Source: Octopus sinensis
Taxonomy: Eukaryota
Direction: 5' to 3'
Assembly: GCF_006345805.1 (NCBI RefSeq)
Contig: NC_043009.1
Coordinates: forward strand, 60,698,001-60,762,000
Length of the DNA stretch: 64,000 bases
The position numbers and the translations under genes were made by a program. The notes under the pieces were generated by a model. The model saw nothing but the letters and a program-made list of their open reading frames with translations. It was not told the DNA's origin and did not search any database. Below are positions 1-64,000 of the stretch, piece after piece. Every line of letters starts with the position of its first letter. Positions within the stretch are counted from its first letter, which is position 1.

Positions 1-259
1 TAAATGCGCCCTTTTAAAGCCTAGCCAGGCTCATGGGTCTGGTTTCCCGGTTTCTATGGCGTATGTGTTCCCCAGCTGGATTGGACGCCAGTCCATCGCA
101 GCGTTACTCATTTTTGCCAGCTGAGTGGACTGGACTGAGTGGACTGTGAAATGAAGTGTTTTGCTCAAGAATACAACGTGTCGCCCGGTCCAGGAATCGA
201 AACCACAATCTTACAATCATGATGCTGACACCCTAACCACTAAACCAACGCGCCTCCAC
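1..259 (-). mobile_element. tRNA-derived SINE (V-domain-like body)
   Basis: Minus strand starts with a tRNA-like head (A box TGGTTTAGTGG, B-box-like GGTTTCGATTCC), followed by CTTGAGCAAAACAC and CTGCGATGGACTGGCG. Related pieces occur at ~11855, ~42620-42825 and ~57670. Confidence 0.7.
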
Positions 260-260
260 A

Positions 261-950
261 AAGGTGATGCATTAGATAGAAATAAATAGAGGTATCAAAT
301 TGTTGGATCAGGTGATGAAAGTCATGAACAGGGTCATAGACCAACTACTCAGGGAGGGAGTTAGTCTAAGTGAGATGCAGTTTAGGTTTGTGCCAGGGAG
401 AAGCACCACTGATGCTATATTTTGACAGCTGCAGGAGAAATACCTAGCCAAAGATAAACCTTTGTACCTGGTTTTGTTGACATGGAGAAAACCTTTGACA
501 GGGTCCTCTGCCCCCTTATCTGGTGGTCAATGCAAAAATGAGAGATAGGAAAGTGGTTGGTGAAAGTTGTACAAGCCATTACAGGGATGCAGTCAGTAAG
601 GTGAGGGTTTGCAATGAGTATAGCACAGAATTCAGGGTACAAGTAGGGTTCACCTTGGACCAGGGGTCAGTTCCATCTTGTTCATCATAGTCCTCCAGGC
701 AATAACAGAGGGATTTAAGGCATGCTGCCCTTGGGAGTTCCTCTATGCTGATGACTTTATTTTTATTGCGGAATCACTACCAGAACTAGAGCAGAAATTC
801 CAGGTGTGGAAGCAAGGTCTAGAATCAAAGGGCATTAGAGCTAACCTAACAAAAACCAAAGCAGACAATTCACAAATCCTCTCAGGTAGATGACCCTGCT
901 AGATCTGTAGGAAAGGTGTAGATAGAAATTCCATAAGATGTATTTACCCC
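261..950 (+). pseudogene. RTE-clade LINE reverse transcriptase remnant (frameshifted)
   Basis: Translations across frames give QFRFVPGRSTTDAIF, LQEKYLAKDKPLYL, DMEKTFDRV and LFIIVLQAITE...EFLYADD. Confidence 0.85.
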
Positions 951-954
951 TGTA

Positions 955-1360
955 TTTACCCCTTTGCTTGCGAAGACCTGTTGGGGCAAGTGAAATCGAA
1001 ATCGAAATCAGAATCGAAATTGAACCAATCCTATGACTGGCACCCGGCAGATGCCAGGACCCCTGGACTGGTGGTACGTAAAAAGCACTAGCCGAAGCCA
1101 GTGCCGCCTCAACTGGCACGTAAAATGCACCAATCCGACCGTGGCCGTTGCCAGCCTCACCTGGCACCTATGCAGGTGGCACGTAAAAAGCACCCACTAC
1201 ACTCACGGAGTGGTTGGCGTTAGGAAGGGCATCCAGCTGTAGAAACATTGCCAGATAAGACTGGAGCCTGGTGCAGCCTTCTGGCTTCCCAGATCCCCGG
1301 TCGAACCATCCAACCCATGCCAGCATGGAGAACGGACGTTAAACGATGATGATGATGATG
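955..1360 (+). mobile_element. SINE with internal ~60-bp repeats and (GAT)n tail, inserted in the RTE remnant
   Basis: Contains GGCACGTAAAAAGCACC repeats, GGCGTTAGGAAGGGCATCCAGC, CCAACCCATGCCAGCATGG and a (GAT)n tail. Many copies occur in the window (19200, 26140, 50160, 58990, 60210, 60800). Confidence 0.8.
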
Positions 1361-1795
1361 TACCTGATGTAAGCTATGGACACATAAGAGGTGCAGTAAT
1401 ATCAGAGGAAGGTTAACAGGGAAACTAGCTTTTGTGTGTGGAAGGTGCACAGGTATGATTAACACTAAAAATGTACAGAAAAACACTCCATCAAATGCCA
1501 GGGGGAAAAATTAAAAGTAGTTGATCCCTTCTCTTTCATTACCTAGATGACCAAGTCAGTAGCAGAGGTGGATGCTCCAACAGCATAGCTGCTAGAATAA
1601 GAATAGGTTGGGCAAAGTTCAGAGAACTTAAACATCTATTGGTAACAAAGGGCCTCTCTCTCAAAGTGAAGGGCAAATTGTATGATGCCTGTGTGCAAAC
1701 AGGCATGCTACATGTCTGTGAAACATGGACTATGACTGCTGAGGACATGCATAGGTTTGAAAGAAATGCAGCTAGCATACTTTGCTGGATGTGCA
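1361..1795 (+). pseudogene. RTE LINE C-terminal remnant
   Basis: Translates to ARIRIGWAKFRELKHLLVTKGLSLKVKGKLYDACVQTGMLHVCETW, typical of the RTE post-RT region. Confidence 0.8.
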
Positions 1796-2790
1796 GACCA
1801 ACATGAAAAGCTCCATTGAAAATCAAAGAGCTGTGGCAGAACAGTGGGTAATCAAAAACATCAAACAGAACCTAAAAGTGTTCTGTTCTTATGCAAATAA
1901 GTATAGAACCACTGTCTTACCCATTGGGCCATTGATTGATGATAACGGCATTCCCCAACACGATGCTAAAGAAATGGCAGAAATACTGCAGAAACAATAC
2001 TGCTCTGTCTTTAGTGATCATAAGTGAAGCAAACAAAGTTGATTCCCAGCATAAAATCTCGGACATAACCTTCACTACCTCGGACATCATAGCAACAATA
2101 AATAAGGTCAAATACTATTCTGCTGTAGGCCCTGATAGATTCCCCGCTAGTCTCCAGAAGGAATGTAGACTCCAACTTGCAGTCCCTTTGACCAACCTCT
2201 GGAGAAATTCGTTAGACTCAGGTTATATACCGAAACAGCTCCTATCCCAGTCTGTCAACCCGGTTTTCAAACAGAAAAACAGATCCCACCCCCGCAGTCA
2301 ACTATCGCCCAGTCTTACTCACCTCCCACATCATTAAAGTGTTTGAAAGAGTGATAAGATCAAGGATAGCTGATGTCCTGACCCACAAACTCCTAAATGC
2401 AAGTCAACATTGAAGATATACTTAAAGCCTTATCATATATCAAAGTCATATATCTTGACTTCAGTAAAGCATTCGACAGGGTTGATCATAATATCTTACT
2501 CTCAAAATTGGCAAATGTTGGAATTCGTGGAAAACTTCTACACTTGATTAAGTATTTCCTGGCGAATAGATCACAACATGTTGTGGTCGATGGAGTCCTC
2601 TCAAGCCCAGCAAAAGTCACCAGTGGTATCCCTCAGGAGACTGTCTTGGGCCCCGCTCTTCTTTATAATTTACATAAATGACCCTTCCAGCGTTGTAACT
2701 CACTGCAAAGTGAAAATATTTGCTGATGACACTAAGCTCCAGAAAATCATCAACGAAGAGGAAGACCGAACTCAACTCCAGTCTGATCTA
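1796..2790 (+). pseudogene. CR1/L2-type LINE RT remnant
   Basis: Translates to SAVGPDRFPA, IYLDFSKAFDRVDH, VTSGIPQETVLGP, FIIYIND and KIFADDTKL, with frameshifts. Confidence 0.85.
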
Positions 2791-2808
2791 TAGAGTATAT
2801 AGATAAAA

Positions 2809-2848
<40 letters not shown>

Positions 2849-2972
2849 GATGTACCTGATGTAAGCTATGGGCCATAGACACACATTATGCATTGTTATA
2901 AATCCGTCTAATAAAGGTCCGAAACATATGTACCGCTGAATCCTTGGCATCATGTTTTTATTTTGATTAATT

Positions 2973-3003
<31 letters not shown>

Positions 3004-3228
3004 CATTATTATTATATAAATATATATATATGATCCGGTTCTTGACTGAAGATTGAAGGCTTTGAATGTCCCGTCTGTGTTTTTTGTGTCGTCTTCTAGA
3101 TGTTTCACGTTCTTGTCCCAGTTTGTATTTTTTTCCATTTACATATGCTATTAAGTTAGACATGGCCTGGGCCAATAATGGCCGAAACCTATCAAAGTAT
3201 CAAAGTATATATATATATATATATATAT

Positions 3229-3537
3229 ATCTATACAATATGTTACATTACTCGGTAGTCAAGATAAAACTCTGAGTTTCAGATGCCGAAGTGGAAATCC
3301 ACAACACCATCTCTTCGGTTATCTGGCTATTTGAAAACGTTATGAAAAATTTTTTCATAACGTTTTCAAATAGCCAGATAACCGAAGAGATGGTGTTGTG
3401 GATTTCCACTTCGGCATCTGAAACTCAGAGTTTTATCTTGACTACCGAGTAATGTAACATATTGTATAGATAAATTTCCTCTATTTACATAATATTGAGG
3501 TCTCTTTCTTTCTTTTGTTATCTTACCGTTTTATCAA
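3229..3537. mobile_element. Fold-back element family A (~120-bp arms plus one-sided tail) with hammerhead-like motif; probable Penelope-like pLTR derivative
   Basis: Near-perfect palindrome 3229-3471 centred at ~3350, with a tail to 3537 and (TA)n on both sides. A second copy lies inverted at 16639-16910. Confidence 0.75.
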
Positions 3538-3554
3538 TATATATATATATATAG

Positions 3555-3960
3555 ATAAAATATTATTCGAGACAAAACCACTATTTTGCAAAACAAACAA
3601 GGAAAGACTTAATTAATACATAAAATTTTAATAAATAGTCAAAAAAACCGCCACTACAATCGTTTCTTGTCTTGATCGACAATCTTCAGGTGGACTTCCA
3701 ATAATTCAGTGTCAAATTTTGACACTGAATTATTGGAAGTCCACCTGAAGATTGTCGATCAAGACAAGAAACGATTGTAGTGGCGGTTTTTTTGACTATT
3801 TATTAAAATTTTATGTATTAATTAAGTCTTTCCTTGTTTGTTTTGCAAAATAGTGGTTTTGTCTCGAATAATATTTTATAATTTTTTACTATAAAATCGA
3901 TTTAATCCTAAATCTGATTTTTTCCCTGTAAATTTGGATTTATTCCCTAATATTTATTAT
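3555..3960. mobile_element. Fold-back element family B (~160-bp arms plus tail) with hammerhead ribozyme
   Basis: Palindrome 3555-3879 centred at ~3717, with a tail to 3960 and (TA)n flanks. Related single-arm copies occur at ~31925-32160 and 54074-54262. Confidence 0.8.
3741..3783 (+). ncRNA. Minimal type-I hammerhead ribozyme (mirror copy on minus strand ~3650-3692)
   Basis: ccac CTGAAGA ttgtc-gatcaa-gacaa GAAA cgattg TA gtgg: stem I, core, stem II, near-palindromic stem III and a GUA cleavage triplet. Confidence 0.85.
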
Positions 3961-4013
3961 TATATATATATAGATATATATATATAGATATATAGATATA
4001 GATATAGATATAG

Positions 4014-4050
<37 letters not shown>

Positions 4051-4053
4051 TAC

Positions 4054-4088
<35 letters not shown>

Positions 4089-4199
4089 TGTATGTATGTA
4101 TGTATAAATATGTGTGTTTGTGTGTGTAAAGAATACAGGGGAGGGAATGAGAATCAGAAAGAGTCTCACACACACACACACACACACACATCAAAAAAT

Positions 4200-4576
4200 A
4201 CTTTGATAGAGAAGTAGCAAGTGGAAGTGAGAGGAAGAAAGGAGTGGTAGAATAAACAAACTGGATTCATGATGAGGAGGAGTAGAAAGAGTAGAAGGTG
4301 GTGGTGGGGGAGAGAAGTAAAGCAGTCAGGGTTATAGGTGCCAAAGCAGATTGAATGACGTTGAGGAAGGGGAGGAGGTGAGCACCACTTTGCAGTGATG
4401 ATGGGGGTGGGAAGATAGAGGAGGTGAGCACCATTTTGTGGGTGATGACGTGGGGGGGAGATAAATCGTGACACAGTCGATAGAAGTTATAAGTTCTTGA
4501 TTACTCAGAATATGTATCAGTTTTTCTTCTATGTCTGTGATCACCATACACTGTTTCAAATCCGTCACAGGTGAGT
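4200..4576 (+). promoter_or_regulatory. Candidate promoter / first non-coding exon ending in a splice donor
   Basis: Non-repetitive purine-rich block with two TGACGT sites (4356, 4446) and a consensus donor CAG|GTGAGT at 4570/4571, followed by T-rich intron-like sequence. Confidence 0.4.
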
Positions 4577-4960
4577 TGTATTACAATGGTATAAATATTT
4601 TTTTATTGTCATTCTCTACCTGTGGTTCGTTTGTATGTTTTTTTTGTTGTTTTTTTTTACCTTTTCGTTTCCTTTTCATTCCATCACTTTTGCTAAATCA
4701 GACACTAAAATTACCTTCTTGTTGAAATATCTAAGTTGTAATTTACCTCTATTTTAGATTTTTCTATACTAGCCGTCATATCCTAACCCTAACCCTAACG
4801 GCCCCTACACATTTGGCCCCTTTCTACATTAACAAGCTAAATCATACGAGTAATGGTACTAAGGCTAGTCTCATTGTCTAGGCTCACTGACACACACGCT
4901 TTTCCACCCATACTAGCAATTTCTTCTTATTTAAGAAACCATCATTATTATTATTATTAT

Positions 4961-5500
4961 TGAGTGAGAGAGCAGTTCATGCCATCAAAGTGACACTGGG
5001 GTAAAATATACGAAGCCCAATATACCCATCATGACTACCCGTCTGATAAGGGTACACCAGGCACATGCATCAGAACCATATGTGCGCGACATGGTGATCT
5101 CATATCAAGATAAACAGCACATGACCTTGCAGGTGGGGCCCAGTTAGAATTTTCTTCAGGTTGAGTAGCCCATCCTGCTCAAAAGGTCCCTGAATAAGGG
5201 TTGTTTAAGGATGTTGAAAGAACCACCCATGTTTCCAGAGGTGAATTATTCAAACCCCAAAGAATCCCTCTCAACACATGGCTATGATGCTCCCCCACTA
5301 CTTCTGCTCGTGATCAGAGATGCACATATCGTCAGCCAATAAGGGACATGCTCAACTGGTTAAGGTAAAACAACTGACAAGCAAATCTGTGGTATTGAGC
5401 AGAATATTTGCTGTAGCCCATCTTTTATACCAAGACAAAACAATGTACATGATAACACTTCCAATCAGTTAAGATCAGAAGCCATGAGAGCCAATGCCTG

Positions 5501-5502
<2 letters not shown>
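4961..5502. repeat. Probable interspersed element of unknown class embedded in (TAA)n
   Basis: A higher-GC ~540-bp block bounded sharply by (ATT)n on both sides, with no confident ORF. Confidence 0.4.
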
Positions 5503-5536
<34 letters not shown>

Positions 5537-5551
5537 TATTATTATTATTGT

Positions 5552-5708
5552 TGGTGGTGGTATTCCATCCGCCTTCATGTTGTGAGTTCAAATTCCAACT
5601 TTCATTCTTTCAGAGTCAAAAAAATAAGTACCAGTTGAGTACTGGGGGTCGATGTAATTGACTATACCCCTCCCCAAAATTTTAGGCTTTGTGTCTATAG
5701 TAGAAAAA

Positions 5709-5763
<55 letters not shown>

Positions 5764-6110
5764 GTGGTGGTATTCCGTCTGCCTTCATGTTCTGAGTTCA
5801 AATTCCAACTTTCATCCTTTCAGAGTAAATAAAATAAGTACCAGTTGAGTACTGGGGGTCGATGTAATTGACTATACCCCTCCCCAAAATTTTAGGCCTT
5901 GTGTCTATAGTAGAAAAATATTATTATATTATTATTATTATTATTATTATTATTGGTGGTGGTATTCCGTCCGCCTTCATGTTCTGAGTTCAAATTCCAA
6001 CTTTCATCCTTTCAGAGTCAATAAAATAAGTACTAGTTGAGTACTGTGGGTCGATGTAATTGACTATACCTCTCCCCAAAATTTTAGGCCTTGTGTCTAT
6101 AGTAGAAAAA

Positions 6111-6153
<43 letters not shown>

Positions 6154-6310
6154 GGTGGTGGTATTCCGTCCGCCTTTGTGTTCTGAGTTCAAATTCCAAC
6201 TTTCATCCTTTCAGAGTCAATAAAATAAGTACCAGTTGAGTACTGGCGGTCGATGTAATTGACTATACTCCTCCCCCAAATTTTAGGCCTTGTGTCTATA
6301 GTAGAAAAAT
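5552..6310 (+). repeat. Tandem array of 4 truncated SINE bodies separated by (TTA)n
   Basis: The unit GGTGGTATTCC...GAGTTCAAATTCCAACTTTCATCC...ATAGTAGAAAAATA occurs four times. Confidence 0.9.
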
Positions 6311-6376
6311 ATTATTATTATTATTATTATTATTATATTATAATTATTATTATTACCATTATTATTATCATTATTA

Positions 6377-6413
<37 letters not shown>

Positions 6414-6421
6414 CATTATCA

Positions 6422-6459
<38 letters not shown>

Positions 6460-6496
6460 ATTATTATTATTACCATTATTATTATCATTATTATTA

Positions 6497-6527
<31 letters not shown>

Positions 6528-6547
6528 CATTATCATCATTATTATTA

Positions 6548-6578
<31 letters not shown>

Positions 6579-6606
6579 CATTATCATCATTATTATTATT
6601 ATTATT
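6311..6606. repeat. (ATT/ATC)n microsatellite
   Basis: Read directly from the sequence; it produces the poly-Ile ORF artefacts. Confidence 0.95.
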
Positions 6607-7390
6607 CAGTAGTTTTATTTTTATAGCGTGCTTTCACTTCACTACCGAGCGCAGCTCAGTGTGCCTTGGGTATGTGCTGTGATTTGTTGTGATGCTCTGA
6701 TGGTTATTGTATGGAAAGTGTTCTGCGTAGGATGTGTGCAGTGCCAAGTAGTGCAATTTTCTGTATGTTATATGAGTTTGTAAGTGCTGGTGTTTTTGTT
6801 ATGTATTTGTCTGAATATTTTTTTATCATGCCTAATGCACTTACTATGATAGGAATTGTTTCTGTTTTCAGATTCCACATTCTAGTTACCTCTATTTCAT
6901 GGTCTTTGTATTTTGAGAGTTTCTCCATTTCTTTTAGAGACACGTTGTCATCAGCCGGTATTGATACATCAATTAGAAAGCATTTTTTTCTTCATGATCT
7001 CTGACAACTATATCTGGTCTGTTGGCCTTAATTTCTCTATCTGTGTGTATCGGCATATCCCAGAGTATGGTTGCTTTCTCGTTTTCTGTGACCTTTTCTG
7101 GTGTGTGCCTATACCATCTTTTTTCTGTTGTTATTCCATAATGTTGGCATAGCTTCCAATGTATGTAGGTTCCAACTCTGTCATGTCTGTGAATATATTC
7201 CTTCTTAGCCAGGACTGGGCAGCTAGAGATAATATGATTTATTGTTTCTTGTCCATCTCCACATATTCTGCAGTTACTTGTAATATTCTTTTCATTACAT
7301 GTTTTTGGTAATTTCTGGGGGGAGGCTTTGGTCTTGTGCTGCAATTAAAAATCCCTCTGTTTCTGCTTTGAGTCCTGAGCTTCTCAACCA
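6606..7390 (-). mobile_element. R4/Dong-clade non-LTR retrotransposon 3' fragment (CCHC + restriction-like endonuclease)
   Basis: Translates to CRICGDGQETINHIISSC, HDRV, ANRPDIVV, EKLSKYKD, IPIIVSALG and IQKIALLGTAHILRRTL*, then a 3'UTR. Flanked by (TAA)n, the known Dong target. Confidence 0.9.
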
Positions 7391-7413
7391 ATTATTATTA
7401 TTATTATTATTAC

Positions 7414-7461
<48 letters not shown>

Positions 7462-7480
7462 CATTATTATTATTATTATT

Positions 7481-7699
7481 AGTCAGCAAGCTGGCAGAAT
7501 CATTAAGCTCACCAGACAAAATGCTTACCAGCTTTTCATCCATCCTTACATTCTGTGTTCAAATTCCACTGAGGTCGACTTTGCCTGTCATCCTTTCGGG
7601 GTCGATAAATTAAGTACCAATCAAGTACTAGGGTTGATGTGATTGATTATTCCCCACCCACCCACAAATTCCAGGCCTTGTGCCAATGGTAGAAAGGAT
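7481..7699 (+). mobile_element. tRNA-derived SINE (Meta-domain-like core), representative of many copies (7835, 8225, 9600, 9870, 11110, 11315, 34875, 57915, etc.)
   Basis: Contains AGCTGGCAGAAT (A box), GTTCAAATTCC (B box) and GACTTTGCCTTTCATCCTTTCGGGGTCGATAAATTAAGTACC. Confidence 0.8.
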
Positions 7700-7710
7700 T
7701 ATTATTATTA

Positions 7711-7768
<58 letters not shown>

Positions 7769-8049
7769 CATCATCATCATCATTATTCGCAGTAGTAGTA
7801 GTAGTAGTAGTAGTAGAAATAATAGCAGTAGTAAGGTGGCACCTGGCAGAATCATTAGCATGCCGGGCAAAATGCTTAGTGGCATTTCGTCCATCCTTAC
7901 ATTCTGAGTTCAAATTCCAGTTGGGCACAAGAGATGATGTAACTGGCTTAACCTCTTCCCCAAAACTGCTGGCTTTGTGCCAAAATTTGAAATCATCATC
8001 ATTATTATTATTATTATTATTACTATTATTATTATTATTATTATTATTG

Positions 8050-8198
8050 CCTTTGGCACAGCTTCTAACGCTGGAGGTGTACTACAGTGTCAGCTGTTCA
8101 CTACCAGTGAACTAAGGTAACATCTCTTATTTTTCGAGCACCTTCTGGAGTATTTGAGCAGTTCCAAGCAGTGCTGTTTTCTGCAAGTGATCGACCCT
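8050..8198 (-). mobile_element. Second R4/Dong family, extreme 3' end
   Basis: Minus strand reads RVDHLQKTALLGTAQILQKVLEK*, followed by a different 3'UTR ending in (TAA)n. Confidence 0.75.
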
Positions 8199-8452
8199 TA
8201 TATTATTGTTGTTGTTGTTGTTACGGTGGTGAGCTGGCTGAATCGGTAGCACGCTTGACAAAATGCTTAGCGGTATTTCACCCGTCGCTATGTTTTGAGT
8301 TCAAATTCTGTTGAGGTTGACTTTGCCTTTCGTCCTTTCAGGATTGAATTAAGTACCAGTGAAATAGTGGGGACGATGTTATTGACTAGTCCCCTTCCCT
8401 CAAAATTGAGGCCTTGTGCCTCTAGTAGAAAGGATTATTATTATTATTATTA

Positions 8453-8485
<33 letters not shown>

Positions 8486-8507
8486 CATTATTATTATTAT
8501 CATTATT

Positions 8508-9470
8508 ATTCAGTAGTTTTATTTTTATAACATGCTTTCACTTTACTACTGAGCGCAGCTCTGTGTATCTTGGGTATGTGCTGTGGTTTGGTTTGATGCT
8601 CTGATGGTTGCTGTATTGAAAGTGTTCTGCGTAGGATGTGTGCAGTGCCAAGTAGTGCAATTTTCTGTATGTTATGTATAAATTTGTAAGTCCTGGTGTT
8701 TATATTATGTATTTGTCTGAATATTTTTTATCATACCTAATGCACCTACTATGATAGGAATTGTTTCTGTTTTTAGATTCCACATTCGAGTTACCTCTAT
8801 TTCATGGTCTTTGTATTTTGAAAGTTTCTCCATTTCTTTTAGAGACACGTTGTCATCTGCTGGTATTGATACATCAATTAGAAAGCATTTTTTTCTTCAT
8901 GATCTCTGACAACTATATCTGGTCTGTTGGCCTTAATTTCTCTATCTGTGTGTATTGGCATATCCCAGAGTATGGTTGCTTTCTCATTTTCTGTGACCTT
9001 TTCTGGTGTGTGCCTATACCATCTTTTTTCTGTTGTTATTCCATAGTGTTGGTATAGCTTCCAGTGTATGTAGGTCCCAACTCTGTCATGTCTATAAATA
9101 TATTCCTTCTTAGCCAGGACTGGGCAGCCAGAGATAATATGATTTATTGTTTCTTGTCCATCTCCACATATTCTGCAGTAACTTGTTATGTTTCTTTTCA
9201 TTATGTGTTTTTGGTAATTTCTGGTCTTGTGGTCTTGTGCTGCAATTAAAAATCCTTCAATCTCTGCTTTGAGTCCTGAGCTTCTCAACCATTGCTGGGA
9301 TTTTTCTCTTTCTATTTCTTTTGCATTTAGTTTAGCTCAGTATTTGCCATGAAGCCCAGTATTTGCCATGAAGCCCAGTATTTGCCTTTCATTCTTGCCA
9401 TTGTTTTATCATGGTCCATTGCTGCTCTAGTTTTAGTTTGGATTTCATTTGTTTTATAGTTTTTGTTGTT
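8508..9470 (-). mobile_element. R4/Dong-clade retrotransposon 3' fragment, second copy
   Basis: Near-identical to 6606-7390 but extends further 5' (QQWLRSSGLKAE). The 3' end abuts (TAA)n. Confidence 0.9.
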
Positions 9471-9489
9471 TCTTCTTCTTCTTCTTCTT

Positions 9490-9520
<31 letters not shown>

Positions 9521-9543
9521 GTATGTCCTTAAAGTTATTATCA

Positions 9544-9585
<42 letters not shown>

Positions 9586-10711
9586 TATTATTATTATTAA
9601 GGTGGTGAGCTGACAGAATCAATAGTATATGAGACAAAATGCTTTCTGGAATATTGTCTCTATTCTACATTTTGATATGAAATTCCATCGCAGTTGACTT
9701 TGCCTTCTATCCTTTCAGGTTCGATAGAATATGTACCAATCGAGTACTGAATTCTATGTAATCAGCTTACTCCTTCCCTTAACCTGCTGGCCTTGTGCCA
9801 AAATTCAAAACCATTTGGAGAGAAATGAGTTGGCAAAAGGTGTCACATGGTATTTGGGTTCAACTTTTAAAGGTGGTAAGCTGACAGAATCGTTAGAATG
9901 CCAGACAAAATGCTTAGTGGCATTTCGTTTGTCTTCAGGTTTTAAGTTCAAATTCCACTGAGGTCAACTTTGCCTTTCATTCTTTCAGGGTCAATCAAAT
10001 AAGTACCCGTTCAGTACTGGGGTCAATGTAATTGACTAGTCCCCTCCTCCAAAATTTCAGGCCTTGTGCCTATAGTGGAAAGGATTATTATTATTATTTT
10101 CATTATCATCTTCTTTCAATTCTGTTATCATCTCTTACCGAGTGTCTTCATGACACCTAGGGCAGAGAAACGCATTGTATACATTGGAATGCCATTAAAA
10201 TAAACACACCAGATTGTTCATTTACAAAGTCAGGTGAGAGAGAAAGTGGGGAAGAAAGACAGAGAGAAAAATAAAAAAGTAAATAAAGAAAATAAAGGGT
10301 GGGAAAAAGTGAAAGAAAATTTACAGTGACTGTACTCTTCTTAGTGTGTGTGACAGTCATTTGCACTTCCTACATGGATGGCAAACCTATTATCATCACT
10401 ATTCAAACCACACCTGAAGCTGAATATAAATACCTGGACATGAGTTGTGCTATTTACACATTCTATTTACACATTCTACTCCTGCCAGGATCAACATTCT
10501 CTTTCATCCTTTTAATTTCAACAAAATAAGGGACCAGTCTAGTAAGTATCCCCTTCAGTCACAAATGACTATGGGATTACACCTAAAAAGTTTCCCTCCA
10601 ATGCACATGCCCACTGAAAGTTGTTTGTGGAAGACCAGCATTTACCCATGCATACCAGTCTCCCTTCTCTACTATCGTTGTTCAAGGGAAAGGCAAACAC
10701 AAACTATTGTT

Positions 10712-11091
10712 ATTATTGCCTCCACCTTAGCGAAGGCAGGGGTATTGTTTTCAGTCATGTTTGTTTGTATGTCTGTTTGTCCATGGACAAGACATCTCAA
10801 GAACCACTGGATGGATTCGGATGAAACTTTCAGGGATGTTTGGCCTTGTGACTGACACAAACTGATTAGATTTTGGGACCAATCTGGTACTGAACAAGGA
10901 TTCTGGATTATTTTTCTTGTGTTTTTACTTAATTTTTGTGAGCAGTCAGGATCATTTTTAGTATTCTCATTTGTGAGAGAAGTCGAGTTTATTTCAGATA
11001 TCCTCGTTTTAAAAATCATCATCTCTGGCTAATCATTGAGAGGACATTGGTGTTGCCTTGGCAGAGGTTTGCACTCTCTTAGTGCTCTTGT
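10712..11091 (+). mobile_element. Helentron-associated (HINE/DINE-like) non-autonomous element
   Basis: Begins TTATTGCCTCCACC, has an internal TGTT/TGTC tract, an inverted subterminal CCTTGGCAGAGG, a 3' GCACT...AGTGC hairpin and TT flanks. Confidence 0.6.
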
Positions 11092-11814
11092 TATTACTAC
11101 TGTTACTAGTCAGCACACTGAGCAACATGCTTAGCGGTGTTTTGTCTGCTGCTACGTTCTGAGTTCAAATTCCACTGAGGTTGACTTTGCCTTTCGTTCT
11201 TTTGGGGGTCAATAAATTAAGTACTAGTGAAACATAGGGGTCGATGTAATCGACTAGTCCCTGCCCCCAAAATTTCAGGCCTTGTGCCTTTAGTAGAAAG
11301 GACTATTATTAAGGCTGCGAGCTGGCAGAATTGTTAGCACACTGGGCGAAATGCTTACAGTATTTCGTCTGCCACTATGTTCTGAGTTCAAATTCCACCA
11401 AGGTTGACTATAACTGTCATCCTTTCAGGGTCGATAAATTAAGTACCAGTGAAATACTGGGATCCATATAATCAATTTATCCCCTCTATTATAAAGATGG
11501 AAACCCTAATGCACCAAACAAAATGCTTGGCATCATTTCGTCTATCTTCATGCTCTGAGTCCAAACTCCACCAAGGTCAATAAAATAAGTACCAGCTGAG
11601 CATTGGGGTGCAGGGGAGGGGCATGTAGCCAACTTACCCTCTCCACTGAAATTGCTGGCCTTGTGCCAAAGTTCAAAACACTCATCATCTTCATCATTAT
11701 TAGTGGTAGTGGTGGCGGTGGTGGTGGTGGTGGTGGTGGTGGTTGCAGTGGTAGTGGTTGTAGTAGTGGTGGTGGTAGTAGTAGTAGCATGTGTTTGTGT
11801 GTGTGTGTGTAAAT

Positions 11815-11847
<33 letters not shown>

Positions 11848-12851
11848 ATATGAAGACACGTGGCTAAGTGGTTCAGGTATTCGGCAAAAGATCACAAGGT
11901 TATGAGTTCAACTCCCAGCAGTGCACTATGTCCTTGAGCAAGACACTTTATTTTATGTTGCTTCAATCCACTCAACTGATGAAAATGATTTACATTATTT
12001 ACATTTGACGGATATTTGTCCTCATCTTATTAATAGTTATCGCCAAGCTAACATGGCAATTCAGGAAAATAGGACGAAAGCTGCCATTGATTATATCAGT
12101 CAAATGGCTGAAACAAATAAAAGAATTAAAGAATATATATATATAACTGTAAGTTTCAAGGATCAAGGTGTAGGAAGAAAGTGAGTTTCAAGCAATCTGT
12201 AGAAAATATTAAAAAATGCCTTTCAGGAGCAATAGTCAGTGGGGCAGAAGGTTGTAGATTTTTTCCATATTGAAAGACAATAAGCTGAAAAAAATTACAT
12301 TATATGTTATGGTTGGCAGGCAGGGTTGCTAGGTATGGGAATAAAAATCCAAGAGTTAAAGAATGGAATGGATACAATCCAGGTTACTTACGTTTGTTGT
12401 CAACAACAAACAAGATGAGGACAAATATCCGTCAAATGTAAATAATGCAAATAATGTAAATAATTCCTCATCTCTAAAATATAGAACTGTATTCATGGAT
12501 CTATTTAAAATCCTCCCCAAAATAATTATGTTCCACACAAAAGTCTCATAAACAAAATATTTCCATATTCCGGTACAAATGACAACACAAAAGTCTACTG
12601 GCCCATGCTCTATATTGAAACCAGAAACCACCTAATATATATATTTATATAAAGGAGGATAAGATCTTTATTTAAAATACTGATCATATCAAGTGGCTAG
12701 CATGGGAATAAAAACCTTATAGGTAATAATTGTTATTAGAATTATAATTAAAGGTATCTAAAAGATACCACCATGCTAGAGATAGCAGTCAAAACTTGAC
12801 TTTAAAACCACATCATGTATTCATACAGCACCAGAAGAAAAAATGGTGTAT

Positions 12852-13025
12852 AGGCGCAGGAGTGGCTGTGTGGTAAGTAGCTTGCTTACCAACCACATGA
12901 TTCCGGGTTCAGTCCCACTGCATGGCACATTGGGCAAGTGTCTTCTACTATAGCCTCGGGCCGACCAAAGCCTTGTGAGTGGATTTAGTAGACGGAAACT
13001 GAAAGAAGCCCGTCGTATATATGTA

Positions 13026-13067
<42 letters not shown>

Positions 13068-13310
13068 ATATATGTATGTATGTATGTGTATGTTTATAGT
13101 GTCTGTGTTTGTCCCCCCAATATCACTTAACAACCAATGCTGGTGTGTTTACGTCCCTGTAACTTAGCAGTTCAGCAAAAGAGACTGATAGAATAAGTAC
13201 TAGGCTTACAAAGAATAAGTCCTGAGGTCGATTTGCTCAACTAAAGGCGGTGCTCCAGCATGGCTGCAGTCAAATGACTGAAACAAGTAAAAGAGTAAAA
13301 GAGTAAAGAG
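12852..13310 (+). mobile_element. tRNA-derived SINE with internal (TA)n and (AGTAAAAG)n tail; copies at 30060-30700(-), 47405, 54290(-), 56076, 58500
   Basis: Head GGCGCAGGAGTGGCTGTGTGGTAAG...GGTTCAGTCCC, then TTGGGCAAGTGTCTTC, and tail TGACTGAAACAAGTAAAAGAG. Confidence 0.8.
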
Positions 13311-13366
13311 TATATATATATTTCTAATTATGTATTGTGTATATCCCACTGATGAGGTAGTGTATA

Positions 13367-14377
13367 CAGTGGAGGGAAATGAATATTCGTACATGTCAAA
13401 ATTCTTTATTTATTTAATTTCTAATGAACATAAATGGGACATACCAATAAATTATAGTATCTAATAATTATAGTAACTAAGGAATTTATATAATTATAGT
13501 AACTAAGGAATTTATATACAATTATAAATATTTAGAGGTGACAAAAGTATTTGTACAGAATAAATTTATGATTTTCTATGCCACAAAATACTGTTTAAGA
13601 TGAATTTTTTTTACTAGAACTTTCTCATTTGTTCCAATAATCTTATCAGTTGTCATTTTTAAGTGTCAAAACGCTAGCTTCTTCATTCAGCACTGAGACA
13701 ACATAAAGTAGTATTGTAATAATGGCGAAAAATAAAGAACTCACAAATTCAGTAAAAAACTTAATTATTGAACAGTGGAAAGCAGGTAAAAGTTACAGGA
13801 AAATATCAGAGTTCCATTTTCTACCATATCTTCATTTATTCAAAGATATAAAAAATCGGATACTGTTGAAAACAGAATAAGATCCGGTGCACCATGCAAG
13901 ATTTCCCCTAGATCTTTAAGAAAAATGAAGCAAAGAATCGAAAAAATGCAATGATCACCAGAAAGGAGTTGCAAGAAGATTTGTTAGCTTCAGGGACTAG
14001 TGTTACACTACGAACAATCAGCAATGAACTTCATAGGAATGAACTGAAGTCAAGCTCTCCTAGAAAAACTCCGCTGTTGATTAAAGGCATAGAGATGCCC
14101 ATTTAAAATTTGTTTATGAACATAAAGATAAATCTGATACATTCTGGAAAAATGTTCTATGGACAGACGAGTCGAAAATTGAATTGTTTGGACAAAATTC
14201 ACGTAGCCATGTTTGGAGGAAAGATGGTACCACCTATTCGCCGAAAAACACAATTCCTACCGTAAAGTTTGGAGGTGGCAACATCATGGTGTGGGGTGTG
14301 TTTCTCTGCAAATGGTACTGGCAATTTACACGTGATAGATGGTAAAATCAATGCAGACATGTACCAAAATATTTCGA
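13367..14377 (+). mobile_element. Tc1-family DNA transposon, 5' half with transposase pseudogene
   Basis: TA|CAGTGG terminus. From ATG 13722: MAKNKELTNSVKNLII..., RKTPLL, WKNVLWTDESKIELFG, PTVKFGGGNIMVWG. Frameshifted and truncated. Confidence 0.9.
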
Positions 14378-14454
14378 ACAAGAGTTAAAGAATGGAGTGG
14401 ATACAATCCAGGTTACTTGTGTTTCATAGTGAGTAGAACCTTGGAAATGGTAAA

Positions 14455-15022
14455 TATCGAAGTGAGGTGTATACCACAATCTACTCTTCAGGCCAAGGGT
14501 ATCTTGATTAAATGAAGTTTACTATGATGTTAGGAGGCCATGTTAACATACAGGGAATTCTAATGAAATCCTCCATATGTGAACATGGGTCTCCTAATGA
14601 CAATGCAAACTTCATTTAATCAAGGAATCTTTGGCCTGAAGAATAGCCTGCAGAAAAAACCTCACTTGGATATTTACCACTTCCGAAGTTCCGCTCACTA
14701 TGAAATATGTGTAGCACAGATCTTATCTACTCCATTAACTCTTGGATTTGTGTGTGTATACATATGTATACATACCAGCCACCTGTGTCATCAAAGATTA
14801 GATCAGTCTTATTAACGGTATTAGTGATAAAGAATGTGACATCTGTTGAGTACAGTGTGAGAAATCCTTTATACACAGTATTGATGAGGGTGAAATATTG
14901 GATTTGTTTTTTTATGGCTGAAACGTTTTGTAGCAAATCATTTCATTCAAAAAGTCAATGTATGTATGCCTGTGTACTTGTCTATGTGTGTGTGTGTATG
15001 CATAAATATTTGTGTATGTATG

Positions 15023-15089
<67 letters not shown>

Positions 15090-15246
15090 TTACATATACT
15101 TATATATATATGAACAGCTGGTAATGATGTGTTAAAACAATTGTAGTGACATGTCCCACTATATGATAGCACCTGGTACCCAATATTGAAAGAAGAGCTT
15201 GGAAATCACAGTATAAGTTTTTTTTTCTTATCCAAATTATTTCAGC

Positions 15247-15247
<1 letters not shown>
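14455..15247 (+). repeat. Direct duplication, copy 1 (copy 2 at 17960-19006)
   Basis: AAGTGAGGTGTATACC...CTTATCCAAATTATT occurs twice, with scattered substitutions and different internal microsatellite length. Confidence 0.95.
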
Positions 15248-15280
<33 letters not shown>

Positions 15281-15347
15281 TCATCATCATTTAATGTCCT
15301 TCCATGCTGACATGGGTTGGATGGTTTGACATATACTCACATATATT

Positions 15348-15540
15348 TAATTATAATTAAGGGTACCAAAGAGGTTCCACCATGCCAGAAATAGTAGTCA
15401 AAACTGACTCTGAAACCACTTCATGTATTCATTTATCTTTTCTCCTGTGCTATATGAATACATGATGTAGTTTTAGAATCAGTTTTGACTGCTATTTCTG
15501 GCATGGTAGTACTTCTTTGGTACCCTTAATTATAATTATA
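15348..15540. repeat. Diverged fold-back (~85-bp arms); single-arm relative at ~12740-12825
   Basis: AATTATAATTAAGGGTACCAAAG... pairs with ...CTTTGGTACCCTTAATTATAATT. Confidence 0.8.
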
Positions 15541-15761
15541 TTATTATATCACGTGATCACATGACCGACCAGACCATCAGATGTTGTTACACATCGCTGG
15601 TCACAATGCGTTTGCATTGTTTTAGCCTTCGAATGACGCTACCCCACAATCCTATGACCGCAAGTCCACTGCCCTAACCACTAGGCCATTGCGCCTCCAC
15701 ATATTATTATATATATATGATAATCATTACCTATATGGTTGTTTTCCTTTTACCTTCGTCA

Positions 15762-15836
15762 AAGAAATACATGGGCCTTGCAGAAGTTAATTTCAAGGCC
15801 AGATTCAATAATCACACCTTGAGCTTCAGACACTGA
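15762..15836 (+). pseudogene. Penelope-like element GIY-YIG endonuclease fragment
   Basis: Translates to KKYMGLAEVNFKARFNNHTLSFRH*, matching the YIG-x-FK-x-R-x-NNH-x-SFR pattern of Neptune-type Penelope-like elements. Confidence 0.7.
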
Positions 15837-16341
15837 TATATATATATATATATATATACGTGTGTGTGTGTGTGTGTGTGCATATGGGTATATGCATATA
15901 TAGACGTATTTTACTCATATTGCTTATTTTTTATACTTCTTTACAGATTTTTCTGTATTTTGCTTTTAGCCCTGTTTTTTTCTTGTGCATGTGCGTATAC
16001 GGACGTGTGCATGAGCCTTTTTTGTGCGCGTGTGAGTGTGAGCGTGTATGCAGGTATGTATATATTTTATTTGATGAATGTGTAGGTGACCATGTGTGTG
16101 TTTCAAGTGAGGATGGATGAGTATATACTTATAGACGCATGTATGTGGGTGTGCGGATGCACGTGTATGTGTATGGACATGCGTGCTTACGCGAATACTA
16201 TGAACATTTTTACTCCCTTACCTTTACTCCCTCCCCTCACTTAGCGGTCATTCTAATAGCTCTTTGTCTTAATATCGGTCAATCACACTGTAATTTCCCT
16301 TTGTTTAACGGTCATTTACATAGCATTTTTTCCGATGGCCG

Positions 16342-16402
16342 GATAACTGAAGAGATGGCGGCATGGATTTCCACCCAAACATCCAAAACTCGGAGTTTTA
16401 TC
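16342..16402 (+). ncRNA. Decayed hammerhead-like motif, diverged relative of family A
   Basis: gataa CTGAAGA gatg...catc c AAAA ctc g gag TT ttatc. Confidence 0.55.
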
Positions 16403-16571
16403 ATTGCTACCGAATAATTGCCACATATTATATTTACAGATATATATACTTGGTATAATTATATTTTATAATTATATTTATAAAATTATATGTTTTGTTT
16501 TAATTTTTACCTTAATTGGTTTTTACATGATAACTTTGATAAATCCTAGAGATTTTATCCCCTGGTTATAA

Positions 16572-16634
<63 letters not shown>

Positions 16635-16638
16635 TATA

Positions 16639-16910
16639 TTGATAAAACGGTAAGATAACAAAAGAAAGAAAGAGACCTCAATATTATGTAAATAGAGGAA
16701 ATTTATCTATAAAATAATATGTTACATTACTCGATAGTCAAGATAAAACTCTGAGTTTCAGATGCCGAAGTGGAAATCCACAACACCATCTCTTCGGTGT
16801 TAGAAATAGCCAGATAACCGAAGAGATGGTGTTGTGGATTTCCACTTCGGCATCTGAAACTCAGAGTTTTATCTTGACTATCGAGTAATGTAACATATTA
16901 TTGTATAGAT
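16639..16910. mobile_element. Fold-back family A, second copy (tail on left)
   Basis: Reverse-complement match to 3229-3537 with a different centre; (TA)n flanks. Confidence 0.85.
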
Positions 16911-16920
16911 ATATATATAA

Positions 16921-17955
16921 ATAGATGAGTGTATTTTTACCTTGTTAACAATTAACACAGAAAAAATAAATAAATAGTTACCAGGGTAGCAAAAATCTCA
17001 CAAGTAAAGATGTTGTAACTCCTTGTTTATAAAGGTAGAAACTTCGTGTTTACGTTGAATATTTTGAATAATATATGAATAAATAAATGGAGTTTAAAGC
17101 AGGTGTAATCAAATATTTTACTTTCGACACATGTTTTGAAAATTCCACTGATACTATTCAAAAGAATAAATGGTATAAACAATGCAATCTTCTCCTCAGG
17201 AAAGTGTAAAAAGCGAAACTCATCAATAAGACATTTTAGCAAAAAATGATGGATTTGTATAGCGATAGACAGAACGCTATTAATATTGTTTAAAAAAAAC
17301 GTTATATGATATAACGTCATAAGTAGCTAACAGAAAGAGTTGGGATACCAATAGTGAATGTTAAATATAAAGGAAATTAAAGTTTAAATTATATATAATG
17401 ATAGAGACTATTTATATGCACTAAATGTATGTTTTTGTCAATGCTTACATCTGTATGCTCGTTCTATAACCGTGTTTACTAGAGTATTTTTAGAAAAAAT
17501 AATGAAAAATAGCTCAGAATTGCAGAGAAGACAGAATTCCTTGCCTTTGTCATATGGTATCAAAATTGAGAGAATCAACCATTCTAAATGAAATTGTTCA
17601 TTTAGTGCATATAAGTAGTCTCTATCATTATATATAATTTAAACTTTAATTTCCTTTATATTTAACATTCACTATTAATATCCCTACTCGTTCTGTTAGC
17701 TACTTATGACGTTATATCATATAACGTTTTTTTAAACAATATTAATAGCGTTCTGTCTATCGCTATACAAATCCATCATTTTTTGCTAAAATGTCTTATT
17801 GATGAGTTTCGCTTTTTACACTTTCCTGAGGAGAAGATTGCATTGTTTATACCATTTATTCTTTTGAATAGTATCAGTGGAATTTTCAAAACATGTGTCG
17901 AAAGTAAAAATATTTGATTACACCTGCGTTAAACTCCATTTATTTATTCATATAT
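16921..17955. mobile_element. Large fold-back (~350-bp arms, ~170-bp spacer) with hammerhead motif and Penelope-like ORF end
   Basis: Arms ~17080-17428 and ~17599-17955. Hammerhead at 17820-17905: actttc CTGAGGA gaagatt...aattttc AAAA catgtg TC gaaagt. The spacer minus strand reads LVNTVIERAYRCKH*QKHTFSAYK*. Confidence 0.75.
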
Positions 17956-17959
17956 ATAT

Positions 17960-18587
17960 TATCCAAGTGAGGTGTATACCATAAATCTACTCTTCAGGCC
18001 AAGGGTATCTTGATTGAATGAAGTTTACTATGATGTTAGGAGGCCATGTTAACATACAGGGAATTCTAATGAAATCCTCCATGTGTGAACATGGGTCTCC
18101 TAATGACAATGCAAACTTCATTTAATCAAGGAATCTTTGGCCTGAAGAATAGCCTGCAGAAAAAACCTCACTTGGATATTTACCCCTTCCAAAGTTCCGC
18201 TCACACTATGAAATAAGTGTAGCACAGATCTTATCTACTCCATTAACTCTTGGATTTGTGTGTGTATACGTATGTATACATACCAGCCACCTGTGTCATC
18301 AAAGATTAGATCAGTTTTATTAACGGAATTAGTGATAAAGAATGTGACATCTGTTGAGTAGAGCATGAGAAATCCTTTATACACCGTATTGATAAGGGTG
18401 AAATATTGGATTTGTTTTTTTATGGCTGAAACATTTTGTAGCAAATCATTTCATGCAAAAAGTCAATGTATGTATGCCTGTGTACTTGTCTATGTGTGTG
18501 AATATGTGTGCGTGTGTGTGTGCATGTGTGTGTGTATGCAGAATATTGTGTGTATGTATATATGCATATATATATATATGTATATAT

Positions 18588-18641
<54 letters not shown>

Positions 18642-18652
18642 TATATACATAC

Positions 18653-18687
<35 letters not shown>

Positions 18688-18712
18688 GATATATTATATA
18701 TATATTATATAT

Positions 18713-18778
<66 letters not shown>

Positions 18779-18779
18779 T

Positions 18780-18864
<85 letters not shown>

Positions 18865-19006
18865 TTATGAACAGCTGGTAATGATGTGTTAAAACAATTG
18901 TAGTGACATGTCCCACTATATGATAGCACCTGGTACCCAATATTGAAAAGAGGAGCTTGGAAATCACACTATAAGTTTTTTTTTTCTTATCCAAATTATT
19001 TTAGCA
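17960..19006 (+). repeat. Direct duplication, copy 2
   Basis: Matches 14455-15247; the internal (TA)n is expanded to ~370 bp. Confidence 0.95.
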
Positions 19007-19511
19007 CATATCATTCCTGTGGTTTGTGGTTGTCCATTTTATGCCAGCTTCCATTGTAACAGCCAAGAAATTTACAACTTTTCAAGAACAAAAAGTGATT
19101 ATACTGAAGGAGACAGGTGCATTAAATCCAAGCTTAAGGAGGTGATGGCAAGTGACCAAGACCTTTGATGATATACCGTGCTTGAGAAGATTCACGAAGC
19201 CAAGTAAAATCATAGTCATAACGTAACTGGCACCCATGCTGGTGGAACATAAACAGCACCCATTACACTCTTGGAGTGGTTGGCATTAACAAGGGCATCC
19301 AGCCGTAGAAACCATGCCAAATCAGACTGGAACTTGGTGCAGCTCTCAATCTTACCAGTTCCAGTCAAACTGTCTAACCCATGCCAGCATGGCAAGCAGA
19401 TGCTAAAAGATGGTGATGATGATGATAAATCTGTTTGCACTATTAATTAAAGCTAGAAATATGAAAAAACTTTCGAGACAACCCGGTATATTATAATTGT
19501 ATTTATATCTA

Positions 19512-19633
<122 letters not shown>

Positions 19634-20378
19634 ACATACTTATCTACATGGCCGAAACAGCTGTAAGATGTAATCTATACTTATATTTATATTTACTTAT
19701 ATTTATATTCTCTTTTATATATATTCTACTTATTATCAACATTACTCTTTTATGTACACTGATTTGTTCTGCTTTTTATATTTAACCCTACAGCCTCTTA
19801 TGTGGTGGTTTAATAAAGTATGTGATTGAGTATTATCTGGTAGTGATATTTGATTTAGATGTATTTCTTTTCATTTCTTTATTTTCTTATCTTGTATATC
19901 TATATATATATATATATTTTTACACATATACACAAATGTTTATATATATATATAATTATATATATATTATACACATATACACAAATGTTTATACAATGGG
20001 CTTCGTTCAGTTTCTGTCTTCTGTTTTTTTTTAAATATTTGTTTTGAAAACTTTTTTGAAATATGAAATGAGAGTTTGGAGTAAGCACTTCTTACCCTGA
20101 AGTTCTTTTCTTAAAAACCTTCTGGAACAACAACATGGCAAACAGCTGCAACGGGCTCGCATTTTTGGTTTCCTTTCTGGTTCTTGTGATAAATATCATA
20201 AACGACTTAAACTCCAGGCAAAGCAAGTCATGAACTGTGTTGTTATTCAAGTGACACTTTTCGAGTAATACTTTAATAATGACATCAAAAACAATGAGTG
20301 TGTCTAGGTGTGTTCATTCTGCATGTGCCTGTGCAGATGCAACATATACACTATGCACATATGCATACACACACACCA

Positions 20379-20411
<33 letters not shown>

Positions 20412-20967
20412 CATCATGCACAAAGCTTTTAAATGAAAGAGCGTAAGGATTTTCTTCAAACTTTCATTTTGGATTTCAAAAATATTCAAAAGAAAAGCAG
20501 GCTTGGTTTGGTTTACCAGTTGGGGATTGGAAATGAATCGTTCTAAGGACTGGAAATTAGACCCTTTTTGTAATCTCTCTATATATATAAAGCTGAAGTT
20601 GTCTGTGTATGGCAGGTTTGGTAGTCTCGTTAACAGGGACAAAACCCGGATTTAAAACACCGGATGATGATGATGATGATGATGTGCCAAAATATGAAAA
20701 CAATGATACTCTTGGTTGAGCTGGGTAATATCGCAGGCTGATTCAGCTCTTATCTGGATGTGAATGGTTGGTGTTGAGCTTGTTTAAACCAAATGGTCCC
20801 AACCATTTTTTTCAACCTATGGACCCTTTTTCATTCTATTTTACTTAGGTGGACCATCACAGCCAATCCACGTTTAAAAAATCCTATTATGTTTTATAAT
20901 TAAATATTGTTAGTCAAACAATCAAAAACAAACAAGGCACATGCACAAAATTAAAAAATTTTAAAAG

Positions 20968-21067
20968 NNNNNNNNNNNNNNNNNNNNNNNNNNNNNNNNN
21001 NNNNNNNNNNNNNNNNNNNNNNNNNNNNNNNNNNNNNNNNNNNNNNNNNNNNNNNNNNNNNNNNNNN
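20968..21067. other. Assembly gap (100 N) with ~970-bp overlap duplicated on both sides
   Basis: 19995-20967 is approximately equal to 21068-22050, and the differences are mostly homopolymer indels. Confidence 0.95.
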
Positions 21068-21450
21068 CAATGGGCTTCGTTCAGTTTCTGTCTTCTGTTT
21101 TTTTTTTTTAATATTTGTTTTGAAAACTTTTTTGAAATATGAAATGAGAGTTTGGAGGAAGCACTTCTTACCCTGAAGTTTCTTTTCTTTAAAAACCTTC
21201 TGTGAACAACAACATGTGCAAAACAGCTGCAACGGGCTCGCATTTTTGGTTTCCTTTCTGGTTCTTGTGATAAATATCATAAACGACTTAAACTCCAGGC
21301 AAAGCCAAGTCATGAACTTGTGTTGTTATTCAAGTGACACTTTTCGAGTAATACTTTTAATTAATGACATCAAAAACAATGAGTGTGTCTAGGTGTGTTC
21401 ATTCTGCATGTGCCTGTGCAGATGCATACATATACACTTATGCACATATG

Positions 21451-21492
<42 letters not shown>

Positions 21493-22170
21493 CATCATGC
21501 ACAAAAGCTTTTAAATGAAAGAGCGTAAGGATTTTCTTCAAACTTTCATTTTGGATTTCAAAAATATTCAAAAGAAAAGACAGCTTGGTTTGGTTTACCA
21601 GTTTGGGGATGGAAAATGAATCGTTCTAAGGACTGGATTAGACCTTTTTGTAATCTCTCTATATATAAAGCTGAAGTTGTCTGTGTATGGCGGTTTTGTA
21701 GTCTCGTTAACAGGACAAAACCCGGATTTAAAACACCCGGATGATGATGATGATGATGATGTGCCCAATATGAAAACAAACATGATACTCTTTGGTTGAG
21801 CTGGGGTAATATCGCAGGCTGATTCAGCTCTTATCTGGATGTGAATGGTATTGTTTGTTGAGCTTGTTTAAACAAATGGTTCCCAACCATTTTTTTCACC
21901 TATGGACCCTTTTCATTCCTATTTTACTTAGGTGGACCATCACAGCCAATCCACGTTTAAAAAATCCTATTATGTTTTTATAATTAAATATTGTTAGTCA
22001 AACAATCAAAAACAAACAAGGCACATGCACAAAATTAAAAATTTTAAAAGGTGACAATTTTACCCATTGCACCCTGTATATATATATCACATCTATTTTC
22101 TTTCCTCCACCTCACTCTCTATTTTGTATCCTATCTAAATTAACTATTACTTAACCATCCTCTCACACCA

Positions 22171-22220
22171 TCTCTGACAAAGGGATATAATTAATAAATA
22201 TCCTGGAAACACCTGTAAGA
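22171..22220 (+). ncRNA. Decayed minimal hammerhead motif
   Basis: tct CTGACAA a gggata...tatcct g GAAA cacctg TA aga. A related 3' half (GAAA cagctg TA aga) occurs at 19654. Confidence 0.55.
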
Positions 22221-22345
22221 CCTTATATCTATAAATGTTCTAATATTTACACAGCCTTGGTTTTTTTATCTCATTATGCACAAAATTTTTTATATAGACA
22301 CACACACACACACATAACATATATATATAATTATTATATATATAT

Positions 22346-22379
<34 letters not shown>

Positions 22380-22509
22380 ATATATATGATATATATTAAC
22401 ACATATATATATATACACATATATAATATATATTACACATAATATATATATATATATACATACATACATATATATATATATGTATGTATGTATGTATGTT
22501 TCATCCTGC

Positions 22510-23100
22510 AGGGTGTCTGGTAAACACCCTCCTCACCAAGCAGGCTTGGTGGGGTTGCCGGTTTAGTCGCTGACGGACTGACCATGCAGCAGGTTGTACT
22601 GGGTTACACGTTACCAGTAGCACTCCAAAGTGACCTGACATAAACCTGTCTAAGGGTGGAGGAACTCTTGAGAGTCAACGGCCATCCAATAAATGTGTAA
22701 TTTTTTTTTTCTTTCTTAAGGCTTAAGGCTGTATCATGCACGGGGACATAGAAATAATCGGACTGAATACCCGATCGCGCGGTTAAACTATTGGGAGTGA
22801 AGGACACCTAACCTTTGATAGAGCATCTTTCTAGGAGAAGGTAACTCAGGTAATTGGGATAACTCCGACATAAAACCTGCGGCTCAGTGGTTACCGATGA
22901 TGTTGACTTGTTCTTCTCTTCAGATTATGGCTGCTGTTACTTAGTGAGTGGGATTGACTCAGTGCACAGCCTTTCCTCACTTAAAAAAAAATCTTCTTGC
23001 ACAGGCATTGCACAATAACAACATTGTTCATGATTGTTGATGGTGCTGTGAGTCTCAACTGAATGGCAACTGAAAAGCAAATAAAATTCACATTCGATCA
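22510..23100 (+). mobile_element. Probable RTE 5'UTR-derived repeat
   Basis: Higher-GC block containing CTAGGAGAAGGTAACTC...AAACC, reminiscent of RTE 5'UTRs; no ORF. Confidence 0.35.
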
Positions 23101-23229
23101 CCGCACCAATAACTGTTGAGCTTCGTGCAATGGCATACTCGATAGCAAGGGGCAGCCATCATGTAGTATGGTGATGCCCCAGCATGGGCACAGCCTTAGG
23201 GCTGAACATATAAAAGAATAAAAGAATAT

Positions 23230-23283
<54 letters not shown>

Positions 23284-23385
23284 GCGGTGCTCCAGCATGG
23301 CCACAGTCAAATGACTGAAACAAGTAAAAGAGTAAAAGAGTATATAAATGAGAAATATTAAATTTCTAAATATCTCATAGAGATA

Positions 23386-23650
23386 TGTACGGTGGTGGGA
23401 CGATAGAATGGTTGTATACTGTCAATTTAACGTGACAGTAGGGGATTACACCACCACTGTTTAGCCCTAGGAAGCATCGACGCCTCGTGATGGCTTCGAC
23501 ACACATTTTTTCCTGTGTCCTTAAATAATATATAAGGACACAGGAAAAAATGTGTCGAGCCATCAGGAGGCATCAATGCTTCCTAGTGCTAAACAGCGGT
23601 GGTGTAATCCCCTTCTGTCACATTAAATTGACAGTATACAACCATTCTAT
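23386..23650. repeat. Fold-back (~120-bp arms) ending in (TA)n, no clear ribozyme
   Basis: ATAGAATGGTTGTATACTGTCAATTTAA...CCTGTGTCCTTA pairs with TAAGGACACAGG...TTAAATTGACAGTATACAACCATTCTAT. Confidence 0.85.
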
Positions 23651-24453
23651 ATATAAATGTATATATGTATATATCTATGTGTGTGTGTGTGTCTTTGTGT
23701 CTGTATTTGTTTCCCCCCACACCCCACACCACCATCACTTGACAACAGACATTGATTTGTTTATGTCCCTTATCTTGGTTGTTTGGTAAAAGAGAGACAG
23801 ACAAAGGACCCAGGATTGAACGAACAATAAGGACTGGGATCGAATTGTTTGACTAAAACACTTGAAGGTGGACCGTTGCCCCAGCATGGCCGCAGCCCAG
23901 TGTCTGAAGCAAGAGAAAAATATTGTATGGGATTGTGGGATGGTGAGAGACGGTGCTGGGGGGTGGTTTCTTGGTTTTCTTTTATTTCCTTTTCTTTATT
24001 ATTATTTTTTTTTGTCCTTTATGAAATTAAGCAAATAAAGTAAATAATCATTTAGTAAGTAAATAAACCACATGTTCTGCCTACATGAATAAAACATCAA
24101 TAAAACACACTTCCTCCTAAATAATCAATAGCAACAGCAAAACAAGTTTGTGTGTCATCAGTGATCCATCTGCATCACTCCATCCATCCATCCGTCAGTC
24201 CATCGCTTTATCTCCCTCTCCCCCTCCCTCTCTCTCCCTCTCTCCTCCTCTCTCTTCCTATCTCTATCTCCTTCCCTATATATAAATGGACATATATGTA
24301 CGAATGTATGTATGTATCATGCATGCAAGTATGTATGTATGTATGTATGTATGTGTATGTATGTATGTATGTAATGTATGTATGTATGTATGTATGTATG
24401 TGTGTATGTATGTATGCATGCGGTATGTATGTATGTACGTATGTGTGTATATA

Positions 24454-24513
<60 letters not shown>

Positions 24514-24596
24514 TTCCAAACAAGAAAGCACAAAAAAACACAACGCGAGGACGTGGAACAAATATAGTATTATTGGACGCTCAGGAAAGAAGGAGG

Positions 24597-24631
24597 GTTT
24601 AACGTTTCGAGCAGAGCTCTTCGTCGGAAAC
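24597..24631 (-). ncRNA. Minimal hammerhead motif
   Basis: Minus strand: gttt CCGACGA a gagc-tct-gctc GAAA cg TT aaac. Confidence 0.65.
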
Positions 24632-25020
24632 ATAGGAGAAGGGAAGACAGAGGGAAAAAAATCGCCAACGGTACACACGAGGTCATATAATAAATTAAAT
24701 ATAATAAATTAAAATATAGTTTATAGTATTGAACTAGGAGAAAGTGATATTGGGGCCTGATGATTGGGGTTATATTTTAAGAATGGTTCCAGCAAAACAC
24801 GGAATGGTTTAGGAACCAGGAAATGTACCTCATGAAACATGTGTAGCCAAGTTATAAAGTAGTAGGTATTTAAAATAAAAATTCTTTTTTATATGGTGAG
24901 ATGAAGGAGCCTACTATCTCTAAATGAAAATATCGTTAAACGACGATGATGATGATGATATATGATAGATTACTAGCCACTACATATTTTTTATTTTCTT
25001 TCCTTGTTTCTTTCTGTGTT

Positions 25021-25057
25021 CCTCTCTGTGGAAGAGCGTAGGCTCGAAACGTTAAGG
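25021..25057 (+). ncRNA. Minimal hammerhead-like motif (core variant)
   Basis: cctct CTGTGGA a gagc-gtag-gctc GAAA cg TT aagg. Confidence 0.55.
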
Positions 25058-25158
25058 ACTTTTTCACTTCTCAAGCATTAAACTAATACATGTTTGTTGT
25101 CTACACCACCCGTCTTCATCCTTTGCATTTTTGTGAATTCTCCCCCATATATACATAC

Positions 25159-25212
<54 letters not shown>

Positions 25213-25270
25213 TATAATATATTATATATATATATATATATAATATATATATATACATATATATACATAC

Positions 25271-25347
<77 letters not shown>

Positions 25348-25369
25348 TATACATATATATATATATATC

Positions 25370-25500
25370 GCACAGCCCTAAAATGTCGCACCTGATCTTC
25401 TTCCTCTCCTCCATTAGGTGGTTCAGTTCTTTGGACCTGCTTTGGACCTGCAGTTGTAGGTGCATATGGCAAGTTTAGTCCTGTTCCATGACGGCCCTCG
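25370..25500 (-). pseudogene. RTE APE endonuclease N-terminal remnant
   Basis: Translates to [10 protein letters not shown] ... [20 protein letters not shown], with a frameshift. Confidence 0.6.
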
Positions 25501-27504
25501 AGAACCTGTGATTCTTAGCAGCCTCTCGTCATTCGAGTTGCACTCCGCTGTCATGGAGTGGCCCGATTGACGTGCAGGGTACTGAGGCCCTTTTCCTTTT
25601 CTCTTCGTTCTTCGTGCGGCATTGGCAATGAGATCGCTCGAATGTTTTTTCATGTACCACTGGCACAAGTGTCAGCAAGACGACGCTGGTAACGATCACG
25701 CTTGAATAGCGCCTTTTACGTGCCACTGGGACGGAAGCCAGTTAGCTGCTCTGGCAACGATCACGCTCAGATGGTGCTCTTAGCACTCCACTAGCACGTA
25801 TGCCAGTCATCGAATTTGATCTTGATTTCACTTGATTCAACAGGTCTTGGCAAGCAGAGTTTAGTGTCCAAAGAATGAAAGGTATGTGTGTGTGTGTGCG
25901 TATGTGTGTGTGTGTGTGTGTGTGTGCGTATGTGTGTGTGTGTGTGTGCGTGAGTGTGTGTATGTGTGTGTATATTCATATATGTATATATTTTATTTAT
26001 TAATTCATAATAGACTATATGGATAAAAATCACCTTAATGCTATAAAAAATTTATCAGCAATTTATATATTAAATTTATAATAATAAAAATAATAATCTA
26101 CATATGTATATTATTATTAAAATATATATATATAAATATCATCATCATCATCATTTAATATCCGCTTTCCATGCTGGTATGGGTTGGATGGTTTGATTGA
26201 GGACTGGTGAACCAGAGGCTGCACCAAGCTCAATCTGATCAGGAAAAGTTTCTACAGCTTGATGCCCTTCCTAACACCAACCACTCTGAGAGTGTAGTGG
26301 GTGCTTTTATGTGACACCGGCCCGAGGGCCAGTCAGGCGGTTCTGGCAACCATCATGCTCAACAGGTGTTTTTTTGTATGCTACCTGCACAGGAGCCAGT
26401 CCAGCGGCACTGGCAATGACCACACTCAAATGTTGTTTTACATGTGCCAGTAGGGCGACTCTGGCAACAATCACACTCAAATGATGCTTTTCACGTGCCA
26501 CTGGCACAGGAGCCAATCCATGACCCTGGCAATGATCATGCTCTGATGTGCTTCTAACGTTCCACTGGCATGAGTGCCAATCAGGCGGTACTGTCATCAG
26601 CCATGTCAGCGGTTTTGATTTTTATTTCACTTGCCTCAATAGGTCTTCGCAAGCAAAGTTCACTGTCCAATGAATGAGGGGTACTCATAAGCGTTCAAAT
26701 TCTGCCAAGGTCAACTTTGCCTTTCATCATTTCGGAATCGGTAAATTAAGTACCAGTTGCATACTGGGGTCGATCTAATCGACTGGCCCCAAAATTTCGG
26801 CTTGTGCCTAGAGTAGAAAAGAATATTGGAGCTTCCTGCACAAATGCCAAGCAATACAGCCAGGTTGCCAGCTTGCTCGATGGCAGTAACCACCAGGTCA
26901 CGATCTGACCTGGTGGTTACCGCCCGTTGATAAGAGACAATAATCTCGAAACCGGTCGTTCAATAAGAATGAACATTTAACATTCTATTATTTTATTTTA
27001 TTTTATTTTATTATATTATCTTATCTTATATTATATCATTATAAGATTGTAAATAAAGCATGAAAATCATATATATATATATACATATGCATGTATAAAT
27101 TATTGGATGACAAGGAAACAGGAATTAAGTATTCCGTTCCTCAGGCATTCAGCTATAAGTCCACTGCATTACATTGCAGAAACAACTGTAATTCATAAGA
27201 TAATAATTTATTGCTTTGTCATCTCTCTTACTACCCTTAAATGAATATAACTTAAGTTTATCTATGTTTAAGGAAAATAAGAAAATGTAGATAAAATTGA
27301 TAATTGATAAACATAGATAAACTTCAGTTATATTCAGCTGAACAGACTATAGCAAAGTGAAATAAAGTGTCTTGTCCAAGGTGATTGCACTGCAAGAATT
27401 GAACTCACGACCTTGTGATTGTGAACCAGATACCTTAAAGGTAATATGAAATAGTTCCATTTTGGAATAAGAATTATACATGAAATGTCAGAGGTTAATG
27501 GAAA

Positions 27505-27762
27505 ATGGTTTAGTTTGTATTTCGTTTTTGGATTTGGTTTGCAAGATTCTTTATATGAGTTTGTGTGTTGAAGCATATTCTATTGTGTCTGGGGAGAGTC
27601 ATATTCTTTTTGTGCCTTATAATGTAACACACTCATTGAAAAGGTTGCAAGACGCAACGAAAATTTTAGGAAAATAAAAATAAGAAAAACAGGGAAATTT
27701 TACCGGTGAGTGTGTTACATAATAAGGCACAAAAAGAAAATTACTCTCCTCAGACACAATAG
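27505..27762. mobile_element. Family E element with partial fold-back and U3-A8 hammerhead; other copies at 35343-35580 and 38341-38537
   Basis: Inverted segments ~27580-27635 and ~27705-27762. Motif TTGAAAA g gttgc-aagac-gcaac GAAA at TT tag at 27636-27669. Confidence 0.7.
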
Positions 27763-29247
27763 GAGGTTTAGTTTGTCTCTTAGAATCAAAGATAAATGGC
27801 AGATAAGCAGAATTGTTACTGCACCAGACAAAATGCTTAGCAGGAGTTCTTGTAACCCTTTACATTTGGAGTTCAAATGTCATCGAAGCAGACCTTACTC
27901 TTCTTAGTTTTGTGGGCTCAATAAAATAAAGTACCAGTAAAATACTGGGGTTGATGGTATAGACTAAACCCCTCCCACTGAAATTGTTGTAATGCCAATG
28001 GCATGCAAGATCATTTCTTGCACGTCAGTTAATATTAAACGATCATGGTTATTTATTTACCTAACAGATAATGTAAACCACTAAGTGGATAAAAGGTTGT
28101 AGATAAATACCACACAAAACTAGCTTTAATTAGGAGAGATAACAGTCAAAAACCACAATCCCTCACACACATACACACACACACACACTGGGAGTGGGAT
28201 GTCTTGTCTACCAATTCCACTACAGTTTCGGTTTCTTCTCTGTTTCTTCTAGGAACCTTTACAAAACTCAGATTTGAAATACATAATACATACACCAAGA
28301 TGGCACCTTCAATATCAGACATGTAGGTGTTGAGGGCCGTTTAAAATATATATTTTGAATATTCCCTTCTACATTTATGCTGATTCCTCCAGCCTAAATC
28401 AGAAACTGGTTTATTTCTCCCATTATAAAGAGAAACACCTTGTATTTTGCCCATGTAGCATTATTCAGACCGGATTTTATAAACATATCTTTTACCACAT
28501 GGAATTTCATGAACATGATTATGGCTGAAACCACTGACATACATACATACATACATGCATGCATGCATTCATACATACACACACACACATACATGCATAC
28601 ATACATACATACATACATGCATGCATGTATTCATACATACACGCACGCATACATACATGCATGCATTCATACATACACACACACACATACATGCATACAT
28701 ACATACATACATACATACATGCATTCATACATACACACACACATACATGCATACATACATACATACATACATACATGCATTCATACATACACACACGCAT
28801 ACATGCATGCATGCATTCATACATACACACACGCATACATGCAATGCATGCATGCATTCATACATACACACATGCATACATACATACATACATACACGCA
28901 TGCATACATACATACATATATATATACACTCTTCCTTTCATTTTTGGAATTGAATCTCCATGTATATATAAAATCATTAATAATGGTATGTAAATATTGC
29001 AGTACAGCCTTCAACTTTTGGATAGAAAAAGTCGTTGAAGGCTGCCCAAGGGACAATGGTAGGATGCGTGTCATGTCTACAACACAAGATGTAGGTTCAT
29101 GTCCCATGGGCAGCCTTCAACTTTTTCTATGAAAATAGGTTTTACAACCTAATATTGACATAGTTTTATATGTACTTCAAGATCCAATTTCAAAAAAGAA
29201 TTCTTCTGTTTATAAATACAACACACACACACACATACATATATATA

Positions 29248-30274
29248 CAAGGTGGCCCAGAAGTAACTGAACCCAATTGAATTTATTGAATATTGCTCAT
29301 TGCTAATTTTTCACCCACTCGCTAATTGTTAATTGTTCACTCACAGAGCCATGAAATGGCCTGCAAGAACCCCCAGACCTCAGTCCTCCAGACTTCTCTC
29401 TCTGGGAAGTACTCAAAAATCAGGTGTTCAACTCTAGACCAAAATCTCTCAATGATCTTATACAAAGCATCATAAATGCTTTGCAAGACATTACACGGGA
29501 ATTGTGCAAAAAAAGTAACTGTTTTCAACCTATTTCTTTACTACCCACAAGGGGCTAAACACAGGGAGGACAAACAAGGACAGACAAACGGATTAAGTTG
29601 ATTATATCGACCCCGGTGCGTAACTTGGTACTTATTTAATCAACCCCGAGAGGATGAAAGGCAAAGTCAACCTCAGCGGAATTTGAACTCAGAAGGTAAA
29701 GACAGATGAAATACCTATTTCTTTACCACCCACAACGGGCTAAACACAGAGAGGACAAACAAGGACAGACAAACGGATTAAGTCGATTATATGGATCCTA
29801 GTGCATAACTGGTACTTATTTAATCGACTCTGAAAGGATAAAAGGCAAAGTCAACCTCGGCTGAATTTGAACTCAGAATGTAGCAGCAGACGAAATACCG
29901 CTAAGAATTTTGCCCAGCATGCTAACGATTCTGCCTGCTCGCCACCTTCTGCCAGCAAAAAAATAACTGTTTTCAACCATTGAACAACGTCATAACTGTA
30001 CTGCAAATAATGGTTTACATTTCGAACATTTACTGTAACTTTACTTTCTTTTACCCTTACTCTTTTACTTGTTTCAGTCATTTGACTGTGGCCATGCTGG
30101 AGCACCGCCTTTAGTCAAGCAAATCAACTCCAGGACATATTCTTTGTAAGCCTAGTACTTATTCTATCGGTCTCTTTTGCCGAACTGCTAAGTTACAGGA
30201 ACCTAAACACACCAACATCAGTTGTCAAGCGATGTTGGGGGGACAAACACAGACACACAAACACACACACACAC

Positions 30275-30320
<46 letters not shown>

Positions 30321-30778
30321 CAAAATGGGACAAGAACGCAAAACATCCAAATAGACGATACAAAAAACACGGATGGGTCATTCAAAGCCTTTAATCTTCA
30401 GTCAAGAACCAGATCATCCTCACAATTTCAGCTGATTAACCTTGAGATTGCTCCAATCTGGCCAGCCCCAAGGAAAAACTAAGCTAATAGCATTAAATTC
30501 CTTTGAAAAAGGATCGAATGTATACGAAACATATATACGACGGGCTTCTTTCAGTTTCCGTCTACCAAATCCACTCACAAGGCTTTGGTCAGCCCAACGC
30601 TACAGTAGAAGACACTTGCCCAAGGTGCCACGCATTGGGACTGAACCCAGAACCATGTGGCTGGTAAACAAGCCACTTACCACACAGCCACTCCTGCACC
30701 TATATTTGAGTAATTTCTGTTCTATTTATTTGTAACATTTAACAATAATTAGGGACCGGTTACTTCTGGATCACCCTG
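29248..30778 (+). mobile_element. Mariner/maT-type DNA transposon (internally deleted) with nested SINEs
   Basis: TA-flanked TIRs CAAGGTGGCCCAGAAGTAAC and GTTACTTCTGGATCACCCTG. Transposase remnant WPARTP/DLSPPDFSLWEVLKNQVF...PKSLNDL at ~29356-29520. Confidence 0.85.
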
Positions 30779-31376
30779 TATATCACCCACAAACCTGGTG
30801 AACAGTGAATGCTCTTAACTTTATCTGGGTTACCTTTATTCCTTCCAGTTTATTTGTATGACTGTCGCCTTATCTGTTTGTTATTTCATTGATATTGAAA
30901 TATAAGCCTGATATTGTTTGTACTACTTACAGTTATAGCTACATCGCTTATCACAACTACATTGCTTTATCGAGCACTTAATATCGTTAAATCAATCGCA
31001 TCAATAAACAAGACATCTGAATGGTCCAGCTCATCAATTTTGTTTTGTTTTATCGAGTTTTGAATAGAAATTTCCTTCAAATAAGGAGACCAACATTATT
31101 CTATGCCTGTAGGATTCAAGGTGGTCACAACTTGTTGGGTACAACGTATTTGGGTATTTCTGTGGCATAAGATTTGGCATAAAAACCTTGTGCATGAGTT
31201 TAGAGTACAAGTCAGGGGTATTAATCGTGAGTAAAAATTTGTACTATATGGCTGGGGTGTACGTCTGGGGTACAGCTTTGAGAATAGCACAAGGGATCAC
31301 TAAATAAATTGACAGAGAGACAAGCAGAGTGACAGATTACAGAGCTGAACTGACACACAGACAGACAAGCAGTCCT

Positions 31377-31432
<56 letters not shown>

Positions 31433-31711
31433 CTATCTATCTATCTGTCTATCTATGCTTCTTTCTTCTCTTCCTTCCTTCCTTCTCTCCCTCCTTCCTT
31501 CCCTCCTTCATACCTTTCTTTCTTTTTCTCTCTTTCTTTCTCTCAGTCTCTTTCTCTATTTCTCTCTCTCTTTCTTTCTTCCTTCCTCCCTCCCCCCCCT
31601 TCCTTTCTTTTTCTTTTTTTTTTACCACATGTGAAAGAAGCAGACATTGACAGACCTAGGCATACCTTAATGGGAGAGAAAGAGAAAGTGAAAGAGAGAG
31701 AAAGAAAAAGC

Positions 31712-31752
<41 letters not shown>

Positions 31753-31924
31753 TGAGGTAAAAGGGCAACTAGACAGACAGATATCCTTGTCTGCGGGCTT
31801 AGATTTGCTTACAGTATCCTACATAGATGTATTATAGTTGTGGCAGGAAATCATTACCTAATATATATATGTATGTATATATATATATATATGTATATGC
31901 ATATATATATATGTATGTATAATA

Positions 31925-32160
31925 ATAAATATTAGGGAATAAATCCAAATTTACAGGGAAAAATCAGATTTAGGATTGAATCCAATTTTATAGTAAAATA
32001 TAATATAATATTAATTAGAGACAAAACCACTATTATGCAAATCAAATAAAGAAAGAATTAATCCAATATATAAAAAATTTTATATAAATTAAATATAATT
32101 AAGATATCCACTACGATCGTTTCTTGTCACTTTTATGGACATTCATCAGGTGGTTTCAAG
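31925..32160 (-). mobile_element. Family B single-arm copy with canonical hammerhead (32108-32153)
   Basis: Minus strand: ccac CTGATGA atgtcc...gacaa GAAA cgatcg TA gtgg. The 3' tail matches 3850-3960. Confidence 0.8.
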
Positions 32161-32192
32161 ACCTTCTATGCAATTTTGAACTAATGTATATG

Positions 32193-32239
<47 letters not shown>

Positions 32240-33685
32240 AGAGCAATAAAGATTCAAGTTAATTTAAAAGATTTACTTGAATATGGTACCTAACTTAGAT
32301 GCACAAAAAAAACTATACTGATTTAACAATACAGAATGTGGGGTGATTATAAGCGAGAAAGAAGCAACAAGAATGGATAGGTTTTTATCCATTCTTGTTG
32401 CTTCTTTCTCGCGTATATATATATATATATATATATATACATACATATAATGTATATATACACACACACATATACACACACACACTCACACACACACACA
32501 CACACACAAACTATGTGTGACGATAAAGTCTTTGTGTTGAAGTCGAGGGTCACCAATTGTAGCGGGAGATATTGATTAAGTAAACAATATTATAATGATG
32601 TCAAAGTCAGCAGTTGCAGCGATTAAAAATGTGTTATTATAATTGCATTCTGTAGGATGTGAAAGGTGAACAATGCATGAACTTTTAAGAAAGTATTTAT
32701 TTACCTGAAAAATACTTTACCTCGATGGGCAGGTTTTAACGTCTGAGAGCATGCGAAAAAAAGTTAGATGTGGTAAAATTTTGTTTTTTATTTTTGCATA
32801 GTTTGGCGTACACAAATTGTTAGTAGTTATCCACAGATAGCGATAGAATGATGTTGTAAGAGAACAGAATTAGAGCTAGAGAGAGTTGTAGGGTGTTGTC
32901 TCAAAGTTGCTGACAGCAAACTTCATTTCTCCCTCTGACCAAGGTTCTAGCAGATCAGCCAGACTTCGTTGTCACCAAAGTGACTACTTGGTTGAGTCGT
33001 CACCGACTGTAACTATCTGATTTTTGCTTGGGGTGTACTTGCTTATATAACTATCCAGAAGGATAAGATATATCATTGAGAACAATAGATTTAGTTGGTG
33101 GTCTTGTTATCTCTATTCTAGCTTTTGGTGAAGTAGAAAAGGCTAGTAAGGGTCAAGTGCTGAAGACATTATTTCGACCTAGCTAAAGGCATCTGGAAAA
33201 TGTAAAATTGCTGTCAGAGAAGAACGATTGTTCTGTTGCAGTGAAGGGAGAGGAGAGAAAAGAGAGTAATTCAGTGAAGGAGAAGTATTGAGAGTAATAG
33301 CCATGACTGAGAGGGAGTGAGAGAGAGTAATAGCAATGAGAGAGAGGAAGTGGCAAAGAGAGTGTTTTGTATCTTCTATTGTCATAATCAACTATAATAA
33401 TACTTTTGTGTATTTCTCCATCACAACATATGAGTGAGAAAGGAAGGGGTGATCCACCGATGGAAGTGGGATTGTGAAAAGTCAGCGGTGAAACAAAAAT
33501 CAAACAGTGTTTCAACTCTGTGTGAGTATGTGTGTATGTATGTAAAAGGAAAAAAAGTGAATGTTGTGTGTGTATGTGTATGTTTGTGTTAAACATATTT
33601 CTATATTTGAGTGAGTGCATATGTGTTTGAGTATGTTTATTTAGAAAGATACATAGAAAATAGAGTTACATACACATGCACATTT

Positions 33686-33719
<34 letters not shown>

Positions 33720-33789
33720 CCTTAGTCGAAAAACACCTGTTGTTATGTCCTGTTATTTATATTTGTGTAACATTTCTGGGTTTTTTTTC

Positions 33790-34020
33790 CATCCTTGTTT
33801 CGTATACATTCACTGCTTTCTTCCAAGGAACGTAATGCTCTTAACTTATTTTTCCTTGGGGCTGGCCAGATTGGAGCAATCTCGAGTATAACCAGCTGAA
33901 ATTGCAAAGATAATCCGGAACTTGACTGAGGATGAAAAAACTCTGAATGATCCATCCTTATTTTCCTTGTATCGTCTGTCTGGATATTTTGCATTCTTGT
34001 CCCACTTTTGTATTTTTATA
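33790..34020 (+). mobile_element. (TA)n-associated short element family C; relatives at 3031-3135(+) and 30315-30530(-)
   Basis: Copies share CTTGACTGA(A/G)GAT...TTCTTGTCCCA...TTGTATTT, and two share CCTTGGGGCTGGCCAGATTGGAGCAATCTC. Confidence 0.7.
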
Positions 34021-34061
34021 TATAAAATATAGTGGCGTACGTACACTTTAGTCTCTTATAG

Positions 34062-34094
<33 letters not shown>

Positions 34095-34346
34095 AAGGGA
34101 GGAAGTGGGCTGTAATAAAGTATAGAAAACCACATGCACTCAGACTGTGCTACTTATACATATAAATATATACATACGCGCGCACACACACACACATACA
34201 TACACACACAAAGTTGAAGCACTGTTTGATTTCTTTTTCACCTTTTTGTACCCCTTTTATATATAAAATACTACAATTAGCCATCACTTTTGACTGTACG
34301 GTGCCAACTAGTACAACACACACACACACACACCACCACACACACC

Positions 34347-34392
<46 letters not shown>

Positions 34393-36759
34393 TATATACA
34401 CCTTTTGTCTTTTAGTTATTTTGATCATTGGATTGCAGCCATGCATGGTCTAGAAGAACTTTAGTTAAATGAGTCACGTTTTTTAAGCCTGGTACTTATT
34501 CTATCAGTCTCTTTAGCTAAATTGCAAAGTTATTGGGATGTAAACACACCAACACCAGTTTTCAAGTGGTGTTAATGAGGAGGAACAAATACATATACAA
34601 AAGACACACAAAGACACACGCACACACATATAGATATGTGAACGACTGGCTTCTTTCAGTTTCTGTCTACCAACTCCACTTACAAAGCTTTGGCTGTCCT
34701 GAGGCTATAGTAGAAAACACTTACGCCCAAGTGTTTGAGAGGAGCAGGCCAGCTGGAGACCTGCACCAGGCCTCAATTGACCCTTGTGGCATGATTTCTA
34801 CGGCTGGATGCCCTTCCTAATGCCAGCCACTTTACAGAGTGTACTGGGTTCTCTGTACATGCCACCAGAACAGGTGGCAAGCTGGCAGAAATGTTAGCAT
34901 GCTGGGCGAAATGCATAGCCGTATTTCGTCTGCCGTTACGTTCTGAGTTCAAATTCCACTGAGGTCGACTTTGCCTTTCATCCTTTCGGGGTTGATTAAA
35001 TAAGTACCAGTTATGCACTGGGGTTGATGTAATCGACTTAATCCCTTTGTCTGTCCTTGTTTGTCCCCTCTATGTTTAGCCCCTTGTGGGCAATAAAGAA
35101 ATAAGAAATAAGAACAGGTGTATTTTCACAGGACTGGCTCTAGTGCATTTTATGTGGTACTAACACCTGTAAAGAACTGGAATGTTACAGTTCAGAAATG
35201 CTTGTACATAAACACCTCAGCAATGAGAAAATTAGCTCAATGTTATGTGTTTTTTCTTCTGGTGTCTTAGCTAGAACCCAATTCTTCTGCACTTGGGAGA
35301 TCCTAGACAGTTTATCTTACTTGGAAAAATAAATTTTATTCTGCTGTGTCTGAGGAGAGTCATTTTCTTTTTGTGCCTTAGACTCAGAACTATTGAAAAG
35401 GTTGCAAAATGCAACAAAAAATTTAAGAAAATAAAAATAAGAAAAAAAAGTGGAAACTTTACCGGTGAGTGTGTTATATTATAAGGCACAAAAGGAAAAT
35501 GACCCTCCCCAGACACAACAGAATATGCTTCAACACACGAACACATATAGAGAATCTTGCAAACCAAATCCAAAAACAAAAAAAATTTATTCTACTCTCA
35601 TAGAAGTTCATAAACAGACATTTGGTTCAGTATTTTGGGACCTGGATATAGAAGCACATTGACCAATGATTTCAGAAGGAATTTTTTTTTATTCTCCAGA
35701 GCATGTTCCATAATAGATTACATTACTCAACCATCTCCCATGCAGCCCCAGTGCATTGGTTAATTCCCTTTACAGTACAGTATTCATTTAACTCCCTTTT
35801 CATTCCGATTTCAAATTTCGCTGAGTTAGTACCTGTGACCTACATGGGTTAATACAATTGACTAAAGCTCTTCACAAGAACTGTTATTATGTTAGAAACT
35901 AATATTATAATCATTTTGTTTATTCTACAAATTTCTTCAACAGATGCTAGCAATCTGTTCATCATTTCTCATTGTTGCCATTATTGATGGGGAAAAAAAG
36001 ATCTTTCTGTAATTGTTTTACAAAGATTAACCTTAATAGTTCATTTCAAAAGAAATAGTTTATTATAAATACTCTTATTTGAAACTACACTATTGATTAA
36101 ATTTAGAGCAGCTGACTTCAGATTAAACACAATTCTCTGTTTATTCATATATTGACACATTATCATGGTTGTTGCTTTTCATATTTATATTCCATTCAGT
36201 ATTCATTGGGGTGGTCAATGGTGGTGGTGGTGGGGGGCTGGTTAGTTCAAATGGTGGTGGTGGTGGTAGTAGTAAGATGGATATGTCGGTAATGACGGCA
36301 GCGCTGTATATTTCATTTGTTGTATATGCACATGTGCTGTGTGTGGGTGTATGTGTGCATGGATATATATATATATATATATATATACATCTAATATAGA
36401 ATAACATTTTCAAAAAAAATTTTATCAATGGCCAGCATATTAAAAAATACCTGCAAAGGTTAAATTTATAAATAAGGGCAAAAGAAAAAAATTCCAATGC
36501 CAAATATGCCAAAAATAGACTTAATCGTCAATAACCATATAATTTATCACTATAAGCACGTGTCTCAAAAGCAAGCCGACAGAAATTTCTAAAAAATTTC
36601 ATTATTATCAAATTGGCCCTGATTTCTGAGTTAATTCATTTAGAATTTTCTTGTCATCAGCGATAAATACGATAAGAAAATAAATGAGACACTTACTTGT
36701 ACCCATGGAAGAAGTAAACACTAAATCATGAGCACACTTAAGTACCCCAAATATATCCA

Positions 36760-37005
36760 AAATAGAAATACTACAGCATGGTGCTGCTACGCCAATCATT
36801 GGGTATGACTCCATCATGCGGGTGACTAGGCCATAGCTCACACCACCGGATGTTTAAAGCATCTCAGCAGTGATTCCTGATGGGCTGGAGGCTTTTTCTG
36901 GCTTCATACCCTTAATTGCTTTATCTACCAGGGAGCTGCCTATTCGGATAGCTGGTCCCTCTACTGGGTCAACATTTGGCAAGCCTTCCTGCTCCCATTC
37001 ATTCT
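36760..37005 (-). pseudogene. RTE LINE remnant
   Basis: Translates to LVDKAIKGMKPEKASSPSGITAEML ... GVIPNDWRSST. Confidence 0.7.
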
Positions 37006-37057
37006 ACACATTTAGCAGTCTTTCATAACGATATATATATACACATACACATTATAT

Positions 37058-37114
<57 letters not shown>

Positions 37115-37159
37115 ATATATATATATGTATGTATATATATATATACACACACATTTTAT

Positions 37160-37685
37160 ATACCATAAATCCTCGAGTATAATCCGCATTTTTTTCTCAA
37201 AATTTAAAGGTCAAAATCCCTAGTGCGTACTATATACGAGGTTAAAAATGAAAAATATTTTCTAAGCAATGTCTGAGTCTCTATTTGCTGTCTGGCAATA
37301 TTTATTCAGACGCATTTTGTGATGTCGGACGTGAAAATACCTTAAGCTAAGCCTGAAAGCAATGAAGTCATAAAAGAATCATCCATAACTTGCAGTAAGC
37401 AACATTTATTAAAATAAAAGTATTCAGAACACAAAATAACATGTAACAAAAACAATTTGCAAACATATTTACATTCCCATATAACAGTTAAGAACATCAC
37501 TATTATTGTATTACGCATGCGTGTAAGTGTTTGTTCGACTAGGTGCTGCAAGCTTAATTATGCACGACTGAAGTTAGAAAAGGGGTGCATATTATACACA
37601 AGGTTTAGGTTTTTCAGAGGTACAGCCCCCTAAAAATCCCCTGCATATTATACTCAAGGGCAGACTATACTCAAGGAATTACAAG
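37160..37685. mobile_element. pogo/Tigger-like MITE
   Basis: TIRs TACCATAAATCCTCGAGTATA and TATACTCAAGGAATTTAC, with subterminal TATAC(T/A)C(G/A)AGG repeats. Confidence 0.65.
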
Positions 37686-38592
37686 TGCCAGTGAGGCAAC
37701 GCTGGTATATCAATAAGTAGAGTGAATAATTTACTCTTCGATTTACATACAAAAACTGTGACGAATGACTTATGTGACGAATGACTTATGACTAAACCAA
37801 GCAATACACCACCATCCCCACCACTTCCATCTCTATTCCCTGCCACCATTTCTCTTTCAATATTTGGATTCCACTGAAATGTAATTTGGTTGTCAATCAC
37901 AGATGTTACTATTGTCCTCTGGAAACTGAAACAGTAGCAAAGTTGAGGATATACGTTGCACTCCATCGGTTACAATGACGAGGGTTCCTGTTGATCTGAT
38001 CAACGGAACAGCCTGCTCGTGAAATCAATGTGCAAGTGGCTGAGTGCTCCACAGACACATGTACTCTTAACGTAGTTCTCGATGAGATTCAGCATGGCCC
38101 TTTGAAATACAGGTACAGCAGAAACAGGAAGAAAGCTTGAGGGAAAGTTGTGGTGGAAGAGTGCAGCAGGGTTCGCCACCCTGCCAGAGCCTCGTGGAGC
38201 TTTAGGTGTTTTCACTCAATAAACACTCACAACGCCCACTCTGGGAATTGAAACCACAATCCTACGACCTCAAGTCTGCTGCACTAACCACTGGGCCATT
38301 GTGTCTCAATACACACACACATTTATATATAGATATATATTTCGTTTTGGGATTAGGTTTGCAAGATTCTTTATGTGAGTTCGTGTGTTGAAGCATATTC
38401 TGTTGTGTCTGGGGAGGTCATTTTCTTTTTGTGCCTTATAATATAACACACTCACTGGTAAGATTTCCACTTATTTCTTTTTTTTATTTTCCTAAAATTT
38501 TCGTTGCGTCTTGCAACCTTTTCAATAGTCTTGACTCTGTCCCTTATTTACACTGCGTTCCCTTTTGTTTGCTTGTGCGCATGTGTGTGGGT

Positions 38593-38632
<40 letters not shown>

Positions 38633-38825
38633 CAGTGTGTTTGTGTGTGTGTGCCTATGCATTCATGCATGCATGTATGTATGTATGTATGTATGCATGT
38701 ATGCATGTGTGTGTATGTATATATGTGTGTATATGCATATGTATATATGTATGTATGTGTGTGCATCTGTACGTAGGCATTCTGCATATTCATGTGCTTG
38801 CATGTCTGTGTTTGTGTATTTTTTA

Positions 38826-39490
38826 TAATAATAATAATAATAATTGTGTACAGTGCTCAGGTGCACTACAACTCATCATGGCAGTCAACAACTGACGCAG
38901 GCAGTTTGTTCCATGCTTCAGCAACTCTGAGCGTGAAAAAATGTTTCCGAAAGTCATGGGAGCTGTATTGTTTTCTGACTTTGTAGGCATGTCCACGTGA
39001 GTTAGACACATGGAGATCAAAAAGGTGTTCAGTGTTGTTGTTGGTGAGGTGATTGATAACTTTGTGGGTGTTTACCAAGTCCGTCGCCAAACACCGGAGC
39101 TTCAGTGAATCCATGCCCAGGGAAACAAGGCGCTCAGAATATGGTAGGTGTCTGATGGAGGGTATGCGTTTGGTTGCACGTCTCTGGACAGATTCCAGGA
39201 GGTCAATGTTCTGTGCAAGATAGGGGTTCCAAACTGATGATGCGAATTCCAAGTGTGGTCGTACCATAGCTGTATACAGTTTTAAATAGATGGCTGGAGA
39301 GCGGCTAACAAAAGACCTGCTGAGTGATGCCAAGACACCCTCGGCCTTCCTGACAATCTTAGAGATATGCTTTGACCAACGCAAATCACTGCTGACAGTG
39401 ATGCCTAGGTCACGCTCGCAAGAGGATTTCTTGATATCAGTGTTGTGGAGGGAGTATGTGAACGCAGGGTTTTTTCTCCCAAAATGCATG
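38826..39490 (-). mobile_element. CR1/L2-type LINE 3' fragment
   Basis: Translates to HFGRKN, ERDLGITVSSDL, LYTAMVRPHLEFASSVWNP, LESVQRRATK and RKHFFTLRVAEAWNKLP, with a (TTA)n tail. Shorter 3' ends occur at 51000-51360 and 51520-51610. Confidence 0.9.
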
Positions 39491-39835
39491 GGAGTGTGTG
39501 TGTGTGAGCGTGTGCTTGTATATGTATGCACCAGTGTCTCCTTGTGTGTGCATGTCTGTGTGTGTGTGTGTGTGTGTTTTGCAACTATGTACCATGTTTG
39601 TATGTATGGATGGACATCTCTATATTTGTGGACATGCATCTCCATGTGTCCTTGTGTTGCATAAAGTGTGTGTGTATATATGGTCATGTGTTTCAGTCTC
39701 CATTTGCGTATGTGTGCTTGTCTGCTCTTATAACCTATGTACCTATCCGTCTGTATGTTGATTTGTTTATTTTCATATCCATATGCTTACATACGTGTGC
39801 ATATACACATATATACCCCCCACACACACACACAC

Positions 39836-40032
39836 GGGTTGCGGATCCGTGGAACAAGCTGCCAGACGAGATGGTGAAGATGCCGACGACTGCTTTGTTC
39901 AAAGCCTCCCTGGACCTCAAGTGGCCTGAACTCTTTACATGAACACCACCCTGTACTTAACTCCATGTCCCCCTACATGGCCTTGCTATTTGCTTTTGAG
40001 CCAAATTAACTAACTAACTAACTAACTAACTA
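39836..40032 (+). mobile_element. CR1-type extreme 3' end, different family, (CTAA)n tail
   Basis: Translates to RVADPWNKLPDEMV...FKASLD, followed by a 3'UTR and (CTAA)n. Confidence 0.75.
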
Positions 40033-40342
40033 ACACACACACATATATACATATCTATCTACATAACAGCCCACTAACTCTTCTACTCTACCTGTGTAAA
40101 CTGTGGGTATTGAGGTATGATATCTGCTATGTATATTTCCTATTTAGTATTGGAGAAGTTTCATTTATAAGGATGTACTCCCATATTTGTCTATATATAT
40201 ATGTATATATATATATATATATATATAACCCATGCTACTACCATCCAACCCATGCTAGCATGGAAAACTGACGCTAAACGATGATGATGATGATGATTAC
40301 ATATATATTATATATATTATATATATATATATATATTATTAC

Positions 40343-40373
<31 letters not shown>

Positions 40374-40413
40374 ATATAACATACATACATACATACATAC
40401 ATACATACATACA

Positions 40414-40449
<36 letters not shown>

Positions 40450-40473
40450 TATTATATATATATATATATATAT

Positions 40474-40525
<52 letters not shown>

Positions 40526-41536
40526 TACATACATACATATATATATATTTAACCATAGTTAACAGTTCCGTCCATTGAGGTAGTGGTTCCCATCAAAATC
40601 CTTCCATGGACTCCTGAGAGAATTCTTCTTTTATTTCTTTACAGTTTAAATCCTTTTAAGATCTGCTTTGCCTTTTTTCCTTTCAGGATCCCTAAAATAA
40701 GATATCAGTCCAGTGTAATGGGTGGGTGGAACTGGTAGAGTGTTGCACAAAATACTTTTGCAGTATTTGTTTTGGGTTTTCACATTCTAAGTTCCCAAGG
40801 CAGATGTGATGGACTTACCTGTGTCTAGCCAACATTGGGTCTGCTACTCTGTACCCACCCCAACATTGCCTTTGTGGAGTCCACCACCAGAGTGGGAACC
40901 ACTTAACCCTACTGATGCAAACCCACCTAAAACTGTCTCAGCTTCTATGATACAAACTTCCTGTTTTAAATTAATCGAAATTAAAGCCTTCCTTGAAAAT
41001 TTCATATCGATCTCTCTTCAAGGCACCAGCTTAATAACGGTTTCAAATTTTAGCACAAGGCCAGCAATTTCAGGGGAGGAGTAAGTTAATTTCATTGACT
41101 CCAGTGCTCAACTGGTACTTATTTTATTGGCCCTATAAATTCCTTGATGGAATTTGAACTCAAAAGGTAAAAACAGATGAAACGCTTCTAAGCATTTTCC
41201 TCAACACCTTATACCAGTTTAATAATAACAAGATTATTTTATTAAAATATTTTATTATCTTTACAGTCAATTGAAACAAAAGTAGAGTATCTTAACAAAA
41301 ATAACAAAAGGGTTGTTAGTTCTTAGTAGGTACGAGCATAACGCCCCCACCCCCACCCCGGTCTAATTTCTACTACACGTACGTGAGGAGATATTGATAA
41401 ATCGGGTATGGCTGATCATGTGTGGAAAAACAGAGACCACAGATATAAATAGCATATGGGAACTGGTATTAAGGAAGGATAGGAAAATATTAGATTTATA
41501 AAGCCCTAAATTTCACAACACAATTGCTTACAGACA

Positions 41537-41583
41537 TATGGTGTAGTGGTTAAGAGCACAGGCTTCTAACCCCAAGATTCCAA

Positions 41584-41634
<51 letters not shown>

Positions 41635-41842
41635 TAATAATAACAATAATAATAATAACAATAATAATAATAATAATAATGATAATAATAATAACATTGG
41701 AAAAAATACCTTAGGAATGAGAACCCAGATTCGAAATTCCCCCAGGACACCTGATGAAGGCTGGAGGGTATATCAGCCGAAACGTTGTGTTGACAACAAA
41801 CAAGATGAGGACAAATATCCGTCAAATGTGAATAATGTAAAT
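41537..41842 (+). mobile_element. tRNA-head + (AAT)n + hammerhead composite SINE-like element
   Basis: TGGTGTAGTGGTTAAGAGCACAGG head, (AAT)n, then gacac CTGATGA a ggctg...cagcc GAAA cg TT gtgtt (41746-41791). The tail is shared with 11989-12029(-) and ~12398-12490(+). Confidence 0.7.
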
Positions 41843-42999
41843 CATTTTTGCTAATAGTGGAGTCTCAAGCCCTCAACACTTTTTAGCTTGGACTGGCATA
41901 CTACACTGCAAATTCTCCTCACTGACAATTCTCTAATTGGGTCCCACACATCCTAGCACCGGCCCTGTCGGTAATATATTGAGACATGATTCAGCAGAGT
42001 CAAGTGACTATATGAAAGATGTCTTTGCTTATTCTAAAGCAGCAGTTCTTAACTGGGATCTATGTGGGTCCTGAGGGTCTACATAAGATTTTTGGGGATC
42101 CATGCAACAAAATAGTAGTAAATTGAGGATCCACAATAGTATTTTAAGAGCCCCCTAAAAAGATTTTGTGTTGTATTGGTATGTATTGCAAGAAACAACT
42201 CGGTTTCTTTCTCCAACATTTTACAGAGTTCAACCAACACAAGTTGATGAGTGAAAAACAAAATAGGAATTTCGAAAGAAGTTTCTATAAAACTAGTGTT
42301 TAAACATTAAATGGCTATGGGGGTCCACCAGAATAAAAAAAATAATCAAAGAGGTTCATGGATAAAAAATATTCTTAGGTGAACTGTGACTGAAACAGAG
42401 GGTCATTGAACTACAGAATATTTCATATTGAATTTTTTTTTTATCAATATGGAGGTCTAAATCCCACGATTTTGATGGAGTCTGAGACCTCCTTTGGTCA
42501 CGACACAGACCATGGGATTGCACCTAGAACGTTACCCTCCCAGGCACAAGTCTGGGCAAGGTTGTTTATGGAAGACCAGCAGTCGCCCAAGCATACCGGC
42601 CACCCCTCTTCACACCACTGATGTTATCCAAGGGAAAGGCAAAGGGGTCGATACAGCTTGGCACCTGTGACGTCGCAACTCATTTCTACAGCTGAGTGAA
42701 CTGGAGCAACGTGAAATAGAGTGTCTTGCTCAAGAACACAACACGCAGCCTGGTCCAGGATTCGAACTCTCAACCTCACAATCGTAAGCTCGACGCTGTA
42801 ACCACTGAGCCATGCACCTTCATGGAGTAATCCCCAGTAATATATAAATAAGCACCATGGCAAATTTTCCTTTTCTTCTTACCTTGTGGGTTTGATGAAA
42901 TAAAATACTAGTCAAGTATAGTAGTTGATGTAATTGACTGCACCCAATCCACCTCTAATTTCATGGTAATGGAACGACCTATTGAAGGCCTCAGACTAA

Positions 43000-43395
43000 G
43001 GAAGATCTGGTGGTGAAATAGTGAGGTTGGCAGGGTTATAGAATTGAAAAGACAAGCTTGGAAAGACTGGAAAAATTTTAGCACCAAATAATTATACTAG
43101 AAGGAAAGCTAGGCTTCATATTTACATAGCAAAGGGAGAAATAGAAAATGTTTGCCAATGTTCTAAAGGCATAAGGTGTTTCAGATTGCAAGCCAGTATA
43201 TCAGAGAAAGTCGAGACGTTGTATGCTAGAAACATGTACTGATAGGTATTGATACACTTGAGCTTAGTGATTGTGAAAAGATAGAGGCATGGTAGTGCTA
43301 CTACGAAAGGTTCTTAATGTGGAGAATGCATGGGAGAAAGAATGTCTTTCCAACGTGAACCCAGCAGAGGGTCCAGCTGTCCTAGCTGACAGCAG
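43000..43395 (+). pseudogene. Highly decayed RTE LINE remnant
   Basis: Translates to IWW*NSEV...KRQAWKDWK and LNVENAWEKE...GPAV. Confidence 0.55.
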
Positions 43396-44029
43396 TAAAT
43401 AAATAGTGCAAATGTAATTGACTTGTCCCCTCTCCCAAAACTGCAGGCCTTGTGCCAAAATTTGAAATTAGTATGTATATCTCTTTAGACCTGGTGTTGA
43501 GGCAAATATTAAAATATTTTTAAAACCCTAAAGCTAAAAGCAAGAGTTTAAAAAATTATGATCTTATAAACAACAACTCTTCTCAGGGAATTAGACAGCA
43601 ATATACTGCAGCCCATACAATTAACTCTACTCCTCCCCTTGAATTATTATTCTCGTGTCTGGGAACAAATTCATTAGCAAATTTTCTAAATGAACTTTAT
43701 TCCATAGATTATCTCCTAATGATTTGGATTTTCACTCTTAGTGGTGGCCACTTCACTTCACTTACATCTTTTAATGCATAAACATTATAGGCCACTCTTT
43801 CACTCATTGATAATATATCAGTTATTATCATTCTGCCACTAATACTCCGACTCATACCAGCATAGAACACGAATGTGAAATGATGGTGATGGTGATAATG
43901 ATGATGAAGAGGGAAGGATGGAGGAGGAGGAGAGGAGGAGGAGGAGGAGGAGGAGTTGCTTAATCTAAAGAATTTGTTTCAAGTTGCACTATTGATTATA
44001 TATTTTGTATAATATATATTTTGTATTTA

Positions 44030-44188
44030 CTGTACTAATTGCTAATTAAATTAACTGGAATGCGTTACTTCCGCTTCCAGGTTACACTCAAAGATGTGGA
44101 ATTACTGCTTTATATAAACTGGACACTAACAACCAATTGAAGGAAAGGTAACCAATTCTTTACCTGCACTGCATGATATTCTTCAATC
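44030..44188 (+). promoter_or_regulatory. Splice acceptor and 5'UTR portion of the coding exon
   Basis: Branch-like TACTAAT/GCTAAT at ~44033-44046 and TTACTTCCGCTTCCAG|G at 44080/44081. Confidence 0.7.
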
Positions 44189-45397
44189 ATGGCAAATGCT
44201 TTATGGATTTTTAAATTATTATTGTTGCTCGGACTTTCAGTGCTACTATACACAGTATTTCTATTGGTTCCTAGACCAAGCGTCTCACAAAAACTCCACA
44301 AATTCAAAGAAGACTTCGTTTCTGTATACAAAAGTAGACTTCAACAGAAAATACCAGAAGTGGAAGTATTACCAATTCCAACAGAACATAATGTTTTCTC
44401 TCAGAGTTTTATTGAACCTAAAACAAACCCAGTTAAGGAAAATTTGCCAAAAGAGCATCTTGATCAGTGGTTAAGACGTTTCCATCCACAACCTACAGAC
44501 AAATTTGACCATTCAAAACATAAGCATTTCCAAAAAACACTTATTTCTAATGACAGTCTGTGTCGTAATTCAGCTGTTGATATCTTGGTATATATTCAGA
44601 GTTCTCCAGAGAACCATGCACGACGACAAGCAATCCGTGAGAGTTGGGGAAATGGGGCAGTTTTTCTAGATATATATATGAAACTTGTGTTTGTGGTTGG
44701 TAAATCAACCAATAAGGAAAGCCAACACAAAATAAAAGCAAGCATTACTTACGAAAGTATACAATACAAAGATATTCTTATGCTTGACATTGTGGACACC
44801 TTCCAAAACATAACTTTGAAAAGTATAAATGCTCTTCACTGGATTTATAATATTTGCCCACAGGCAAAATACATTCTCAAGACAGATGATGATATTTATG
44901 TAAACATTTTTCAACTTATCGAGTATTTTATGCCTCAAGTGTGGAATAAAGAAAAAGCAATAATTTGCCATTATAAAACTGAAGGAACAAGTCCAATTGT
45001 TCGGGCCTCAAATAGTAAATGGTATATTCCTAACAACGTCTTTGTTGGAAAGCAATATTATCCTTTTGGTTTCTGCACTGGTTATGCCATTCTCTTCACA
45101 TCAAATCTTCTCCCAGAAATGTACAACATGTCTCTCAGAGTGCCTTACATTGGAATCGACGATGTCTATGCTTTCGGTCTGTTGCTAAAAGACATAAAAA
45201 ATATTACTGTTATCAATGCACAACGCAACTTTACTCTTAACCAAAATGCTGCTCTTTCTGAATATGAAGGTTCAAAACCAATATCACATGTTGTGGCAAG
45301 TGCCTGGGCCCAAAACAGTATGAGTCGCTTCTGGTACGCTACCATCCGCAAACTTTCTAATTGGGGAAAATTACATTGTAAATTGAGCACCAAATAA
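44189..45397 (+). CDS. Beta-1,3-galactosyltransferase-like / GT31 (Galactosyl_T) type II Golgi glycosyltransferase, 402 aa, single coding exon
   Basis: N-terminal TM anchor (LWIFKLLLLLGLSVLLYTVFLLV), stem region, SSPENHARRQAIRESWG, VFVVG, ESIQYKDIL..DIVDTFQNITLK, DxD motif KTDDDIYVN, KWYIP, YPFGFCTGYAI and IDDVYAFGLL. The ORF is intact. Confidence 0.95.
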   Translation: MANALWIFKLLLLLGLSVLLYTVFLLVPRPSVSQKLHKFKEDFVSVYKSRLQQKIPEVEVLPIPTEHNVFSQSFIEPKTNPVKENLPKEHLDQWLRRFHPQPTDKFDHSKHKHFQKTLISNDSLCRNSAVDILVYIQSSPENHARRQAIRESWGNGAVFLDIYMKLVFVVGKSTNKESQHKIKASITYESIQYKDILMLDIVDTFQNITLKSINALHWIYNICPQAKYILKTDDDIYVNIFQLIEYFMPQVWNKEKAIICHYKTEGTSPIVRASNSKWYIPNNVFVGKQYYPFGFCTGYAILFTSNLLPEMYNMSLRVPYIGIDDVYAFGLLLKDIKNITVINAQRNFTLNQNAALSEYEGSKPISHVVASAWAQNSMSRFWYATIRKLSNWGKLHCKLSTK

Positions 45398-45932
45398 AAA
45401 AAAACACAGTAATTGAGTGAGTGTAGTATATGTGTGTGTGTGTATTTGTCATATACAATGTGTTACTTGTTCTTCTTTTTGCTAACTTTTCCACATTCAA
45501 AAAAAAAAAAAAATATATACAGAAAGAGAAAGAAAATATTTTTAGTGAAAACAAAAATCTCTCTTTAATTTTCTTTGTGACACCAGTTTCAAATTTGAGG
45601 CCGTTCTCTAAAGGACTTTAAGGATTCTGGTTATGCTCAGCTCATGAGTATGTTTCTGTAAAGTTCTATACATTTCAAGGATTAAAAAAAAAATTTGAAC
45701 ATTTTAATTTTATATTTTGTTTTTCATTTTTATTTTATTTTTTTCTGCAAAGAGTGCTGGAATTTAAAACTTGTTACCATCATCATCATCATCAATGACA
45801 TTTAATGTCTGTTTTCTATGCTGGCAAAAGTTGGCCGGCTTGACAGGAACTGGCAAGGCCAAGCACTGCACCATTATCTTTAGTCAGTTTTGGCTTGGTT
45901 TCTATGGCTGGATGTCCTTCCTAACACCAGCT

Positions 45933-46415
45933 ACCTATTTCTTTACTACCCACAAGGGGCTAATCACAGAGGAGACAAACAAGGACAGACAAACGCATTA
46001 AGTCGATTATATCGACCCCAATGCATAACTGGTACTTAATTTATCGACCCTGAAAGGATGAAAGGCAAAGTCGACCTCGGCGGAATTTGAACTCAGAACG
46101 TAACAGCAGACGAAATACGGCTACGCATTTCGCCCAGCATGCTAACGTTTCTGCCAGCTTGCTGCCATCCTAACACCAGTGACCTATTTCTTTACTACCC
46201 ACAAGGGGCTAATCACAGAGGGGACAAACAAGGACAGACACACGGATTAAGTCGATTACATCGACCCCAGTGCATAACTGGTACTTAATTTATCGACCCT
46301 GAAAGGATGAAAAGCAAAGTCGACCTCGGCAGAATTTGAACTCAGAACGTAACGGTAGATGAAATACGGCTACGCATTTCGCCTGGCATGCTAACATTTC
46401 TGCCAGCTTGCTGCC
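45933..46415 (-). mobile_element. Tandem pair of tRNA-derived SINEs nested in a (GAT)n-tail SINE
   Basis: Two ~250-bp units, with TCCTAACACCAG repeated at each junction. Confidence 0.8.
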
Positions 46416-47570
46416 ATCCTAACACCAGCTACCTTACAAAATGTACAGGGTGCTTTTTACATGGCACTATCACCAGTGTTTTTGACATGGCACCAGCACC
46501 CACACCAATACTTTTTGCATGGCACCGTGGTTTTAGGATCCCAATTCTATTGTGGTGGATGAATCTTCTCAAGTATTGCAACGTGGCACATATCTCGGTC
46601 TTCTGTCATCTTCTTCACAAGGTTTGGTGTTTTGTCCCATGGTTTCCTGATACTCTCTGTGTATGTGTGTGTATGAAAGAGAGAGAGAGAGAAAGATAGG
46701 AACAAATAGCTCGTGTAAAGTGGCTGTATTCTTATCCTTTACATATAAATTATACATTAACCCTTTAGCTTTTAAACCGGGCCATATCCAGCCAAAAGTA
46801 CTCTGCCTGTTTGATGTTCAAACTGACCAGATCTGGTCTCTCACACCAACCCTACAATATCATTTTAAAAGTTAACAGTTACCTCATCAAAATCTCAAAG
46901 CTACAACATAATGCATGATTAGTTCAAAACAATGTGGATAAAAAAGGATTAATTTTGGCAGAATAATGCAAACACTAAAGGGTTAAAGACAACATATGCT
47001 CCCATGAACTTATGCTGGATTCCCTAACTACACAAATGTATAAGTATAGCACATATTCATGACATGATTCATAGGAAAAACATATGCATATGAACTTATG
47101 AATTTATAACTCCATGGGCCCAGTTTGGTGTCAAAAATCTATGAAATCTCATTAATTAAATCAATGAAAGCCATGAAATCCCAAACATGGGCAAAACAGA
47201 TAACAATTAAGATATTCTTATAAGTTACTTCCTGTAATCTGTGTATTCGTTTTGAAATCTTGTTCACTCTCATGTAACCACATGTATTCTTATCCAAAAT
47301 GGAAATGAGTTCAACTACCCTACTTTCAGGTGGGATAGTTGAGGCTTGTTGGCTTTTAACCCACAAAGTATATATTATTTATATATATTCATATATATTC
47401 CTGAAGGCGCAGGAGTGGTTGTGTGGTAAGTAGCTTGCTTACCAACCACATGGTTCCGGGTTCAGTCCCACTGGGCAAGTGACTTCTACTATAGCCTCGA
47501 GCCAACCAAAACCTTGTTAGTGCATTTGGTAGACAGAAACTGGAAGAAGCCTGTCATATATATATATATA

Positions 47571-47964
47571 TCTTTATATATGAAAGTCAAGTTGTGTGTC
47601 TGTCTCCTACAATTTAGATTCCTAACTACTCCCACATTTTGCGGTGCAGTTTAACCAAGTATCTTATAGTCGGGATTCATATCGAGCCCTTCTGGGTATT
47701 AGCGCGCGTCTATGATGAGTCTACAATTTTAAAAAAAATTTACCATCATTTTTTTCCATTTTAATGCATTTTTTTCGCTATTATATAAGGGAAGTAACTC
47801 TCTAAAAATGTCTACGATGAGTCAACGATTTCTAAAAAAATTTACCATCATTTTTTTTTCCATTTTTAATGCATTTTTTTGCTATTTTTTGGCTATAACT
47901 CTCTAAAAATGCTTATATAGTTATTTCCCTTACAAACCCGATCAACGCCGGGCGATACTGCTAG
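47571..47964 (+). mobile_element. Non-autonomous Helitron
   Basis: 5' TC, 3' hairpin CCCG...CGGG and a CTAG terminus; inserted A^T within (TA)n. Confidence 0.75.
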
Positions 47965-48164
47965 TATATATATATATATATATAAACCACCAAGTAAGTT
48001 AGGGGTTGTGGATCCAACCCACTAAGGGATAATATTTATCCAATATACTGTTGGTATAATACCCAAATTATTAATACACAAGTGTTTTCAATTGCAATGC
48101 AATAAACTTACTTATTTTATTAAATGGGTGAAGGTAAAGAAATATTTTATCATTAATTTGTATT

Positions 48165-48467
48165 ACAAATAAGAAGATAGAGAAACACATTAGTTGGTTT
48201 ATCAGCTTTTAGGATATTAGAATGTTGACTTATTTATTTATCAAAATGACAACCATAACATATATACATATAGTATATTATTCAATGCATATAAGATAAG
48301 AATACAAGTAGTTATTAAAAAAAACATTAATATAAATTGTTAAAATCATCTAACAATTTATGTTGTTGTATGTTATTAAGGTTGTCGTTTTGTTAAATAA
48401 ATAAGTCAACGTTCTAATCTCCTAAAGCTGATATACCGTCTAATGTGTTTCTCCATTTTCTTATTTG

Positions 48468-48470
<3 letters not shown>
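48165..48470. repeat. Diverged fold-back (~100-bp arms) with left tail to ~47985, in (TA)n
   Basis: TACAAATAAGAA...GTTGACTTATTTATTTA pairs with TAAATAAATAAGTCAAC...TTCTTATTTGTA. Confidence 0.75.
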
Positions 48471-48498
<28 letters not shown>

Positions 48499-48510
48499 TT
48501 TATATATATA

Positions 48511-48550
<40 letters not shown>

Positions 48551-48586
48551 TATTAATATATATATATATAATATATATATAATATA

Positions 48587-48626
<40 letters not shown>

Positions 48627-50333
48627 ATATATTTATATATATATACATATACATATATACATATACATATATATGTATATATATTATGGTGTGTGTGTGT
48701 GTGTGTGTGTGTATGATTGTGTGTCTGTGTTTGTCCCTCCACCATCACTTGACAACCAGTGTTGGTGTGTTTATGGCCCCCGTAACTTAGTAGTTCGGCA
48801 AAAGAGACAGTAAAATAAGTACCAGGCTTACAAAGAATAAGTCCTGGGGTCGATTTTTCTGACTAAATATGGCACTCCAGCATGGCCTCAGTCAAATGAC
48901 TGAAACAAATAAAAGAATAAAAGAACATATGTATGTATATATATATAATATATGTCTGTGTGTGTGTGGGCAGGGAGTGGGGAAATGTGTGTATGTGTGT
49001 GTATGTGAGTATTTATGTGTGCTCTTGTCTAGACACCAAGTGATGGTTGTAAGTAGTCATCGTTGTCATACAAACATGTCTGGCCATGGGGGAAATTTTG
49101 TTTGGAAACAGACGAAGGTTAGCAGCAGAAAGAGCATCCAGTCATAGAAAATCTGTTTCTATGAGTTCCATGTGACCCCTTGCAAGCATGGAAAACTGGA
49201 TGTTAAATGATGATGATGATGATGAAGTATATACAAAGGTGTATGTCTGTGTGTGTGTGTGTGTGTGTGCTTGCATTGTGTGTAGTGTGTGTGTTTCTAT
49301 ATATATATGTATATCAATATATATTTCTTTATTGCCCACAAGGGGCTAAACATAGAGGGGACAAACAAGGACAGACAAAGGGATTAAGTCGATTATATCG
49401 ACCCAGTGCCAAACTGGTACTTTATTTATCGACCCCGAGAGGATGAAAGGCAAAGTCGACCCCAGCGGAATTTGAACTCAGAACGTAACGACAGACGAAA
49501 TACAGCTAAGCATTTTGCCCGGCGCGCTAATGTTTTTGCCCGGCTCGCCGCCTTTTGTATATCAATATATGCTTGTATGTATATGTATGTGTGATGTGGG
49601 CATGTGTACGTGTGTGTCTATACGCACACATGTAAATGGAGAATGTACCTCATACAGTGTGAAAGTTAAATATAAACAGTCTTGACTTAATCCCGCATTA
49701 CTCGATGTTTTGTAGGCATAAATCTATGCATCTGGTTTTGAAAACCCTTTAAGAATAAAAAGACTAAGTGGAAAGCAGTGGGTTCTGAGTAAAAATAGTT
49801 GGGATTCAGTTCAAGTCACTTGCTGAAGTTGACAGTTCAGCAACAAGGGATTCTCGTTGTTGTTCCTCGTGGCTTAACAGACAGCCTAGCAACACTAACT
49901 TGTCTATCACCTGTAGAAGTTGACAGGTCAAGAACAGTAAGTGAAAATGTATGCACACGGCTATTGTTCTAAGTGGCAAAGTCAACAATTAAGCAGTGTG
50001 AGGTGTATTTGATGTGGGCGGTTGTAATAGTTGTTGGGTGTTAGTAATGAAAAACAATATGAGGCAGTAGTGATAGCCAACAGGAGGGGAATAATCTCAC
50101 TATGGGCAAGTAAAGAAATTAGTGATCAAAAATTTGAAATTAATTAAATAATAATCATCATCATCATCATCATCATCGTTTAACGTCCGCTTTCCATGCT
50201 AGCATGGGTTGGACGGTTCAACTGGGGTCTGGGAAGCCCGAAGGCTGCACCAGGCCAGTCAGATGTGGCAGTGTTTCTACAGCTGGATGCCCTTCCTAAC
50301 TCCAACCACTCCGAGAGTGTAGTGGGTGATTTT

Positions 50334-50790
50334 ATGTGCCACCGACACAGGTGCCAGACGAGGCTGGCAGACGGCCACGCTCGGATGGTGTTTTTTATGT
50401 GCCACCGACACAGGTGCCAGACGAGGCTGGCAGACGGCCACGCTCGGATGGTGTTTTTTATGTGCCACCGACACAGGTGCCAGACGAGGCTGGCAGACGG
50501 CCACGCTCGGATGGTGTTTTTTATGTGCCACCGACACAGGTGCCAGACGAGGCTGGCAGACGGCCACGCTCGGATGGTGTTTTTTATGTGCCAACCGACA
50601 CAGGTGCCAGACGAGGCTGGCAGACGGCCACGCTCGGATGGTGTTTTTTATGTGCCAACCGACACAGGTGCCAGACGAGGCTGGCAGACGGCCACGCTCG
50701 GATGGTGTTTTCTTATGTGTCACCGACACAGGTGCTAGACGAGGCTGGCGGACGGCCACGCTCGGATGGTGTTTGTTACGTGCCCTCAGC
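50334..50790. repeat. 63-bp minisatellite (~7 near-identical units) inside a SINE (50155-50975, minus)
   Basis: Unit ATGTGCCACCGACACAGGTGCCAGACGAGGCTGGCAGACGGCCACGCTCGGATGGTGTTTTTT; 21-aa periodicity in the ORFs. Confidence 0.95.
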
Positions 50791-52075
50791 ACGGAGGCCA
50801 GTCATTGCGGTACTGGCTACGGTCACGTTCGGATGGTTTTCTTATGTGCCACCGGCACTGGTACCACAAGGATACAAATTCCATTGATGTTCATCTATTT
50901 TGATTTGGTTCGATTTGATTTGATACGATTCGATTCTATTCTCACTTGCCTCAACAGGTCTTCACAAGTGTCACAAGAAGGAAGGTATGCACAATAATAA
51001 TGAAATTATTGTATACAGTGCTCAGGTGCACCACAACTTGTCAGAAAGTGCGTATAAAATATATGCAGTTATGTACAAATGTCTGGGAAGTGAGCAGTGT
51101 ATGAGTCAAATACATGCTTGTGTGTGTATGGAGGAGAGGAAATCAGGTGTAGTGTTGGCGAATCTCAGGAAGCATAGAAGTTTTGAAAGATGCAATGCTC
51201 TGACTACTAACAACTGATGCCGGCAGTTTGTTCCATGCTTCAGCAACTCTTAGCATGAAAAAATGTTTCCAAAAGTCATGGGAGCTGTGCTGTTTTCTGA
51301 CTTTGTAAATATGTCCATGGGTGTTAGACAGATGGAGTTTGAAAAGGTGCTCAGAGTTATTGTTTGTAAGATGGTTAATAATTTTTCAACAGCCTCACTA
51401 CAGTTAAGACATTTCTGGTGAGGTTGAATTGCTGTGGTATATATAAGAAAATGGTGAATGTTCCAGAATCTTCTATTCACATTTTGGTACAAAAACCCAG
51501 ATGATTCTTTTGATGTGTACCGGTGTGTATGGAGGGGAGAAAATCAGGTGCAGTGTTGGTGAATCTCAGGAAGCATGGAAGTTTTGAAGGATGCAGTGCT
51601 CCGACAAATAACAGGGTACTTTTTTAATAGCAGCAAAATAACAGATAGGTTTTTGTTGATACTGCCGTTTGTTATGATGTTTACTACTTGCCATGGAGAT
51701 AAAGCTGGCAAAATTGAGTTCTGTGTAAGTGAGGAGGTGCCTTATCAGAAATGCTAAGTGTAGCATTAGGGAAACTGTTTCACCGGTAACAGAATCACCC
51801 GATGAAACCAGAGAAGGGAAGCTCCTGAAGAAGTGAATTACTGTGTTGAAATCCCTGATCGTTAGGTTCGTATAATTTTATGGGATCATCTAGTTTGACA
51901 AATGGCTCTACAGAATATAATTTGTAAGGAGAGGGGCCAGAGAAAATTCAAAGGGATTTCAGCTGTTGAAGAATGTGGTGTCGGTGGAATCTGAGTAGCT
52001 ATAATGTCTTCTTTTCAGTAGTTGTGCTGTCCAGTTTTGGAAGCAATGATATCTATCTATCTATCTATCAGTCTG

Positions 52076-52142
<67 letters not shown>

Positions 52143-52276
52143 GTCTATCTATCCAGGCTCACACTAGGTAAAAAGTTGGAAATTGTTTTGGTGGCCCATA
52201 ATACTCCATGGATCCTAAGCAAGGCATGTGTAAAATTTGAATGAAATTATTTGGGTAGTTCTCAAGTTTTAGTGAT

Positions 52277-52338
<62 letters not shown>

Positions 52339-53259
52339 AGAATGTGGGTGTGTCTGTCTCTTTATCTATGAGTGAGTGTGTGTGTGTGTGTGTGTCGTGT
52401 GCGTCACTAAAACTCGAGAACTACCCAAACGATTTCATTCAAACTTTACACCTGTTTTACTTAAGGATCCATGGGTACCTATGTTTTCTATGGGGCTTTT
52501 TCATGAGCAGCCCTCAAACATCTCCTCCTTATTGAAGATTAAACAGTGTGATTTCTTTTGGGGTTTTTTTCCCCTCTTTTATAACTTTGTTAGTCTTGTT
52601 TACACACAAAACCCTCACAACAACAACACACTCACATACAAACACACACATTCTTTGCTTTGCCCTGTACTGTCCATAATGTTTTTCTTCATGTGGTTTA
52701 ATAAAGAAATCATTATTATTATTATCATCATCATCATCATCATCATCAATGCCAACATTGATTATAATGATTATTATTACATAAACGTAAAATTTAGCCT
52801 TGTGAAAAATTGATTAATTCACTGACGATAAAATCTCAGTGTTGTTGGCTGGATGGTTTTCCACATTTCCATATAAATATATACATTAGCACACGCATGT
52901 GTATAAATGCATTTAATATGCATGTAATATATACATACATAGATGGCGGACATTAAACGATGACTATGATGACATACATAAGCATGTGTGTGTGTGTGAG
53001 TAGGCTGACTGACAACGATTGATTGAATGTTGTTAATTATTGAAATAGACATGGTAATCAATTGTATTAACTGTGATGCTTGGTGCAGCGGTGGGCGGGG
53101 ACTAAAGTGAAGGACAGTTTGTTTCCATTCTTTATTTCTTTGCTCAGTTGTCTATTTCCTTGTATCACAGCCAAATTACATTCATATAGTGTTGTTTGGT
53201 TATGTTGATGTTTTTTCCCTCCTAGATGAAATGCCTTTCCGTAAATGTGCATGTTTTAC

Positions 53260-54058
53260 TGGGCGAAATGCTGAGCGGTATTTCGTCTGCCGTTACGTTC
53301 TGAGTTCAAATTCCACCAAGGTCGACTTTGCCTTTCGTCTTTTCGGGATCGATAAATTAAGTACTAGTTATGCACTGGGGTCGATGTAATCGACTTAATC
53401 CGTTCGTCTGTCCTTGTTTGTCCTCTCTGTGTTTAGCCCCTTGTGGGTAGTAAACAAATAGGTATTTCGTCTACTGTTACGTTCTGAGTTCAAATTCCAC
53501 CAAGGTCGACTTTGCCTTTCATCCTTTCAGGGTCGATAACTTAAGTACCAGTTACACACTGAAGTCGATGTAATCAACTTAATCCCTTTGTCTTTGTTTG
53601 TCCCCTCTGTGTTTAACCCCTTGTGGGTAATAAAGAAACAGTTACGTTCTGAGTTCAAATTCCGCCGAGGTCAACTTTGCCTTTCATCTTCTCAGGATCG
53701 ATAAATTAAGTACCAGTTATGCACTGGGGTCGATGTAATCGACTTAATCCGTTTGTCTGTCCTTGTTTGTCCCCTCTATGTTTAGCCCCTTGTGGGTAAT
53801 AAAGAAGCAGTTACATTCTGAGTTCAAATTCCACCGAGGTCAACTTTGCCTTTCATCCTTTCAGGATCGATAAATTAAGTACCAGTTATGCACTGGGATC
53901 GATGTAATCGACTTAATCCATTCGTCTGGCCTTGTTTGTCCCCTCTATGTTTAGCCCCTTGTGGGTAATAAAGAAACAGTTACGTTCTGAGTTCAAATTC
54001 CACCGAGGTCGACTTGGCCTTTCATCTTTTCGGAGTCAATAAATTAAGTACCAGTTAT
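53260..54058 (+). repeat. Tandem array of ~5 SINE bodies (~170-185-bp unit)
   Basis: GTTACGTTCTGAGTTCAAATTCC...CCCCTTGTGGGTAATAAAGAAACA is repeated head-to-tail. Confidence 0.9.
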
Positions 54059-54073
54059 GGAAGATATTTAAAT

Positions 54074-54262
54074 CACCTGAAGAATGACTGTAACCCGAAA
54101 TTTTAAGAATTGGACAGCCATGAAACGATCGTAGTGTTATACTAATTATCTTTTTTTAATAATTTTGATATATATTTAAAATAATATAAATTAATTATCT
54201 TATGTATTGGCTTGAGTTTTTCATTGTATGATTTGCCTAATAGTGGTTTTGTCTCTAATTTA
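54074..54262 (+). mobile_element. Family B relative with long-stem-II hammerhead (54074-54136)
   Basis: cac CTGAAGA atgactgt...acagccat GAAA cgatcg TA gtg, with downstream TAGTGGTTTTGTCTC and then (TA)n. Confidence 0.75.
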
Positions 54263-54460
54263 ATATAATATATATATATATATATATACGATGGGCTTCT
54301 TTCAGTTTCCATCTACCAAATCCATCACAAGACTTTGCTCAGCCCAAGGTTATAGTAGAAGACACTTGCCCAATGTGTCACACAGTGGGACTGAACCTGG
54401 AACCATATGGTTGGCAAACAAGCTTCTTACCACACAGCCACGCCTATGCCTGTATACATA

Positions 54461-54514
<54 letters not shown>

Positions 54515-55134
54515 CGTGTGTGTGTGTGTGTGTGTGCTTGTCATCATCCATCCACTTGCTACTTCAACATCTTAGCTATGTTCACAACTTTTCTACCATT
54601 TTCAACTTTTCTAACCTGTACTTAACAAATTGTATTTCATTGACTTGGTTCTGCAATTTTTTTCTTTTTTTTTTTACTTGGTTCTGCATTTTTTTCCTTT
54701 TATTTTCTTTTTATTTATTTATCTATTTATTTATTCATTTTTGCTGTAATTCTTTTAAAGAGTTTTGAGCGACAGGGAAGTAGGCAGGTATGCAAATAGA
54801 TATATAAACAGACACACAGACAGACAGGCAGGCAGAGAATCAAACAGGTAGGTAGGTGGATAGACAGACATAGAGACAGACAGACAGACAGAGACGGAGG
54901 GACGGGCGGACGGATATACGGATAGATTGGTATGTAGGTATGTAGACAGGTAGTTAGGTCAAACATTTTGAGTAATTGTTTTTGCTACATAAACGTATCA
55001 TTTATGAAAATAACATTTAATATTAAAATCATCAGCGTTCGTTCGTTCTTTTGTTTTGATAATGGCATTAGTTGTACAACTTGTTGATCTATCACTGTCC
55101 ATGTATATATATATATATACATACATACATATAT

Positions 55135-55211
<77 letters not shown>

Positions 55212-55461
55212 ATATACACATATATATAATGGCCTACTTCCTTTCTGTCTCTTTGCCTTTCGTTTTTTGTCTCCTGCTATTTTAACTTTGTACTACTTTT
55301 CTTGTTGCTTCTACTTCGAACAAAGCTCCTGTCCCTTTATTCTCCTTTTTTTTTACCTACCCCTTACTCTTGCAGCATTCTTTCATATCCGGTTCCCTTT
55401 TCTTTCCTATTTTCCACTGGCTCTCTTTCCCCTTCCCCATCAATAGATAGATAGATAGATG

Positions 55462-55527
<66 letters not shown>

Positions 55528-55548
55528 GACATAGATAGATAGATAGAC

Positions 55549-55633
<85 letters not shown>

Positions 55634-55770
55634 TACACACAGTTAATGAACCTACTCCTACCCCTGTAATTTTTCTTCCTCTTCTTTCTACTCCTTTACT
55701 CCTTGCTTCTCTTCTTTTCCTTTATCACTTTCACATAGCACAATCACTCCACTACTCCGATCACAATCAC

Positions 55771-55802
<32 letters not shown>

Positions 55803-56075
55803 GTATACTAAAACCCCGACCAGCTTTACTACTTTCAGTATTGTTTGTCCTCAACACGCAGAACATATTACTAATGCTAGACGTTAGTTAACAAGCAGAA
55901 CAAAGAGCAGAATGGTTCATCTGACCGTAACCTGGTCCTCCTACTTTTAACTAACCCAACACCTACCACCCGCTTGACATAAACCCTGCTACCCCAAATG
56001 ACACAACCCATTCTCCCTTCAATAACTGACACGACAAACCTTTCCTTTTCTTTTCTTGTAACTTTCTCAACATAC

Positions 56076-56471
56076 AGGTGTGGCTGTGTGGTAAGTAGCT
56101 TGCTCACAAACCACATGGTTCCGGGTTCAGTCCCACTGCGTGGCATCTTGGGCAAGTGTCTTCTGCTATAGCCTCGGGCCGACCAAAGCCTTGTGAGTGG
56201 ATTTGGTAGACGAAAACTGAAAGAAGCCTGTCGTATATATGTATATATATATATAAGTGTGTGTATATGTTTGTGTGTCTGTGTTTGTCCCCCTAGCATT
56301 GCTTGACAACCGATGCTGGTGTGTTTACGTCCCCGCCACTTAGCGGTTCGGTAAAAGAGACCGATAGAATAAGTACTGGGCTTACAAAGAATAAGTCCCG
56401 GGGTCGGTTTGCTCGACTAAAGGCGGTGCTCCAGCATGGCAGCAGTCAAATGACTGAAACAAGTAAAAGAA
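56076..56471 (+). mobile_element. SINE flanked by ~145-bp direct duplication
   Basis: 55928-56075 is approximately equal to 56472-56614. Confidence 0.85.
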
Positions 56472-59400
56472 TAACCTGGTCCTCCTACTTTTAACTAACT
56501 CAACACCTACCACCCACTTGACATAAACCCTGCTACCCCAAATGACACAACCCATTTTCCCTTCAATAACTGACACGACAAACCTTTCCTTTTCTTTTCT
56601 TGTCCCAACATACATTCACGTTCACGCTGTCTACACTAAATACTAGGTTCAATACAAACAGCTCTCGCTATTAATACGTACCATGCCTCTTGCTAGAACC
56701 TAACTGACAGTTGCATTGAACATTTCGTTGTGCAGTGATGCACAATCTAAGAGAATACGTTTTGAATGTTATATTCTCTCACCACCACCGTCCTGGTTAC
56801 ATTGTAGGTTTGTAGTTTCCAGTGATGACCGACAAAGAAGGTGGAGACAGAATGCATTCTGTCAGCTGGGCTGGAGTGAACGTGTGGGTGGATGAGGGCA
56901 ACGAGTTAGTCTTTCAGCTAATATTGAGGCTAAGGCAAAATATTGGGGATCTTTTCAGTTTGAGGGCCAGATTTTCCTAGTTAACTAAACAATTTGAAAC
57001 TTCGTATGCTGGTAGAATGTGTCAAAAGAAAACATAATTGTAAACCAAAATGAAAACGGAATTGTAATTTCTAAGTTTAACGAAAAGATCCAATATTGGC
57101 CAAGGTAATGCACTGAAAAAACTATTTCTTTACTACCCACAAGGGGTTAAACACAGAGAGGACAAACAAGGACAAACAAACGGATTAAGTAGATTATATC
57201 GACCCTAGTGCGTAACTGGTACTCAATTTATCGACCCCGAAAGGATGAAAGACAAAGTCGACCTCGGCAGAATTTGAACTCAGAACGTAACGGCAGACGA
57301 AATACGGCTACGCATTTCACCCGGCGTGCTAACGATTCTGCCAGTTCGCCGCCTAAAGCCGAAGTAAAGTTAAGAACAGAAATAATGATATTGGGGGAGA
57401 GTAGAATAATGTATTCACTACAGTAAGGGTATGGTAGACTAAGGTAAGGAAGGTCAGGTTAAGATCCATGGAAGCCCTCAGCACTTAAAAATATTTTGAT
57501 GCCCCCATTGTCGTCGTCATCATCATCATCATCATCATTTAATATCTGTTCTCTATGCTAGCATGGATCGGACGGTTTGAAGAGCATAATTTATATTCAG
57601 TGTGAAAGTAGTTACAGAGTCGGGCTTATAATCATGAGGTAGTTGCACGTCGGACTCACACTCCACTCGTGAGTTCAGTTCCCAGACAGGGCGGTGTGTT
57701 GTGTTCTTGAGCAAAACACTTTACTTCATATTGCTCCAGTTCACTCAGCTGTAGAAAATGACTTGCAACATCACTGATGCCAAGCTACATCGTCCTTTCC
57801 CTTGGATAACATCGGTGGCGTAGAAAGAGGGGAGCTGGTATGCATGGGCGATTGCTGGTCTTCTATAAACAACACTGCCTGGACTTATGCTTCGGAAAGT
57901 ATCATACTAGCTTTAGGCAGCGAGCTGGCAGAAACGTTAGCGCGCCAGGCGAAATGCGTAGCCGTATTTCGCCCGCCGTTACGTTCTGAGTTCAAATTCC
58001 GCCAAGGTCGACTTTGCCTTTCATCCTCTCGGGGTCGATAAATTAAGTACCAGTTACGCACTGGGGTCGATGTAATCGACTTAATCTCTTTGTCTGTCCT
58101 TGTTTGTATCCTCTGTGTTTAGCCCCTTGTGGGTAGTAAAGAAATAATTATTCTAGCTGCAATCCCATGGCCATTCATGACCAAAGGGGGTCTTTACCCT
58201 TTTATTTATGTTCAAAAAGTTTCCTCCTACGTTTTTTTAATTGCAAGGTCTTTGATCAGATCCTCAAAATTAATCTTGCATAACACATTTGATAAGTATA
58301 TTTTTGATCATATAAACCACTTTGAATATTATTTTAGCAAGTTTAAAGAGATTTCTTTCATGCTATAAACCATTTCTCATTTCTGTGGCGCTTCTCCTTC
58401 CCTAGATGCCCAAAGTGCATGCTTATTTTACTTAATGATTAATCTAGCTCTGGAAGTAATGTGTAGGGGGAAAGTAAAGTATAGAAAAACATACAAATAT
58501 AGGCGCAGGAGTGGCTGTGTGGTAAGTAGCTTGCTTACCAACCACATGGTTCTGGGTTCAGTCCCACTGCATGGCACCTTGGGCAAGTGTCTTTTACTGT
58601 AGCGTGGAGCCAACCAAAGCCTTATGAATGGATTTGGTAGGCAGAAATTGAAAGAAGCCTGTCACGTGTTTACGCGCGCGCGCGCGTGTGTGTGTGTGTG
58701 TGTGTCCACTTGGCAACCAGTGCTGGTATGTTTATGTCCCTATAACTTAGAGGTTCGGCAAAAGAGACCAATAGAATATGTACCAGGCTTAAGCAAAAAA
58801 TAAGTACTTTTGACTAAAATTTCTTCAAGGGGGTGCCCCAGCATGGCCACGATCCAATGACTGAAATACGTAAGAGATAAAAGGTATAAGCACGAAAGTG
58901 TGCAAACATCCTTTGTAAGGATAATTCCTGTCATATCAACAACTGATGGAAATCTTCATATTTCAAATGAAAACTTTCAACAACCAACATCATCATCATC
59001 ATCATCATTGATTAACGTCTGTTTTCCATGCTGGCATGGGTTGGACGGTTTGACGGGGGACTGACAAGCCAGTAGGCTGCACCAGGCTCCAATCTGGTCT
59101 GGCAGACTTTCTGCAGCTGGATGCCCATCCTAACGCCAACCAGTCTGAGAGCGTAGTGGGTGTTTTTTATGTGCCACCGGTACAGGATCCATGAAGGTGG
59201 CTCTGGCAACGATCACATGCGGATGGCGTTTTTTACGTGCCACCAGCACAAGATCCAGTAGGCCGGGCCTGGCAACGACCACGTGCGGATGGTGTCTTTT
59301 TACGTGCCACCAGCACAGGAACCAGTAAGGGGATACTGGCGTCGGTCACAATCGTTTGGTGCTTTGATATAAATTGTTGCATTAGTCGTGGGACAAATGG

Positions 59401-61936
59401 AGCAAATAATTTTAGTGGGTTACATAACACAGTGTTGATGAGATTCAGAAACATAAACCCAAAAATTGCATTTGTCAAAAGAACATGCCTCAATTTGGTA
59501 TTATGCTGCCAAAAGGCATTGGCATGTTCGCCTTCTAAATTAACTTTCCTGATACCAGAAATTGCTAATTGTTTTAGCAGTAGCACCCTTCGTTGGGGGG
59601 ATTACAAGAAAAGTTATTTAGTAATGAATGGTGGAAATATATGCTGGTACAAGTTTGTCAGCCCTGTCGTGATTGGTCTGTCAGAGGGAAAATGTACAAG
59701 GATAATCTTACAGCAATGGGAGGTTCTCAAAATGTATAAATGTCAATTATTGAAAAGGAAAAGAATTTTATGGTGTGTACTTTAAATTATATGCTCTGAG
59801 ACAAACCTAGTAAACTACTTTCTGTTTGTTTGCTTAATATCTAAAATCACAAGTTTATACATGCAACTTTTTTGTACCCTTTCGATACCAACTGGCTCTG
59901 GCTCTGAAGTACAAATGTCACGTTTTCATAAGTTTTGAATCAAAATCTTCCAGCAAACCTTAGCAAACCGCGATATGGAGAGGGATTACTGTATTTAGAT
60001 AATCCACAACCATCCATCATGTTTAAATGTGCTTTTTCTCTGTTGCATTTAAAGTGGCCGTATCCAGCCTAAATATGTGATGTCGCTTTGCATTTATACT
60101 AAAATAAATACAACTTAAGACGAAAATTTATCATTAAGCTAAATTTTGACTAAGGTTTGCTGGAAGATTTTAATTCAAAACTAAATATTCACACCTAACC
60201 TATAATGTCATCATCATCATCATCATCGTTTAACGTCCGCTTTCCATGCTAGCATGGGTTGGACGATTTTGACTGAGGACTGGCGAACCAGATGGCTGCA
60301 CCAGGCTCCAATCTTGATCTGGCAGAGTTTCTACAGCTGGATGCCCTTCCTAAAGCCAACCACTCTGAGAGTGTAGTGGGTGCTTTTTACCTGCCACTGG
60401 CACAGGGGTCAGTCAGGCGGTACTGGCAACGACCTCGCTCGAATCTTTTTACACATGTCACTGGCACAGGTGCCAGTAAGGCGACGCTGGTAACGATCAC
60501 GCTTGAATGGTGCCTTTTACGTGTCACCGACACGGAAGCCAGTTAGCCGCTCTGGCAACGATCACGCTTGGATGGTGCTCTTGGCACCCTACTAGCACGG
60601 GCACAAGTGCCAGTAAGGCGATGCTGGTAACGATCACCGCTGATTCTAAATATAGCCAATCACATCATCAGAATCACAAAGCTACAAAATAATTCGAAGC
60701 AATGTGAGCAAATAATCATTACGTTACATGTGACAAAGGAAACTGGATACTAAAGGGTTAAGATATATGTGAATGTGTGTCTGCCTAAATGTTTGCTCGT
60801 GAAATCGAAATCAAACTCGGTGACTGGCATCCGTTGCTAGGGGAGCACTGAGTGTACCATACGAGTGAGATCGTTGCCAGAGCAACAAGCTGGCCTCCGT
60901 GCCGATGGGCACGTAAAAAGCACCATTCGAGCGTGATCGTTACCTGCGTCACCTTACTGGCACTTGTGCTGGTGGCACATGAAAAATAAAAAACATTCGA
61001 GTGAGGTCGTCGCCAGTGCCGCTGGATTGGATCCTGTGCAGGTGGCACACAAAAAGCACCATTTGAGCGTGGCCGTTGCCAGTACCACCAAACTGGCCCT
61101 CGTGCCGGTGGCACGTAAAAGTACCCACTACATTCTCGGAGTGGTTGGCATTAGTAAAGGCATCCAGCTGTAGAAACTCTGCCAGATCAGATTGGAGTCT
61201 GGTGCAGCCATCTGGTTCGCGTCCAACCCATGCTAGCATGGAAAGCGGACGTTAAATGATGATGATGATGATGATGTCTTTTTGTGTTTATCTCTCACAG
61301 CCTGACAACTAGTGTCACTTTGTTTTCATCCTTCTCACTTGGTGATTTGGAAAAATAAATAAAAGAAATCAGGTAGAATAGATTTAGACTTAAAAATATA
61401 CATAAGTGGCACAGCCTACTGGCTTGCCAGTCCCCCAGTCAAACCGTCCAACCCATGCCAGCATGGAAAACAGACATTAAACAATGATTGGAAGCACTCC
61501 GTCGGTTACGGCGATGAGGGTTCCGGTTGATCCGAATCAACGGAACAGCCTGCTCGTGAAATTAACGTGTAAGTGGCTGAGCACTCCACAGACACGTGTA
61601 CCCTTAATGTAGTTCTCTGGGATATTCAGCGTGACACAGAGAGTGACAAGGCCGGCCCTTTGAAATACAAGGTACAACAGAAACAGGAAGAAAGAGTGAG
61701 AGAAAGTTGTGGTGAAAGAGTACAGCAGGGATCACCACCATCCCCTGCCGGAGCCTCGTGGAGCTTTAGGTGTTTTCGCTCAATAAACACTCACAATGCC
61801 CGGTCTGGGAATCGAAAACACGATCCTATGACCGTGAGTCCGCTGCCCTAACCACTGCCACTATACGACCACAGTCTAATATCTGATGCACGCAAAAGAA
61901 TAAATGAATATATATTGGTGTGTGTGTGTGTGTGTG

Positions 61937-62016
<80 letters not shown>

Positions 62017-63031
62017 ATCATCATCATCATTTAACGTCCGCACTCTATGCCAGCATGGGTTAGGTGGTTTGACTGGAACTGGTAAGCCGAAATTTGGGGG
62101 AGGGGTATAGTCGATTAAATCAACCCCAGTACGCAACTGGTACTTAATTTATCGACCCCGAAAGGATGAACGGCATAGTCGACCTCAGCGGAATTTCAAC
62201 TCAGAACGTAACAGCAGAGGAAATACTTATTTCTTTACTACCCACAAGGGGCTAAACACAGAGGAGACAAACAAAGACAAACATAGGTATTAAGTCGATT
62301 AGATCGACCCCAGTGCGCAACTGGTACTTAATTTATCGACCCCGAAAGGATGAAAGGCAAAGTCGACCTCGGCGGAATTTGAACTCACAACGTAACGCAG
62401 ACGAAATACGGCGACGCATTTCGCCCGGCGTGCAGAGGAAATACTGCTAAGCATTTCACCTGACATGCGAATGTTCCTGTCAGCTCGCCACCTTGAGAAT
62501 CAAAATAGATATTGCAAGAACATCCTGTCTAATGGTCTACATTTCTTTCTTTAGCAATTACATCTATATATATAAAATTCCTTGTCTGTCTGTTCTCAAT
62601 ACATTTTCAAAGAGCTCAACCAAATCAAATCAAATTTTACATAGTAATAGTATCAGACTCCATGAGTGCCAACATGCAATTTTTTTTCATTTGGATTAAA
62701 ACAATATAACGTTGGCACTGGTTCCGTATTACATGTCAAAAGTGAAAAAATAACATCTATATTGTAATGTGATATAATAATGTTTCACTTTTATTCTTTC
62801 ACTTTTAATTCTATTGTGAACAACATTACACATTGGCAACTTTCCATCTTTATGGCCATGAGAGCGAAATGGTGTGTCAGTGTATGTGTGTTGACTGACA
62901 TAATGAACAGCTGGAGGAGAAACTCTTGACAAAAAACAATGAGGTAGCAGGTTCGAGGTATATAAAAATACACATTTACCGTTCAATTACCAGTTAATAA
63001 TTACCACAACAGTTGCAAATTTACCATTAAA

Positions 63032-63423
63032 CTAGCAGTATCGCCCGGCGTTGCTCGGGTTTGTTTCGACCCTTTAGAATTGGAATTTTTGATAAGTAAA
63101 AATTTTGTATTATGTAGCTTGTTATTCTCTATTAGTGAACATTTTTCTGGTTGAAATACACCAAAAAATGGCGACACAGCAGTCAAAAGATCGTAAAAAA
63201 TAGGGATTTTCATAGAAAAAAAGCACCTTTTTGATGTAAATAATTTTTGGTGTTAACTTGGTCCGATTTGAACTTTTTCTTCTACGGAAGGAAGAGCAAG
63301 CCTTCTTCTATCATACTCTCAATTTTGGTCAACTTGCGCCGTAGGGTCTCGGAGGAGATAGTGTTAGTTGAAGGCTACCAAACCTGCCATACACAGACAA
63401 CTTCAGCTTTATATAGAGAGAGA
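63032..63423 (-). mobile_element. Non-autonomous Helitron
   Basis: Minus strand begins TCTCTCTCTATATAAAGCTGAAGTTGTC and ends CCCGAGCAACGCCGGGCGATACTGCTAG. 5' fragments also occur at ~20576 and ~21657. Confidence 0.75.
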
Positions 63424-63783
63424 TATTGCGTTGGATTAACCATTGAGCAAATTAGGTCAATATACAGTCTGAGACCTTTCTTTTATTCTGTTATTCTTTT
63501 ACTTGTTTCAGTCATTTGACTGCGGCCATGCTGGAGCACCACCTTTAGTCGAGCAAATCGACCCCAGGACATATTCTTTGTAAGCCTAGTACTTATTCTA
63601 TTGGTCTATCTTGCTGAACCGCTAAGTGACGGGGAGGCAAACACACCAGTATCGGTTGTCAAGCGATGTGGGGGGGGGACAAACACACACACACACACAT
63701 ATATAACAAAGCAAAGTTGTAAGGTACCGCATGAGTGGAATTATATATGAAAGAAGGTTTGAAAATGCAATTTTAAAAGGTGT

Positions 63784-64000
63784 TTATTCACTTGACCGGT
63801 TTCACTTTTTGAGAAAAAGATTGTCAAAAGTAACATGTAAAAGCTTTGTCGTATTAGGTACTGGTTGTCACAAAATATTACAATACATATATACATTCTT
63901 TGATAATAATAAGAACATGTTCTTATTATAACACAACAAAGCTTTTACATGTTACTTTTGACAATCTTTTTCTAAAAAGGTGAAACCGCTCAAGTGAATA
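63784..64000. repeat. Fold-back running off window end with hammerhead 3' half
   Basis: TATTCACTTGACCGGTTTCAC...AAAAGCTTTGT pairs with ACAAAGCTTTT...GTGAAACCGCTCAAGTGAATA. The outward strand reads GAAA ccgg TC. Confidence 0.7.

Follow-up and report, generated by a model that had tools for sequence, protein, structure and literature searches.

Two fold-back palindromes of one family (family A) lie in a 64,000-nucleotide window of the Octopus sinensis genome, and each carries on both of its arms letters by which it differs from the other, raising the question of how such palindromes are formed and whether the mirrored letters are mutations of the individual copies. The letters on which the original prediction rested were all present (CTCGGTAGTC/GACTACCGAG in copy 1 and CTCGATAGTC/GACTATCGAG in copy 2), as was the TAA/TTA insertion of 3 nt carried by each arm of copy 2. 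The turn-around points also differed as described, copy 1 turning on a 1-nt spacer while the centre of copy 2 is asymmetric, with arms that reach -158 and -171. The relevant features of the window are as follows (element positions are negative, with 0 at the element's end).

3228-3472: copy 1, exact palindrome (arm 122, spacer 1)
3228..3349, minus strand: copy 1 tail-less arm, element -188 to -67; runs out in (TA)n
3350..3539, plus strand: copy 1 tailed arm, element -190 to 0
3376..3438, plus strand: type I hammerhead-like motif of copy 1, with its mirror image on the other arm; activity putative
3473..3539, plus strand: copy 1 67-nt tail, absent from the other arm; (TA)n next
15755..15835, plus strand: ORF fragment of the element, endonuclease part (85% DNA identity; tblastn E 5e-9)
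16282..16433, plus strand: degenerate older piece of the same element's 3' end (76%)
16637..16798, minus strand: copy 2 tailed arm, element -158 to 0; older subfamily (T allele, 3-nt insertion)
16637..16703, minus strand: copy 2 67-nt tail, on one arm only
16704-16911: copy 2, palindrome (exact arm 86)
16799..16803, no strand: copy 2 junction, five letters (GTTAG) linking the arms, continuation of neither
16804..16911, plus strand: copy 2 tail-less arm, element -171 to -67; (TA)n at its end

The two copies are on opposite strands. The tailed arm was 100% identical to a natural full-length copy (L067) in copy 1 and 96.9% identical in copy 2. In copy 2, the tail-less arm exceeds the tailed arm by 13 nt at its 5' end and one substitution (16712 vs 16903) is unmirrored. 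The strand of copy 2, its unmirrored substitution, the third, degenerate piece, the one-arm 67-nt tails and the identity of the element as a Penelope-like retrotransposon had gone unrecognised in the original prediction.

Family A almost certainly corresponds to the 3' end of a young Hydra-clade Penelope-like element (PLE), a pseudo-LTR in which a hammerhead-like motif lies. Family A copies run upstream into a single ORF of an element of 2.6 kb, which encodes a 708-aa protein with RT and GIY-YIG domains and inserts into (TA)n. L067 has a body of 2590 nt preceded by a 91-nt repeat and also contains an inverted arm; the 708-aa ORF of L227 is open from the first Met. The Hydra clade is characterized in PMC8557442 by RWK and DKT motifs, a CxCX5C linker, CxxC and CxH motifs around conserved E and N residues and a C-terminal endonuclease (EN). 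The L227 protein carries RWK, DKT, YKDD, CxCX5C, CxxC and CxH; the instances in ORF protein P0001 are RMRWKAFF, SDKTKN, CSCRNKELC, CGLC and CPH, with YVG also seen. Comparison by eye showed visible similarity of the ORF protein to Hydra alignments and, over its whole length, to Hydra-1_Obim, and 835 homologues of ~700 aa, none of them named, were found. The single ORF with RT and GIY-YIG endonuclease is as in EN+ PLEs, the 2590-nt unit (<3 kb) with ends entering TA repeats is as in the Hydra clade, and 5' truncation, partial tandems as pseudo-LTRs and an inverted truncated copy, as in PLEs generally, were observed (L067, L187, L188, L220, L227). Membership of Naiad or Chlamys was rejected, as this requires an N-terminal GIY-YIG domain and the EN is C-terminal here. 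In Pfam, the GIY-YIG match was sub-threshold (E 0.03) and the whole ORF had no match; a PDB sequence search with the ORF protein found no relative.

The hammerhead-like motif has a stem I of AGATAA/TTATCT, a core of CCGAAGA...GAAA and a stem III with a 1-nt loop; it deviates from the expected core at two places, in that core position 4 is a C and an additional base precedes GAAA. A hammerhead descriptor matched -163 to -101 with these two deviations, compared to one match in 20 windows of a shuffled control, and Rfam gave no hammerhead match. Rfam microRNA hairpin matches were all sub-threshold and were set aside as by-products of the palindromes, copy 1 reaching 58.3 bits on mir-9 (gathering threshold, 58.6).

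Each palindrome is two 5'-truncated PLE copies joined head to head, one of which is 67 bases short of the other. One tailed and one tail-less arm were present in 116 of the 119 pairs with both ends seen (8 further pairs, cut by a stretch edge, are outside this number); the exceptions were 3 pairs with two tails and none with two tail-less arms. This one-tail rule held for all 12 pairs of a set chosen by allele and blind to tails, and 75 of 90 fetched tail-less ends were paired with a head-to-head partner. Family B exhibited 8 distinct tailed plus tail-less pairs, 2 with one end unclassed and no other type; the exact anchor used for this count overlooks partner arms that have mutated. Arms of family A span ~60 to 2480 nt, reaching into the RT ORF, with loops of up to 2 kb.

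The truncation points of the two arms were correlated, 40 of 96 pairs ending no more than 20 nt apart, against a mean of 8.1 and a maximum of 18 in 20,000 permutations. This correlation persisted when both arms were >230 nt (12 of 50 pairs; mean, 1.4; maximum, 7). The test left out a junction-biased set (L070-L099, L001 and L002) and four compound pairs. Asymmetry of >50 nt was detected in 47 of the 96 pairs (28 vs 19, with the tail-less arm longer in the 19), and these strongly asymmetric pairs are uninformative on one versus two RNAs. The 49 pairs within 50 nt were divided 18/12/19, the tail-less arm again being longer in the 19. Among 71 young joints, 26 had gained letters; of the other 45, 25 showed microhomology of at least 2 nt (null, 18%). 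The ends of short pairs clustered at -160 to -199, with almost none just past this interval.

As judged from sequence, these pairs probably arise through twin target-primed reverse transcription, with RT starting at two fixed sites. The GIY-YIG domain would cut both strands of the (TA)n target and both cut ends would prime RT, one at the element's end and the other 67 nt inside, with two RT active sites, as a dimer, starting at the two sites. The cDNA 3' ends would anneal through microhomology and be filled in. Often, both cDNAs may be templated by one RNA molecule and terminate close to its 5' end, generating near-perfect palindromes; whether the arms are mostly copied from one RNA molecule is, in our assessment, evenly balanced. 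Short pairs, such as copies 1 and 2, could arise if a transcript starting near -200 were primed on its 5' pseudo-LTR. PMC11167929 describes in vitro cleavage of both strands by a PLE protein, which also extends them, with RT starts at two sites bounding the genomic tail, and the anole PLE protein is predicted there to be a dimer; the element used belongs to the Poseidon clade and has start sites within the ORF, whereas those of family A are before the ORF.

The original prediction had invoked snap-back or twin priming. Twin priming fits best, and simple snap-back fails as a general route. In the latter, the cDNA 3' end would fold back and copy itself, with the endonuclease trimming the second arm at -67, a scheme that explains the near-symmetric pairs, the microhomology at the centres and the few mirrored differences that stay private or nearly so; the tail is also ascribed, in the available part of PMC8557442, to the endonuclease resolving an intermediate. 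A copy of a tailed cDNA cannot, however, exceed it in length, yet the tail-less arm was the longer in 19 of the 47 asymmetric pairs, from which we conclude that simple snap-back is not the general route, and in 19 of the 49 near-symmetric pairs, copy 2 included. Fold-back of a tail-less cDNA, for its part, cannot create a tail. Furthermore, mirrored private differences in young copies were not clearly richer in symmetric pairs (8 of 10,590 columns) than in asymmetric pairs (5 of 11,951 columns). Snap-back is unlikely.

Self-priming on antisense RNA, whereby the RNA 3' end folds back and the hairpin is integrated, is to be regarded as improbable to the same degree. This route was put forward in PMC3846280, in the sections available, for the head-to-head palindromic junctions of rotifer Penelope elements, and one molecule would yield both arms, but it does not explain why each arm has its own fixed end, 67 nt from that of the other, with either arm able to be the longer. 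Loops of up to 2 kb also speak against it, as does the use of sense RNA and target DNA primers by PLE RT in vitro (available text of PMC11167929).

The mirrored letters were originally described as copy-specific mutations, but the exact 27-mer of the copy 2 allele occurs at 538 genomic places. Arms readable at both sites were distributed as 41 with T and the insertion, 152 with C and no insertion, 7 with C and the insertion and 1 with T and no insertion; the T allele thus travels with the 3-nt insertion, indicating that both mark an older subfamily. Across 14 columns, alleles shared with other copies were present on both arms in 62 cases and on one arm in 19, whereas independence expects 10.8 and 121.3. 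The mirrored differences were inherited as alleles from the source copy and did not arise by mutation in the inserted copy. In four older loci (L089, L137, L141 and L144), the two arms carry different alleles at -94, and both directions of the difference occur; a single RNA is, hence, not universal. Such discordance would stem from separate RNAs for the two arms, from the two pseudo-LTRs of a single RNA or from a hot spot of mutation. A fifth discordant locus, L149, was rejected as an alignment artefact, and CpG decay was rejected as the cause because the C at -94 is not the CpG one.

Private differences were located on one arm in 82 of 99 cases and were mirrored in 17, and a recurrent change at -111 was on a single arm in 6 of 6 older two-armed copies. 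Arm-to-arm difference rose fivefold from young copies (0.35%, vs 0.48% between separate copies) to old copies (43 of 2221 columns, 1.9%, vs 2.3% for different copies that share a haplotype). Variant counts skipped columns near gaps, AT-rich repeats and arm ends, and 9 of 127 pairs with <20 shared columns were dropped; one-arm differences in young copies may be partly due to assembly error. As source alleles are mirrored, private differences mostly are not and older arms have diverged, the palindromes were very probably built at insertion without later homogenisation. This supports the proposal that each was made anew from one source and weighs against the second option then offered, homogenisation after insertion through gene conversion or hairpin repair. 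Partner arms being slightly closer than separate copies at both ages, together with a small residue of rare mirrored differences, would suit homogenisation, but the prevalence of one-arm differences, the -111 change and the divergence with age render it very unlikely.

Four of the 17 mirrored differences private in the set were checked genome-wide and all were found in other insertions (10, 7, 3 and 3 places), two of the four at one other place only; an explanation of the third matches of two rare alleles as duplicate contigs of the same loci was rejected since the flanks differ. Editing of the template RNA was also rejected as the source of mirrored changes, A>G showing no excess (1 of 17 private and 3 of 9 rare differences). 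For 206 arms, the partner was strictly nearest in 17, tied in 102 and more distant than another arm in 87, a weak signal from ~90 columns with few variants.

In contigs from 4 further sequencing runs, which belong to 3 studies and of which one may be the source sample, head-to-head joints of the family occur at several other points; the centre of copy 1 was absent among 15 of 210 rows of joints from other runs. Fold-back read chimeras or assembly artefacts would also account for copy 1 and its neighbour B being 100% palindromes, but the palindromes halt at element ends, flanks are unrelated, one arm carries a tail and older arms have diverged, making this explanation highly improbable. A classical MITE with fixed terminal inverted repeats, already doubted in the original prediction, can be dismissed with near certainty despite the short (200-320 nt) palindromes at TA-rich sites and the recurrence of some centres (up to 5 times), as 123 pairs have 112 distinct centres, the arms run into an RT ORF, one joint recurred with the tail switched between arms (-161/-169 and -169/-161) and no column separates left from right arms (smallest p among 51 columns, 0.26).

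Four observations favour twin priming over self-priming and snap-back: the single tail in each pair, the correlated truncation points, the fact that the longer arm can be of either kind, and the mirrored source alleles. Tentatively, and with slightly less than even confidence, we propose that twin priming is the default PLE route, in which an RT dimer would use a single RNA and two fixed sites 67 nt apart to make one cDNA per cut end, such that each complete insertion is a one-tail pair and 5' pseudo-LTR priming mass-produces short and perfect MITE-like hairpins. If true, this would link the pair of start sites seen in vitro to the unexplained inverted-repeat architecture of PLEs. The short palindromic copies are prone to mis-annotation as MITEs or microRNA hairpins and are a likely source of double-stranded RNA.

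The PLE class, inverted copies and tails are already known, and the finding as first worded is not new biology. Formation of tandem and inverted repeats is described as an unsolved part of PLE transposition (available sections of PMC8557442); with hundreds of near-identical insertions of a young family, it becomes countable and testable in vitro. A search of open-access text found no count of these features and no proposal of twin priming for PLEs. Family A resembles Hydra-1_Obim, the nearest named family (Craig et al. 2021, PMC8557442, in the sections available), in its size of <3 kb, single ORF, C-terminal GIY-YIG domain, RWK, DKT, CxCX5C, CxxC and CxH motifs, (TA)n target and a hammerhead-like motif of similar layout close to the 3' end, the stem III of which has a 1-nt loop. 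The two are distinct in protein and hammerhead sequences, as judged by eye, and the Hydra-1_Obim entry reads 'no pLTR' whereas family A is rich in tandem and inverted repeats. Family A also departs from the Hydra-clade description there in its two hammerhead core deviations and in a tail of 67 nt rather than the 30-40 nt described for PLEs. Inverted 5'-truncated copies head to head, a tail at one end, partial tandems and palindromic junctions are shared with Penelope, Poseidon and Naiad, of which the accounts, in the available text of PMC3846280 and PMC8557442, are qualitative ('often', 'optionally') and without counts of one-tail pairing, correlated truncation or allele sharing. Two RT starts defining a tail, an AT-rich target and the cutting and extension of both strands are shared with PAc, a Poseidon element of Anolis from a different clade, the inverted genomic structures of which are left unexplained in the available part of PMC11167929.

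As in LINE-1 twin priming, cDNA would be primed by both target ends and the products joined in inverted orientation. The second L1 primer has no fixed start but uses variable internal sites, and the resulting 5' inversion, which is non-overlapping, appears in a minority of insertions. Both starts of family A are fixed near the 3' end and, hence, the arms duplicate each other, unlike those of L1. Family A differs further from LINE-1 twin priming, as named in the available text of bioRxiv 10.1101/2024.12.14.628481, in that most of its tail-less ends are paired.

The two family A palindromes share the window with several other inverted repeats. The features, including one element at a fetched family A locus, were as follows.

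3228-3472: copy 1 of family A, a perfect palindrome
3555-3879 (tail reaching about 3960): family B, likewise a perfect head-to-head palindrome; it sits inside the (TA)n end of copy 1
5517-6352, 53229-54092 and dispersed: SINE-like repeat of 150-250 nt, tandem and dispersed
14422-14705, 15341-15544, 23403-23650, 32348-32417, 48135-48502, 52202-52477, 63785-64000: further fold-back elements, arms 76-91% alike across the set
16704-16911: copy 2 of family A, an imperfect palindrome
17067-17960: head-to-head pair of another family, arms 97.5% identical, loop of about 170 nt
L038 (G000:C11:52850350-52856350), minus strand: unrelated LINE-type element, 638-aa open frame, endonuclease and RT motifs recognized by eye; the frame lies near a family A copy

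Copies 1 and 2 each carry 67 extra family bases (the tail) on a single side, followed by (TA)n, and their tail-less arms pass directly into (TA)n. Element positions were numbered backwards from the final tail base (0), placing the tail-less end at −67. The left flank of copy 1 (2850-3190) is a high-copy repeat that also adjoins another family A copy (L002; 88%), and such elements nest in the (TA)n ends of one another.

Family A is a Penelope-like element (PLE), putatively of the Hydra clade. With the tailed arm of copy 1 as query, identity was 100% in 40/40 scored places (461 candidates). All 30 loci listed had an identical 3′ endpoint in (TA)n; 5′ ends were variable, and most of these loci extended into one ORF. 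Locus L067 has a 2,590-nt body preceded by a 91-nt repeat and accompanied by an inverted arm, and L227 has a 708-aa open frame counted from the first Met. L220 (G000:C22:28394500-28404400), where two or more complete units and a partial one stand in tandem, is a candidate source locus; the frames of all its units are broken as assembled. Pfam searches gave only a GIY-YIG match below threshold. Positions −163 to −101 hold a candidate hammerhead-like motif whose core deviates at two places. Counting exact 32-mers across the genome gave at least 590 tailed and at least 271 tail-less ends for the young subfamily.

Loci were selected in four ways: by the tailed query, by the copy 2 junction (a biased selection, excluded from the 5′-end correlation test), by the tail-less pattern (the first 90 of 271 by contig order) and by the allele of copy 2. 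The 155 head-to-head pairs collapsed to 127, of which 116 were tailed plus tail-less, three were tail plus tail and none was tail-less plus tail-less, the remaining eight being cut by the edge of the fetched stretch. Loci picked by the copy 2 allele were tailed plus tail-less in 12/12 pairs. A head-to-head partner lay inside the fetched stretch for 75/90 tail-less ends; three of the 15 partnerless ends run past its edge. Centres varied (112 distinct among 123 pairs), and paired 5′ ends were ≤20 nt apart in 40/96 unbiased pairs (permutation mean 8.1, maximum 18 in 20,000 permutations) and in 12/50 pairs with both arms >230 nt (permutation mean 1.4). Letters had been added at 26/71 young joints; microhomology of ≥2 nt was present at 25/45 of the others (null, 18%).

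On each strand, the flank-starting arm reads antisense from a fixed 3′ site, the geometry expected of first-strand cDNA primed by the flank. One first-strand cDNA would begin at 0 and the other at −67, each primed by its own end of the target, and microhomology would join the two; this scheme would cover every pair class. As the two sites are used exclusively and the stops are correlated, these data suggest that one RNA molecule templates both arms in many events; four older loci whose arms are discordant at −94 speak against one RNA for all events. Arm ends (n = 192) dropped sharply near −200 (52 at −160 to −199, two at −200 to −209, none at −210 to −239), suggesting a transcript start there; PMC8557442 places the start site of Penelope and Chlamys-3 within the pseudo-LTR. 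At three loci (L115:1111-1530, L130:1572-1943, L157:1596-1756), −171 to −182 was joined to body position +136 to +146, and the body sequence TATGAAAAA is complementary to the −190 region. These joints could reflect a template jump within an RNA that is either circular or short (about 310 nt).

Self-priming on antisense RNA, as in PMC3846280, is an improbable alternative to these twin starts. A read chimera is an unlikely source of these palindromes, as the tail is one-sided, the flanks are unrelated and arms have aged in older copies. Contigs from four sequencing runs (three studies; one run possibly from the source sample) contain head-to-head family A joints at several other points (e.g., 3326-3368 and 3312-3409); the centre of copy 1 itself was absent among the 15 of 210 joint matches listed. 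The original prediction had offered snap-back or twin priming, and twin starts would fit every class. In snap-back, a cDNA folds back and copies itself, and such a copy can neither outgrow its template nor generate a tail. Where arms differed by >50 nt, the longer was tailed in 28 pairs and tail-less in 19; snap-back is thus excluded for at least those 19, in which the tail-less arm is by far the longer, and is disfavoured for copy 2.

Two 10-mers and a 3-nt insertion are indeed mirrored on the arms, as predicted, with a single unmirrored substitution in copy 2, at 16712. Calling them copy-specific was an over-read: the copy 2 allele is present at 538 genomic places and co-occurs with the 3-nt insertion among family A arms. 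Differences in 118 pairs, which had about 24,900 columns in common, were classed as shared, rare or private (confined to the paired set): 70, nine and 17, respectively, were mirrored, and 19, 26 and 82 were on one arm. Four of the 17 were checked genome-wide and occurred at 10, 7, 3 and 3 places, another insertion being among each. In the 14 columns where an allele recurred in ≥3 loci, it was present on both arms in 62 cases and on one arm in 19 (10.8 and 121.3 expected for independently drawn arms); since this null ignores subfamily bursts, the sharing establishes a single source locus or period but not a single molecule. Homogenisation after insertion, also proposed, was not supported: older arms diverged at 43/2,221 columns (1.9%) versus 2.3% for separate copies of one haplotype, and a recurrent change at −111 was confined to a single arm in 6/6 older two-armed copies. 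Young arms diverged at 26/7,349 columns, and part of their one-arm differences may be assembly error.

Family B pairs followed the same one-tail rule, with eight distinct tailed plus tail-less pairs, two with one end unclassed and none other. Family B has a canonical minimal hammerhead core at 3745 and a single-arm tail of about 80 nt; its long copies contain tandem repeats with a period of roughly 320 nt, and a long ORF was not found in the stretch seen of them. By these sequence features it appears retrozyme-like. The 17067-17960 pair is likely another PLE, as its loop region weakly matches the C terminus of the family A ORF protein (tblastn, E 0.01), and the 76-91% fold-back set is probably an age series of similar insertions.

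The family A protein resembles that of Hydra-1_Obim by eye (supplement of PMC8557442), although family A is a different family. PLEs that have truncated copies in inverted orientation, palindromic junctions and a tail on one side only are already described in PMC8557442 and PMC3846280; hence, this type of architecture is not new. A literature search covering few subscription papers found neither such pair counts nor a PLE twin-priming model. Family A is an ordinary element, yet it offers a clean handle on how inverted PLE copies form. In PMC11167929, a PLE protein cuts and extends both strands, two start sites delimit the tail and a dimer is predicted; the twin-start model for family A corresponds to all three.

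Follow-up and report, generated by a model that had tools for sequence, protein, structure and literature searches.

The fold-back studied here lies in a 64,000-nucleotide stretch of Octopus sinensis DNA (the window) and consists of two 5′-truncated 3′ ends of one high-copy Penelope-like retroelement, placed head to head. In itself the window copy is unremarkable, a dead Penelope stub whose ORF contains a premature stop and whose predicted ribozyme is crippled. The fold-back most likely arose from one insertion event, with the two strands of the cut, TA-rich target each priming reverse transcription, from two different fixed start sites on the RNA of the element. PMC8557442 lists two open questions here: the way in which Penelope-like elements form inverted ends, and the cause of their targeting to microsatellites. 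Two results go beyond the literature that we found: a counted rule by which a long arm is paired with a short one, including pairs whose arms do not overlap, and a linker-less Hydra-type lineage that still lands in (TA)n.

A first-pass annotation of this DNA had described a large fold-back at this position, and the inverted pair is real: segments 17067-17427 and 17599-17960 match at 354 of 363 positions (97.5% identity, E = 1e-174) and include a perfect 183-bp block (17116-17298 and 17727-17909). Beyond its paired part the left arm has a further ~155 nt, which the first-pass annotation had missed; this tail leads into a TA run at about position 16917 and has no counterpart on the right. In full-length copies the same sequence fills the interval from the 5′ pLTR to ~50 nt upstream of the ATG. 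The insertion was received by the TA end of a neighboring stub. The locus comprises the following features.

16620-16914, L arm 16620-16798 on the minus strand and S arm 16804-16914 on the plus strand: neighboring stub, also head to head, from a second family of canonical Hydra type
16904-16916: short TA run, from the L end to the end of the neighboring element
16917-17072, minus strand: tail of ~155 nt, terminating at the long (L) 3′ end
17073-17427, minus strand: left arm, comprising the ORF end and the 3′ pLTR from a long (tail-bearing) copy
17120-17206, minus strand: type I hammerhead motif with stem I, CUGAGGA, a 55-nt stem II, G12A at 17137, and a palindromic minimal stem III
17408-17602, minus strand: 5′-truncated last 64 codons plus stop of the RT-endonuclease ORF (endonuclease C terminus), 96% identical to residues 712-765 of the full-length product P0017
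17441-17449, minus strand: CKH, the Hydra-type terminal CxH motif
17522-17533, minus strand: CLLC, the Hydra-type CxxC motif preceding a conserved E
17428-17598: unpaired spacer, ORF sequence present in the left copy only
17599-17602: head-to-head junction, 4-nt microhomology CATT
17599-17953, plus strand: right arm, a second 5′-truncated copy, inverted, terminating at the short (S) 3′ end
17819-17905, plus strand: matching hammerhead of the right arm, with G12A at 17888
17932-17953, plus strand, and its mirror 17073-17094, minus strand: motif preceding the S end, conserved in sister families

The minus-strand reading frame that the first-pass annotation had quoted for the spacer is an exact match and continues into the left arm. 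Frame 17602-17408 reads NEQFHLEWLILSILIPYDKGKEFCLLCNSELFFIIFSKNTLVNTVIERAYRCKH*QKHTFSAYK*, that is, 54 codons, a stop, and then QKHTFSAYK*, with the last codons (HTFSAYK*) already within the arm. The premature stop (17438-17440) stems from a TGG>TGA change at 17438 that is private to the window copy, all 34 of 34 other segments having G there. Against a C-terminal profile built from 41 database homologs, the 54-residue spacer peptide scored 39.9 bits (E = 1e-13). The spacer had been read as the C terminus of a Neptune-type Penelope protein. That it is a Penelope-like ORF end is borne out; the assignment to Neptune is not, since the pattern C-x2-C..E..N..C-x-H is the Hydra signature.

The parent element was recovered by querying the 2.72-Gb assembly with the left part of the fold-back, which returned 2856 candidate copies, the best 40 of them 95 to 100% identical. 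Longer genomic copies, which the first-pass annotation had proposed to look for, extend upstream of the window copy's turning point into a GIY-YIG domain and a telomerase-like RT. Among 16 longer loci, L037 and L038 carry an open frame of 778 codons from stop to stop, or 775 residues from the ATG (P0017). The parent unit is ~2.9 kb (~2.87 kb) and is composed of a pLTR, the tail, the 775-residue RT plus GIY-YIG ORF, and a second pLTR; direct pLTR repeats ~2180 bp apart flank full ORFs at L037, L038, L039, L043, L050, L051, and L012/L022. Because the direct and inverted repeats of L038 are 99.5 to 99.8% identical, we take the family to have been active recently. P0017 contains the RT motifs FDISNFY, PMGSSDS, and YRDD; its structure model has a pLDDT of 81.7, and its top 8 fold matches are telomerase RTs (TERTs). 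The endonuclease reads SIYQC..FYIG, and its residues Y658, Y671, G673, R682, H686, E741, and N754 are invariant in an alignment of 15 sequences. A single ORF with a telomerase-related RT plus a GIY-YIG domain at its C terminus, pLTRs from a partial tandem, an inverted 5′-truncated copy, an optional tail, and a hammerhead motif within the pLTR are the features of EN+ Penelope elements. The longer copies confirm that the arms are the 3′ pLTR of a Penelope-like element, as had been proposed, and the Penelope origin of the fold-back is confirmed.

Pfam gave no RT or GIY-YIG match for the ORF products P0001, P0002, P0017, and P0018, so family libraries fail to identify this element. A likely annotation trap is corrected in this way: Pfam and Rfam overlook these elements, and one sister-family fragment is entered in the database under the name "myb-like protein." The named protein relatives come from Octopus and Argonauta. 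Contigs of four sequencing runs contain the family allele together with the continuation of the ORF, and none of them spans the locus. Sister families (L044, L045-L047, and L049) have ORFs of ~900 residues, the extra length coming from Asn/Ser-rich inserts that separate RT from endonuclease and recall the N-rich inserts of rotifer Penelopes described in PMC3846280. We also considered a non-LTR retrozyme. According to 10.64898/2026.07.22.740005, such retrozymes are noncoding hammerhead monomers in tandem arrays, without an ORF of their own; this identity was ruled out, the copies here being variably 5′-truncated ends of a coding element.

Published descriptions of the Hydra clade (PMC8557442, Craig et al. 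2021) list RWK and DKT motifs, the absence of CCHH, a linker of the form CxCX5C, CxxC and CxH at the C terminus, a hammerhead, and insertion into (TA)n, and the three Neptune rows in the text of Fig. S7 of the same source are without the terminal CxxC and CxH motifs. In P0017, the terminal residues C735, C738, E741, N754, C763, and H765 are invariant in the alignment, and DKT is present (VQSDKTG). At the N terminus, RIRWL stands where RWK aligns, so that RW is kept and K replaced; homologs vary at this point (RWR, RWH, and RWQ). CCHH is absent from the P0017 endonuclease, where GIY and YIG are not separated by a pair of Cys residues and the SKLIW helix lacks a second His, and the Neptune CX2-5CXXC linker is likewise absent. 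Neptune elements share with the family an RT with a C-terminal GIY-YIG, microsatellite targeting, and pLTRs; unlike it, they have the CX2-5CXXC linker and CCHH and are without terminal CxxC/CxH. A Neptune-type ORF of this genome, L172, has a CX4CXXC linker and CCHH, scored -0.1 bits on the Hydra C-terminal profile, and did not match the spacer (best BLASTP E = 3.5). A quick IQ-TREE analysis, with SH-aLRT as the only branch support, comprised 40 rows (34 database proteins out of 41 that were eligible, five ORFs from the octopus genome, and a Neptune row, which formed a very long branch); the named Hydra references stood outside it and were compared by eye with the text of Fig. S7. Neptune identity was rejected on the terminal CxxC..E..N..CxH pattern, the DKT motif, and the absence of spacer similarity in L172; the conserved RW and the quick tree tentatively agree with a Hydra-type placement. 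We label the family Hydra type rather than Neptune because of its terminal motifs, the profile score, and the mismatch to L172.

As described in PMC8557442, the Hydra clade, which includes Hydra-1_Obim of Octopus bimaculoides, resembles the family in its single ORF, unit of <3 kb, DKT, RW, and lack of CCHH, and also in its C-terminal CxxC/CxH around E and N, pLTR hammerhead, (TA)n insertion, inverted 5′-truncated copy, and one-sided tail. It differs in having RWK where the family has RWL, a tail of 30 to 40 nt where ours is ~160 nt, and a hammerhead stem II of ~12 to 25 nt in place of 53 to 55 nt. The window family is distinct from Hydra-1_oBim because the hammerhead sequences differ (File S2); by eye, the neighboring family at 16620-16914 looks closer to Hydra-1_Obim.

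The CxCX5C linker zinc finger is absent from P0017 and from the ORFs of three sister families, P0018, P0019, and L049 (~60% identical). Among the 38 further long homologs with the Hydra C terminus, 34 have this linker by pattern, and the remaining 4 have, by eye, a wider-spaced CxC..C. At the linker position, P0017 has instead an Asn/Ser-rich stretch, predicted to be disordered, and a new short motif. In the tree, the four linker-less ORFs group together (SH-aLRT 100) and are nested with the linker-bearing P0020, P0023, and P0028 (99). Linker loss looks derived because the linker-less ORFs form one clade inside a linker-bearing group. Judged from these sequences, the octopus family is best filed as a putatively derived, linker-less offshoot of Hydra and not as a canonical member, the CxCX5C criterion failing. 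Our searches of the freely accessible literature for a linker-less Hydra lineage and for octopus hammerheads returned only the papers cited here; the family may be on record in Repbase reports, subscription papers, or preprint supplements.

Both arms carry the hammerhead with a long stem II that the first-pass annotation had noted. Stem II measures 55 nt, cleavage on the left arm is predicted after 17126, and both arms have C-AAAA-C in place of C-GAAA-C (at 17137 and 17888). G12A slows hammerheads 500-fold to a million-fold, as reported in PMC2553840, so "likely inactivating," as the change had been called, is a fair description. The putatively dead ribozyme allele is rare and not a trait of the family: exact AAAA copies number 11 genome-wide, this locus accounting for two, versus 626 with GAAA. 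The change sits at a CpG and is found on one arm only in two other fold-backs. An Rfam scan of the window returned no match at the gathering score. In an alignment of 8 sequences from five related families, the hammerhead stems were paired in 92.5% of cells, and 7 of 20 pairs (6 in stem II) had changed on both sides. None of 500 shuffles reached the covariation score, and slid controls gave 37 to 57%; the slid controls carry more weight than the shuffles because the sequences are related and the structure was chosen by the analyst. Free-energy folds of three hammerhead regions yielded weak z-scores (-1.2 to -2.0), which give no support when taken alone. Known pLTR hammerheads are alike in their pLTR location, in a long helix II, and in a short palindromic helix III that suggests dimeric activity; helix II is far longer here (a 12-bp base plus an apical hairpin, 53 to 55 nt). 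A subfamily with a CCGA (U4C) hammerhead core matches the canonical form in abundance (442 versus 360 exact copies genome-wide) and includes the intact L037/L038 copies and also L041 and L043; the neighboring family is also CCGA (16787-16797 and 16818-16828). U4C is a known natural variant with reduced activity in vitro (PMC3088659).

To examine the 3′ ends of the family, we took the first 100 listed of the 626 sites that match the intact 3′ core of the hammerhead exactly, together with earlier loci, and mapped segments of at least 45 nt and at least 85% identity on a single full-length copy of natural origin; one locus, L148, contributed none. This sample yielded 144 segments in 86 clusters. 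Two fixed ends account for most of the 144 segment ends: 68 are S and 59 are L, with 14 broken, 2 at locus edges, and 1 continuing into the ORF. S ends fall at one single position in 54 of 68 cases. S lies ~50 nt past the predicted ribozyme cut, L lies ~160 nt beyond S, and the tail between them corresponds to what full-length copies have ahead of the ORF. The ~15-nt motif before the S end (17073-17094 in the window) is conserved in alignment across families with otherwise diverged 3′ regions and is a candidate RT start signal.

Outward-facing arms were present in 48 of the 86 clusters (38 S+L, 2 S+S, 1 L+L, and 7 with a broken end), and 36 clusters were single armed. Hence 38 of the 41 typed head-to-head pairs combine a short with a long arm. 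S+S pairs made up 2 of 40 versus an expected one third (P = 2e-5). Because the sampling pattern sits upstream of S, short L+L pairs may have been missed, whereas S+S pairs would all have been captured. In 18 of the 38 S+L pairs, the L arm lies wholly in the tail, and the two arms have no common sequence. Junctions (n = 50) showed an overlap of at least 2 nt in 26 cases, a blunt or 1-nt join in 11, and inserted bases in 13. The window copy fits the S+L rule, with the L arm on the left, the S arm on the right, and the 4-nt CATT overlap between them. The second, linker-bearing Hydra-type family, which has an 80-nt tail, behaved in the same way: among 15 L-ended loci, 7 of 7 inverted partners were S. 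Two further ideas about the arms were rejected. A GG/AA dinucleotide is not supported as a marker of long versus short arms (L, 20 AA and 2 GG; S, 12 AA and 7 GG), and the long arm does not appear to be blocked by the primer at the short site, arm lengths being alike (medians of 174 versus 172; P = 0.92). A one-sided tail is stated qualitatively in PMC8557442 and PMC3846280. Our search of the freely accessible literature found no count of long-plus-short pairing and no link from it to the formation of inverted pairs. The long tail of this family lets each arm be typed, which brings out the near-fixed L+S pairing and the many pairs that are impossible as mirror copies.

The S+L pairs without shared sequence favor two priming events over mirror copying. 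Under the preferred reading, the element's own endonuclease would nick both target strands; one 3′-OH would start at L and copy ~690 nt, the other would start at S and copy ~355 nt, and the two unfinished cDNAs would be joined head to head via microhomology. Such a scheme resembles LINE-1 twin priming, in which two target-strand primers on the element RNA give an inverted 5′ part with a microhomology join. The second LINE-1 primer lands at variable internal sites; here, in contrast, a fixed second site would be used, and the arms can overlap. A biochemical precedent exists in a different clade: the Poseidon protein of Anolis (Poseidon_Ac, PAc) cleaves the two strands of the target and extends each, and its RT begins at either of two internal positions on the RNA, which delimit the tail (PMC11167929, Frangieh et al. 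2024). PAc is alike in its two fixed, tail-bounding start sites, its AT-rich targets, and its use of both strands, and its hammerhead was unnecessary for insertion in vitro; it is unlike our family in that its start sites lie inside the ORF, 30 to 40 nt apart, rather than before the ATG and ~160 nt apart. In vitro, the top and bottom strands did not differ in start site, so the S+L coupling is not explained by that work, which does not treat inverted pairs. The S+L rule connects the in vitro result of two start sites with genomic inverted structures.

Some observations weigh against double priming. Three pairs break the S+L rule, the 36 single-armed clusters fall outside it, and junctions with inserted bases (13 of 50) or with a blunt or 1-nt join (11 of 50) do not show the expected microhomology. 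The arms in the window overlap by ~355 nt, which calls for displacement of a strand, for a pair of pLTR copies within a single RNA, or for a second RNA. Nor is the mix of differences at this locus predicted by twin priming alone: the window arms have three rare changes in common (17222, 17207, and 17137), all in the 183-bp perfect block, and differ outside it by 6 substitutions and 2 indels of one base each. A self-primed fold-back would account for the overlap of the arms as well as for the 4-nt microhomology and the three common changes; in such a process, a truncated cDNA or antisense template folds on microhomology and copies itself, an endonuclease then resolving the hairpin at staggered S and L positions before or during integration. 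Self-priming on an antisense template is proposed in PMC3846280, and the tail is attributed to endonuclease-mediated resolution in PMC8557442. We nevertheless consider this route unlikely, since mirror copying cannot yield the 18 of 38 S+L pairs whose arms have no common sequence and since the window arms differ in allele at a segregating dinucleotide (17348-17349); the first of these points counts against it as the general route and less so at this one locus. The common changes could also date from a later, DNA-level inversion, in which an aged single copy with the three changes broke and fold-back repair synthesis duplicated its distal part. In keeping with this, the T>A change at 17207 is found genome-wide in these two arms only, two of the three common changes are CpG transitions typical of DNA aging, and sharing exceeds the family norm (3 in ~357 columns versus 5 shared rare changes in the 3897 columns of 25 other pairs, which had 98 differences). 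The right flank, moreover, starts abruptly in a locally duplicated segment (17960 on; paralog 14455 on). The right arm ends exactly at the family S end and is then followed by TA, however, like dozens of loci and unlike the outcome of random repair. Later arm-to-arm gene conversion and an aged one-off donor, absent from the assembly, both fit the common changes as well; a genome-wide search for a donor copy with the private alleles of the window found none. We regard a later inversion as quite improbable. The empty target site was sought via the local duplication (14455-15255 and 17960-19014), which has no matching left flank. In the head-to-head pair at L006, 7 rare changes are shared in 512 columns, and the arms have different alleles at the same segregating dinucleotide.

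How double priming reaches TA-rich targets bears on the missing linker, a feature tied to microsatellite targeting in PMC8557442. Of 127 ends, 98 are followed by at least 5 TA within 33 nt, versus 4.7 to 5.9% at random positions. With the linker lost, TA targeting would depend on another feature, and it may rest on the terminal CxxC/CxH module, on a preference of the endonuclease, or on pairing of an AU-rich RNA start site with the target. These considerations would be moot if the linker-less family were mobilized in trans by a borrowed, linker-bearing Hydra endonuclease, in which case its TA targeting would be uninformative about its own protein. A linker-bearing Hydra-type family in this genome does use TA ends and the same S+L rule, but the full ORFs of the linker-less family are intact and young, their endonuclease and CxxC/CxH residues are invariant across linker-less families that are only ~60% identical, and the pLTRs of linker-less and linker-bearing families are unrelated in sequence; we give mobilization in trans very little probability. 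Returning to priming by the element's own machinery, it is possible, and we hold this tentatively, that the inverted "pLTR" reflects obligately asymmetric double priming, with each half of the insertion complex at a different start site, and that linker-free TA targeting works through CxxC/CxH, the nuclease, or RNA-DNA pairing. The family offers a natural test of targeting, the proposed linker being lost and (TA)n insertion kept, and its intact ORFs and widely spaced start sites make both asymmetric priming and linker-free targeting directly testable.

The broader proposal of the first-pass annotation, that the fold-backs of the window derive from Penelope 3′ pLTRs, stands in part. It holds also for the palindromes at 16620-16914 and 3225-3557, both made by the second, linker-bearing Hydra-type family. 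A loose hammerhead-core scan matched 4 of 10 stretches and found no core in the palindromes at 15345-15541, 23403-23650, 32348-32417, 48164-48469, 52206-52474, and 63785-64000. At 16282-18050, at least four stubs with hammerheads follow one another, linked through TA-rich ends: an older one (16282-16577, 76% identical to the neighboring family), 16620-16914, the fold-back described here, and a fragment from 17960 that is related to the palindrome at 14379-14744. A near-perfect palindrome of 325 bp (3555-3879, 99.7%) has a compact hammerhead-like core on both strands and abuts the stub at 3225-3557. Local segmental duplications, 88 to 96% identical, pair 14455-15255 with 17960-19014 and 19994-20497 with 21068-21579; the copy at 17960-19014 begins exactly at the right end of the fold-back. 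Elsewhere in the window, a single open frame of 406 codons (44177-45397, plus strand) matches Galactosyl_T (PF01762, E = 4e-40) and is likely a host beta-1,3-galactosyltransferase exon. A dispersed SINE-like repeat of ~230 bp, arrayed in tandem, and a minisatellite with a 63-bp unit occupy 5517-6352, 45916-46413, 53229-54092, and 50267-50836, and LINE-type RT fragments were recognized by eye on the minus strand at 8878-9336 and 38866-39786.
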